Shown: one piece after another, positions 1-7,819 of the stretch | Position numbering within the stretch: position 1 is the first letter of the stretch | How the letters are laid out: each line of letters begins with the position of its first letter | IMG/VR virus record: IMGVR_UViG_2547132252_000009 | Length of the DNA: 7,819 bases | Source: a virus | Taxonomy: Duplodnaviria > Heunggongvirae > Uroviricota > Caudoviricetes | Reading direction: 5' to 3' (one strand) | Position numbers and translations under genes: made by a program | Notes under the pieces: model-generated | The model's database searches: none | Told to the model about the DNA's origin: nothing | What the model saw: only the letters and a program-made list of their open reading frames with translations

Positions 1-442
1 CCGGTGCTTGTTCAGCTCCCGCAGCGCGGCGCAGACTCGCTCCCACTTCTGAACATCACTTTTCGCCCTGCGCAGCGCCAGGTTTGCCCTGCGAAGGGAC
101 GGAAAAATCAGCTCATCTGCTTGCGTTTCGGTAAACGATGGCAACGGCTGCACAATGTCCGCCACAGTTTCTGTTTTAATTTCTTCCTGTGTTGCGGCTT
201 CCCGGACTGGTAACGCAGCACCTGCTGGCTGAGGAAAGGCCTTACCATCACTTTCCGTTACCAGCGCGGCTTTCGGCTCTGCTGGTAAATTATCGCCCGG
301 CATGCAGTAACGAAATTTACCGTTCTGATTAACGCGTGCCAGCCGCCCCGTTGCGGTTACCACCGCCAGCGTGGAAGCAACCTTGCGAGTACTGACACCG
401 AACTTACCCGCCAGTTCCTCACACGTTTTAGCCCCATCCTGA
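1..442 (-). pseudogene. 3' portion of a disrupted hypothetical prophage ORF; open to the window edge, separated from its 5' part by the lox-like insertion and duplication
   Basis: Hand translation of the minus strand from 442 to 1 in the frame that continues the 467..940 ORF (using the copy-1 version of the repeat) gives a stop-free, protein-like reading (...[64 protein letters not shown]...). No start codon of its own is evident. Confidence 0.5.
261..442. repeat. Direct repeat copy 1 (~182 bp) of a gene-internal segment; carries gtaacg at 307-312
   Basis: 261-442 is near-identical to 485-665; the only internal difference seen is one extra A (gtaacg here, gtacg in copy 2). Confidence 0.9.
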
Positions 443-446
443 TCGT

Positions 447-480
447 ATAACTTCGTATAATGTATGCTATACGAAGTCAT
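447..480. other. lox-type recombination site: 13-bp arm, 8-bp spacer, 13-bp arm; 33/34 identical to P1 loxP in inverted orientation
   Basis: ATAACTTCGTATA ATGTATGC TATACGAAGTcAT; canonical loxP reverse complement is ATAACTTCGTATA ATGTATGC TATACGAAGTTAT. Single mismatch at 478. Lies exactly between the two direct-repeat copies. Confidence 0.85.
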
Positions 481-940
481 TACGCCAGCGCGGCTTTCGG
501 CTCTGCTGGTAAATTATCGCCCGGCATGCAGTACGAAATTTACCGTTCTGATTAACGCGTGCCAGCCGCCCCGTTGCGGTTACCACCGCCAGCGTGGAAG
601 CAACCTTGCGAGTACTGACACCGAACTTACCCGCCAGTTCCTCACACGTTTTAGCCCCATCCTGACCGATAAACTCAATCATCATGTCTGCGGTAACTTT
701 TTGTTCGACCTCCCCGGTCAGCATATCCTGTGCTTCAGATTTTACTGGCCGCTCTTCGGTTACCCGGGATTCACCTTCGCCAGCCAGAAACCAGGTGTGA
801 CCAGTTTTATCAACGACGCCATTTATTTTGAGTTCCCACAGCTCGTTGACAGCCTCTTCACGACTGATTCCAAGGCGAGCTGCCACCACATGTGAAGAGG
901 CTTTTTTCAGTGCTTTCAGTGCGTCAGATACGGTTTCCAT
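467..940 (-). CDS. Hypothetical prophage protein, truncated: genuine N-terminal part, then frameshifted by the 1-bp deletion in repeat copy 2 and terminated by TAG inside the lox-like site
   Basis: ATG at 940-938 preceded by GGAGG (ccggaggaaattttaATG). N-terminal sequence has two helix-turn-helix-like segments. The last ~22 residues ([21 protein letters not shown]) differ from the copy-1 reading and end in the lox site. Confidence 0.6.
485..665. repeat. Direct repeat copy 2 (~181 bp); 1-bp shorter than copy 1 (gtacg at 531-535)
   Basis: Same sequence as 261-442 apart from a single-base deletion; the left boundary is ambiguous by 2-4 bp (tac-g-ccagcg versus tta-ccagcg). Confidence 0.9.
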
Positions 941-961
941 TAAAATTTCCTCCGGACAAAA

Positions 962-1708
962 TTACTTCACAACCCTCATATTGCTGACATTTGGACGCCA
1001 GCTATCCCAGTTAAACGTCACCCATCGACCACCGTTCATGGTCATGCGGTCCATAATCCTCTCACCAAGAAGTGTACTCATTGCGGCATGATTCAGGTTT
1101 GTTAACATCCCGACACTGCACAGTGATGCTGTCCGGCGATCAATTATCTGGTGTAATACCACCTGCTCGTTTTTCGTCTCCCGCTGAACGCCTATTTCAT
1201 CCAGGACCAGCAAATCAACACTGCAAAGCTCCTGTAAAAATTTTTCCCCGGATTTGCCGTTGTCGTAGCTGTCATGCAACACGCTCATGACATCAGACAC
1301 GGTGACGATAATCACGCTGCGCCCCTTCGCCATCAGCCGGTTACCCATCGCCGCTGCAAGGTGATTTTTCCCGGTGCCGGTTTTACCGCTGAACACAAAA
1401 TTCGTGCACCCGGTCATCAGTTCGTCAGCTATGGATTTGGCCTGGCTCAGCGCGTATTTTAGCCCGTCGTTCTGCACCTGATAATTCGCAAACGAGCATT
1501 TGCTGTGCAGAGGCTGGATGCCCGAACGATTCAGGATTTTTTCCACCCGCAACTGGTGATTCTGGCGGTTAATCTCCTCGCTGCGTTTTCGTCCTTCAGC
1601 AAGTTGCCATTCCCGCCACTCCTCCACCGTCCGGTACGGTGGAACCGACGCCTGTGGTGCAAGTCTGCGAATACGTTCAAGAACCCCGGCTGCCGCAATG
1701 TTTTTCAT
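962..1708 (-). CDS. DnaC-like replicative helicase loader (AAA+ ATPase), prophage paralog
   Basis: 248 aa; Walker A FSGKTGTGKNHLAAAMGN, Walker B DLLVLDEIG, C-terminal VTFNWDSWR; collinear similarity to E. coli DnaC as I recall it (NRSGI.PLH..CSF.NY, GMLTN.N...M..LLGER.MDRM). Confidence 0.9.
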   Translation of the reverse strand: MKNIAAAGVLERIRRLAPQASVPPYRTVEEWREWQLAEGRKRSEEINRQNHQLRVEKILNRSGIQPLHSKCSFANYQVQNDGLKYALSQAKSIADELMTGCTNFVFSGKTGTGKNHLAAAMGNRLMAKGRSVIIVTVSDVMSVLHDSYDNGKSGEKFLQELCSVDLLVLDEIGVQRETKNEQVVLHQIIDRRTASLCSVGMLTNLNHAAMSTLLGERIMDRMTMNGGRWVTFNWDSWRPNVSNMRVVK

Positions 1709-1714
1709 GCCACA

Positions 1715-2164
1715 TCACCCCCTGAATCCCGGCGGAATTTCGGTATCCGGTTCAGAAATATGATTCACACAACGCTGGTTGTTCGTGCCGCTTACCGGGA
1801 GCAACCAGGGGTTTTCAAAATTCCGGTCCGGCCCAAAAAACGTCGTCGCTCGCTGAACAAATTCCGTTCCCGCTTTCCCGGTCGCCGCCAGGTATCTCGC
1901 GTAACGCCTCACACCATCCAGCATGGTCTCTGGTGGCACCCCCTCGCGCAATCTGGCCTTCCAGGCACTGAAAGCGGATTTCTTCGGGTTTGCCCCAGCA
2001 CGCAACGGGTATTCCCGCCAGACCTGTTCGAACACATCCGGATAATCCACTCGTCCCACAGACTGCCCGGTGCTTTCCGGGACTACCCGATCGGCTTCCC
2101 GCTGAATGGCGGAATCGGCTTCAGGCTGCTGCAGTTGGTGTGATTGCTCCGACCCTGCGGTCAT
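1715..2164 (-). CDS. DnaT-like (primosomal protein I C-terminal domain-like) protein
   Basis: C-terminus VNHISEPDTEIPPGFRG matches the DnaT C-terminus (VNTVSEPDSQIPPGFRG) as I recall it. ATG at 2164-2162 overlaps the upstream TGA (TGATG). Lies immediately upstream of the dnaC-like gene (6-bp gap), mirroring the host dnaT-dnaC operon. The ORF track starts at GTG 2176; the same frame is open upstream to 2341. Confidence 0.7.
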   Translation of the reverse strand: MTAGSEQSHQLQQPEADSAIQREADRVVPESTGQSVGRVDYPDVFEQVWREYPLRAGANPKKSAFSAWKARLREGVPPETMLDGVRRYARYLAATGKAGTEFVQRATTFFGPDRNFENPWLLPVSGTNNQRCVNHISEPDTEIPPGFRG

Positions 2165-2916
2165 CACCTGCTGCACAGCGCCCGAATCGGCTTCCGGTGT
2201 CGTGCCTGCTGGCTGACCAGGATTGACGGTCTGAACATCCCCTGCCTGGTTCGTGGTGTTTTTTTGCCATGAACCATAGTGTTTTTGTCCTGTTCCTGTT
2301 CTTTCTCCTGCTCCTGTTCCTGTTCTTGGCTTCGAAGCCCCTTAAAAGCCCCTTCGAAGCCCCTTACCGAATTTCGGCTATTATTCCGCCTCACATCCAG
2401 ATGGAAATCCGTTTTATATCTGTCGTAAAACACTGACAGAAAAGCGTTTTCAGGTAATGATGCATACTCATTCCTGACACCTGCACAACGGTTATCGCCA
2501 GGCTTCAACGTTTCCCCAACCTGCCAGGCTGCCATTTCATGGACCCAGACCATCTCTGCATCATGGTCATAGCTACAAAAACCAGCTTCAACAGCCCTTT
2601 TAAGCCCCTTTGAAGCCCCTTCCAGACCAAGCCCGGTTTCATGAGCAAGGTATAAAACTGGCAGGTAATACAAACCCAGCATATTTGCGTGAGGGGATGT
2701 CATCAGGTAAAAAGCAACAACTTGCGCTTCTGCACCCGCCTTTCTAAGTTCTCTCCCCGTTTCTCCCAGCCAGAATCGCGGAGAAACTTTTGCGTAATCA
2801 CGCATGGCTACCTCATCTGGTGCCGAACCTTCCTCCGGATATAATCTGTGGTTCCCAATCGACAGAACCAGAGGAGGTTCGACATGTATTTTTTGAAAAG
2901 CCTTTATCAGGCTCAT
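2164..2916 (-). CDS. Putative phage replication initiator (O-like replisome organizer), N-terminal domain plus (EQ)n linker; possibly the 5' part of a frameshifted initiator-DnaT fusion
   Basis: 250-aa ORF with internal repeats GLEGASKGLKRA / GFEGAFKGLRS and an EQEQEQEKEQEQ linker. After the A7 run the tail is arginine-rich and junk-like. Alternative start ATG at 2805 with GAGG 5 nt upstream (MRDYAKV...); ATG at 2916 has no clear SD. Confidence 0.6.
   Translation of the reverse strand: MSLIKAFQKIHVEPPLVLSIGNHRLYPEEGSAPDEVAMRDYAKVSPRFWLGETGRELRKAGAEAQVVAFYLMTSPHANMLGLYYLPVLYLAHETGLGLEGASKGLKRAVEAGFCSYDHDAEMVWVHEMAAWQVGETLKPGDNRCAGVRNEYASLPENAFLSVFYDRYKTDFHLDVRRNNSRNSVRGFEGAFKGLRSQEQEQEQEKEQEQDKNTMVHGKKTPRTRQGMFRPSILVSQQARHRKPIRALCSR
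2285..2366. repeat. Imperfect hexamer repeat (TCCTGT)n at 2285-2326 followed by three tandem 11-bp iteron-like units T(C/A)(G/A)AAGCCCCT at 2332-2364
   Basis: Read directly: tcctgt tcctgt tctttc tcctgc tcctgt tcctgt, then tcgaagcccct taaaagcccct tcgaagcccct, at helical-turn spacing. Confidence 0.7.
2593..2623. repeat. Second cluster of three tandem 10-11 bp AGCCCCTT-type repeats
   Basis: agccctttta agcccctttga agccccttcc; same core as the 2332-2364 cluster, about 260 bp away, inside the initiator ORF. Confidence 0.6.
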
Positions 2917-3339
2917 GTATTAAATGTTGCAGCAACAAACCGCTGGTGTAACAGCCCCGAAATGCTCCCGGATTACAGAGCCTGGCTGCGCGCCGAAACA
3001 TACCTTCGTCTCGACATATTGATTAGCGAACTTCAAAAAGAGACTGCATCCATTCATAACCTTCAGGGTATCGACGCTGTTCGCATTCTGGTATCGCGCC
3101 ATAGTGCTCTCTCAATAATTGAAGTGCGTCATCTCTCTTTTTCTGAACTGATTTTCTTGCTTCAACCAGCTCTGGAATCAGCGAATATCCCGCCGGAAGT
3201 GATCCAATACCCACCTCATGTTGACGAGCAGTTACAAGATGTGCCATACAACCAGCGTGCTGGATTGACTCCCTGCTCAGAGGCTGAATGGGATCACTCT
3301 CTGCTGAAGAAATACCAAGATTTGTATAATCCTCAATAA
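2884..3339 (+). CDS. Alternative hypothetical ORF (151 aa) antisense to 3023..3532
   Basis: ATG 2884 preceded by perfect AGGAGG at 2872-2877 with 6-nt spacing. Protein is Leu/Ser/Ile-rich, as antisense ORFs often are; orientation is opposite to the surrounding operon. Confidence 0.25.
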   Translation: MYFLKSLYQAHVLNVAATNRWCNSPEMLPDYRAWLRAETYLRLDILISELQKETASIHNLQGIDAVRILVSRHSALSIIEVRHLSFSELIFLLQPALESANIPPEVIQYPPHVDEQLQDVPYNQRAGLTPCSEAEWDHSLLKKYQDLYNPQ

Positions 3340-3532
3340 GCCCGGCACACGCTTCTGCATCAGCCAGCTTTATTCTGGTTTCCTTGCGCTGTTCTCTGGC
3401 TGACAAACGCCAGAGCAGCGCATTAGCTTTATGTATCAACCACTCTGCCAGCTCCACATCAGATAAACCGCCACGCCAGATGTGCGGACTGTTTTCGTAA
3501 ACGCTCAGTGTCAATTTTTTGTCATTACTCAT
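3023..3532 (-). CDS. Hypothetical protein (169 aa) between the ydaT-like gene and the replication initiator
   Basis: ORF in operon orientation with ydaS/ydaT/initiator; balanced charged/hydrophobic composition. Start taken as ATG 3532 (MSNDKKLTLSV...), weak SD; the track's GTG start at 3583 would overlap ydaT. Competes with the antisense plus-strand ORF 2884..3339. Confidence 0.5.
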   Translation of the reverse strand: MSNDKKLTLSVYENSPHIWRGGLSDVELAEWLIHKANALLWRLSAREQRKETRIKLADAEACAGLIEDYTNLGISSAESDPIQPLSRESIQHAGCMAHLVTARQHEVGIGSLPAGYSLIPELVEARKSVQKKRDDALQLLREHYGAIPECEQRRYPEGYEWMQSLFEVR

Positions 3533-3545
3533 ATTTATTACCCAA

Positions 3546-3971
3546 TTAATGCACAGCCAGAGTGTTTCCTGCCGGGCCACCACGATTCATCTGATCGAAC
3601 AGAACGATCGCTGATGCAACGAAATCATCAATATCTTTCACCAGCCGTTCCTTCGTCTCTACCAACTCCCGAAAATAAGCGGAACTGTGGCTGCGCATTC
3701 GGGCCACCAGCGGAGGCGGCATCGCTTTTTCGATCGCTGGTAACAACGCCTGAATTTTTTTAACCGCATCAGGAGTGTCTTTCTCCACCCAGCGGAAAAT
3801 TTTCTGAGTATTGCGAGCCATGGCTTCCGGATGGCTGTCGTCATACAGTTCCGGGAACGTCATTCCCAGCTCGAAATACGCTTTGGTAATTTTCGCAGCC
3901 GGTACTTTTTCGCCGTCCGGATGCGCCCAGGCATTCATCGCCATGCGGATGTGTTCATGCTTGATTTTCAT
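3546..3971 (-). CDS. ydaT: YdaT-like protein (CII-like regulator / putative toxin family)
   Basis: 141 aa starting MKIKHEHIR..., recalled as the Rac YdaT N-terminus; sits directly downstream of the Cro-like gene with a 17-bp overlap; GGAG 9 nt upstream of the ATG. Confidence 0.75.
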   Translation of the reverse strand: MKIKHEHIRMAMNAWAHPDGEKVPAAKITKAYFELGMTFPELYDDSHPEAMARNTQKIFRWVEKDTPDAVKKIQALLPAIEKAMPPPLVARMRSHSSAYFRELVETKERLVKDIDDFVASAIVLFDQMNRGGPAGNTLAVH

Positions 3972-4227
3972 GAATCAACTCCGGCGCATTTGATGTGTTA
4001 ACCTTACATCCAACAGGTAAACCGTCGGTTGGGTTAGGATAAATATCTGGGCGGATTTCATGCGGGGTAACTTCCCACTTCATTAGTTGGCATAACGGAA
4101 TTACCTGCTTTGGGGGAACGCCAAAGCTAAACCATTGCCAAACAGTCTGTTGAGCGACCCCCATATAACGACCTATTTCAGCCTGAGTGTATTTCTGCCT
4201 AATTTTTTCGCGAGTGCTATCTAGCAT
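3955..4227 (-). CDS. ydaS: Cro-like HTH regulator (YdaS-like)
   Basis: 90 aa; HTH motif AEIGRYMGVAQQTVWQW; ATG 4227 preceded by GGAGG (5-nt spacer); divergent from the repressor gene across the operator region. Confidence 0.8.
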   Translation of the reverse strand: MLDSTREKIRQKYTQAEIGRYMGVAQQTVWQWFSFGVPPKQVIPLCQLMKWEVTPHEIRPDIYPNPTDGLPVGCKVNTSNAPELIHENQA

Positions 4228-4260
4228 TTTGCCCTCCTCTAAAAACTATAAGCAAAGCCT

Positions 4261-4299
4261 ACAATAAAAAACTGTATGCAATCAACAGTTTTTTATTGT
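4261..4299. promoter_or_regulatory. Operator: perfect 15-bp inverted repeat ACAATAAAAAACTGT / ACAGTTTTTTATTGT with 9-bp spacer, in the divergent ydaS / repressor intergenic region
   Basis: 4261-4275 is the exact reverse complement of 4285-4299. A further ACAG/CTGT mini-palindrome lies at 4306-4328. Candidate -10 TATAGT for ydaS (minus strand, 4243-4248) and TAAAAT (4324-4329) for the repressor gene. Confidence 0.7.
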
Positions 4300-4335
4300 G
4301 ATGCTTTTAACAGTATTTACCTGTAAAATTGAATA

Positions 4336-4737
4336 ATGATGAGCGCCCTAGAAGTATCTATGTACAGAATCAGCAAGCTTCTTCAGGAAACTGGATGGAG
4401 CCAGGCTGAGCTTGCCCGTAGAATTGGTGTGACACAACAAACTGTTCAACAATGGGTCAGCGGTAAGGCTACACCTAAAGCCTCAAGTTTGGATAAACTG
4501 GTTGAGGTTTCAGGGCATCCATTGCATTGGTTTTTATTGCCTCCTGAAGAGTGTGAGCAAATTTTCACCCCTGACACGATGAAAATTGGTCCTCGCCAAC
4601 GCGAACTGCTCCAAGCTTTTAGTGCGTTTCCTGAGGAAGACCAAGAAAAAATGCTTCAAGAAATCAAAGACAAGAAAAAATCAATGGAAGAAACCATTGC
4701 TAGGTGGCTGGCGGCACAAAAAAGCCGCCGGGCGTGA
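4336..4737 (+). CDS. paaR2: CI-like XRE-family repressor, PaaR2-like
   Basis: 133 aa; HTH SQAELARRIGVTQQTVQQWVSG; first gene of a three-gene operon with a small antitoxin and a ParE toxin; divergent from the Cro-like gene. Confidence 0.8.
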   Translation: MMSALEVSMYRISKLLQETGWSQAELARRIGVTQQTVQQWVSGKATPKASSLDKLVEVSGHPLHWFLLPPEECEQIFTPDTMKIGPRQRELLQAFSAFPEEDQEKMLQEIKDKKKSMEETIARWLAAQKSRRA

Positions 4738-4764
4738 CCACAGTACAAGAAGAGGAGTTATGCC

Positions 4765-4956
4765 ATGGGTACAGCCCTTTCTCCGATAGTTTCAGAATTC
4801 GAAACTACCGAACAAGAAAACAGTTACAACGAATGGTTGCGCACTAAAGTAACGTCAAGCCTTGCAGACACTCGCCCCGCAATTCCACATGACGAGGTAA
4901 TGGCTGAAATGGAAAATCTTATTGCTCAAATTGCTGTAACTAACAAGAGCGAGTAA
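4765..4956 (+). CDS. paaA2: Small acidic antitoxin, PaaA2-like
   Basis: 63 aa, acidic; GAGGAG 6 nt upstream of ATG 4765; its stop overlaps the toxin start (TAATG). Confidence 0.8.
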   Translation: MGTALSPIVSEFETTEQENSYNEWLRTKVTSSLADTRPAIPHDEVMAEMENLIAQIAVTNKSE

Positions 4957-5243
4957 TGTTACCCATTTTATGGCTACCGTCTGCTCGCGATGATTTGCGC
5001 CAGATCATAACTTACATCGCCAAGGAGAACCCACCGGCAGCACGTAGACTAAAAATACGCATTGAAACATCGGTATTACCTCTATCTGAGCATCCGTACT
5101 TATATCCACCAAGCGAACGGGTTTCTGGATTGAGAGAGATCGTGACCCACCCTAACTACATAATCCTGTACAGAGTAGCTGCTTCAAGCATTGAGATTGT
5201 AAGCGTGACACATTCTCGGCGACAATTTCCCTTCTCTATCTGA
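4956..5243 (+). CDS. parE2: ParE/RelE-superfamily toxin, ParE2-like
   Basis: 95 aa; ParE-like N-terminus MLPILWLPSARDDLRQIITYIAKENPPAARRL; translationally coupled to the upstream antitoxin. Confidence 0.85.
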   Translation: MLPILWLPSARDDLRQIITYIAKENPPAARRLKIRIETSVLPLSEHPYLYPPSERVSGLREIVTHPNYIILYRVAASSIEIVSVTHSRRQFPFSI

Positions 5244-5261
5244 GTTGAACAATTTTCATAC

Positions 5262-5284
5262 TCCCTCTTTCGAGGGATTTTTTT
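5262..5284 (+). terminator. Rho-independent terminator after parE2
   Basis: tccctc-tttc-gaggga hairpin (6-bp stem, 4-nt loop) followed by a T7 run at 5278-5284. Confidence 0.6.
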
Positions 5285-5294
5285 GCCCAAAACA

Positions 5295-5334
5295 ACAATT
5301 AAAAACTGTTGACACAAAAACAGTTTTTTATTGT
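5295..5334. promoter_or_regulatory. Second operator copy (ACAATTAAAAACTGT, 10-bp spacer, ACAGTTTTTTATTGT) with a perfect TTGACA -35 in the spacer, upstream of the ydfA operon
   Basis: Right half-site 5320-5334 is identical to 4285-4299; left half 14/15 identical; TTGACA at 5309-5314. A -10 is not clearly identifiable (TAGATT at 5335-5340 is too far). Confidence 0.55.
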
Positions 5335-5520
5335 AGATTACATACACCAACCACCCACCCCGCCCCACAGAACGCCGGGCAATACTTCGAGTTACCAAGC
5401 AGTGGTCAGGGGGTAAGTAGCCAGCCCGAGGCGTATGAACATGACGGCAGGGTTCAACTTTAATAACTATGCAGCAGGTTTTTGTTCCGCTACCCGGCGT
5501 TAAGGGGAAATGAGGTCAAC

Positions 5521-5676
5521 ATGGATACTATCGATCTTGGCAACAACGAATCTCTGGTGTACGGCGTGTTTCCCAACCAGGACGGTACATTCACCGCGAT
5601 GACGTATACCAAAAGCAAAACGTTTAAAACCGAAAATGGTGCCCGTCGCTGGCTGGAAAGAAACTCAGGTGAGTGA
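5521..5676 (+). CDS. ydfA: YdfA-like small protein (51 aa)
   Basis: ATG 5521 with GAGG 5 nt upstream; sequence MDTIDLGNNESLVYGVFPNQDGTFTAMTYTKSKTFKTENGARRWLERNSGE recalled as Qin YdfA. The track's longer ORF from 5482 is a likely N-terminal over-extension. Confidence 0.75.
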   Translation: MDTIDLGNNESLVYGVFPNQDGTFTAMTYTKSKTFKTENGARRWLERNSGE

Positions 5677-5677
5677 T

Positions 5678-7819: not shown

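Follow-up and report, generated by a model that had tools for sequence, protein, structure and literature searches.

The 7,819-nt stretch of DNA analyzed here (the window) is the whole of one contig in the draft scaffold GL896790.1 (GCA_000215165.1), to which it is 100% identical, and it is bounded by N-gaps at both ends. It matches the lambdoid prophage adjoining yccA in E. coli O157:H7 and its relatives at 99.9% identity, and at least 80% of it is covered by one match in each of 429 complete genomes. The native stretch measures 7,597 bases, which leaves the window with a net surplus of 222. Compared with the finished genome of EC4115, positions 1-442 are wild type, as is the sequence from 485 to the end, which corresponds to native position 261 onward; the other differences are an A missing from the second copy of a repeat described below, a T7 instead of a T8 run at 2259-2265, and an SNP at 7753. 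The SNP, an A in the window where EC4115 and other O157:H7 genomes have T, is the sole substitution. Leftward from about position 250, the sequence is 100% identical to that of a paralogous prophage, and the contig ends at position 1 because the assembler collapsed this shared prophage repeat into the neighboring contig.

Several features typify the remainder of the window. A DicF antisense sRNA gene lies on the plus strand at 6916-6967 (Rfam RF00039, 76.9 bits, E=3.7e-16), upstream of a dicB-like prophage region. Between the divergent cro-like gene (3955-4227, minus strand) and repressor-like gene (4336-4737, plus strand), a perfect 15-nt inverted repeat, ACAATAAAAAACTGT / ACAGTTTTTTATTGT, is found at 4259-4299, and a near copy of it is located at 5290-5339, downstream of a relB/relE-like pair. 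Both inverted repeats look like operator sites and are candidates for such a function. At 2288-2370 and 2585-2637, the replication-region gene contains short direct repeats: repeats of the AAGCCCCTT type, three copies of a 42-nt family, which by analogy with lambda O might be origin iterons, and two copies of TCCTGTTCCTGTTCTT, which encodes a Gln/Glu-rich low-complexity stretch of the QEQEQ type.

The gene of interest is encoded on the minus strand at the left end of the window. In EC4115 it is a 771-nt CDS for a 256-aa protein, WP_000450992.1, annotated as 'DUF1627 domain-containing protein'. Its start codon lies at 940-938, preceded by a GGAGG Shine-Dalgarno sequence at about 953-949, and the native gene extends from 940 to 54 nt beyond position 1, in accordance with the original prediction of one native gene that had a single copy of the now repeated segment and continued past the window edge. 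The 5′ part of the gene (666-940, codons 1-91) is identical to wild-type EC4115, and the 3′ part (1-260, codons 154-238) breaks off at the contig end, with 54 nt of the gene lying beyond it; these 54 nt, together with the stop codon, are present in the neighboring collapsed-repeat contig with 100% wild-type sequence. Immediately upstream, at 962-1708 on the minus strand, a 248-aa protein annotated as 'ATP-binding protein' is encoded. Pfam identifies it as a DnaC/IstB-like AAA+ ATPase (IstB_IS21, E=1.4e-18; Bac_DnaA, E=9e-8), and the DUF1627 gene thus directly follows a dnaC-like gene as predicted. The same order, with the DUF1627 gene between the DnaC-like and DUF977 genes, is found in EC4115, in the draft scaffold GL896790.1 and in GCA_036422055.1, a setting that represents the replication/nin-like region of a prophage. 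The interrupted gene, which had been labeled a host ORF, is a gene of the prophage.

The wild-type protein matches PF07789 (DUF1627) at residues 91-245 over all 155 profile positions (1-155; 328 bits, E=1e-98; the gathering cut-off is 28.1 bits), and phrog_630, described as 'unknown function', matches its full length. Members of this family occur in lambdoid prophages of E. coli, Shigella and Salmonella. In the literature DUF1627 was found only as a synteny marker near the PasA/PasC sRNAs, and our search returned no experimentally known function, so the protein is indeed uncharacterized as originally stated. The homologs number 2,258; the full-length ones among the matches listed are about 250-256 aa long, and no natural ortholog ending near residue 153-157 is found among those listed. 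The intact 256-aa protein belongs to a 983-member cluster and is present on at least 1,000 contigs.

The original prediction also assigned two HTH-like segments to the N-terminal region. All of the Pfam HTH matches are weak and below their cut-offs, namely HTH_Crp_2 at residues 18-48 (E=0.008) and HTH_PafC at 87-126 (E=2.5e-4), and PHROG profiles of MarR-like and Ren-like proteins match residues 83-137. Together, the sub-cut-off profile matches at 83-140 comprise PafC, FeoC, MarR-like, Ren-like and the DDRGK winged helix, and a sequence search of the PDB returned only matches with E>0.07, to winged-helix domains. We then considered an AlphaFold2 model based on 30 close homologs, the overall confidence of which is low (mean pLDDT 54.7). 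In this model, three-helix bundles are predicted at residues 4-39 and 84-129 with pLDDT values of about 66-78, separated and followed by disordered linkers (43-80 and 138-203), and a long helix is predicted at 197-255. No Foldseek match in the PDB reached E<=0.001, and the weak matches were all to HTH or wHTH proteins. The two modeled bundles agree with the prediction, but the profile matches are below their cut-offs and the structural matches are not significant, and the HTH assignment is plausible without being proven. We tentatively describe the DUF1627 protein as containing two HTH-like helical bundles and a long C-terminal helix.

In the window, this gene is interrupted by a duplication with a recombination site at its center. 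The plus strand at 447-480 reads ATAACTTCGTATAATGTATGCTATACGAAGTCAT, which matches the loxP site of phage P1 at 33 of 34 positions. The site is composed of ATAACTTCGTATA, ATGTATGC and TATACGAAGTCAT: of the two 13-bp inverted-repeat arms (ATAACTTCGTATA / TATACGAAGTTAT), the left one matches at 13/13 and the right one at 12/13 positions, and the asymmetric 8-bp spacer ATGTATGC is an exact match at 460-467. The sole mismatch, T478C, is the third base from the outer end of the right arm. None of 200 dinucleotide-preserving shuffles of the sequence gave a loxP match, and the match is far beyond chance. On one side of the site lies copy 1 of a segment of the gene (segment S, codons 92-153), 182 bp of wild-type sequence at 261-442, and on the other side lies copy 2, 181 bp at 485-665, both on the minus strand. 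Native 261-442 is single-copy at the EC4115 locus and occurs twice in the window as direct repeats around lox. The copies are joined to the site by TCGT at 443-446, of which 443 and 446 differ from the native sequence, and by a non-native TACG filler at 481-484, and the foreign DNA at the join amounts to 42 nt only (the lox site plus 4 + 4 nt). Comparison with the native sequence revealed neither a vector nor a marker nor a transposon end at the join. The flanks on both sides are collinear with the wild-type prophage, which bears out the predicted interruption of the gene by a lox-containing insertion. With respect to the protein, segment S approximately coincides with the second helical module.

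The two copies differ by one A only: copy 1 contains GTAACG (307-312) and copy 2 GTACG (531-535). The finished genomes carry the AA of copy 1, so that copy 2 is the deviant one. Deletion of 443-665 restores the wild-type sequence exactly, and the restored reading frame is free of stops and encodes a product identical to WP_000450992.1 over the 238 residues encoded in the window, which makes it a full-length member of the DUF1627 family. The alternative deletion of 261-484, which had been proposed as equivalent, keeps the frameshift and does not restore the protein.

As deposited, the ORF that begins with the ATG at 940 occupies 467-940 on the minus strand and encodes 157 aa, consisting of native residues 1-136 and a 21-aa frameshifted tail. 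The native frame is lost after residue 136 as a result of the missing A, and translation stops at a TAG at 469-467 inside loxP, while the frame of copy 1 is stop-free on the minus strand from the lox site to position 1; all coordinates and frames given in the original prediction are correct. That prediction, however, regarded the 1-bp indel as what sets the fate of the gene. When the indel is repaired, the native frame reads AAA GCC GCG CTG GCG TAA TGA at the junction and ends at tandem stops, TAA at 482-480 and TGA at 479-477 (minus strand, 477-482), and the product has 153 aa where the deposited one has 157. Without the 1-bp loss, the insertion would measure 224 bp, a length not divisible by three. 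The C-terminal 100 or so residues are detached with or without the A in copy 2. The indel thus only determines which stop codon of the scar is used and is not the cause of the disruption, because translation from the ATG at 940 ends at the lox junction in both versions. Either way, the gene is split into an N-terminal ORF of 157 aa (or 153 aa) and an orphan C-terminal part, in contrast to the full-length members of the family, and the deposited ORF covers only positions 1-47 of the PF07789 profile.

The single mutation in the lox site also creates a start codon. On the gene strand, T478C converts ATA at 480-478 to an ATG that opens the sole stop-free frame through lox, and this frame is in phase with copy 1 and the C-terminal part of the gene. 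The resulting ORF (1-480, minus strand) has 160 codons open to the window edge, with 14 residues followed by native residues 94 onward, and its ATG overlaps the native-frame stop as TAATG. No Shine-Dalgarno sequence is present upstream of this ATG. In the draft scaffold, the gene caller took the lox ATG as the start of a 468-aa ORF; we rejected this ORF as an artefact that reads through a 20-N scaffold gap into the contig of the paralogous prophage. No published use or design of the lox variants TATACGAAGTCAT and ATGACTTCGTATA was found in the literature, and the ATG created by T478C is probably a coincidence or a synthesis error.

The allele is unique among the sequences searched. The lox junction is absent from all of the 5,426 complete E. 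coli genomes, the GTACG allele of copy 2 occurs in no complete E. coli genome, and the 157-aa product is found on exactly one contig in the protein collection.

To judge the missing A in copy 2, we compared about 14 kb of the locus between the draft and finished EC4115 and found one substitution and four differences of a single base. The latter are without exception deletions in homopolymers (T8>T7, T5>T4, T6>T5, and AA>A in copy 2), a profile that points to homopolymer undercalling by a pyrosequencing-type platform. The T5>T4 and T6>T5 differences are at 15312 and 16155 of the analyzed stretch of scaffold GL896790.1. The T7 run at window 2259-2265, T8 in finished genomes, splits the 363-aa replication-region gene (WP_001205823.1, annotated as 'hypothetical' or 'DNA-binding protein') into ORFs at 1715-2176 and 2164-2916 on the minus strand. 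Other early drafts of O157:H7, among them DEC3D and DEC3F, share the T7 frameshift product, and the T7 allele is present in only 1 of about 435 complete genomes; it is probably a homopolymer sequencing error. In the next contig, the paralogous DUF1627 gene of the second prophage (12640-12760 of the same scaffold stretch) appears N-terminally truncated by a frameshift in an A7 run (CTCAAAAAAATGG), a probable homopolymer error as well.

On balance, we lean toward a sequencing error as the explanation of the missing A in copy 2, in line with the other indels between the draft and the finished genome, all of which are single-base homopolymer deletions. That the deletion is real is a serious possibility to which we give somewhat less than even weight; it would then stem from a PCR, oligonucleotide or cloning error in a construct or from a later mutation, and the 157-aa product would be the true one. 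In copy 2, the deleted base falls 49-50 nt from the junction, within the quarter nearest to lox, in the part of the repeat that would be expected to derive from incoming DNA by either of the insertion routes considered below. The sole mutation of the lox site, T478C, is found on this side too and suggests that the synthetic or PCR-derived DNA was imperfect. Moreover, a two-base homopolymer is an unusual site for an error in a consensus sequence, as pyrosequencing errors are less typical of two-base runs than of longer homopolymers. The lack of this allele in other genomes is equally what a sequencing error would show. We also considered that the indel marks the end of a primer homology arm of about 50 nt and rejected this idea, as truncation at the 5′ end of an oligonucleotide would not introduce a deletion.

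From the arrangement of target repeat, lox and target repeat, we conclude with high confidence that the window carries a laboratory-made, Cre-resolved loxP insertion-duplication allele of the prophage DUF1627 gene. What had been described as an insertion is most likely a laboratory Cre/lox scar and not a mobile element. In the proposed course of events, a floxed vector or marker would first have been inserted with duplication of the 182-bp target (codons 92-153). This could have occurred by integration of a suicide plasmid with the 182-bp fragment through a single crossover (Campbell type), or by lambda-Red recombineering with 'ends-in' homology arms, that is, arms in swapped order. Cre would subsequently have excised everything between two lox sites and left the target repeats with a single lox between them; a past excision is inferred because there is no marker at the join. 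As a consequence, translation from the ATG at 940 would end at the lox junction, and the C-terminal 100 or so residues with the long helix would be detached from the protein, presumably with loss of function. With only 4 nt on either side of it, the lox site probably came from primers or synthetic DNA.

Both insertion routes are documented to give a tandem duplication held by a marker (PMC5389514). In the same study, duplications of 100-210 bp segregated no more often than background, and the 182-bp repeat would therefore be expected to persist after excision of the marker. Homology of 182 bp is short for RecA-mediated plasmid integration, a point against the proposal. The products of the two routes are not separable by sequence. 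Our literature search found no account of the strain or of its Cre/lox construction, and we infer the engineering history from the sequence alone.

Two known kinds of allele resemble the one in the window. Like the scar of Cre/loxP marker excision, it has the 34-bp site of phage P1 with its two inverted 13-bp arms and the ATGTATGC spacer, present as a single chromosomal site with few non-native flanking bases and neither marker nor vector. It differs from such a scar in the T478C change in one arm that gives an ATG on the gene strand, in the lack of priming-site or vector remnants, and in that a duplicated target surrounds it, whereas such scars take the place of a deleted segment. Like insertion-duplication alleles, either of the Campbell type or of the lambda-Red 'Dup-In' type (Nasvall et al., PMC5389514), it consists of a tandem target repeat of otherwise wild-type sequence, the foreign DNA sits precisely where the copies meet, and a duplication below about 210 bp is expected to be stable. 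In contrast to these alleles, only the lox site and no selectable cassette is present. The Dup-In method itself relies on a counter-selectable marker and is meant to segregate scarlessly. The accession of the assembly suggests that it predates the 2016 Dup-In paper, and a floxed suicide plasmid or mis-ordered homology arms are for this reason equally possible as the route.

The TAATG overlap raises the question of whether the gene was split by design. The junction GCG-TAATG-ACT would then separate two overlapping fragments, residues 1-153 and a lox-derived peptide followed by residues 94-256, with the stop of the N-terminal fragment overlapping the start of the C-terminal one. A single lox mutation provides an ATG in the only stop-free lox frame, in phase with copy 1 and the C-terminus; by our own estimate, about 4 of the 102 possible single lox substitutions would create such an ATG, and one of three frames fits. 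We nevertheless consider this quite unlikely. The lox ATG has no Shine-Dalgarno sequence before it, and a split-gene design would not require an overlap of 61 codons; no such lox variant or design was found in published work, and the TAATG pattern was noticed after the fact. Still less likely, in our judgment, is a purposeful or selected allele in which DUF1627 is split at a domain boundary into co-expressed fragments, each with the second wHTH-like module, by means of the TAATG overlap. If this were true, the gene would not be simply deletable, for instance if the quiescence of this prophage or of a co-resident one depends on it, and the allele would provide a hint at the function of the uncharacterized DUF1627 family.

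An assembly artefact, in which genomic reads were joined with reads of a lox-containing vector or amplicon into a chimeric contig, was also considered. The scaffold is a fragmented, gapped draft with visible base-level errors, and the contig ends inside a collapsed prophage repeat. However, the lox site lies in one contig between two precise native copies with unique native flanks (260 bp and 7.1 kb), and no vector sequence extends beyond the 42 nt. An exact tandem duplication with clean boundaries at both ends is not what a chimera would produce, and we regard this origin as highly improbable. A natural origin, by P1 Cre acting on a chromosomal pseudo-lox or by a spontaneous tandem duplication in a duplication-prone part of the gene that later acquired lox, is the least probable of all and close to negligible. 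In an unrelated assembly, GCA_036422055.1, the DUF1627 ortholog (3343-3576 of the analyzed stretch of JAZGOI010000009.1) contains a tandem duplication of 117 bp, perfect and in frame (39 aa, STLAVV...KAALV twice), the 3′ boundary of which is 2 nt from the boundary of segment S, and which may reflect a duplication hotspot, an assembly error or chance. However, this duplication has no lox site and differs in length and start, Cre, like other tyrosine recombinases, does not duplicate its target, and the junction is absent from the complete genomes mentioned above. The involvement of a pseudo-lox site was rejected, as the native insertion point is not lox-like (local alignment score 7, a score of >=7 being reached in 26% of windows of the locus) and both lox arms are canonical instead of hybrid.

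The allele is thus most likely a Cre-resolved insertion duplication, an engineering artefact that is already known in kind and brings no new biology. Its main value is in data hygiene, as a public draft assembly of E. coli O157:H7 type holds an engineered Cre/lox scar. RefSeq and UniParc carry the 157-aa product as a 'DUF1627 domain-containing protein' (WP_432704223.1), the last 21 residues of which are derived from frameshifted sequence and from lox/junction sequence (the last five codons). When pipelines search assemblies for natural recombination sites, novel ORFs or pseudogenes, they should recognize the pattern of target repeat, lox and target repeat, and 1-bp homopolymer indels in the draft GCA_000215165.1 are to be distrusted. 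For the DUF1627 family, the only addition is the tentative domain layout of the intact protein, in which two HTH-like bundles would be followed by a long C-terminal helix.

Follow-up and report, generated by a model that had tools for sequence, protein, structure and literature searches.

Two overlapping minus-strand reading frames of the window, that is, the whole stretch of 7,819 nucleotides that we analysed (IMG/VR virus record IMGVR_UViG_2547132252_000009), are, judging from their sequence, the two halves of a single prophage replication-initiator gene, a 'replisome organizer' of 363 residues. The region almost certainly holds one gene split by a homopolymer that is one base shorter than in other copies, and neither a programmed frameshift nor a pair of genes. 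Two overlapping ORFs are seen in the window because a run of eight adenines (A8) in the linker-coding part of the gene is recorded there as seven (A7).

The locus forms part of the early-gene block of a lambdoid prophage of the O157 type. In minus-strand order, the YdaS-like and YdaT-like genes are followed by the initiator frames, by a gene for a DnaC/IstB-like AAA+ protein, which is the likely partner of the initiator, and by a DUF1627 gene. The features of the block and of the frame break are as follows:

4336-4737, plus strand: cI-like repressor.
4227-3546, minus strand: YdaS-like and YdaT-like genes.
2164-2805, minus strand: N-terminal ORF of 213 aa (phrog_1701 residues 1-189; phrog_25210 over the whole ORF).
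2259-2265, minus strand: A7 homopolymer, the frame-break site (from aligning the window to FORC_044 and PV15-279, and from allele counts).
2162-2166, minus strand: TGATG stop/start overlap, incidental (in-frame GTG ATG, Val-Met, in the intact allele).
1715-2258, minus strand: variable linker and conserved C-terminal domain, in the A8-joined frame (matches to phrog_1701, phrog_3729 and phrog_18526).
962-1708, minus strand: DnaC/IstB-like AAA+ helicase-loader gene, immediately downstream of the initiator (Pfam IstB_IS21 1.4e-18 and Bac_DnaA 9e-8; PGAP 'ATP-binding protein').

Reading frames at the break

Read directly from the sequence, the A7 run of the coding strand is the plus-strand T7 at 2259-2265. 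The N-terminal frame extends from the ATG at 2805 to the TGA at 2164 and reads ...EQEQDKNTMVHGKK, then TPRTRQGMFRPSILVSQQARHRKPIRALCSR, with its stop at 2166-2164. The second frame opens just after the TAA at 2344-2342, reads ...QKNTTNQAGDVQTVNPGQPAGTTPEADSGAVQQVMTAGSEQ... to GFRG and stops at 1715; from 2341 it is open through QKNTTNQAGDVQTVNPGQPAGTTPEADSGAVQQV straight into the C-terminal domain, and the two frames meet in -1 register. The preliminary description of this DNA had placed the run, the -1 register of the join and the opening of the second frame, with a linker leading directly into the C-terminal domain, at these same positions, and our reading of the frames confirms all three.

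Residues 1-182 of the 213-aa ORF are the native N-terminal domain and an acidic Q/E repeat, and the 31 residues that follow, encoded from 2259 to the stop at 2166-2164, form an out-of-frame, basic tail. The tail beyond the run, which had already been suspected of being non-native, is in fact linker sequence read in the wrong frame. The start at ATG 2805 has a GAGG 5 nt upstream and is also the start chosen by PGAP; ATG 2916, the head of the longest ORF, is not the supported start. Taken alone, the C-terminal ORF could begin only at ATG 2164 (149 aa) or at GTG 2176 (153 aa). A run of seven adenines is unremarkable by itself, since the window contains five homopolymers of 7 bases. The non-random part is that the joined frames match a conserved single protein residue for residue.

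Intact alleles and homologs

To compare this region with other genomes, positions 1600-3000 of the window were searched by megablast against 5,426 complete E. coli genomes, 470 of which matched over at least 80% of its length. The top match, FORC_044, is 100% identical over 1401 bases, and the next ones are 99.9% identical over 1402 bases, their extra base being located in the homopolymer, which is then A8. The alignment of the window with the intact allele shows exactly one A fewer, in the run, where the intact allele reads GGC AAA AAA AAC (G K K N). Exact matches to 80-82-base queries with the run at their centre were counted: of the 439 complete E. coli genomes that have this 81-base stretch with a run of A7, A8 or A9, 436 have A8, 2 have A9 and 1 has A7, which is FORC_044. 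The A8 run fuses the frames into one CDS of 1092 nt in the PGAP annotation, and the 363-aa product is 100% identical to WP_001205823.1; in FORC_044 PGAP labels the same interval as a 'frameshifted' pseudogene. A related gene with GGC GTA AAA AAC at the site is present in about 1,535 further genomes and in seven phage records, and here again it is a single CDS, encoding 356 aa (CDS of 1071 nt) in the three phage records examined (Tritos, Evi and 689R5).

A protein search identified 1,808 relatives, and the best 120 of them, contig-end partials aside, are single proteins of 290-370 aa, with no split homolog among them; they come from E. coli, Shigella, Klebsiella, Raoultella, Lelliottia, Serratia, Erwinia, Citrobacter and Pluralibacter. 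When 23 relatives representing at least 8 genera were aligned, the proteins were likewise all fused, with 290-370 aa. These have a constant architecture, with an N-domain, an acidic Q/E/D repeat, a linker whose length varies greatly and a conserved C-domain, and most of them end in the tail motif PDxxIPxGFRG. The break point falls within the variable linker. At this site Lys-Lys-Asn is not conserved among the 23 relatives, which have HGDAT, HGEKI, HGVKN or SDSKKM instead, and the methionine with which the downstream ORF could begin (Met215) is L or A in the homologs. Since the Lys-Lys codons are not conserved and the internal Met is not either, the alignment supports neither a programmed frameshift nor a two-gene design.

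The repaired (A8) protein aligns with phrog_1701 in one stretch, from residue 1 to 363 and from profile position 1 to 323 (E 8.9e-149), and the two ORFs of the window match the halves of this profile, 1-189 and 186-323. The full-length match over residues 1-363 places the protein in the family called 'phage replisome organizer' or 'DNA-binding protein' by NCBI (WP_001205823.1); the PHROGs name of phrog_1701 is 'DnaD-like helicase loader'. A Pfam search with the repaired 363-aa protein retrieved no family at E <= 0.01, Phage_rep_O included. In the intact protein the N-terminal domain is followed by an acidic Q/E repeat and a variable linker, and the protein ends with a helical C-terminal domain and a DnaT-type tail.

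These results bear out the first of two readings offered in the preliminary description, a single initiator frameshifted at the homopolymer, whose homologs were expected to be one protein of ~360-400 aa. The homologs are indeed fused, with 363 aa in the same prophage type, which is within the predicted range, and 290-370 aa elsewhere.

Two genes, recoding or a switch

The second of the two readings was that of separate coupled genes. In the form considered here, the TGATG would couple the translation of a gene for an origin-binding protein to that of a gene for a DnaT-like adaptor, and we give this hardly any probability at all. The overlap does exist at 2166-2162 on the minus strand, and PHROGs has one family for each half (phrog_25210 and phrog_18526). 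The overlap is, however, equally there and in frame in the single-gene allele, so its presence, which had been taken to speak for separate genes, lends them no support once the Val-Met of the A8 allele is considered. The AGGTG abuts the ATG directly, a poor spacing for a Shine-Dalgarno site, and the 31-residue end of the upstream ORF is linker sequence out of frame; phrog_25210 reaches into this tail and was therefore evidently built from frameshifted calls. This reading fails because the homologs are fused (none of the best 120 of the 1,808 relatives being split, contig-end partials aside), because the internal Met is variable and because phrog_1701 is matched from end to end.

It is exceedingly unlikely that the run is a site of programmed recoding, at which a -1 ribosomal frameshift or transcriptional slippage would yield the full-length initiator from the A7 allele, or a truncated N-domain regulator from the A8 allele. 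A-runs read by tRNA-Lys are slippery in E. coli, as in dnaX (A_AAA_AAG) and IS1 (A_AAA_AAC); the run studied here is of the same kind, A AAA AAC is a zero-frame heptamer of the A8 allele, retained as GTA AAA AAC in genes of the Tritos type. In contrast to the dnaX and IS1 sites, however, the normal product of this gene needs no shift, as the intact allele is read straight through, and the heptamer is not conserved, no stimulator lies at the canonical distance and the trans-frame product lacks conservation. Lys-Lys-Asn is unconserved outside near-identical DNA (>90% identical), and the tails encoded in the alternative frames have no conserved counterpart. No Shine-Dalgarno-like element is visible in the sequence upstream. 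In the RNA fold predicted around the tract, the loop of a weak hairpin contains the run, and a further stem begins only ~14 nt downstream, whereas stimulators usually lie at 5-9 nt; this fold, computed to look for a stimulator, was not significant (z = -1.68, with 9 of 200 shuffles folding as well). In the window the A7 heptamer is C_AAA_AAA, which is non-canonical, and in this allele re-pairing at the P site would have to take place on the codon CAA. Some low-level spontaneous slippage of tRNA-Lys and RNA polymerase is to be expected on A7 or A8, and this is leakiness and not design. It had been proposed that the frames were separated by mutation or by slippage at the homopolymer: the one-base frameshift at the run holds, and programmed slippage finds no support, there being neither a conserved site nor a stimulator at the usual spacing.

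We also consider it very unlikely that A8 is a contingency (phase-variable) switch in the linker-coding, origin-proximal part of the gene, in which slippage to A7 or A9 would reversibly toggle the replication competence of the prophage; if it were, the A7, A8 and A9 forms in deposited genomes would be real subpopulations and not noise.

The single-gene reading matters for annotation hygiene, since the split yields two spurious proteins from one gene. Databases already contain such calls, the first half as 'Primosomal protein I / hypothetical protein' (213 or 250 aa) and the second as 'DNA-binding protein' (149 or 153 aa), and each half apparently has a PHROGs family of its own.

Cause of the shortened run

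The A7 most likely arose when 454-type pyrosequencing for the source assembly undercalled the homopolymer, and we regard this as probable. The preliminary description touched on such a cause only by asking for a check of the read support for the A7 length. Positions 1-5805 of the window are 100% identical to scaffold GL896790.1 (GCA_000215165.1). Unlike all other loci compared, this scaffold contains a 189-bp stretch of the DUF1627 gene twice, at 261-450 and 485-672, and the two copies are separated by TCGTATAACTTCGTATAATGTATGCTATACGAAGTCATTACG, which is a Cre-lox mate-pair linker with its loxP core at 447-480 (33 of 34 bases, none expected by chance):

443-484, plus strand: Cre-lox (454-type) mate-pair linker, an untrimmed artefact (41/42 bases).

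Among the 16 loci fetched, the linker is present in the source scaffold only. The sequence of the Cre-lox adapter has been quoted as that of a mate-pair adapter (PMC5199103). The untrimmed linker and the false duplication indicate that the assembly was made from a mate-pair linker library. We take the linker at 443-484 to be the Roche 454 Titanium paired-end linker, and the 454 chemistry of the assembly is presumed on this basis. Pyrosequencing is notorious for miscounting long homopolymers, and the undercall of an 8-mer is a classic error; the true A8 is the longest homopolymer of the region.

The distribution of the A7 allele was also considered. The exact 213-aa frameshift product is found on 23 contigs, compared with at least 1,000 for the intact protein. 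Among the carriers of A7 are at least six older drafts of the DEC3/DEC4 strains, whose accession numbers are close neighbours, and the carriers differ at SNP positions 1461, 3192 and 4257/4258 and across 5316-5329, which means that A7 occurs on several backgrounds. Two of these drafts (L007 and L012) show single-base indels at other short homopolymers too. The allele is best explained as a platform error, since it is common in one batch of older drafts, is spread over several backgrounds and is found in only 1 of the 439 finished genomes. The differing gene calls in the DEC loci were dropped as evidence of error: two of these loci are identical in sequence to the window, so the differences come from the annotation pipeline.

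A real A7, produced by a rare slippage deletion in the A8 tract and leaving the initiator as a pseudogene, is a less likely though appreciable possibility. It competes with the artefact as the cause of the missing base, and the region would still be one gene. The 23 contigs with the exact 213-aa product include FORC_044, two draft genomes that were deposited in 2024 and, from a recent run, one Logan assembly; should any of these prove to be Illumina-based, some isolates at least would truly have A7. The existence of A9 variants shows that the tract varies in deposited genomes, and selection on the gene may be weak in a prophage. Against a real deletion, only 3 of the 439 complete genomes deviate from A8 over the exact 81-base stretch, the several SNP backgrounds would need recurrent mutation, and the source assembly demonstrably contains a library adapter and a false duplication. 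If A7 is real, the N-domain fragment could bind the iteron-like repeats described below and could not recruit the helicase, making the prophage copy replication-defective; this would be merely the loss of an initiator in one O157-type prophage copy, as is common in the pool of defective prophages. Under neither cause, artefact or mutation, is the split a designed feature.

A DnaT-type tail at the C-terminus

The origin-like layout of the gene and the tail of its product are of more biological interest than the frameshift. The tail is encoded at the very end of the gene:

1718-1792, minus strand: C-terminal tail SGTNNQRCVNHISEPDTEIPPGFRG, sharing 60% identity with the 25 C-terminal residues of E. 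coli DnaT.

The BLASTP comparison of the tail with the DnaT C-terminus (...VSEPDSQIPPGFRG) gave 15 identities in 25 positions (E 4e-8), and an hhalign alignment with a DnaT profile covered 68 columns with a probability of 88.8% (E 2.5e-6). Only positions 156-179 of the NCBIfam DnaT profile are matched (E about 1e-3), with a score of 17.8-19.5 bits, which does not reach the equivalog cut-off of 201 bits. The DnaT chains 6aep, 2ru8 and 9zbt in the PDB match the same tail segment. The motif ...SEPDxxIPPGFRG is present, and in the alignment it is conserved in most relatives. AF2 modelling of the C-terminal ORF placed three helices at ORF residues 43-95; confidence in the structure models was low (pLDDT 67 and 58), and fold searches returned nothing significant.

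The C-terminal domain had been described as DnaT-like. Because the DnaT equivalog model is far from being reached, this term holds for the tail of ~25 residues only: it fits the last ~25 residues, with their 60% identity, and not the domain as a whole, which stays at 17.8-19.5 bits against 201. In its N-terminal domain and its linker, DnaT has no similarity to the initiator. The gene order is shared, the initiator being directly upstream of a DnaC-like gene as dnaT is upstream of dnaC. Residues 154-179 of DnaT contribute to its ssDNA affinity and cooperativity (PMC4132743); the extreme tail is not discussed in a paper on the preprimosome (PMC13377028), and we found no link in the literature between the DnaT tail and phage replisome organizers. 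The presence of a host DnaT tail in a widespread family of enterobacterial phage initiators suggests mimicry of the ssDNA or primosome contacts of DnaT at a phage origin.

Origin-like repeats and comparison with lambda O

Repeats and a skewed tract are located within the initiator gene:

2591-2621, minus strand: second AAGGGGCTT cluster with an 11-bp period, composed of two exact copies (2602-2621) and one 7/9 copy (2591-2599).
2335-2365, minus strand: three exact copies of AAGGGGCTT with an 11-bp period, iteron-like and probably repeats of an origin.
2240-2334, minus strand: purine-rich, A-rich tract encoding the acidic Q/E repeat and containing the A-run (from AT skew).

The gene contains five exact copies of AAGGGGCTT in the two clusters, where ~0.06 would be expected by chance as estimated for the window. 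The A-rich tract has, on the plus strand, an AT skew of -0.69 to -0.76 (-0.76 at 2270-2329) and a GC content of 0.45-0.47. It lies at the place of the A/T-rich region of a lambda-type origin, and from its position it may be the corresponding origin element. In the Tritos-type relatives the N-domain is unrelated, and GTCACG repeats (5 + 3 copies) occupy the same two places; the DNA homology of these genes to the window starts only ~20 nt upstream of the A-run. We infer that the N-domain is exchanged together with its repeats as a specificity module, and that the C-terminal half is a common module bringing the helicase-loading machinery.

The gene may therefore contain a putative origin in the layout of lambda O and ori-lambda, a view that is based on the DnaC/IstB-like neighbour, the DnaT tail, the internal repeats, the A-skewed tract and the module exchange. 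On this layout, the N-domain of the intact protein would bind the iteron-like repeats within its own gene and the adjacent A-rich tract would melt; the C-domain and the tail could then engage ssDNA, the DnaC-like loader encoded next door, or both, so that host DnaB would be loaded. Such a model corresponds to the action of lambda O with ori-lambda and P.

The two systems are alike in several respects. Both initiators have N- and C-terminal domains joined by a linker, and both genes have phased direct repeats (with an 11-bp period here) and an A-rich, strand-asymmetric tract in their own linker-coding part. In both, the N-domain and the repeats are swapped together between relatives that share the C-terminal half, and a helicase-loader gene follows the initiator, which is DnaC/IstB-like here and not lambda P. 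In contrast, the protein studied here has no sequence membership in the phage O family or any other Pfam family, and its 9-mers form two clusters of three, whereas lambda has four 19-bp iterons.

Mosaic structure of the initiator gene

Comparison of the prophage with the loci of phages Tritos, Evi and 689R5, where the initiator is a single coding sequence, placed a mosaic junction within the initiator gene. The features of the gene are:

~2285, mosaic junction of this prophage relative to the Tritos/Evi type
2335-2365 and 2591-2621, minus strand, two clusters of iteron-like AAGGGGCTT repeats inside the initiator gene, spaced at an 11-bp period
1718-1792, minus strand, C-terminal 25 residues of the initiator (...VNHISEPDTEIPPGFRG), a close match to the C-terminal tail of host DnaT

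At the A-run, an A7 homopolymer, the gene is read as an N-ORF and a C-ORF, and DNA homology with the Tritos/Evi type begins some 20 nt upstream of this run. The two types have the C-half in common, as a module that occurs at up to five places per genome, but not the N-domain or the repeats. 'Partial' proteins of 183-222 aa are numerous, because short-read assemblies often break at this junction. Calls of the N-ORF and the C-ORF as separate genes also seem to have entered the PHROGs database, where phrog_25210 matches the frameshifted N-ORF, out-of-frame tail included, and phrog_18526 matches the C-ORF; both families are listed as 'unknown function' and appear to have grown out of this splitting of a single initiator gene.

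Putative origin and DnaT-type tail

The two AAGGGGCTT clusters lie about 256 bp apart, and each encodes the peptide EGA(S/F)KGL, which is kept in relatives. Tritos-type relatives carry instead GTCACG repeats at both matching positions, paired with a different N-domain. The AAGGGGCTT repeat region is probably a phage origin, in the style of lambda O. At the C-terminus, the DnaT-type motif is retained in most enterobacterial relatives of the initiator, and is replaced by a longer acidic tail in homologs from Serratia and Erwinia and in some metagenomic ones. Tritos, Evi and 689R5 have the C-half of the initiator without a DnaC-like gene downstream, a LygF-like gene following the initiator in its place, and therefore the C-domain may work directly with host DnaC/DnaB.

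False duplication and other genes in the window

An assembly artefact affects the DUF1627 gene:

443-484, Cre-lox mate-pair library linker (41/42 match), presumably 454-type
261-450 and 485-672, on either side of the linker, a 189-bp segment of the DUF1627 gene present twice

Since the linker and the duplicated stretch were assembled in, the gene is cut to 157 aa, versus 256 aa elsewhere; among the loci compared, both occur only in the source scaffold, GL896790.1.

The long ORFs at 2885-3340 (plus) and 3023-3583 (minus) overlap each other, and neither has a Pfam match. The former is the PGAP call (151 aa, 'ECs1072 family phage-associated protein') and the latter, of 185/186 aa, the choice of older annotations. 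A pair formed by a PaaA2/RelB-like antitoxin and a ParE/RelE-family toxin (4765-5243, plus strand) adjoins the prophage repressor.

Follow-up and report, generated by a model that had tools for sequence, protein, structure and literature searches.

Two clusters of a 9-bp motif inside the replication-initiator gene of an E. coli prophage probably act as iterons: judging from sequence comparison, they would be bound by the N-terminal domain of the protein encoded there and, with lower-GC DNA, form the replication origin of the prophage. The motif lies in a 7,819-base stretch of DNA (the window), and the prophage that carries its replication cassette is lambdoid and Rac-like. Relatives in very different bacteria keep the motif as DNA whatever it encodes, so it is most likely an initiator binding site and origin. 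A preliminary description of this DNA had proposed that the 11-bp repeats are iterons and that the origin sits within the initiator gene, and all computational tests that we ran favoured that proposal; origin activity itself we infer. The features discussed below are as follows.

2805 to 1715, minus strand: replication-initiator gene (intact form 363 aa, WP_001205823)
2805 to 2386, minus strand: N-terminal winged-helix DNA-binding domain, residues ~1–140
2587 to 2628: candidate iteron cluster A, with exact AAGCCCCTT at 2602–2610 and 2613–2621 (11-bp spacing), encoding residues 60–73, the predicted recognition helix of the winged-helix domain
2591 to 2599: degenerate cluster A copy, ACAGCCCTT, 6 of 9 bases
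2380 to 2470: lowest-GC segment of the initiator gene (37–40% GC), between clusters A and B; candidate DNA-unwinding region
2335 to 2365: candidate iteron cluster B, three exact copies of AAGCCCCTT at 11-bp spacing, encoding part of the disordered linker (R-G-F-E-G-A-F-K-G-L)
2326 to 2334: conserved junction, coding strand CGA-AGC-CAA, a partial extra iteron (AAGCC) entering the hexamer array
2326 to 2285, minus strand: hexamer array (GAACAG)n encoding an (EQ)n interdomain linker, also the mosaic junction for C-terminal domain exchange
2259 to 2265: T7 homopolymer, aligned with T8 in other genomes (for example, HB6 and 02E060)
2140 to 1715, minus strand: C-terminal domain, ~92% DNA identity with initiators having unrelated N-terminal domains; presumed partner-recruiting
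1708 to 962, minus strand: DnaC/IstB-like AAA+ ATPase gene directly downstream of the initiator; presumed helicase loader

A short motif is repeated within the initiator gene

Five exact copies of the 9-mer AAGCCCCTT are present in the window (at 2335, 2346, 2357, 2602 and 2613), all on the plus strand, against 0.10 expected; none of 200 dinucleotide-preserving shuffles reached five. Every exact copy is inside the minus-strand initiator gene, where the motif reads AAGGGGCTT on the coding strand and clusters A and B lie ~255 bp apart. The general iteron-type layout is thus present in the window, with three plus two exact copies directly repeated at a helix-phased 11-bp spacing. Tandem Repeats Finder returned 11-bp arrays at 2335–2366 (2.9 copies) and 2595–2621 (2.5 copies) and a TCCTGT hexamer array at 2288–2325 (6.3 copies), and no other repeat-rich candidate origin in the window. 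The three units at 2332–2364 read letter for letter as first described. The second triplet reported at 2593–2623 holds two exact copies, its third member being degenerate, and the repeated protein motif G-x-E-G-A-x-K-G-L is real, appearing on the minus strand as G-F-E-G-A-F-K-G-L and G-L-E-G-A-S-K-G-L. DnaA boxes, with one mismatch allowed, numbered 5 against 6.3 expected in the window, with none in the repeat region. A promoter and terminator scan of 1600–4400 gave no excess over shuffles, and an Rfam search of the window found only DicF, away from the repeats.

The initiator, its neighbour and a frameshift

The initiator belongs to a previously uncharacterised family without a Pfam model. 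Neither half matched a Pfam family at E ≤ 0.01, or an NCBIfam family, and its profile had no match among PDB sequences. Over residues 1–363 it matched phrog_1701 (E = 8.9e-149), whose name, 'DnaD-like helicase loader', is an annotation label only; no DnaD Pfam domain was found in the protein despite this label. The structure model gives the N-terminal domain a winged-helix fold with confidence; cluster A corresponds to the helix of residues 60–73, and linker residues 143–160, where cluster B falls, have pLDDT below 50. The repeats had been placed at the linker between protein domains, which holds for cluster B only; the part of the protein encoded by cluster A is the predicted recognition helix, within the DNA-binding domain.

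RefSeq lists the window copy as a pseudogene, 'DNA-binding protein' (in the identical region of FORC_044), and intact copies are annotated in HB6 and 02E060. The T7 run, which may be an assembly error, shifts the frame and splits the N-terminal domain and linker from the C-terminal domain. Among 454 complete E. coli genomes covering at least 80% of the stretch around the run, FORC_044 was the only 100% match to the T7 form, and the next 29 best matches listed (187 bases, 99.5% identity) are consistent with T8. Given this frameshift, the window copy would yield only the N-terminal domain and linker and may be inactive; the 9-mer sites themselves are intact. The product of the downstream gene matched Pfam IstB_IS21 (1.4e-18) and Bac_DnaA (9e-08), and its equivalent is annotated as DnaC in phages POCJ13 and ST13-OXA48phi12.4. 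Among relatives, the initiator is followed by a DnaC-like, DnaB-like or primase-helicase gene, and it occupies the place of the initiator in replication modules.

The motif is conserved as DNA

Repeats of this kind could be a by-product of coding, if the protein needs G-x-E-G-A-x-K-G-L twice. Clusters A and B do encode similar peptides in the window, and the winged-helix peptide E-G-A-S-K-G-L hardly varies among homologues. We compared 79 homologous loci from gamma- and betaproteobacteria (32–68% GC; 52–79% identity), a set not dominated by near-identical sequences. Over 80 homologous loci, the opening 700 nt of the gene (55.5 kb altogether) contain 197 exact 9-mers, and the 436 kb outside it contain 14. 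Two stretches alone among 178 aligned codons stand out for synonymous constraint, codons 60–73 and 149–160. Synonymous identity in cluster A is 0.97–1.00 at codons 62, 63, 66 and 73 and 0.81 at codon 68; in cluster B it is 0.91–1.00 at codons 151–153, 155, 156, 158 and 159. Near-fixation is plain in the cluster A codon counts (Glu62 GAA 71/71, Gly63 GGG 73/74, AAG 68/68, Gly67 GGG 65/75 and Leu68 CTT 70/78) and extends to the conserved junction, with synonymous identity of 0.96 at Arg158 and AGC at Ser159 in 74 of 74. That these positions are nearly fixed across hosts of such different GC content argues against a coding by-product, as neighbouring Gly, Leu and Ala columns use host-typical codons and conserved Gly columns outside the motif are mostly GGC. 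The 2-bp spacers vary freely, and the spacer Ser codon is free at its third position.

The spacing of the repeats, which the preliminary description had suggested checking in homologues, is kept: of the adjacent copies in cluster A, 71 of 75 pairs are 11 bp apart, and for cluster B the figure is 87 of 105. This period is not a multiple of three, so the repeat unit is read in three frames, again contrary to what coding would produce. The 9-mer is strongly selected as DNA, independently of coding.

Orientation, non-coding copies and a second subfamily

In 62 of the 79 homologues, cluster A keeps both its position and its FF orientation. Cluster B is RR or RRR at 49 loci, FF or FFF at 6 and mixed at ~14, and its inversion turns EGASKGL into EAPSKPL, a change of three residues in seven that a coding requirement would not predict. 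In the Stx phage POCJ13, at 80% protein identity to the window, cluster B is in the R form, inverted relative to the window; in the window and other Enterobacterales, clusters A and B share one orientation. Copies also occur in non-coding DNA, where a coding by-product has no place: seven Acinetobacter loci have extra 9-mers 5' of the ATG, and these prophages have two to three copies over the ribosome-binding site and immediately 5' of the gene (F at one locus, R at the others).

A second subfamily (31% identity) has AAAGGGTT as its core instead. This core sits at +175/+186 and at +407 to +440, can point either way, and is absent from the rest of the loci. It is present at both positions in Klebsiella phage ST13-OXA48phi12.4 and four of five metagenomic contigs; the fifth, L171 (39% GC), has it at +430/+440 only. 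Closer viral-contig relatives (84–99% identity) were too similar to add information. One DNA core here gives different peptides (ERVSKGF versus KGSERV or EPF), a further point against coding as the cause, and between subfamilies the core changes in concert at both clusters. Within subfamily 1, the minor variant AAGGSCCTT may also co-vary between the two clusters, but this signal is only suggestive (Fisher p ~0.01, from few, phylogenetically non-independent cases); the comparison between subfamilies is the stronger test. The near-fixed synonymous codons, the orientation flips, the non-coding copies and the concerted core change refute the preliminary caveat that the repeats might be due to coding constraint alone, and we give a coding by-product almost no credence.

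It is also very improbable that the motif acts in the mRNA, either by pairing of cluster A with an inverted cluster B over ~250 nt or as G-rich, Shine–Dalgarno-like pause sites. Cluster A (F) is complementary to cluster B (R) in most homologues, and the repeat search lists imperfect arms in the window (I1); however, the same-orientation clusters of the window and other Enterobacterales cannot pair, orientations are mixed inside cluster B and differ among the upstream Acinetobacter copies, and Rfam has no match at the clusters. Double-stranded sequence is the sole feature common to all arrangements, and RNA pairing between clusters was ruled out by the varying orientation combinations. The distances between clusters A and B group at 254, 266 and 278 bp among homologues; with steps of 12 bp the helical phase between clusters is not constant, and phase was not used as evidence.

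The hexamer array is a protein linker at a point of domain exchange

The hexamer array at 2285–2326 had been described as part of the iteron-like region. It is a tandem array, but not an iteron-like one: with a synonymous identity ratio of ~1.0–1.3 among homologues it shows no synonymous constraint, and is therefore a protein linker conserved at the protein level, (EQ)n being present in nearly all homologues with 3–17 units. Behind it lie at least 23 unrelated clusters of C-terminal domains, whereas the 9-mer repeats always accompany the N-terminal domain. Megablast matches to other phages stop at window position 2285, the edge of the array, and 7 phages and ~1,800 E. coli genomes match 1717–2285 only. 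The tail of the initiator has weak similarity to the C-terminus of DnaT, which at E = 0.0019 falls short of the curated cut-off, and some relatives of the N-terminal domain carry a C-terminal Phg_2220_C (P0079) or DnaT domain. Phage Tritos has the window-type C-terminal domain behind a different N-terminal domain and, at the same junction, five GTCACG repeats of its own (10–11-bp period) with a simple-repeat linker.

Such mosaicism raises the question of whether cluster B and the hexamer array are a recombination 'linker sequence', kept for C-terminal domain exchange and not for protein binding. The breakpoint exactly at the array edge, the 23 domain clusters behind it and a variable copy number like that of slippage-prone microhomology would all fit, and the idea may be partly true for the hexamer array alone. 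As an account of the 9-mers we consider it quite unlikely: it leaves cluster A, the 11-bp phasing, the flips, the non-coding copies and the core change in subfamily 2 unexplained, and the array itself appears to be kept for its protein product.

Base composition between the clusters

The preliminary description had likened an adjacent T-rich stretch to the AT-rich region of lambdoid origins. A GC dip exists at 2380–2470, but it is modest, and its synonymous-site support is family-wide and not found in E. coli. Homologues share a dip at +360 to +420, and GC3 at codons 116–148, around cluster B, is below that of the rest of the N-terminal domain in 71 of 79 loci; E. coli itself has no such depression (0.42 versus 0.44). 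The low GC between the clusters is owed partly to amino-acid composition, and the dip is small in absolute terms.

An embedded origin or a regulatory site

The 9-mers may instead be bound by the initiator or another phage protein for purely regulatory ends (autorepression, a transcriptional roadblock or copy control by cluster pairing), with the origin elsewhere. The Acinetobacter copies over or just upstream of the ribosome-binding site are in a typical operator position, some loci have weak extra copies at +40 to +79, and the AT-rich element is a weak one. However, E. coli and most other loci have no copies near a promoter, and the gene is ~1.4 kb downstream of the operon start. The window offers no other repeat-rich candidate, and two intragenic clusters at fixed positions by the linker, in beta- and gammaproteobacteria alike, match proven embedded origins (PMC7466680, PMC5737612, PMC5703833). 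We therefore judge regulation without initiation to be unlikely, although the same sites could be used for autoregulation instead of, or besides, initiation. Plasmid iterons commonly serve both functions.

Initiator genes are known to contain the origin in lambda and Stx phages (PMC7466680), in SPP1 (PMC5737612) and in pSK41 (PMC5703833), and the window would best be read as an origin of this lambda-O/SPP1/RepA_N style within an uncharacterised initiator family. As in oriλ (lambda and the Stx phages 933W and P27; PMC7466680), the candidate origin is inside the initiator gene, and N-terminal domain and iterons form one specificity module. The N-terminal domain is predicted to bind iterons at or next to the interdomain linker, flanked by lower-GC DNA, and the C-terminal domain to recruit a helicase-loading partner from the next gene. 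Lambda has four to six ~19-bp iterons mid-gene, then a pronounced AT-rich tract (PMC7466680), whereas the window has 9-bp cores that recur every 11 bp and are split between two clusters, one falling within the DNA-binding domain; its partner gene is DnaC/IstB-like and not P-type, and its AT-rich tract is much weaker. The O-type label given to the protein in the preliminary description was not borne out, as Pfam searches of both halves found no Phage_rep_O domain.

In SPP1, oriL lies in gene 38, whose product G38P, like the window protein, is an initiator without an AAA+ domain; it binds repeated boxes in its own gene by an unwinding element and works with a separate loader and helicase (PMC5737612), a parallel that is predicted here. 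Some relatives of the window protein share the C-terminal Phg_2220_C domain with G38P, and PHROG labels are of DnaD/replisome-organiser type; Pfam found neither Phage_rep_org_N nor Phg_2220_C in the window protein. Repeat sequence, repeat length and bipartite layout differ from SPP1, and the hosts here are proteobacteria. In pSK41 Rep, a RepA_N protein, the N-terminal domain is a winged helix that recognises direct repeats located centrally in rep, origin DNA encodes a dispensable linker, and the C-terminal domain is host- or partner-specific (PMC5703833). The window is laid out alike, with binding predicted, and a search for the RepA_N domain (PF06970) did not find it in the window initiator. 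Exchange of the RepA_N N-terminal domain and origin as one ~500-bp unit (pPR9 chimera; PMC5703833) is comparable to the 23 shuffled C-terminal domain types of the window family.

A further close system is the Eru4 replication region of Stx phages (Shigella phage 75/02 Stx), of which the window cassette is the prophage counterpart. Phages 75/02 Stx and POCJ13 share the N-terminal domain (80% identity) and the DnaC-like gene with the window, and have both clusters. The Eru typing paper lists Eru4 proteins of unknown function and an AAA 'helicase', and describes no origin (PMC8951638). Our literature search on the motif, O157 prophage origins and Eru typing found no paper describing an origin for this initiator family.

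A proposed mechanism

If the clusters are an origin, induction would lead to transcription from the early right operon and synthesis of the initiator. Its N-terminal domain would occupy the phased sites, which at 11 bp each would lie nearly on one face of the helix, and initiator molecules at the two clusters may link up across the 230 bp between them in a nucleoprotein complex. Flanking low-GC DNA would then open, the predicted places being 2380–2470 or the polypurine tract at 2265–2330, and the exchangeable C-terminal domain would recruit the DnaC-like loader from the adjacent gene, which in turn would bring in host DnaB helicase. The modelled winged-helix fold and the co-variation of the cores point indirectly to binding of the repeats by the N-terminal domain; melting of nearby DNA and a replication start at the clusters are predicted. 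Several features count against an origin: sites of only 9 bp, packed so tightly, are unusual beside those of lambda (~19 bp) or of plasmids, cluster A is in a folded domain and not in a linker, the variable orientation of cluster B is unusual for fixed-geometry origins, and the AT-rich element is weak, with a minimum of 37–40% GC.

More tentatively, the recognition helix may be encoded by a site that the helix itself reads (cluster A), the two clusters forming a bipartite, looped origin; we regard this as possible but doubtful. Specificity and site would be the same nucleotides in cluster A, so any change in specificity would have to be matched at the second cluster. If true, this would explain why the iteron is nearly frozen from Acinetobacter (~40% GC) to Burkholderiales (68% GC) and why no more than two discrete specificities, AAGGGGCTT and AAAGGGTT, turned up, and it would leave the orientation of the linker cluster free.

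Occurrence and significance

About 8% of complete E. coli genomes, most of them from Shiga-toxin-producing strains, carry the window cassette, and RefSeq names its initiator family 'hypothetical' or 'DNA-binding protein'. On the reading proposed above, a widespread phage initiator family without a Pfam model would gain a function and a candidate origin. The locus is also a very clean natural case of overlapping codes, a predicted protein-binding DNA code lying atop a protein code, whose signal is visible from synonymous sites alone in hosts of 32–68% GC. Evolution of the family is modular: N-terminal domain, iterons and (EQ)n linker form a fixed cassette behind which C-terminal domains are swapped. 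The family is of medical relevance too, being carried by Eru4 Stx1 phages. Stx phage replication drives toxin output, so a known origin would make the Eru4 replication type experimentally tractable.

Short repeats within the initiator gene

The predicted prophage replication initiator gene lies in an early operon ordered ydaS-like, ydaT-like, an unnamed ORF, the initiator gene and a DnaC/IstB-like ATPase gene. The exact 9-mer AAGCCCCTT occurs in it five times (at 2335, 2346, 2357, 2602 and 2613), against 0.10 copies expected by shuffling (0 of 200 shuffles gave five), and a search of both window strands found no further exact copy; a degenerate sixth copy lies at 2591-2599. The copies form two clusters, A (2587-2628) and B (2335-2365), both also recovered by Tandem Repeats Finder, so the 11-bp tandem repeats noted in the preliminary description are real. 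Each coding-strand unit consists of AAGGGGCTT and a 2-base spacer. An 11-bp period does not divide into whole codons, so consecutive units fall in three frames (AGG-GGC-TTC, GGG-GCT and AAG-GGG-CTT), and the peptides GFEGAFKGL and GLEGASKGL are encoded by different units of the two clusters whose frames match.

Features of the initiator locus (window coordinates unless stated)
962-1708, minus strand: DnaC/IstB-like ATPase gene, next after the initiator gene in the operon
1715-2805, minus strand: initiator gene, holding the repeat clusters
2288-2325: hexamer array (Tandem Repeats Finder)
2335-2366: 11-bp array, cluster B (Tandem Repeats Finder)
2595-2621: 11-bp array, cluster A (Tandem Repeats Finder)
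-40 to -1 from the start codon in homologous loci L013, L019, L031, L033, L038, L041 and L060: upstream Acinetobacter 9-mer copies, overlapping the Shine-Dalgarno sequence

Selection on the repeats at the DNA level

The preliminary description allowed that coding constraint alone might account for the repeats. We applied five independent tests to 80 homologous loci, all gamma- or betaproteobacterial, with protein identities of 52-79% and locus GC of 32-68%. Counting both orientations (F and R), the first 700 nt of the gene (55.5 kb summed over the loci) contained 197 copies of the exact 9-mer, against 14 in 436 kb of flanking DNA, and most of these 14 lay at most 45 nt upstream of the start codon.

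Codon use in cluster A was close to fixed: GAA for Glu62 (71/71), AAG for Lys66 (68/68), GGG for Gly63 (73/74) and Gly67 (65/75), GCT for Ala64 (60/76) and CTT for Leu68 (70/78), whereas conserved Gly, Leu and Ala columns elsewhere used varied, mainly GC-rich codons. In Ser65 the third codon base belongs to the 2-bp spacer and was unconstrained (TCG 34, TCA 14, TCT 7, TCC 5). In a pairwise profile of synonymous identity over 178 codons, two stretches stood out, codons 60-73 and 149-160; all other columns were below 0.8 and exceeded twice the expectation only at codons 2, 21 and 34.

Orientation also varied. Cluster A was FF in 62 of 79 loci, and cluster B was RR or RRR in 49, FF or FFF in 6 and mixed in about 14. 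Flipping cluster B, as in the Stx phage POCJ13 (80% identity to the window protein), changes the peptide from EGASKGL to EAPSKPL and leaves the double-stranded site unchanged.

Seven Acinetobacter prophage loci carry non-coding 9-mers, two or three copies with an 11-bp period directly upstream of the ATG. Their overlap with the Shine-Dalgarno sequence suggests autoregulation in that lineage. The main rival to an origin is that the 9-mers serve autoregulation alone; copies at the ribosome-binding site make regulation plausible as an additional role.

The core also changes at both clusters together. A second, distant group of initiators (subfamily 2) has the core AAAGGGTT, unlike that of the window type. 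It includes Klebsiella phage ST13-OXA48phi12.4 (N-domain identity 31%, dnaC next), in which the core lies at +175/+186 from the initiator start codon, coding E-R-V-S-K-G-F at the recognition-helix position, and again at +407/+418 in other frames, directly ahead of a (CAGGAA)6 array. Four of five subfamily 2 metagenomic contigs (57-62% GC) share this layout, their cluster B facing one way or the other, and the 3.5-4.3 kb searched in those four held no core outside the two positions. In the fifth (L171, 39% GC) the core is confined to the place of cluster B, at +430/+440.

Enrichment, synonymous sites, orientation, non-coding copies and concerted change rule out protein coding as the cause of the repeats, and coding constraint as a sufficient explanation is refuted; all five results fit only if the double-stranded DNA sequence itself is required. 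The proposed check for DNA-level conservation in homologues thus came out in favour of the repeats: 9-mers are kept, synonymous codons are almost fixed and the 11-bp period recurs upstream in Acinetobacter.

The hexamer array (2285-2326), which the preliminary description had placed next to the 11-bp units, behaved differently. Nearly all homologues have SQ(EQ)n after cluster B, with 3-17 units. Its synonymous identity equals expectation (ratios 1.0-1.3), so it is not a binding site and is kept as a protein linker, or by slippage.

Predicted fold of the initiator

Residues 1-160 modelled with AlphaFold2 (mean pLDDT 84.6) form a winged helix-turn-helix, with helices at 25-36, 50-57 and 60-73, a strand at 45-47 and a hairpin at 77-88, and disorder over residues 143-160. 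On this model, codons 62-68 (cluster A) code for the first half of the predicted recognition helix, at its N-terminal end, and cluster B codes for part of the flexible linker, which explains why the protein tolerates inversion of cluster B.

A distant N-domain homologue (34% identity over 76 residues) lies at 1386-2255 of the L087 locus, on the Proteus mirabilis pR997 record (NZ_KY433363.1, an 85-kb mobilizable plasmid), directly downstream of genes for a LexA-family repressor and a small HTH protein; this locus has no obvious iteron-like repeats. The last 24 initiator residues, NHISEPDTEIPPGFRG (window 1715-1790), resemble the DnaT C-terminus (NF002770, E=0.0019, far under the curated cut-off) and are also kept in the unrelated initiator of ST13-OXA48phi12.4; this tail may be a short partner-binding peptide.

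Base composition around the clusters

The gene's GC minimum (37-40%) lies between the clusters, at 2380-2470; the hexamer and T-rich stretch at 2230-2320 has 42-45% GC and a strong purine/pyrimidine skew. In the homologues, GC at +360 to +420 is 7-9 points under the locus mean, codons 116-148 have a lower GC3 than the remaining N-domain codons in 71 of 79 loci (mean difference -0.145), and the EQ array likewise has a reduced GC3 in 65 of 78 (mean -0.19). The effect is moderate and is consistent with the DNA near cluster B having been selected to melt more easily. The AT-rich region proposed beside the repeats is weak: there is a GC dip in the window and across homologues, with no GC3 drop in E. 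coli itself (0.42 vs 0.44). DnaA boxes, promoters and terminators were not prominent.

State of the prophage and the initiator gene

The window's sequence matches a cryptic prophage, Rac/Qin-like, from O157-type E. coli, and strain FORC_044 is 100% identical over 1700-2950. Intact initiators elsewhere have 363 aa (HB6, WP_001205823) or 371 aa (02E060). At 2259-2265 the window has T7 against T8 in other genomes, and the missing base causes a frameshift just past the linker. Among 454 complete E. coli genomes with at least 80% coverage of a 186-base stretch around this run, only FORC_044 was 100% identical, and the next 29 best matches listed span 187 bases at 99.5% identity, as expected from T8; the frameshift is thus either a private mutation or an assembly error in the homopolymer.

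Other features were noted. A 223-bp tandem duplication (261-672, 1.8 copies, 98% identity), missing from FORC_044, HB6 and 02E060, breaks a DUF1627 gene (771 nt in those genomes vs a 157-aa ORF at 467-940 in the window). The DicF small RNA lies at 6916-6967 on the plus strand (Rfam RF00039, 76.9 bits), with dicB next in the matching FORC_044 region. At 4336-5243 (plus strand), a toxin-antitoxin module annotated as HTH regulator, RelB-like antitoxin and ParE toxin looks like paaR2-paaA2-parE2, known from an O157 cryptic prophage (PMC8630535). Two overlapping ORFs, one per strand, have a database family match each: 2884-3339 (plus, the annotated one; NCBIfam 'ECs1072 family', 2e-30) and 3023-3583 (minus, unannotated, in the operon's direction; phrog_8304, 6e-120). 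One of these families may be founded on antisense ORFs.

A putative origin with exchangeable partner domains

The reading first proposed, an iteron-type origin lying within the initiator gene, is the best supported. The analysis shows selection on the DNA, repeats that are inherited with the N-domain and co-vary with it, the fold and the genomic context; as corrections to the proposal, the hexamer array is a protein linker, the AT-rich element is weak and the window's copy is frameshifted. We infer 9-mer binding, DNA melting and initiation at the clusters: the winged-helix domain would occupy the phased 9-mers of clusters A and B, the bound complex would destabilise the adjoining low-GC DNA, and the C-terminal domain would recruit the DnaC-like loader and the host helicase.

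There are experimental precedents for such an arrangement. SPP1 has oriL AB boxes and an unwinding element within gene 38 (PMC5737612), and pSK41 has Rep boxes in the linker-coding DNA of its winged-helix RepA_N initiator, whose C-domain is host-specific and whose N-domain and origin are exchanged as a single unit (PMC5703833). The window initiator resembles lambda O, G38P and RepA_N in predicted mode of action but not in sequence, which fits none of the three families. It differs from them in its very short iterons (9 bp) packed at one helical turn, in a bipartite layout with one cluster on recognition-helix codons, and in a linker cluster of free orientation. In the Eru typing study this replication module is Eru4 (Shigella phage 75/02 Stx); apart from an AAA 'helicase', its proteins are given there as being of unknown function, and the study describes no origin (PMC8951638). 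We found no paper describing these repeats; an earlier mention in a 2006 phage replication module review is possible.

The hexamer array is also a mosaic junction. In seven phages and about 1,800 E. coli genomes, DNA similarity to the window is confined to 1717-2285, from the C-terminal domain to the array edge. The C-terminal domains of 76 homologues form 23 clusters, mutually unrelated by BLAST, some being Phg_2220_C (the SPP1 G38P family domain) and some DnaT. Escherichia phage Tritos carries the window C-domain on an unrelated N-domain, and at the same junction (L084 3100-3182) has five GTCACG repeats with a 10-11-bp period, probably another embedded origin, then a (GATAAAGATACA)3 array. 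Since Tritos has its own phased repeats and simple-repeat array, the layout of DNA-binding domain, phased repeats, simple-repeat linker and swappable partner domain recurs with different specificities.

Follow-up and report, generated by a model that had tools for sequence, protein, structure and literature searches.

An E. coli O157:H7 prophage carries two long ORFs on opposite strands, which share much of their length and occupy the space that separates its YdaT/CII-like gene from the replication initiator. The question that they raise is which of them is a gene, or whether both are. We analysed this locus in a stretch of 7,819 nt, referred to as the window hereafter, in which the plus-strand ORF spans positions 2884-3339 and the minus-strand ORF positions 3023-3532, exactly as originally described. 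The upstream flank is the YdaT/CII-like gene (3546-3971, minus strand), which matches Pfam YdaT_toxin (1.2e-9) and the CII-like family phrog_163 (4e-46), and the downstream flank is a DnaD-like/O-like replication initiator (1715-2805, minus strand) matched by phrog_1701 and phrog_3729 on two consecutive ORFs; these matches bear out the position that had been proposed for the pair. The initiator is frameshifted in the window, one T being missing near position 2258; NZ_AP018488 has a single CDS of 363 aa. Since ydaU follows ydaT after 12 nt in the Rac prophage of K-12, where the original prediction had correctly seen nothing between ydaT and the initiator, the segment 2806-3545 represents an insertion relative to Rac. 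This cassette is a mobile two-gene accessory unit found in varied early-operon contexts, as expected of the accessory insertion that had been suggested, and in all of these contexts the minus gene is co-oriented with the early operon and the plus gene points the opposite way, the directions first assigned to them. According to the ORF map and RefSeq, an untranslated gap of 217 nt (2806-3022, minus strand) extends from the stop codon of the minus gene to the start of the initiator (2805), and this gap is the antisense of the plus-gene leader and the plus-only coding zone. The existing annotations conflict: the minus ORF is the one annotated in EDL933 (AAG55469.1) and PHROGs, the plus ORF the one annotated in Sakai, RefSeq and NCBIfam. 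As each of them keeps one gene, a real protein family is missing wherever overlaps are forbidden, which makes this a concrete class of annotation error that separates two O157:H7 references, and also PHROGs from NCBIfam.

The plus gene (2884-3339) encodes a 151-aa protein of the ECs1072 family (NCBIfam NF033230; phrog_5286) and is antisense to the early lytic operon. Its residues 4-145 align to positions 3-141 of the 142 in the NF033230 profile with 105.7 bits (curated cutoff 70; E=2e-30), and an identical ORF is annotated in RefSeq as an ECs1072 family phage-associated protein. It is unbroken in all related loci examined, including those in which the minus gene is broken, and the family extends down to 19% identity with the length still being about 150 aa. 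The AGGAGG Shine-Dalgarno (SD) sequence noted by the original prediction can be read at 2872-2877, followed by the 6 nt TTCGAC and the ATG at 2884, and every lineage retains it in the form (A)AGGAGGTTCGAC-ATG. The first 46 codons form a plus-only coding zone (2884-3022), which carries the motif PDYRAWLRAETYLRLD and shows periodicity in the plus frame only, the fractions differing at codon positions 1/2/3 being.467/.350/.653, with an NG86 omega of 0.2-0.4 and saturated dS. This ORF had been doubted for a Leu/Ser/Ile-rich composition; leucine is indeed high (14.6%), but serine (7.9%) and isoleucine (6.6%) are not notable, and the doubt is not supported, given a confident AlphaFold2 model (pLDDT 92.5, high in both zones; pTM 0.87), according to which the 151-aa protein is compact and all-helical. 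ECs1072 occurs once in the literature, in a microarray table as differentially expressed in Sakai cultures, and the accession WP_000273724 has no occurrence in the literature searched.

The minus gene (3023-3532) has the same orientation as the early lytic operon and encodes 169 aa from its ATG, which lies 13 nt past the stop codon of the ydaT-like gene; a GTG extension takes the ORF to 3583 (186 aa). The protein matches phrog_8304 over its full length (1-169 on 1-169 of 169; E=4.2e-120), and this family is also matched by all 15 of the members of alignment A6. Its homologues range from 148 to 197 aa, with identities down to 31-35%. The SD sequence had been called weak, which holds in the window, where the ATG is preceded by a weak purine tract only (TGGGTAATAAAT), but this weakness is allele-specific, since the start codon and an SD-like tract are kept across lineages and AGGAGG-like SD sequences are found in other lineages. 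The minus-only coding zone (3340-3532; 193 nt, 64 codons) contains the motif SPHIWRGGLSDVELAEWL and shows periodicity in the minus frame only (.413/.335/.597 at codon positions 1/2/3) with an NG86 omega of 0.12-0.4. The same motif is present in the partners of the very distant cassettes L132, L133, L041b and L196, the plus proteins of which share only 19-25% identity. The minus protein consists of a conserved 64-aa N-terminal module outside the overlap and a helical, partly disordered tail inside it; its model has a pLDDT of 64, falling below 50 in the tail. The tail motifs Y..LG(I/L)S, DPI.PLS.EAI and P.GY.L.P(E/D)L are conserved, and the C-terminal ends vary. In L043/L044 and L037, the minus gene is truncated or frameshifted beside an intact plus gene, therefore the plus gene is able to persist alone. 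The names "Rha family transcriptional regulator, partial" found in the cluster of the minus protein were traced to mis-clustered YdaT fragments.

The two genes share 317 nt (3023-3339, both strands), comprising codons 47-151 of the plus gene and codons 65-169 of the minus gene, with position 1 of both frames falling on the same base. This is far above the 90 nt shared by two intact opposite-strand ORFs from which an antisense overlap counts as non-trivial. Periodicity is flattened in the overlap, to.400/.391/.489 in the plus frame, where a residual periodicity is still present, and to.388/.479/.414 in the minus frame (positions 1/2/3). Four-fold sites of the plus frame differ in 46% of cases in the overlap versus 72% in the plus unique zone, and those of the minus frame in 36.5% versus 54%, the divergence being lower in the overlap in 44 of 45 pairs and in both frames. 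When five independent pairs were considered, 45/61 plus four-fold sites differed in the unique zone and 45/105 in the overlap (Fisher p=1.8e-4), and the fraction differing at position 3 was.632 in the unique zone versus.454 in the overlap for the plus frame (p=2.5e-6) and.545 versus.340 for the minus frame (p=2e-8). Similarly, dS drops from saturation in the unique zones to 0.3-0.8 in the overlap, and dN is not lower there.

The maintenance of both frames points in the same direction. In nine diverged clades both frames are open (p=6e-7 for minus, p=2e-7 for plus), while 1.2-4.6 stops per lineage are expected in an unselected frame; in L135, which has a 392-nt overlap, the openness has P=0.004 and 0.001, the former for the minus frame. 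When the plus protein was fixed and its synonymous codons were resampled, the minus frame was open in 0.1% of the samples (mean 4.6 stops), and the plus frame was open in 2.8% in the reciprocal resampling, so that the pair is not a chance shadow. In the window, 11 single-base changes are silent in the plus frame yet create stops in the minus frame. Cross-frame identity exceeds the null in 16 of 16 pairs and in both directions (z=2.3-11.2), reaching about twice the null for the minus frame, so that each frame is conserved beyond what the other explains. Computed naively for the minus frame, dN/dS in the overlap comes to about 0.7-1.8, but we rejected this ratio as a test because the sites that it counts as synonymous coincide with position 2 of the plus frame; selection on the minus tail is argued instead from the lowered synonymous rates of the plus frame, from ORF maintenance and from cross-frame identity. 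On these comparative data, both ORFs are conserved protein-coding genes, which converge and overlap antisense by 317 nt in their 3' parts, the overlap being constrained in both frames and each unique part showing coding-type evolution in the frame of its gene. The expectation that only one of the two would be real has consequently to be given up: both have full-length homologues (~30-50% identity) and frame-specific purifying selection, and neither a general lack of homologues nor conservation of one partner only was observed.

One alternative accepts the plus gene and takes the minus gene to be real only as a protein of ~64-88 aa, the rest being a tolerated, unselected read-through tail. Such a tail should gather stops, yet it is open in the nine clades and over the 392 nt of L135, and where the minus gene stops, it does so preferentially at overlaps of 257-269 and 317 nt. 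Short partners are indeed known (88 aa in L132, 83 aa in L043/L044), and the low pLDDT of the tail, its naive omega around 1, its variable ends and the residual overlap periodicity of the plus frame would all suit this explanation; however, the plus-synonymous sites are constrained in the overlap, the minus identity is about twice the null and the tail motifs are conserved. We consider it distinctly unlikely. The more radical version, in which the plus ORF is the sole gene (the annotation of RefSeq and Sakai) and the whole minus ORF a shadow ORF, is very improbable, as the plus gene does not extend over the 193-nt minus-only zone, which has canonical minus-frame periodicity and low omega, the minus start codon and SD-like tract are conserved, and the N-terminal motif is kept even where the plus partners have become highly divergent; in its favour are PGAP, which annotates the plus ORF alone, and the weak minus SD in the window.

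The converse explanation, that the minus ORF is the sole gene (the view of EDL933 and PHROG) and that the plus ORF is open antisense to it by chance and happens to have an SD sequence, can draw on the EDL933 annotation, on phrog_8304 and on the fit of the minus ORF to the operon direction, but the plus ORF remains unbroken at all loci, even beside broken minus genes, has plus-frame periodicity in its own zone and a confidently predicted fold, retains a constant length down to 19% identity, and is preceded by a highly conserved leader, SD and ATG; this explanation is effectively refuted already, and we assign it a negligible probability. The low synonymous rate in the overlap might also be ascribed to a more recent recombinational origin of that segment or to an RNA or DNA element instead of dual coding, as lambdoid prophages are mosaic and the loci with broken minus genes, L043 and L037, are low as well (45-48% four-fold divergence in the overlap). 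However, L037 arose recently from the alleles of L039 and L135, dS alone drops, dN being no lower in the overlap than in the unique zones, the effect extends to 44 of the 45 pairs and to both frames, there is no Rfam element, antisense complementarity requires no sequence conservation, and ORF maintenance is independent evidence; the chance that this explanation is right is very small. We regard as probable the account of the locus as a dual-coding cassette, within which the overprinting origin and the expression logic described below are inferred and the functions of the proteins are speculative.

The convergent pair was found in prophages of E. coli, Salmonella and Serratia, with protein identities of 30-50% that go down to about 30%, and both ORFs are intact in 12 lineages as well as in L135 and L136, with an identical relative phase throughout. 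Pairing, orientation and phase are thus conserved across Enterobacterales prophages, while the length of the overlap is graded: it is 317 nt in the window and 236-392 nt in 13 other lineages, the lengths overall being 62, at most 134, 236-239, 257-269, 317 and 392 nt, with short overlaps in the distant cassettes. Each partner has 139-193 nt of unique coding sequence. Given this series, the confidently folded plus domain and the poorly predicted minus tail, the pairing looks ancient, and the long overlap probably arose through overprinting, as the minus gene was lengthened at its 3' end, step by step, into the plus gene. No match to either protein was found by tblastn among 50,697 GenBank phages, and blastn against GenBank phages returned a single 81-nt match outside both ORFs. 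Scans of genome contigs yielded no confirmed relatives; a locus search with alignment A5 gave no match, and alignment A3 was too diverse to be used in such a search. Base composition does not set the cassette apart either.

Antisense overlapping genes have been described in E. coli O157:H7 before, namely nog1/citC, asa, laoB, ano, pop and oloz0137/4542/5029. As in the present pair, one member is usually suppressed by annotation pipelines, and overprinting has been proposed as the origin. However, the published cases are mostly short, young and taxonomically restricted ORFs inside a conserved mother gene, whereas here both partners are conserved families (~30% identity across genera) with non-overlapping segments of their own, and selection on both frames is supported by comparative data. 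We could not assign it to the type of a mother gene with an embedded young orphan, since both partners occur in three genera and each has unique coding sequence. Nor is it identical to any of the three overlapping genes that Graf et al. described in EDL933, which lie elsewhere and none of which is in a phage region. Long antisense overlaps in Pseudomonas aeruginosa have also been argued to be translated and under selection (Kreitmeier et al., PMC8850804); these ORFs are embedded and evolutionarily novel, and in this respect they differ from a convergent partial overlap of two older families with graded overlap lengths. That long bacterial antisense overlaps encode two functional proteins is still disputed, and the published examples are few, mostly young and weakly constrained; an antisense overlap with both partners under conservation this deep is rare in bacteria. 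The cassette thus offers a deeply conserved test case, with support for selection on both frames, in a genetically tractable E. coli O157:H7 prophage, and its natural series of 62-392 nt overlaps allows a stepwise reconstruction of overprinting by 3' extension.

Upstream of the plus gene, we predict a promoter at 2817-2845 (plus strand), in which a -35-like CTGGTG (2817-2822; most lineages have TTGGTG) is separated by 17 nt from the -10 hexamer TATAAT (2840-2845); these positions are conserved between lineages and between loci with different cargo genes. A consensus scan of positions 2600-3800 reported no promoter and only two weak terminator-like sites; it missed the predicted promoter because the -35 is weak. 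The promoter overlaps a conserved 65-nt leader (2819-2883, plus strand) with four alternating GAACC/GGTTC boxes, in which the anti-SD arm CGAACCTTCCTCCGG (2824-2838) is complementary to the SD arm CCAGAGGAGGTTCG (2868-2881), and which folds with a dG of -26.3 kcal/mol (z -2.8), placing the -10 in the loop. The leader is portable: the same sequence stands upstream of unrelated ORFs in 49 of 80 IMG/VR loci, and it was found in 579 E. coli genomes versus 464 for the cassette. No compensatory substitutions were seen in the hairpin, where L085, L086 and L090 carry uncompensated changes in their 3' arm, and a search of positions 2500-4400 against Rfam (E<=1) gave no match. Fold-back inhibition of the IS10 transposase protects it from activation by read-through. 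The leader may resemble this arrangement in that the segment complementary to the SD lies upstream of the predicted transcription start of the plus gene, so that read-through transcripts alone would have a masked ribosome-binding site, but differs from it in being portable and common to many unrelated cargo ORFs, and in the lack of compensatory changes.

The anatomy of the locus suggests an expression logic. The minus gene would be transcribed and translated within the early lytic operon (PR-type or Pe-type), and the plus gene would be transcribed against the operon from its own conserved promoter and leader with a perfect SD sequence. In the repressed prophage, the plus protein alone would then be made, while upon induction the operon would be strongly transcribed, which would yield the minus protein and silence the plus gene through interference between the convergent transcription units and pairing of their RNAs. 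The outcome would be mutually exclusive expression, of the plus gene in the lysogen and of the minus gene in lytic growth. We can only speculate that the plus protein may act in the prophage state, for instance in exclusion or defence, the kind of role originally suggested from the position, or as a brake on leaky expression of the replication genes, and that the minus protein may be its lytic-phase counterpart. A more specific and doubtful reading, put forward tentatively here, joins a lysogeny/lysis toggle of antagonistic proteins, made exclusive by convergent transcription across the dual-coding segment, with a leader that serves as a portable, read-through-insulated module driving antisense morons in enterobacterial prophages. 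If this were true, the overlap would be a selected regulatory device that also forces the joint inheritance of both genes. The operon genes have low sense-strand RPKM, and neither gene has an entry in the Ribo-seq, TSS, translatome and proteomic supplements.

Searches for known functions returned no match in Pfam for both proteins and all family members, none to PADLOC models (E<=1) or to PDB sequence profiles for either protein, and no fold match by Foldseek in BFVD. No transmembrane segments are predicted, the maximal 19-residue Kyte-Doolittle mean being 1.42 for the plus and 0.95 for the minus protein. A SieB-like superinfection exclusion protein was accordingly rejected, as transmembrane helices and a Pfam match are lacking, and so was a type II toxin-antitoxin pair, as the genes are convergent and not co-transcribed and neither family has a Pfam domain. 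A 199-aa antisense phage-like protein detected by proteogenomics in Salmonella SL1344 was judged unrelated because its peptides are absent from both families.

Convergent antisense units are familiar from temperate phages. In lambda, oop is a short non-coding antisense RNA at the 3' end of cII, and transcription from PRE against cro is also convergent; pR/pL interference in coliphage 186 is another case of convergent antisense transcription. The plus gene resembles oop in being an antisense unit between a cII-like gene and the initiator that faces a PR-type operon, and by analogy convergent transcriptional interference and RNA duplex formation would be the expected mechanism. However, the antisense unit here encodes a conserved, folded 151-aa protein and has no Rfam match, so that the analogy is one of map position only. 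For prophage biology, the cassette provides a lead, as an uncharacterised unit beside the immunity switch with a leader common to many small prophage genes. Genes of the sieB type in Rac, lambda and P22 are likewise antisense to the surrounding early genes, with a promoter of their own presumed, but encode a membrane protein with a trivial 4-nt overlap, whereas the proteins studied here have no transmembrane segment and no sequence or fold similarity to it. In Rac, sieB lies on the strand opposite to kilR, ydaE, ydaF and ydaG, with its convergent end against ydaF.

The window belongs to a lambdoid prophage of E. coli O157:H7 (CP-933M according to the EDL933 protein name), and 451 of 5,426 complete E. 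coli genomes carry the 778 nt under study at 99% identity or more. The minus-strand genes form a CI/DicA-type switch and early operon, in the order YdaS/Cro-like gene (3955-4227), YdaT/CII-like gene (3546-3971), 169-aa ORF (3023-3532, the minus gene), DnaD/O-like initiator starting at 2805 and DnaC-like ATPase gene (962-1708). The 151-aa ORF (2884-3339, the plus gene) lies on the plus strand, its ATG preceded by AGGAGG and 6 nt. Since ydaT and ydaU in the K-12 Rac prophage are only 12 nt apart, the segment 2806-3545, i.e. the cassette holding the convergent pair, is an insertion relative to Rac. The original prediction had described this antisense ORF pair, with coordinates that all proved correct, but had considered only one of the two to be real; we replace this reading by one in which both are, given own-frame coding in the segments private to each gene and two-frame constraint in the 317 nt that they share (3023-3339).

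Homology and profile searches, which had been proposed for both translations, returned full-length homologues for each, in Salmonella down to ~45-50% identity and, with profiles, further. We gathered diverged loci from IMG/VR and public assemblies, and then tallied substitutions by codon phase in 45 pairs from 10 lineages. At codon positions 1/2/3, the proportions of sites that differ are.467/.350/.653 for the plus frame in the plus-only zone (2884-3022), and.413/.335/.597 for the minus frame in the minus-only zone (3340-3532), NG86 omega being 0.12-0.4 in these zones with dS at or near saturation. The plus gene does not reach into the minus-only zone, which therefore cannot be its shadow. The start codon and an SD-like tract of the minus gene are also conserved; in the window this tract is weaker than in two of the diverged loci (L038 and L039), where it is AGGAGG-like.

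Both frames are under constraint in the shared 317 nt. Periodicity is flattened there (codon positions 1/2/3 differ at.400/.391/.489 in the plus frame and.388/.479/.414 in the minus frame), and four-fold degenerate sites differ less often than in the private zones, both for the plus frame (46% versus 72%) and for the minus frame (36.5% versus 54%), with 44 of the 45 pairs agreeing in direction for each frame. In five phylogenetically independent pairs, plus four-fold sites differ at 45/61 in the unique zone and 45/105 in the overlap (p=1.8e-4), and third positions at.632 versus.454 in the plus frame (p=2.5e-6) and.545 versus.340 in the minus frame (p=2e-8). Low divergence of this kind might arise if the overlap were simply a younger segment; however, only dS drops relative to the unique zones and dN does not, which argues against this explanation. 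Synonymous divergence is equally low in L043/L044 and L037, in which the minus gene is recently broken; L037 is closely related to two alleles that are intact, L039 and L135, and we attribute the low divergence in these loci to recent inactivation of the minus gene.

Dual constraint is also seen against a null in which the plus protein sequences are fixed and synonymous codons are drawn independently: minus-frame identity is.21-.49 where.13-.23 is expected (z=2.3-7.1), and in the reciprocal test plus-frame identity is.27-.62 where.11-.22 is expected (z=4.2-11.2). Under synonymous-codon resampling, 1.2-4.6 partner-frame stops are expected per lineage, but both frames are open in 9/9 clades (Fisher combined p=6e-7 and 2e-7), and the same holds for a Salmonella allele whose overlap is 392 nt long (P=0.004 and 0.001). 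Moreover, 11 single-base changes in the window would be silent in the plus frame and create a stop in the minus frame, thus the open minus frame is not mutationally protected. Constraint in the overlap is stronger on the plus frame than on the minus frame, and the naive omega of ~0.7-1.8 for the minus frame there is expected, since sites that are synonymous in minus fall on codon position 2 in plus. The comparative evidence shows two genes with a dual-coding overlap.

The relative phase is identical in all loci, position 1 of both frames being the same base, and the overlap lengths form a graded series: 62 nt in L132, where the plus protein is only 25% identical and the partner has 88 aa (motif NGLSDAELIAFL); at most 134 nt in L133 (partner motif GDLSRKELIKWL); 236-239 nt in the paralogous pairs L196 and L041b; 257-269 nt in eight lineages; 317 nt in the window, L033 and L038; and 392 nt in L135, with a 192-aa partner. 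The plus protein is modelled as one compact helical domain across both zones (pLDDT 92.5, pTM 0.87), and the model of the minus protein is poor (pLDDT 64, below 50 for the final 20 residues). Taken together, the overlap series and the structure predictions indicate that the convergent partnership is ancient, and we infer that the 3' end of the minus gene was extended stepwise into the plus gene by overprinting. The L196 cassette (5551-6184), consisting of a 137-aa partner (motif GNLTPGELRDWI) and a 151-aa plus paralogue with a 236-nt overlap in the same phase as in the window, occupies the YdaT-initiator slot of another lambdoid prophage, so this slot exchanges cassette alleles. A Salmonella prophage (L041 4001-5250, and L042) carries two tandem plus-family genes, each behind its own leader copy; the first has no partner, and the second, a diverged copy (4554-5009), overlaps a convergent partner (4771-5250, motif DELAAWLL) by 239 nt.

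The minus ORF has a full-length PHROGs match (phrog_8304, E=4e-120), and the plus ORF matches NCBIfam NF033230, "ECs1072 family" (105.7 bits versus a cutoff of 70). RefSeq annotates the plus ORF only, which is also ECs1072 of Sakai, whereas the original EDL933 annotation (AAG55469.1, Q8X4I3) is the minus ORF; both are annotated in one Serratia fonticola GenBank assembly. The disagreeing databases are both right. Clustered with the minus protein at 90% identity are also 85-96-aa fragments labelled "Rha family transcriptional regulator, partial" or "toxin YdaT family protein, partial"; we rejected these names as a functional clue, since the fragments are YdaT N-termini and their presence is therefore an artefact of clustering or of naming.

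Only a few bacterial examples are established for non-trivial antisense overlapping genes, the class into which this pair falls. Unlike in the EHEC genes nog1, asa, laoB, ano, pop and oloz, both partners here are conserved families, each with a coding segment of its own, and are conserved across genera; the two genes converge and overlap in part, instead of one being embedded in the other; and the pair lies in a prophage, whereas Graf et al. report that none of their overlapping genes does. It resembles lambda oop/cII in map position and expected regulatory consequence, and sieB of Rac in orientation, but is a member of neither. We found no publication on this pair in open-access full text, and it is a new, unusually well-conserved variant of antisense gene overlap. 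Homology pointed to no function for either protein: searches of Pfam, PADLOC and PDB sequences gave no match, and we found neither fold relatives nor transmembrane segments for either protein, nor relatives in sequenced phage genomes. Speculatively, the two proteins might be counterparts in function, one acting in the prophage state and the other as its antagonist in the lytic state.

In all contexts examined (CI/Cro, then the pair; YdaS-YdaT, the pair, then the initiator; and a P2-like order of Cox, HTH and Int, then the early operon), the minus gene has the direction of the early lytic operon, and the plus gene has the opposite one. The ~65 nt upstream of the plus ATG (2819-2883; GGTGCCGAAC...GGAGGTTCGAC-ATG) are conserved far above the coding sequence, with the consensus ttGGTGCCGAACCTTCC..CGG.ATA..CT...GGTTCC.ACA.C.AAGAACCGAAGGAGGTTCGAC-ATG. 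This leader reads as a predicted plus-strand sigma-70 promoter (CTGGTG at 2817-2822, TTGGTG in most lineages; a 17-nt spacer; TATAAT at 2840-2845) followed by a 5'UTR. Four GAACC/GGTTC boxes alternate in the leader and permit alternative pairings. The SD arm (2868-2881) has its complement in an anti-SD arm (2824-2838) situated before the predicted start, and the predicted fold has dG -26.3 and z -2.8. No compensatory substitutions were seen; the hairpin is a hypothesis, as is insulation against read-through transcripts in the manner of IS10. The leader precedes unrelated small ORFs in 49/80 IMG/VR loci (L137-L214), namely a 97-99-aa family starting MKVQAVGLFWFRD or MSDQQKAVAFFCY, ORFs of 56-88 aa and distant 151-157-aa plus paralogues; since it also occurs in 579 E. 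coli genomes versus 464 for the cassette, we regard it as a portable expression module. In L138 (5168-5608), the leader and a 97-aa cargo gene immediately precede a CI-like S24 repressor gene and share its direction, and a 117-aa ORF starting MSEKIT runs antisense across the cargo.

The sole candidate end found for the plus transcript is a weak terminator-like hairpin on the plus strand at 3709-3726 (AGCGGAGGCGGCATCGCT, then TTTTCG), antisense within the ydaT-like gene; if used, it would make the transcript antisense to the entire minus gene and its ribosome-binding site. On the minus strand, 217 nt of the early operon mRNA from the minus-gene stop to the initiator start (2806-3022) would be untranslated, which could expose the replication genes to Rho-dependent polarity in the absence of antitermination. 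The initiator itself, a single 363-aa CDS in NZ_AP018488, is split in the window into two minus-strand ORFs (2164-2805/2916 and 1715-2176) by a 1-nt deletion in a T run at ~2258; either the source strain carries a pseudogene here or the deletion is an error of sequencing. The DUF1627-like gene region contains a direct repeat of ~192 nt (261-452 and 485-675; copies 97-100% identical and spaced by 223-224 nt), of which NZ_AP018488 has a single copy. Finally, the CI/DicA-like repressor gene (4336-4737) is directly followed, on the same strand, by a RelB/RelE-type toxin-antitoxin pair (4765-5243).

Follow-up and report, generated by a model that had tools for sequence, protein, structure and literature searches.

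Among the described systems, the closest is the PaaR2/YdaS/YdaT switch of prophage CP-933P, which has been characterised experimentally (Jurenas et al. 2021, PMC8630535). The work on CP-933P includes EMSA and footprints, and it established a leaderless paaR2, PL, PRE and bistability (PMC8630535). Specifically, the start of paaR2 transcription was mapped by 5' RACE to the A of the ATG, and the leaderless repressor mRNA was likened to that of cI (PMC8630535). In addition, a structure of YdaT has been reported (PMC9986795). Further afield, phage 434 provides the reference operator ACAAT-N4-ATTGT (PMC1636474).

The type of switch is known, then, and has already been dissected for CP-933P in the same bacterium; the present locus is an unstudied variant with another specificity. 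It lies in a stretch of viral DNA of 7,819 nucleotides (the window) that matches a cryptic prophage of E. coli O157:H7/O26 at 100% identity. Within a lambdoid early region, the genes are ordered ydaT < ydaS <> repressor > paaA > parE. We conclude, with a probability of about 80%, that a cryptic lambdoid EHEC prophage has its immunity (decision) switch here, a heteroimmune paralogue of the one in CP-933P. A sequence-only reading had already proposed a bistable switch in which YdaT and a Cro-like YdaS diverge from a CI-like repressor; as a lambdoid immunity switch with YdaT in the part of CII, this is borne out by both the CP-933P paralogy and the conservation in relatives. Paralogues were reportedly named paaR1/paaR2 by Hallez et al. 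in 2010; from secondary sources, we infer that paaR1-paaA1-parE1 is the name of the present locus. Its features, in window coordinates, are as follows.

3546-3971, minus strand: ydaT-like gene (CII analogue), 141 aa; Pfam YdaT_toxin (PF06254), 38.9 bits against a cut-off of 21
3955-4227, minus strand: cro-like ydaS, 90 aa; Pfam YdaS_toxin (PF15943), 38.8 bits against a cut-off of 30; Shine-Dalgarno sequence AGGAGG at 4233-4238
3961-3978, unstranded: predicted YdaT site (O_M type) TTGATTTTCATGAATCAA, at the junction of the ydaS stop and ydaT start; PRE-type control region
3983-4671, unstranded: immunity cassette spanning the greater part of ydaS, every OR operator and promoter, and the HTH and linker of the repressor; no DNA similarity to CP-933P
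4256-4285, minus strand: predicted PR, with -35 TTGATT (4285 to 4280), an 18-nt spacer filled by OR1, and -10 TAGGCT (4261 to 4256)
4261-4275, unstranded: predicted OR1 box ACAATAAAAAACTGT, left palindrome arm, placed by box match and conservation
4285-4299, unstranded: predicted OR2 box ACAGTTTTTTATTGT, right palindrome arm, directly next to the weak PRM -35 region
4310-4324, unstranded: predicted OR3 box ACAGTATTTACCTGT, whose last T also opens the PRM -10
4324-4329, plus strand: predicted PRM -10 TAAAAT, followed by 6 nt and the ATG at 4336, the presumed +1 (whole feature 4324-4338)
4336-4737, plus strand: repressor (CI analogue), 133 aa; Pfam HTH_3 and Cro-C1; 434-like HTH, disordered linker, PaaR2-type C-terminal helical hairpin
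4765-4956, plus strand: paaA; Pfam PaaA2, 5.6e-19; 70% identical to PaaA2 (PDB 5cw7)
4956-5243, plus strand: parE; Pfam ParE_toxin, 2.9e-17; 67% identical to ParE2 (PDB 5cw7)
5262-5287, plus strand: terminator-like hairpin and T-run at the end of the repressor operon
5295-5339, plus strand: predicted OL/PL, with box ACAATTAAAAACTGT (5295-5309), -35 TTGACA (5309-5314), box ACAGTTTTTTATTGT (5320-5334) and -10 TAGATT (5334-5339)

At the locus itself, our analysis concerns sequence anatomy, homologies and conservation. All five ORFs are intact, and 441 complete genomes share a 1.9-kb core at an identity of at least 99%. The switch was found in 485 of 5426 complete E. coli genomes (~9%), mostly EHEC. 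Its neighbours are replication genes and dicB/exonuclease. In the reference prophage (L001) the integrase is frameshifted, which makes the host prophage defective, and the switch may no longer govern a lytic programme.

Comparison with CP-933P indicates that part of the switch has been exchanged. The 5' portion of paaR2, reassembled from published primers, led us to the CP-933P locus, which sits in the same genome as the present switch. The two loci have in common the gene order, a YdaT with an O_M site, paaA-parE after the repressor, the C-terminal domain of the repressor with no RecA-cleavage domain, the geometry of -10, 6 nt and ATG, and PL as a second operator/promoter region beyond the toxin-antitoxin pair. 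YdaT is 86% identical to its CP-933P counterpart (PDB 8bt1 match, E = 1e-82), and the 3961-3978 site, which the earlier reading had missed, is a perfect match to TTGATT-N6-AATCAA and identical base for base to the DNase-footprinted CP-933P site (PMC9986795). [quoted passage not shown] Matches in blastn to CP-933P (L002) end at 3982 and restart at 4672, leaving a gap of ~690 bp; the N-terminal domain of the repressor gave no alignment to that of PaaR2, and YdaS reached a local score of only 34 against CP-933P YdaS (24% over 37 aa). The intergenic region is 97 bp in CP-933P versus 108 bp here, and four 18-bp repeats of the GTTTAGTAA type stand there against three 15-bp ACA(A/G)T-N5-A(C/T)TGT boxes here. 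By sequence, then, the locus is a paralogue of CP-933P with a different immunity specificity, and because both switches occur in one genome they are presumably heteroimmune.

The best PDB sequence match for the HTH of the repressor is the 434 repressor (E = 3e-5, ~32-35% identity), which also fits the AF2 model with an rmsd of 1.3 A (2or1_L). Gln28, Gln29 and Gln33 of 434 have equivalents in Q34, Q35 and Q39; the first two are invariant, and position 39 is Q in most members. The Cro-like YdaS has the same recognition helix, QQTVxQW, in an HTH that is 54% identical to that of the repressor over 28 aa (E = 4e-8). At the other end, the last 44 aa of the repressor are identical to PaaR2 at 29 positions and form two helices in the AF2 model. 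A fold search with the whole model returned only generic Xre-type HTH matches and nothing informative for this hairpin, and neither the repressor nor the Cro-like protein hit a PaaR2 or YdaS structure when searched by sequence against the PDB. The oligomeric state is assumed from PaaR2. Pfam detected no Peptidase_S24 match, and hence no LexA/S24-type cleavage domain, in the 133 aa, so that the repressor resembles CI only in its role. Among the sequenced phages of the phage collection, none has it at >60% identity.

Upstream of the repressor lies a palindrome whose arms, 4261-4275 (ACAATAAAAAACTGT) and 4285-4299 (ACAGTTTTTTATTGT), are 100% complementary across a 9-nt spacer. No other perfect inverted repeat in the whole window is as long, and its length is far beyond chance: when the window was simulated 60 times by a first-order Markov model, the longest perfect repeat (loop <=50) had 12 nt, with a mean of 9. 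The sequence-only reading was correct about this 15-9-15 repeat at 4261-4299 and about its position midway between the divergent start codons; the centre, at 4280, stands 53 nt away from the start of ydaS (4227) and 56 nt away from that of the repressor gene (4336). Its view of the repeat as a 39-bp operator with an unusually long half-site is not supported, however. We compared six loci, namely the window's own and those of Salmonella, Klebsiella, Pluralibacter, Morganella and a further relative (L012). What is conserved with the five diverged relatives is a 15-bp, 434-like pseudo-dyad, ACA(A/G)T-N5-A(C/T)TGT, with boxes of 15 bp (5+5+5) in all six loci. Three such boxes lie at about -75, -51 and -26 from the repressor ATG, and they do so in the relatives as well, despite diverged surrounding DNA. 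The third, overlooked before, holds its offset of -26 in five of the six loci and is degenerate in L010. The boxes begin at 4261, 4285 and 4310, 24 and 25 bp apart centre to centre. The spacing in lambda OR is much like this. A box scan of the window gave 4 matches against 0.28 expected, a count reached in 0 of 200 shuffles; strict matches numbered five, every one at OR or OL. Three pairs are spaced 23-26 bp, an outcome that none of 2000 simulations produced. Because the arms are pseudo-dyads, and because the boxes hold their offsets in relatives that lack exact mirror symmetry, the palindrome is best read as OR1 and OR2, two of three adjacent 15-bp predicted repressor sites.

Two other readings of the palindrome were weighed against this one. 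Were it a single operator holding one repressor dimer on two long 15-bp half-sites, the 15/15 complementarity and the central position between the start codons would be accounted for. Yet the arms are 434-like pseudo-dyads in their own right, another box of this kind comes 25 bp further along, and OL has a further two; furthermore, a 60-residue HTH domain contacts ~5-6 bp per half-site by the 434 precedent (PMC1636474). The five relatives are also telling, in that they keep the box positions while box 1 agrees with the reverse complement of box 2 at 10-14 of 15 positions, about as well as in direct comparison (9-13/15). Only the window's allele has an exact mirror image. We therefore give a single 39-bp operator almost no credence. 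It is also highly improbable that the palindrome acts, beyond its protein sites, as a nucleic-acid structure, whether a cruciform or an RNA hairpin in PRE-type read-through that serves as an attenuator or processing site. The predicted RNA fold is stable (-20.2 kcal/mol, z = -5.1), imperfect symmetry extends across 4254-4306 in this allele, and a PRE transcript toward the repressor would include the repeat. However, the stem is almost pure A/U, unlike the G+C-rich one of an intrinsic terminator, the start sites predicted for PR and PRM transcription are both outside the palindrome, and some complementarity is built into any pair of pseudo-dyad operators. In relatives the pairing has been worn down by mismatches instead of being maintained by compensatory changes (-9.7 kcal/mol in L005, -4.9 kcal/mol in L012), and on conservation we rejected the hairpin or terminator reading.

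A generic sigma-70 scan found no intergenic promoter at its thresholds, and promoters were placed by the six-locus comparison instead. The PR layout, TTGAyy-17/18-TAnnnT, is kept in the six loci. The proposed -10 hexamers of PR and PL are weak (TAGGCT and TAGATT), with spacers of 18-19 nt. TATAGT (4250 to 4245) was considered as the PR -10 and rejected; it lacks a -35, relatives do not conserve it, and the leader would measure only about a dozen nt and begin inside the Shine-Dalgarno sequence. For PRM, no recognisable -35 was found. As the sequence-only reading had noted, the repressor gene has no Shine-Dalgarno sequence, and TAAAAT stands 6 nt before its ATG. No SD-like run >3 nt occurs between -20 and -1, and in-frame stops lie at -12 and -6; elsewhere, such sequences precede ydaS (AGGAGG), paaA (AGGAG) and ydaT (GGAG). 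The arrangement of a -10, exactly 6 nt and an ATG with no SD recurs in all six loci and matches paaR2. A leaderless repressor mRNA starting at the ATG is thus supported indirectly, by conserved geometry and by the match to the 5'-RACE-proven paaR2.

Beyond the repressor lie paaA and parE, a toxin-antitoxin pair co-oriented with it, and then the predicted OL. Its two boxes (5295 and 5320), also missing from the earlier account, are ~1.02 kb from OR, and five loci have the layout box-TTGACn-box-TAGnnT at PL. A by-eye search for a third OL box gave one poor candidate (5340-5354), which we do not claim.

Set beside other phages, the locus combines familiar elements in its own way. It resembles 434 in its recognition-helix glutamines, a helix common to repressor and Cro, a tripartite OR, the outer half-site ACAAT/ACAGT and an A/T-rich centre. 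Unlike 434, it has two recognisable OL boxes rather than three, a short helical hairpin in place of the LexA-like cleavable C-terminal domain, and a Cro analogue of the YdaS family. The 434 operator, moreover, is 14 bp (ACAA-N6-TTGT), whereas the boxes here are 15 bp in six loci, and docking geometry may differ for that reason (PMC1636474). With lambda it shares the predicted divergent PR/PRM over three operators, a weak PRM -35 beside OR2, a presumed leaderless repressor mRNA, a distant OL that would permit looping, and an activator site of CII type where cro and cII meet. CI, Cro and CII have no sequence homologues here, however; OL lies ~1 kb from OR, and a toxin-antitoxin pair occupies the rexAB position. 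The earlier label "Rac-type" holds for the YdaS and YdaT Pfam families and the divergent repressor/cro-cII layout that are also found in the Rac prophage of E. coli K-12, but not further: identities are low (YdaS 33%, YdaT 32%), the repressor is no homologue of RacR (158 aa), which matches it weakly and in the HTH only (34% over 53 aa, E = 0.002), and the intergenic repeats of Rac (CATTAGGC type) are unrelated. Gifsy-1/Gifsy-2-type repressors are likewise short with no protease domain, and match at 31% identity over residues 11-111 (E = 1e-10), yet they are distant relatives. Gifsy repressors are induced by antirepressors.

For binding, promoter use, activation, looping and bistability, our model draws on the CP-933P paralogue and on lambda/434 biology. 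The 133-aa repressor would join a 434-type HTH to a PaaR2-type C-terminal oligomerisation domain and would compete with YdaS for the 15-bp pseudo-dyads, three at OR and two at OL. Because OR1 fills the PR spacer, OR2 abuts the PRM -35 and OR3 overlaps the PRM -10, repressor on OR1/OR2 would shut PR, the ydaS-ydaT promoter, and probably stimulate PRM, while PRM would be shut once OR3 is occupied by repressor or YdaS. Transcripts of the repressor gene from PRM would begin, leaderless, at the ATG. The two OL boxes appear to bracket a strong PL-like promoter, and looping between OR and OL by an oligomeric repressor is plausible. Finally, YdaT would bind TTGATT-N6-AATCAA at the ydaS/ydaT junction and turn on a PRE-type promoter toward the repressor-paaA-parE operon.

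An argument can be made that all of this is inherited, that the switch no longer operates, and that the DNA is kept only by paaA-parE addiction. The frameshifted integrase and the lack, in the phage collection, of a sequenced phage with a close repressor would agree with such decay. Nevertheless, the intact reading frames, the near-identity of the core across complete genomes, and operators and promoter geometry that are those conserved across genera speak against it, as does the CP-933P paralogue, which is equally cryptic but functional and bistable (PMC8630535). We consider a decayed relic unlikely, and prefer the reading of an immunity switch.

More speculatively, since the C-terminal oligomerisation domain is common to the two O157:H7 repressors (29/44) while their HTH domains differ, mixed oligomers are conceivable, though we regard them as a long shot. 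If formed, they might couple both switches through operator trans-bridging or subunit poisoning. It is no less doubtful that the mirror-image OR1/OR2 has been selected because it removes the affinity hierarchy; if so, the exact symmetry (nearly so at OL) would leave occupancy to be set purely by oligomer cooperativity.

Our analysis provides a concrete operator map, open to testing, for an unstudied switch. Where position 39 of the repressor is R or K (L011, L008), the Cro helix has R too and the boxes read ACAC...GTGT, a co-variation based on two loci that are perhaps not independent. Q39 with ACA(A/G)T and R/K39 with ACAC may thus amount to a small natural specificity code, with possible use in orthogonal repressor/operator pairs and in predicting cross-immunity among EHEC prophages. 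More generally, the locus shows PaaR/YdaS/YdaT switches to have exchangeable immunity cassettes, made up of the HTH domain, cro and operators, set in a constant scaffold that comprises the oligomerisation domain, the paaA-parE addiction module, and YdaT together with its site.

The sequence-only reading had placed a YdaT-family gene and a Cro-like YdaS gene divergent from a repressor, and the open reading frames and protein families agree with it. The paaA-parE pair that follows was absent from that reading. The elements of the locus, including predicted promoters toward ydaS-ydaT (PR), toward the repressor (PRM) and past paaA-parE (PL), are as follows.

3546-3971, minus strand: YdaT-family gene
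3955-4227, minus strand: YdaS-family Cro-like gene
4261-4299: perfect 15-9-15 inverted repeat
4285 to 4280 and 4261 to 4256: predicted PR, -35 TTGATT and -10 TAGGCT
4310-4324: third box of the operator OR, ACAGTATTTACCTGT, of the same type as the palindrome arms
4324-4329: TAAAAT, predicted -10 of PRM
4336-4737, plus strand: HTH_3 repressor
4765-4956 and 4956-5243: paaA and parE, directly after the repressor
5295-5309 and 5320-5334: two further boxes (OL), downstream of parE
5309-5314 and 5334-5339: predicted PL, TTGACA and TAGATT

The inverted repeat, ACAATAAAAAACTGT-ATGCAATCA-ACAGTTTTTTATTGT, is indeed perfect and centred between the divergent start codons (53 and 56 nt away). No other perfect inverted repeat in the window is as long, and 60 simulated windows (first-order Markov) gave a maximum of 12 nt. 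What did not hold was its description as one 39-bp operator with an unusually long half-site. Each arm is itself a 15-bp pseudo-dyad, ACAAT-AAAAA-ACTGT, with half-sites ACAAT and ACAGT. The window holds six copies of the pattern ACA-N9-TGT where 1.9 would be expected, and three pairs among them are spaced 23-26 bp, an outcome seen in none of 2000 simulations. We took diverged loci from the repressor family in Salmonella (80% identity), Klebsiella (68%), Pluralibacter (69%) and Morganella (68%), along with one 50% relative. In each, boxes of the same type precede the repressor start codon by approximately 75, 51, and 26 nt (the first at -74 in L012, the 50% relative; the third degenerate in Morganella), and two more bracket the downstream promoter, except in L012, where one downstream box was seen. 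Box 1 matches the reverse complement of box 2 at only 10 to 14 of 15 positions in these loci, and direct comparison is scarcely worse. Box positions are thus kept while the mirror match drops, which argues that the conserved unit is the 15-bp box, in a predicted arrangement of a three-site OR and a two-site OL, and that the EHEC allele alone is perfectly symmetric over 39 bp.

In that allele, near-symmetry continues imperfectly over 4254-4306 (AAAGC ... GCTTT flanks), giving a block of approximately 53 bp that relatives do not have, and OR and OL are near-identical around their boxes. Together, these features suggest that one operator copy was recently duplicated in inverted orientation or converted by another. 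The palindrome could alternatively act as RNA, given a predicted fold of -20.2 kcal/mol (z = -5). Yet the pairing is eroded in relatives, compensatory changes do not maintain it, and neither PR nor PRM transcripts are predicted to start within the palindrome, so we regard the capacity to form a hairpin as incidental to the operators.

Layouts of the predicted promoters were constant over the six loci compared. PR reads TTGAyy, 17 or 18 nt, TAnnnT, with its -35 within the OR1-OR2 spacer and OR1 filling the promoter spacer, while PL reads box-TTGACn-box-TAGnnT. For PRM, a -10 of the form TA(A/G)(A/G)AT starts on the last T of OR3 and is followed by exactly 6 nt and the ATG, with no recognizable -35. 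A generic promoter scan missed these sites because their hexamers and spacers are off consensus. Directly downstream of the predicted PL -10, at 5340-5370, is a C/A-rich, almost G-free stretch, ACATACACCAACCACCCACCCCGCCCCACA, whose core CCAAC(C)CAC(C)C is repeated at the equivalent position in all five relatives (Salmonella, Klebsiella, Pluralibacter, Morganella, and L012); the PL transcript may carry it as a leader element, perhaps of a rut/nut-like kind.

The repressor had also been described as lacking a Shine-Dalgarno sequence, with TAAAAT 6 nt from its ATG, and the upstream sequence bears this out: no run resembling one occurs within 20 nt upstream of the ATG, and the frame is closed by stops at -12 and -6. 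AGGAGG-type sites are present for ydaS, paaA, and ydaT. In L008 (2489-2500, ATGAAGCGAATGACT), a related locus with the second E. coli repressor type, an in-frame ATG lies 9 nt upstream of the called start MTTLE and exactly 6 nt after a TAAAAT hexamer (compare P0066, MNRMTTLE), which suggests that this ATG is the true leaderless start and that the annotated one is wrong.

The closest characterized system is the paaR2-paaA2-parE2/ydaS-ydaT region of prophage CP-933P, dissected by Jurenas et al. in 2021 (PMC8630535). There, PaaR2 is the CI analog, with an mRNA that starts at the A of its ATG by 5' RACE and is therefore leaderless, and YdaS is the Cro analog. Both proteins footprint a 97-bp intergenic region carrying GTTTAGTAA-type repeats of 18 bp. 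Past the toxin-antitoxin pair there is a PL/OL-like site, YdaT activates a PRE-like promoter, and the locus is bistable (PMC8630535). Tetrameric YdaT recognizes TTGATT-N6-AATCAA, a site located where ydaS and ydaT meet (PMC9986795). We rebuilt the paaR2 start from the published primers and took the CP-933P locus from the same O157:H7 genome, TR01, that carries the window's switch. At the start, TAAAAT-TGAATA-ATG in the window compares with GATAAT-TACCAC-ATG at the RACE-mapped leaderless start (PMC8630535). In pairwise comparison, YdaT is 86%, PaaA 70%, and ParE 67% identical, and the window's YdaT site does not differ from the footprinted one at any base. In contrast, the Cro-like proteins are unrelated, and the repressors are alignable in the C-terminal part only (29 of the last 44 residues identical). 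Because DNA similarity to CP-933P stops at 3982, just beyond the YdaT site, and resumes at 4672, the intervening 3983-4671 is a swapped immunity cassette holding most of ydaS, the operators, the promoters, and the repressor HTH domain and linker. The window carries a paralog, presumably heteroimmune, of the CP-933P switch rather than the characterized switch itself. That the two co-resident switches are coupled through their common C-terminal oligomerization domain seems improbable.

Among PDB sequences, the window's repressor matches the 434 repressor best (E = 3e-5). In its AlphaFold model (mean pLDDT 77; HTH domain 83-90), residues 76-85 form a disordered linker between a five-helix HTH domain and a helical hairpin at the C-terminus, and the 434 domain fits the model at an rmsd of 1.3 Å with 32% identity. 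TQQTVQQ aligns with 434 TQQSIEQ, such that Q34, Q35, and Q39 correspond to Gln28, Gln29, and Gln33; Q34 and Q35 are invariant across the family. L011 and L008 have R or K at position 39 and likewise an R at the end of the Cro helix, and their boxes read ACAC...GTGT. This small co-variation in two loci fits the role of 434 Gln33, which acts at base pair 4 in the co-crystal literature. The Cro-like protein matches the repressor HTH at 54% over 28 aa (AQQTVWQW versus TQQTVQQW), as would be expected of competitors for the same sites. In the 14-bp operators of 434, the five outer bases on each side are contacted (reference ACAAT-NNNN-ATTGT; PMC1636474); the window's boxes share the outer half-site, but their A/T-rich center is 5 bp long.

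We infer every binding and expression step of the following scheme for the window's switch. Repressor on OR1 and OR2 would block PR. Lambda CI at OR2 is the known arrangement for helping RNA polymerase at PRM, and repressor on OR2, centered at -44, would probably aid polymerase at the weak PRM here. For CP-933P, Jurenas et al. inferred from reporter fusions that low PaaR2 levels help PRM933P (PMC8630535). Excess repressor or YdaS filling OR3 would turn PRM off, and the OL boxes would do the same for PL. With 1.02 kb between OR and OL, DNA looping by an oligomeric repressor would be plausible; PaaR2 reportedly forms octamers. YdaT at 3961-3978 would drive PRE-type establishment transcription toward the repressor. 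Neither the family search nor the model revealed an S24 protease domain, so the repressor cannot be induced via RecA-stimulated autocleavage, as has likewise been noted for PaaR2. Its distant similarity to Gifsy repressors hints at antirepressor control.

The window has several other features. At 447-480 lies a loxP-like 34-mer, ATAACTTCGTATA-ATGTATGC-TATACGAAGTcAT, with one mismatch to loxP, flanked by two direct repeats of approximately 190 bp (261-452 and 485-675) inside a DUF1627 gene (region 261-675). In the reference O157:H7 prophage (L001) the repeat is single and the lox site is missing, and a match across the junction is absent from all 5426 complete E. coli genomes; the site looks like a Cre-lox engineering scar or other artificial junction in the source sequence. 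Relative to TR01, single bases are deleted at 533, within the duplicated segment, and at 2259, in a T-run, where the resulting frameshift breaks up an O-like replication gene, annotated at 363 aa in L001, and leaves ORFs 1715-2176 and 2164-2916. A 24-nt inverted repeat (6974-6997 and 7117-7140; AAAAGTGAATTTTGTGATGCGGTG and CACCGCATCACAAAATTCATTGTT; 92% complementary, arms 119 nt apart) lies in the region preceding the dicB-side genes.

A prophage of E. coli O157:H7 and O26 matches the window at 99.9-100% identity, and TR01 shows zero differences over the switch region (3546-5340). The window's 1.9-kb core occurs in 485 of 5426 complete genomes at coverage of at least 80%, with identity of at least 99% in 441 records. 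The repressor is found at >60% identity in no sequenced phage of the phage collection. Because the TR01 locus sits between O/P-type replication genes and DUF1391/ydfB/dicB/exonuclease, and because the integrase is frameshifted, it is the immunity region of a defective lambdoid prophage. A neighboring "ECs1072 family" gene suggests Sp4/CP-933M by the Sakai gene numbering. The earlier label of Rac-type applies only loosely: YdaS and YdaT are 33% and 32% identical to the Rac proteins, and the RacR match is marginal. This kind of system is already known, following lambda and 434 logic and specifically that of the CP-933P PaaR2/YdaS/YdaT switch, of which the locus is an uncharacterized member with another predicted DNA-binding specificity.

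Follow-up and report, generated by a model that had tools for sequence, protein, structure and literature searches.

The three-gene segment at positions 4336-5243 of the window (the whole 7,819-nucleotide stretch of DNA that was analysed) is, with a probability that we put at roughly nine in ten, the paaR1-paaA1-parE1 toxin-antitoxin (TA) operon from the immunity region of CP-933M/Sp4, a cryptic lambdoid prophage of E. coli O157:H7, with PaaR1 as the CI/DicA-type repressor of the prophage. The three open reading frames expected from the original prediction, encoding a helix-turn-helix (HTH) regulator, a 63-aa antitoxin and a 95-aa ParE toxin, lie exactly where it placed them and match curated families far above chance (Table 1). 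Neither the TA system nor its reading as a repressor-controlled operon is new: publication of three-component systems dates from 2010 and that of the CI/Cro/CII-like circuit from 2021-2023, the architecture of the paralogue having appeared in 2021. PaaR-PaaA-ParE systems, including paaR1-paaA1-parE1, were reportedly described by Hallez et al. in 2010. The locus nevertheless provides an example of textbook quality of a TA pair that has come under the transcriptional control of the prophage's own repressor, and is relevant to how defective prophages and their virulence genes stay fixed in E. coli O157:H7. The value of the present analysis lies in a correct annotation and in a specific prediction of operators for the paralogue that has been studied less.

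Table 1. Features of the immunity region, with positions counted from the first letter of the window.
Feature	Coordinates	Strand	Description
ydaT	3546..3971	-	CII-like activator of the immunity region; Pfam YdaT_toxin, E 1.2e-9
ydaS	3955..4227	-	Cro-like regulator; Pfam YdaS_toxin, E 8e-10
Putative YdaT operator	3961..3978	.	OM-type inverted repeat TTGATTTTCATGAATCAA, an exact TTGATTN6AATCAA match, at the ydaS end/ydaT start
PR-like promoter (putative)	4256..4285	-	For ydaS-ydaT, operator-overlapped; -35 TTGATT, 18-nt spacer, -10 TAGGCT
OR	4261..4324	.	Three putative 15-bp ACAR-N7-YTGT sites: 4261-4275, 4285-4299, 4310-4324
PRM-like -10 (putative, by analogy)	4324..4336	+	TAAAAT at 4324-4329, then 6 bases, then the regulator ATG
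paaR1	4336..4737	+	133-aa HTH regulator, DicA/CI-type immunity repressor of the prophage (probable)
Shine-Dalgarno for paaA1	4752..4757	+	GAGGAG, read from the sequence; ATG at 4765 after 7 nt
paaA1	4765..4956	+	63-aa acidic antitoxin of the PaaA family, without DNA-binding domain
parE1	4956..5243	+	95-aa ParE-family toxin
Intrinsic terminator-like hairpin and T-run	5262..5284	+	Operon end; TCCCTCTTTCGAGGGA then TTTTTTT
OL	5295..5334	.	Two putative ACAR-N7-YTGT sites: 5295-5309, 5320-5334
PL-like promoter (putative)	5309..5339	+	For the leftward operon ydfA-ydfB-...-DicF-dicB; -35 TTGACA 5309-5314, -10 TAGATT 5334-5339

Identity of the locus

Over 4230-5330 the window matches E. coli O157:H7 chromosomes at every base (100% identity). 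In the Sakai annotation the locus lies inside 'prophage Sp4, lambda-like' as ECs_1069/1068/1067, the first of these being annotated as 'phage repressor protein', and Sp4 corresponds to CP-933M (PMC2884950). In most of the O157:H7 genomes sampled, paaA-parE occurs at two places, one of which is Sp12/CP-933P, and the homologue of the CP-933P locus has been placed in CP-933M (PMC8630535); the present locus is therefore paaR1-paaA1-parE1 (system 1), a name that is reached by elimination and from second-hand citations. Toxin numbering varies across the literature, where for example 'paaR1-paaA1-parE3' is found (PMC3141249). Sampled RefSeq records label the three products as 'helix-turn-helix domain-containing protein', 'RelB family antitoxin' or 'hypothetical protein', and 'RelE/ParE family toxin'.

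The antitoxin and toxin

The antitoxin matches the Pfam family PaaA2 (PF21217, E 5.6e-19, score 68 bits where the cutoff is 27), NCBIfam NF050103 (E 1.6e-26) and the solved structure of PaaA2 (PDB 3zbe, E 1.4e-20), and is acidic, with a pI of 4.4 and 11 Asp and Glu residues against 4 Lys and Arg. The toxin matches the Pfam family ParE_toxin (PF05016, E 2.9e-17) and the solved structure of ParE2 (PDB 5cw7_B, E 3e-36), and is basic (pI 9.9). The comparison with PaaR2, PaaA2 and ParE2 that had been proposed as a check gave protein identities of 37, 62 and 67% respectively; in PaaA1, residues 1-45 are identical to PaaA2 at 37 of 45 positions, and the tail at 2 of 18. The suggested match to the PaaR2-PaaA2-ParE2 family is thus borne out in gene order, in context and in the two structural matches, but the locus is a paralogue rather than that system (RAE2) itself and the N-terminal domain of its regulator is unrelated. 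A RelE-like mRNA-interferase reading of ParE1 (NCBIfam RelE_StbE, 28.4 bits, barely above the cutoff) was set aside in view of the identity to ParE2, a protein for which SOS induction and nucleoid localisation have been reported (PMC8630535). By analogy with this characterised paralogue, and from the literature, ParE1 would be toxic and PaaA1 would neutralise it.

The antitoxin stop codon TAA (4954-4956) shares a base with the toxin ATG (4956-4958), giving the TAATG overlap from which translational coupling of all three genes had been proposed. The regulator stop (4737) and the antitoxin ATG (4765) are separated by 27 nt, within which the GAGGAG motif is located, so the proposal applies to the antitoxin-toxin junction only.

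The phage Tritos lacks the TA pair and has cI, followed by OL/PL and then the same leader. Comparison with such TA-less relatives (Qin and Tritos) identifies the TA pair as an insertion, at the position that rexAB occupies in lambda. The C-terminal ~47 residues of the regulator accompany PaaA-ParE even at loci whose N-domains differ, and it is conceivable, if rather doubtful, that this C-terminal segment, PaaA and ParE form a unit that has been joined by recombination to four or more unrelated immunity specificities (N-domain, Cro and operators), with the TA pair as a selfish guard. Were this the case, the pair would kill recombinants that swap the immunity region for a TA-less heteroimmune one. 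The repressor tail is possibly also coupled functionally to the TA pair, perhaps because it sets how much antitoxin is present per toxin or because it mediates octamerisation and looping.

TA systems frequently serve in defence, a relative is carried by some 15% of the complete genomes of E. coli, where the loci number ~830, and a type 2 allele occurs in at least one deposited phage genome, that of Evi; a main role in Rex-like abortive infection or superinfection exclusion, triggered by infecting phages, is nevertheless unlikely. The pair does occupy the exact rexA-rexB slot on the repressor transcript (PMC9986795), but the PADLOC defence models match neither PaaA nor ParE, the regulator giving only generic HTH matches, and the only phenotype tested in the paralogue is post-segregational killing with plasmid stabilisation (PMC8630535). 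Phage-challenge data for paaA-parE were not found in the literature. An addiction module remains our preferred reading of the pair.

The regulator and its neighbours

PaaR1 matches the Pfam families HTH_3 (E 2.3e-12) and Phage_CI_repr (E 7.4e-5), with the 434 repressor as its top match in the PDB, and residues 11-130 align with the NCBIfam DicA subfamily (E 8e-14) at a score under the family cutoff. There is no match in PaaR1 to Peptidase_S24, the LexA/S24-type autocleavage domain, and its C-terminus is instead a DicA-like tail of ~50 aa, which makes it a repressor of the DicA type and not of the lambda-CI type. PaaR2 likewise lacks an S24 domain (PMC8630535). The two regulators share 30 of 47 C-terminal residues (64%), whereas their N-terminal DNA-binding domains are unrelated. 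The PDB yielded no homologue for the C-terminal tail of PaaR1, so PaaR2 appears not to have been deposited.

The Cro-like gene ydaS is divergent from paaR1, at a distance of 108 bp. Its product matches PHROG 35 (transcriptional repressor, E 9e-29) and that of ydaT matches PHROG 163 ('CII-like transcriptional activator', E 4e-46). YdaT is 86% identical to its counterpart in CP-933P/Sp12, which acts in a CII-like manner (PMC8630535, PMC9986795), and the 18-mer of the putative YdaT operator has the same sequence and the same relative position in that prophage, where it has been footprinted (PMC9986795). YdaS, in contrast, is only 23% identical to Sp12 YdaS and co-varies with the regulator N-domain across loci. 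Two antisense overlapping ORFs at 2884-3532 are both open in a 12%-diverged homologue, and codon-position bias did not single out either of them as the real one.

Candidate operators, promoters and terminator

The motif ACAR-N7-YTGT occurs five times in the window, always at OR or OL, against an expectation of 0.64, and none of 200 shuffled sequences reached five. The starts of the OR sites are 24 and 25 bp apart. OR and OL share a perfect repeat of 15-17 bp: the OL site at 5320-5334 is identical to the OR site at 4285-4299, and a 17-mer at the PR-like site is 100% complementary to 5320-5336. Both sets of sites are kept in the related loci A8 and Z1323, which have a PaaR1-type N-domain, and across seven loci the motif is found only with N-domains of this type; Sp12, UTME10 and JB2, with other N-domains and other YdaS proteins, have their own repeats common to OR and OL. 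From its position, from the operator repeats on both sides of the operon and from this co-variation of operators and Cro with the N-domain, PaaR1 looks like the CI/DicA-type repressor of the prophage, and the suggestion that the first gene doubles in this role is upheld. PaaR1 presumably binds DNA, by analogy with the characterised paralogue and from the literature; operator binding and repression of lytic promoters are known for PaaR2 only, and in CP-933P an OL/PL analogue after parE2 is repressed by PaaR2 and YdaS (PMC8630535). The regulatory detail of the PaaR1 allele, namely the ACAR-N7-YTGT motif with three sites at OR and two at OL, may be unpublished.

The recurrence of the motif after the toxin gene, overlapping a putative TTGACA promoter that leads into the early-left operon, also makes it highly improbable that the first gene is a dedicated TA regulator, in effect the DNA-binding half of a 'split antitoxin' made as a separate polypeptide, for which the prophage context would be incidental. 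PaaA does lack any DNA-binding domain (PMC8251345), HTH-XRE domains are frequent in antitoxins (weak matches to HipB, MqsA and HigA were seen), and the co-travelling C-terminal residues would suit such a role; however, a change of N-domain goes along with a change of the Cro-like gene and of both operator sets, the TA-less Qin DicA and Tritos CI occupy the equivalent position as the same gene and share its two-domain layout, and PaaR2 primarily represses ydaS-ydaT and PL (PMC8630535).

The putative PR-like and PL-like sites share a common operator-plus-TAG architecture; the latter has a spacer of 19 nt in the window and of 18 nt in A8 and Z1323. A consensus promoter scan of 3900-5700, with spacers of 16-18 nt allowed, recovered none of the three proposed promoters and returned a single antisense site at chance level within parE, so that the assignments rest on analogy and on the common operator architecture. 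No Shine-Dalgarno sequence can be read upstream of the paaR1 ATG, and the TAAAAT-N6-ATG arrangement has the same geometry as GATAAT-N6-ATG of paaR2, where the 5' end of the transcript is the A of the ATG and leaderless translation has been demonstrated (PMC8630535). By analogy the paaR1 start is probably leaderless as well.

The hairpin with T-run after parE is also found in A8, Z1323, UTME10 and JB2, and no terminator-like sites were detected on the + strand within 4336-5243. The sequence is therefore compatible with co-transcription of paaR1-paaA1-parE1, which would be expected from the literature and from the paralogue, the one system for which co-transcription from a promoter upstream of paaR, and its repression by PaaR, are documented (PMC8630535, PMC4803016). 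A structured put/nut-like RNA was considered for a conserved stretch of ~95 nt that follows the PL-like promoter (5350-5440), and was rejected for lack of evidence rather than disproved: the stretch has no match in Rfam, an MFE z-score of 0.48, no pairs with compensatory change in eight sequences and no second copy in the window.

Proposed circuit and maintenance of the module

In the circuit that we propose, PaaR1 would most likely bind the 15-bp ACAR-N7-YTGT sites, three at OR between paaR1 and the divergent ydaS and two at OL/PL downstream of the toxin gene, and would in this way shut off both the rightward (ydaS-ydaT-replication) and the leftward (ydfA...DicF-dicB-exo-int) early operons while controlling its own, probably leaderless, PRM-like transcript. 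The genes paaA1 and parE1 would ride on this transcript, in the rexA-rexB slot, up to the intrinsic terminator before OL. PaaA1, as a truncated ParD-like peptide devoid of a DNA-binding domain, would wrap and neutralise ParE1, a predicted nucleoid-directed toxin with the ParE fold. PaaA1 is expected to be protease-labile, so loss of the immunity region would free ParE1 and the TA pair would act as an addiction module stabilising that region; both the lability and the addiction role are carried over from published work and from the paralogue that has been characterised. When the immunity state of the RAE2 prophage was switched, transcription of the operon changed but ParE2 was activated in neither state (PMC8630535), and the idea that toxin expression is tied to the lysogeny switch consequently stands as a statement about transcription rather than about killing.

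The TA genes are under purifying selection: across divergent alleles paaA1 has dN/dS values of 0.09-0.28, with synonymous sites saturated, and non-synonymous divergence of parE1 is low (pN 0.08-0.25) against synonymous sites that are likewise saturated. The PaaA tail has a charge of -2 in type 1 and +5 in type 2, and the ParE N-terminal hairpin one of +3 and -4 respectively, a swap in keeping with reports that there is no cross-neutralisation by the two O157 systems, both of which, according to a passage of PMC4803016 citing Hallez 2010, are expressed, with each antitoxin counteracting its own toxin only. This selection despite saturated synonymous sites, the coordinated charge swap and the reported expression of both systems leave very little room for the module being a decaying relic, intact by clonal inheritance only and without current function, even if the 437 identical copies come mostly from one clonal lineage, the antitoxin gene of the Z1323 relative is frameshifted, Sp4 is riddled with IS elements (IS629 and ISEc8 in Sakai) and the O-like replication gene of the window is frameshifted. 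The latter two features do mark the prophage as defective, and the lysogeny switch of CP-933M/Sp4 may therefore be a relic circuit only.

Comparison with known systems

The closest counterpart is paaR2-paaA2-parE2 (RAE2) of CP-933P/Sp12, which shows the same three-gene order at the same location in the immunity region of a lambdoid prophage, with ydaS-ydaT running the opposite way and with an OL/PL-like site and dicB/exo/int downstream, and which likewise pairs a PaaA-family antitoxin with a ParE-fold toxin. In that prophage PaaR2 is CI-like, YdaS Cro-like and YdaT CII-like, PL is repressed, expression shows bistability and a plasmid is stabilised by the locus (PMC8630535); ParE2 fails to bind GyrA59 (PMC8630535, PMC8251345, PMC10886550). 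Its regulator has 123 aa rather than 133, and a single base separates the antitoxin stop from the toxin start in place of the TAATG overlap. The operators are of the GTTTAGT type and unrelated to ACAR-N7-YTGT, as are the N-domains and the YdaS proteins, and CP-933P/Sp12 and CP-933M/Sp4 are therefore probably heteroimmune.

The lambda cI-rexA-rexB operon resembles the present one in that the repressor gene shares its transcript with two accessory genes, which are expressed in the lysogen, with three OR operators ~24-25 bp apart, additional operators at OL on the far side of these genes, divergent Cro- and CII-like genes, and a repressor mRNA that is leaderless, as is probable here (PMC8630535). 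In contrast to lambda, the repressor here has no S24 peptidase/RecA-cleavage domain and ends in a short DicA-like helical tail, only two OL sites were identified, a ParE-type TA pair takes the place of RexAB as accessory genes, and YdaT is a POU-type tetramer and not a homologue of CII (PMC9986795).

DicA of the K-12 prophage Qin has the same two-domain layout as PaaR1, with 29% identity that includes the ELLxxFxAxPExxQ motif, and the leftward operon is the same, ydfA/ydfB being 97% and DicF-dicB 84% identical at the DNA level. The Qin immunity region runs dicA, ydfA, ydfB, ydfC, DicF, dicB, a TA pair being absent after dicA, and Qin has other operators and another Cro-like gene (dicC) than those found here. 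Finally, the canonical two-gene parDE systems of RK2, Caulobacter and Vibrio have, as here, a ParE-fold toxin and overlapping or adjacent genes, and the toxin-binding part of PaaA is ParD-like and wraps the toxin (PMC8251345).

Identity and organisation of the operon

Many E. coli O157:H7 chromosomes match 4230-5330 at 100% identity. Of 5426 complete E. coli genomes, 591 contain this region, 437 of them with at least 99% identity. The operon resides in a lambdoid prophage adjoining yccA, annotated in strain Sakai as 'prophage Sp4, lambda-like phage', where the regulator is ECs_1069 ('phage repressor protein') and the other two genes are ECs_1068 and ECs_1067; Sp4 is CP-933M of EDL933 (PMC2884950). 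Sampled O157:H7 genomes mostly contain two paaA-parE places, and a RAE2 homologue has been located in CP-933M (PMC8630535), while the characterised paaR2-paaA2-parE2 (RAE2) system itself is located in Sp12/CP-933P. The system in the window is therefore the RAE2 paralogue, paaR1-paaA1-parE1 of Hallez et al. 2010, going by the passages of PMC4803016 and PMC8630535 that refer to it. More widely, a paaA-parE relative is found in 833/5426 complete E. coli genomes. The sole DNA-level match among 50,697 phage records is the genome of phage Evi (LR597642.1; L006, 2100-2378), which holds a type 2 system: paaR2-paaA2 is 98% identical, and an intact ParE2 ORF, apparently the same as that of Sp12, is absent from the record annotation.

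Over its full length the window matches RefSeq O157:H7 genomes at 99.9% identity, and no complete RefSeq E. coli genome reaches 100% throughout. The differences comprise one substitution, two 1-nt homopolymer deletions and one repeat-length difference, none within the operon; the deletions and the repeat difference are at ~532, ~2259-2265 and 450-485. Through one deletion (T8 to T7) the O-like replication gene is broken into two ORFs, 1715-2176 and 2164-2916, and the DUF1627 gene has a shorter repeat array than in the RefSeq genomes.

All three ORFs were found exactly where the original prediction had placed them. In Pfam the regulator matches the phage CI repressor HTH family as well as HTH_3 (E 2.3e-12); its match to the NCBIfam DicA subfamily (E 8e-14) is under the family cutoff. 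The expected small acidic antitoxin (computed pI 4.4) matches PaaA2 (Pfam, E 5.6e-19), a RelB-family antitoxin equivalog (NCBIfam, E 1.6e-26) and the solved PaaA2 structure 3zbe (E 1.4e-20); by homology, it would be a ParD-like peptide that wraps the toxin and has no domain for DNA binding (PMC8251345). The ParE fold proposed for the basic toxin (pI 9.9) is borne out by matches to ParE_toxin (Pfam, E 2.9e-17) and the solved ParE2 structure 5cw7_B (E 3e-36). Coupling by a TAATG stop/start overlap, claimed for all three genes, is present at the antitoxin-toxin junction only, as the regulator stop (4737) and the antitoxin ATG are separated by 27 nt, among them a Shine-Dalgarno (GAGGAG).

TAAAAT lies six bases 5' of the regulator ATG, where a Shine-Dalgarno is absent. 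The same -10-N6-ATG geometry occurs at paaR2, where mapping put the start of the transcript on the A of the ATG and translation was shown to be leaderless (PMC8630535). No terminator-like sites were found on the + strand inside the operon; comparable hairpins to that after the toxin gene occur at this position in four relatives. A generic promoter scan detected none of the proposed promoters, which are consequently putative. A perfect match to the YdaT operator, TTGATTTTCATGAATCAA, extends across the end of ydaS and the start of ydaT. It is identical to the OM site footprinted in CP-933P (PMC9986795) and implies a PRE-like route, by which YdaT would activate transcription into the operon.

Features of the operon and its surroundings
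Feature	Position	Strand	Remarks
Regulator gene (paaR1)	4336-4737	same as other two	133 aa
Antitoxin gene (paaA1)	4765-4956	same as other two	63 aa
Toxin gene (parE1)	4956-5243	same as other two	95 aa
OR, three ACAR-N7-YTGT sites	starts 4261, 4285, 4310		108-bp regulator-ydaS intergenic region
Putative PR-like promoter	at OR	minus	TTGATT, 18 nt, TAGGCT; before ydaS; mirrors PL-like site
Terminator	5262-5284		GC hairpin and T-run; after toxin gene
OL, two ACAR-N7-YTGT sites	starts 5295, 5320		just 3' of toxin gene
Putative PL-like promoter	5309-5314, 5334-5339		TTGACA, TAGATT; directly after terminator; overlapped by two OL sites
DicF small RNA	6916-6967	+	Rfam RF00039, 76.9 bits (gathering score 48)
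dicB	7153-7341	+	3' of DicF; NCBIfam CellDivInhibDicB E 8e-36
DUF1482/ydfD-like ORF	7338-7529		after dicB

The toxin-antitoxin pair

The TA pair would be carried on the repressor transcript exactly at the position of lambda rexA-rexB, a placement noted earlier for the paralogue (PMC9986795). In the TA-less relatives Qin (a K-12 prophage) and phage Tritos the repressor gene is followed directly by OL/PL and the same downstream sequence, indicating that the pair is an insertion. One conserved block, made up of the ~47-aa regulator C-tail, PaaA and ParE, is joined to N-terminal DNA-binding domains of at least four unrelated kinds. The pair may be a Rex-like defence system, to which its position alone points, although PADLOC gives no matches. 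The prophage itself is defective, which would suit a module that is a relic of decay, but purifying selection on the TA genes argues against this: synonymous sites between alleles are saturated (pS 0.53-0.87), non-synonymous change is low, and dN/dS is 0.09-0.28 for comparisons where dS was computable.

Residues 1-45 of the antitoxin are 82% identical to PaaA2, with only 2 residues in common in the 18-residue tail; the toxin is 81% identical to ParE2 in its core and 49% in the N-terminal helical hairpin. Tail and hairpin charges are swapped jointly between alleles, being -2 and +3 in the window and the E. coli loci UTME10, A8 and JB2, and +5 and -4 in Sp12. This suggests physical contact between tail and hairpin, and the swap fits the two O157 systems, which reportedly do not cross-neutralise (PMC4803016).

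Alongside a PaaR1-type repressor, E. coli Z1323CEC0014 (L009, 2201-2393) has a frameshifted antitoxin gene beside an intact ParE gene. Either the sequence is in error or the cell survives with its toxin uncovered; possibly a second copy covers it, since the record holds two paaA-parE places.

The regulator as probable prophage repressor

That the first gene also serves as the CI-like prophage repressor is supported by its position, operators, N-domain co-variation and TA-less relatives. The regulator gene is divergent from ydaS-ydaT, after which come the replication genes, and downstream of the operon are ydfA, ydfB, DicF, dicB, exonuclease and integrase genes; this is the gene map of lambda, with the regulator at the cI position, and of Qin, with it at that of dicA. 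The window (7.8 kb) contains five copies of the 15-bp motif ACAR-N7-YTGT (0.64 expected; five reached in no shuffle), exclusively in the OR and OL clusters. One OR site is identical to one OL site, and both regions have a perfect 17-mer in common. From sequence, these sites are predicted to be the operators of PaaR1.

Among seven E. coli loci with paaA-parE relatives, A8 and Z1323, which have a PaaR1-type N-domain, keep all five sites at equivalent positions with different flanking bases, whereas in Sp12/BEC1, UTME10 and JB2, with other N-domains, the motif is missing and different repeats are common to OR and OL. The Cro-like YdaS varies along with the regulator N-domain across the seven. A regulator dedicated to the TA genes is contradicted both by this co-variation and by the OL operators. 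Qin DicA, at the same place, is 29% identical to the regulator and has the same ELLxxFxAxPExxQ tail motif and two-domain layout; the Tritos CI is likewise a two-domain regulator at this place. The repressor is DicA-type rather than lambda-CI-type, since it has no S24 autocleavage domain, as is also the case for PaaR2 (PMC8630535).

Neighbouring features

DicF, dicB and the ydfD-like ORF make up a cassette for inhibition of cell division, of the Qin type, in the putative PL operon. Directly 3' of the PL-like promoter, ~95 nt (~5350-5440, +) are almost invariant in 10 loci, including related loci L003 (34640-34737), L002 (4070-4167) and L007 (2498-2595), while operators, promoters and even downstream genes vary. 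This stretch has no match in Rfam and no second copy within the window; its MFE is no better than that of shuffles (z 0.48), and no pair shows compensatory change. One idea is that it is a candidate nut/put-like antitermination leader.

At 5441-5676 (+), an ORF from ATGACGGC continues in frame into the DUF1391/ydfA gene in relatives, giving 78 aa as annotated in Tritos. The related loci L009-L011 maintain this frame through a -1 and a +1 indel that offset each other; C4-to-C3 at ~5499 breaks the extension in O157:H7 Sp4 and leaves a 51-aa form from 5521. Elsewhere, gene calls overlap in antisense: 2884-3339 (+), annotated in RefSeq as 'ECs1072 family phage-associated protein', and 3023-3532 (-), co-directional with the ydaS-ydaT-O operon and matching PHROG 8304 (E 6e-120). 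Neither frame is interrupted in a homologue of 88% identity, and the distribution of the differences over codon positions favours neither call.

Comparison with the paralogous system

Sequence comparison upheld the proposed likeness to PaaR2-PaaA2-ParE2, with identity to Sp12 of 37% for the regulator, 62% for the antitoxin and 67% for the toxin; YdaS is 23% and YdaT 86% identical. The interpretation originally proposed is thus supported, yet already known, because a 2021 study of the paralogue showed a circuit of CI-like PaaR2, Cro-like YdaS and CII-like YdaT (PMC8630535). The same study showed bistability of the locus, repression of a PL analogue, and transcription of the TA genes in either state with ParE2 not activated; because the region stabilises a plasmid, an addiction module guarding the immunity region was proposed as the role of the pair (PMC8630535). 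ParE2 induces SOS, localises to the nucleoid and does not bind GyrA59 (PMC8630535, PMC8251345, PMC10886550). To this knowledge of the paralogue the present analysis adds the predicted PaaR1 operators, the variety of N-domains on one block, the Evi system and the count of relatives in E. coli.

Follow-up and report, generated by a model that had tools for sequence, protein, structure and literature searches.

What controls the ydfA-dicF-dicB operon in the stretch of viral DNA analyzed here (IMG/VR record IMGVR_UViG_2547132252_000009; the whole 7,819 nucleotides are referred to below as the window)? A reading made from the sequence alone proposed that an operator of the nearby genetic switch recurs upstream of ydfA around a -35 hexamer, forming an analogue of the lambda early-left promoter PL at which one repressor would govern both the switch and the operon. 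Position, a published transcription start, co-variation with the switch, and the symmetry between PL and PR all support this reading, and positions 5295-5346 are very likely the early-left promoter/operator (the PL/OL equivalent) of a CP-933M-type lambdoid prophage.

Prophage CP-933M and its gene order

The region at window positions 3900-5700 is 100% identical to many Escherichia coli O157:H7 chromosomes, EDL933 (at 1.254 Mb) among them, and the window is the cryptic, lambda-like prophage CP-933M of E. coli O157:H7. Jurenas et al. (PMC8630535) placed a paaR-paaA-parE homologue in CP-933M. The gene order is DnaC-like, O-like, YdaT-like, Cro/YdaS-like, switch, helix-turn-helix (HTH) repressor, PaaA-like, ParE-like, ydfA, ydfB, DicF, and dicB, and the parts that matter here are:

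3546-3971, minus strand: YdaT-like gene (open reading frame list, EDL933 annotation, Pfam)
3955-4227, minus strand: Cro-like regulator of the YdaS family (Pfam YdaS_toxin)
4336-4737, plus strand: immunity repressor, 133 aa, DicA/PaaR2 family, with a phage-434-like HTH (Pfam HTH_3)
4765-4956, plus strand: PaaA-like antitoxin (PDB PaaA2, E = 1.4e-20; Pfam PaaA2)
4956-5243, plus strand: ParE-like toxin (ParE2, E = 3e-36, 67% identity; Pfam ParE_toxin)
5521-5676, plus strand: ydfA (DUF1391), which opens the operon (Pfam E = 1.7e-28; named ydfA in EDL933)
6916-6967, plus strand: DicF small RNA inside the operon (Rfam RF00039, 76.9 bits)
7153-7341, plus strand: dicB, cell-division inhibitor (EDL933 annotation, open reading frame list)

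DicF is the sole match in an Rfam search of the whole window at the gathering threshold. The antitoxin and toxin genes (4765-5243) are read as co-transcribed with the repressor gene. With a toxin that shares 67% identity with ParE2 and an antitoxin that is a clear PaaA2 paralogue, the locus is not paaR2-paaA2-parE2 itself. In the open-access literature we found no paper on the CP-933M operators, and 'paaR1' matches only the PAAR proteins of type VI secretion.

The window differs from EDL933 in several places away from the control region. A 34-bp loxP-like sequence, ATAACTTCGTATAATGTATGCTATACGAAGTCAT, lies at 451-484, one base off canonical loxP and flanked by tandem copies of ~189 bp (262-450 and 485-672) of a DUF1627 gene, which the insertion interrupts relative to EDL933. 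The junction between loxP and DUF1627 is absent from 5,426 complete E. coli genomes and from a plasmid collection, where only the lox part matches, and it looks like an engineering scar or artificial edit. There are also two one-base deletions relative to EDL933, one at 533 within the duplicated segment and one at 2259 in a T-run, where the O-like replication gene is split into open reading frames at 1715-2176 and 2164-2916.

A 15-bp element shared by the switch and the ydfA promoter region

The 15-bp element on which the sequence-only reading was built is present as described: ACAGTTTTTTATTGT occurs exactly at 5320-5334 (plus strand) with a 14/15 inverted copy at 5295-5309 (minus strand), the latter reading ACAATTAAAAACTGT on the plus strand and differing by one base from the switch copy. 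Further exact copies of ACAGTTTTTTATTGT are found in the divergent switch at 4261-4275 (minus strand) and 4285-4299 (plus strand), so the PL operators share sequence with the PR/PRM switch of the same prophage, ~1 kb upstream. With at most one mismatch, the element has four matches in the window versus none in 200 dinucleotide-preserving shuffles. The looser pattern ACAGT-N7-TGT matches five times versus 0.20 expected, always at the PL site or the switch, and adds a third switch 15-mer at 4310-4324. The five putative operators, to which no strand is assigned, are:

5295-5309: OL2-like, promoter-distal; ACAATTAAAAACTGT, invariant in 13 related loci
5320-5334: OL1-like, promoter-proximal, filling the promoter spacer; ACAGTTTTTTATTGT, identical to the switch copies
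4261-4275: OR1-like, within the PR (Cro-side promoter) spacer; exact copy of ACAGTTTTTTATTGT
4285-4299: OR2-like; invariant in 12 related switches, in which the adjoining spacer varies
4310-4324: OR3-like; ACAGTATTTACCTGT, abutting the repressor-promoter -10 TAAAAT (4324-4329)

The gap between 15-mers is 10 bp at the PL site and 9 bp in the switch, with centre-to-centre distances of 25 bp for the PL pair and 24 and 25 bp for the switch 15-mers. The PL site holds only two 15-mers rather than three tandem operators (OL1-OL3), and the position at which a third would fall (~5270-5284) is taken by a terminator hairpin.

How a repressor would read these elements is a separate matter. They had been labelled half-sites, a term that fits poorly, as every 15-mer has an internal dyad, ACA[A/G]T-N5-A[C/T]TGT, and the switch contains the third copy at 4310-4324. 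Given this dyad, the 434-like HTH of the repressor, and the form and layout of the phage 434 operators, each 15-mer most likely serves, by analogy, as a full operator that binds a single repressor dimer in the style of phage 434. The other way to read the site is as a single composite, in which the whole 39-40 bp inverted repeat is bound by a tetramer or higher oligomer and the 15-mers are true half-sites. The perfect 15 + 9 + 15 bp inverted repeat in the switch, the perfect symmetry of sister PL alleles, and the oligomeric nature of the PaaR2-family repressor (PMC8630535) speak for such a site. However, the 4310-4324 copy is isolated, its neighbor being 25 bp away, each internal dyad resembles the 14-bp operators of 434, and the O157:H7 allele tolerates a change of the gap from 9 to 10 bp; we therefore regard a composite site as unlikely, and it would alter the stoichiometry of binding, not the function of the locus.

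A transcription start maps immediately downstream of the operators

The predicted TTGACA is present at 5309-5314, its first T being the last base of the left 15-mer. The promoter and transcript features on the plus strand are:

5309-5314, plus strand: -35 TTGACA, read from the sequence
5334-5339, plus strand: -10 TAGATT, the best promoter candidate, whose first T is the last base of OL1; invariant across 13 loci
5346, plus strand: early-left (ydfA-dicF-dicB) transcription start; Cappable-seq start 1254684(-) in EDL933
5350-5510, plus strand: C-rich leader common to prophages of many immunity types; 95% identical to CP-933P

The spacer between -35 and -10 in the O157:H7 allele is 19 nt, an unfavourable length that falls outside the 16-18 nt typical of sigma-70 promoters. 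A consensus promoter scan missed PL because it allowed only spacers of 16-18 nt; a custom scan found it, and the published start agreed.

Mapping the transcript start was among the checks suggested with the original reading, and a Cappable-seq map of EDL933 provides it (PMC10469882, Tables S5-S7; gene coordinates identical to NZ_CP008957.1, with the EDL933 record coordinate equal to 1260030 minus the window position). Start 1254684(-), assigned to ydfA (RS06125) and seen in 6/8 conditions with a mean relative read score of 2.4-7.6, corresponds to window 5346, 7 nt past the predicted -10 TAGATT, and the first gene of the transcript is ydfA (DUF1391). The signal is ~100-fold weaker than that of the repressor's own promoter. 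The combination of a strong repressor promoter with weak PR and PL is consistent with the pattern expected of a repressed prophage, but the weak start at PL could reflect a poor promoter rather than repression.

The ~175-nt leader (5346-5520), which at least 14 immunity types conserve, opens with a C-rich, G-poor tract, ACCAACCACCCACCCCGCCCCACAG. Leader folding gave no structure signal (z = +0.95), and an Rfam search of region 5240-5560 at E <= 1 gave no match; the C-rich tract could be related to Rho loading or antitermination. We also note a further Cappable-seq start inside parE, at window 5139 (EDL933 1254891, minus strand), in three stationary-phase conditions with a relative read score of 6-14.

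The divergent switch has the same arrangement

PL on the plus strand aligns with the switch on the minus strand, with the -35 and -10 at equivalent positions. The Cro-side promoter is:

4285-4249, minus strand: PR, with TTGATT (4285 to 4280), an 18-nt spacer, TAGGCT (4261 to 4256), and the start at 4249 (from sequence and Cappable-seq)

Its start, 1255781(+), maps to window 4249 on the minus strand and is assigned to the Cro-like gene in 6/8 conditions with a score of 0-22 (PMC10469882); it lies 7 nt after TAGGCT. Another candidate for the PR -10, TATAGT (4250 to 4245), was dropped because the mapped start falls within it. The repressor start, 1255694(-), is the strongest of the region (8/8 conditions, score 361-653; PMC10469882) and maps to window 4336, which is the A of the ATG; the mRNA is therefore leaderless, as has also been reported for paaR2. 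Counted from the last base of a 15-mer (5334, 4261, and 4324, respectively), each of the three starts (5346, 4249, and 4336) is exactly 12 nt further on; each is also 7 nt past a TAnnnT hexamer whose first T belongs to the 15-mer as well. The repressor promoter has a poor -35 region (4300-4306) that adjoins the 4285-4299 operator, an arrangement suggestive, by analogy, of lambda-style activation of this promoter by the repressor.

The repressor is 42% identical to PaaR2 over residues 37-133, its C-terminal two-thirds, and 28% identical to DicA over almost the full length (133 vs 135 aa). Its HTH is 40% identical to that of 434 cI, with the recognition helix TQQTVQQ compared with TQQSIEQ in 434. 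A PDB sequence search with the repressor returned only generic HTH matches (434 cI, HipB) and no PaaR2-family structure. The Cro-like protein has no detectable similarity to the YdaS of CP-933P, in keeping with a difference in immunity specificity. Where the Cro-like and YdaT-like genes meet (3961-3978) there is a perfect TTGATT-N6-AATCAA inverted repeat, TTGATTTTCATGAATCAA; the same motif is reported for the YdaT of CP-933P (PMC9986795), and the repeat probably marks a PRE-like promoter.

A putative terminator hairpin precedes PL

Upstream of the operators lies one further feature:

5262-5284, plus strand: terminator-like hairpin, TCCCTC-TTTC-GAGGGA (5262-5277), followed by T7 (terminator scan)

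The 6-bp stem is G+C-rich and folds at about -9 to -10 kcal/mol. Sister alleles keep the stem and vary the loop (TTTC, ATTC, or ACTC), and a hairpin with a T-run occupies the same relative position upstream of PL in 8/14 immunity types. The hairpin is probably, by analogy, the counterpart of lambda t_imm, ending the repressor-paaA-parE operon. PL had been placed just after the parE2 terminator and upstream of ydfA: the terminator is where it was said to be, but the toxin gene that it follows is a paralogue with 67% identity, not parE2. That the terminator insulates the ydfA operon from toxin-antitoxin read-through, as was also proposed, is plausible.

Might the operator repeat instead be an RNA element, a second terminator or stabilizer at the 3' end of the toxin-antitoxin transcript with no role as protein-binding DNA? 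As RNA, 5286-5345 does fold at -14.2 kcal/mol (z = -5.7). Any inverted repeat would fold in this way, however, and this one lacks a following T-run and lies beyond a proper terminator. The same elements are present in the divergent switch, where such an RNA role is inapplicable, they co-vary with the switch across immunity types (see below), and transcription starts 12 nt past the repeat. We consider an RNA role extremely improbable.

The promoter/operator segment is exchanged together with the switch

A leader anchor, CACCCCGCCCCACAGAACGC (5356-5375), recovered 120 viral contigs, in which at least 14 unrelated sequence types lie upstream of the common leader. For 14 immunity types we compared a 72-nt PL segment with the 2.4 kb upstream, using 16-nt windows at a threshold of at least 13 matches; a matrix of longest shared words was too crude for degenerate operators and was replaced by these windows. 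Two hexamers precede the anchor in all 14 types: TTGACx or TTTACx, whose first base is 40-47 nt from it, and TAnnnT or CAnnnT, whose last base is 12-17 nt from it, usually with a 17-nt spacer. In 13/14 types, matches to PL cluster solely or mainly in the intergenic region that separates the divergent Cro-like and repressor genes. Own-type match counts are 21, 10, 6, 22, 7, 24, 6, 24, 35, 0, 15, 3, 2, and 20, compared with a cross-type mean of 0.53, high cross-type values being confined to pairs of visibly related types.

Because 13 of the 14 types match their own switch, the promoter/operator changes together with it, and, as in an immunity module, the segment is exchanged along with both repressor and switch. 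From the sequences, this co-variation is as would be expected if one repressor reads both sites. The immunity module in this large prophage family thus ends exactly at the early-left transcription start, and operators and promoters are therefore predictable for at least 14 immunity types. One immunity type (locus L039) has a second PL-like cluster (11 window matches) 2404-2456 nt upstream of the anchor, well upstream of its switch, which is possibly a third operator region.

Comparison with CP-933P, Qin, and phage 434

An element of this kind is well known and has already been demonstrated in two related prophages. In CP-933P, PL933P lies beside parE2, has three operators, and has a -35 and -10 identical to those of PR933P; a PL933P gfp fusion is repressed ~100-fold by PaaR2 and by YdaS, and PaaR2 is reported to form octamers (Jurenas et al. 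2021, PMC8630535). We located the CP-933P sequence using a primer from that paper. The two prophages come from the same strain and share a gene order (ydaT, ydaS, switch, repressor, paaA, parE, PL, leader, dicB region), and in both, PL lies directly downstream of parE in a paaR-paaA-parE-type operon, upstream of the common leader. In both, the PL promoter resembles the prophage's own PR, and the C-terminal region of the repressor is shared (42%).

Window 5350-5510 is 95% identical to the DNA directly downstream of PL933P, whereas the promoter/operator parts are unrelated, and in the vicinity only ydaT (88%) is also homologous. With homology confined to ydaT and the leader, the non-homologous segment is 3983-5349, from the Cro-like gene to the PL -10; lambdoid immunity regions classically span this interval. 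The two prophages are likewise unrelated in the repressor HTH and in the Cro-like protein. The CP-933P operators are GTTTAGTAA-type repeats, unrelated to the ACAGT-N7-TGT form of the window, where the operators are instead ACAGTTTTTTATTGT-type, of another immunity specificity. CP-933P has three operators or four repeats compared with two 15-mers at the PL site of the window, and it lacks the downstream ydfA and ydfB that the window carries.

Inside the ydfA-dicB operon of the window, at 6394-6651 on the minus strand, is an antisense 85-aa open reading frame with CxxC motifs that is annotated as hypothetical in EDL933. In the corresponding position, between PL and dicB, CP-933P also has an opposite-strand gene, annotated 'ECs_2282 family putative zinc-binding protein'.

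The dicBp promoter and DicA operators of the K-12 prophage Qin, reportedly due to Bejar et al. in 1988, offer the second comparison. In Qin, dicBp lies upstream of ydfA, is the PL analogue, and is repressed 22-fold by DicA, whose operators lie both between dicA and dicC and between dicA and dicBp; in K-12, the transcript was shown to extend as far as dicB (Ragunathan et al. 2023, PMC10448788). Window PL and dicBp drive the same operon (ydfA, ydfB, ..., dicF, dicB), the window start being assigned to ydfA, and in both, the operator in the promoter spacer is repeated in the divergent switch and a short DicA-family repressor is encoded upstream. In the window, the toxin-antitoxin pair and a terminator lie between the repressor gene and the promoter, whereas Qin has no such pair and no clear terminator there. 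The K-12 sequence reads TTGACC, 17 nt, and TAATCT, with a DicA-type operator in the spacer; this operator, TGTTAGTCATGGCTAA, differs from that of the window, and the 17-nt spacer is canonical. The Qin leader is shorter, and what it has in common with that of the window is limited to the ~35 nt preceding the ydfA start codon.

Phage 434, whose operators and layout we read from its annotated genome, has the same arrangement. The 434 operators have the 14-bp form ACAA-N6-TTGT, including OR3, ACAGTTTTTCTTGT, and the order OL2, -35, OL1, -10 is exactly that of window PL: each promoter hexamer has its first T in common with an operator, OL1 occupies the spacer, and the operator ends are ACAA/TTGT-like, with ACAA or ACAG in the window as in OR3. 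The recognition helices of both repressors keep the Gln-Gln...Gln pattern, and the operon is transcribed in the direction leading away from the repressor gene in the window, as it is in 434 and lambda. Operator length is 15 bp in the window and 14 bp in 434, so that one dimer per 15-mer is an analogy. The window also has two PL operators, compared with three in lambda, 434, and CP-933P, and a 19-nt PL spacer, compared with 17 in 434 and lambda; its repressor is 133 aa long and lacks the LexA-like cleavage domain, whereas that of 434 has 210 aa. Among the gene, Pfam, and Rfam assignments downstream of window PL, neither an N gene nor nutL was detected.

A model for control of the operon

As in a PL/OL region, a sigma-70 promoter overlapping the operators lies on the opposite side to PR and directs transcription away from the repressor gene. 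The two 15-mers bracket the -35 and fill the spacer up to the -10, and RNA polymerase starts at the mapped A5346, from which it would transcribe the leader, ydfA, ydfB, DicF, and dicB. By homology, the 133-aa repressor, which would be made in large amounts from its leaderless mRNA, is predicted to sit on both operators in the resting prophage and block PL; the Cro-like protein probably binds the same sites. The hairpin and T7 probably end the repressor-paaA-parE transcript, which would leave the operon dependent on PL alone. We speculate that cooperative or looping contacts with the switch operators ~1 kb away may also occur.

E. coli O157:H7 carries four copies of DicF/DicB, and the site is the predicted control point that keeps one of them silent; it also extends the circuits studied in CP-933P and Qin to the paralogous CP-933M locus. 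The 434-like layout offers a concrete binding model for a repressor of the DicA/PaaR family; current understanding of lambdoid regulation is unchanged.

The O157:H7 allele and its sister alleles

Among 12 loci of this immunity type, the three switch 15-mers never change, although the sequence separating the first two does. The PL operators, TTGACA, and TAGATT are likewise constant in 13 related loci, amid flanking sequence that varies on both sides. In sister alleles the repeat is perfectly symmetric (ACAATTAAAAACTGT, 9 bp, ACAGTTTTTAATTGT; for example, in O121:H19 and at loci L051 and L096), and this 15 + 9 + 15 form is present in at least four other sequence backgrounds. The O157:H7 allele (111 nt), which is found at >=99% identity in 295 complete genomes, differs by an extra A in the gap and one A-to-T change. 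The extra base gives an operator gap of 10 bp (9 in the sisters) and a promoter spacer of 19 nt (18 in the sisters).

Could such an allele be a non-functional relic, a duplicated operator neither bound nor used in a decaying cryptic prophage? The prophage is defective, and the spacing change affects both the operator gap and the promoter. Yet the 111 nt are conserved at >=99% in those 295 genomes, the operators are invariant where the flanks vary, the start is active and the repressor very strongly transcribed, and the toxic products of the operon, DicB and DicF, need repression (PMC10448788), making a relic very improbable.

Lambda OL strengthens and tunes repression at OR by DNA looping, and the PL site might likewise serve mainly as an auxiliary looping operator that tunes the switch ~1 kb away, its promoter in O157:H7 having essentially decayed. 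The 19-nt spacer (18 nt in sister alleles), the low start signal (relative read score 2.4-7.6), and the reported octamers of PaaR2 (PMC8630535), whose C-terminal region the window repressor shares, are in keeping with this. But a capped 5' end is reproducibly found at exactly the predicted position in 6/8 conditions, a weak signal is expected of a repressed promoter, with PR, which is necessarily functional, equally weak, and TTGACA and TAGATT are invariant across alleles. A mainly looping role is in our judgment quite improbable; it is also compatible with the early-left promoter/operator, of which it is a variant rather than an alternative.

For the early-left promoter itself, the 19-nt spacer is unfavourable and so may weaken PL. 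We raise tentatively, and with more doubt than conviction, the idea that the insertion and substitution are derived in O157:H7 and constitute an attenuating 'domestication' change. If so, PL would be weaker and the phasing of cooperative repressor binding altered, with less leak of DicB and DicF or, in the O157:H7 lineage, a shift in the threshold at which the bistable CP-933M switch flips.
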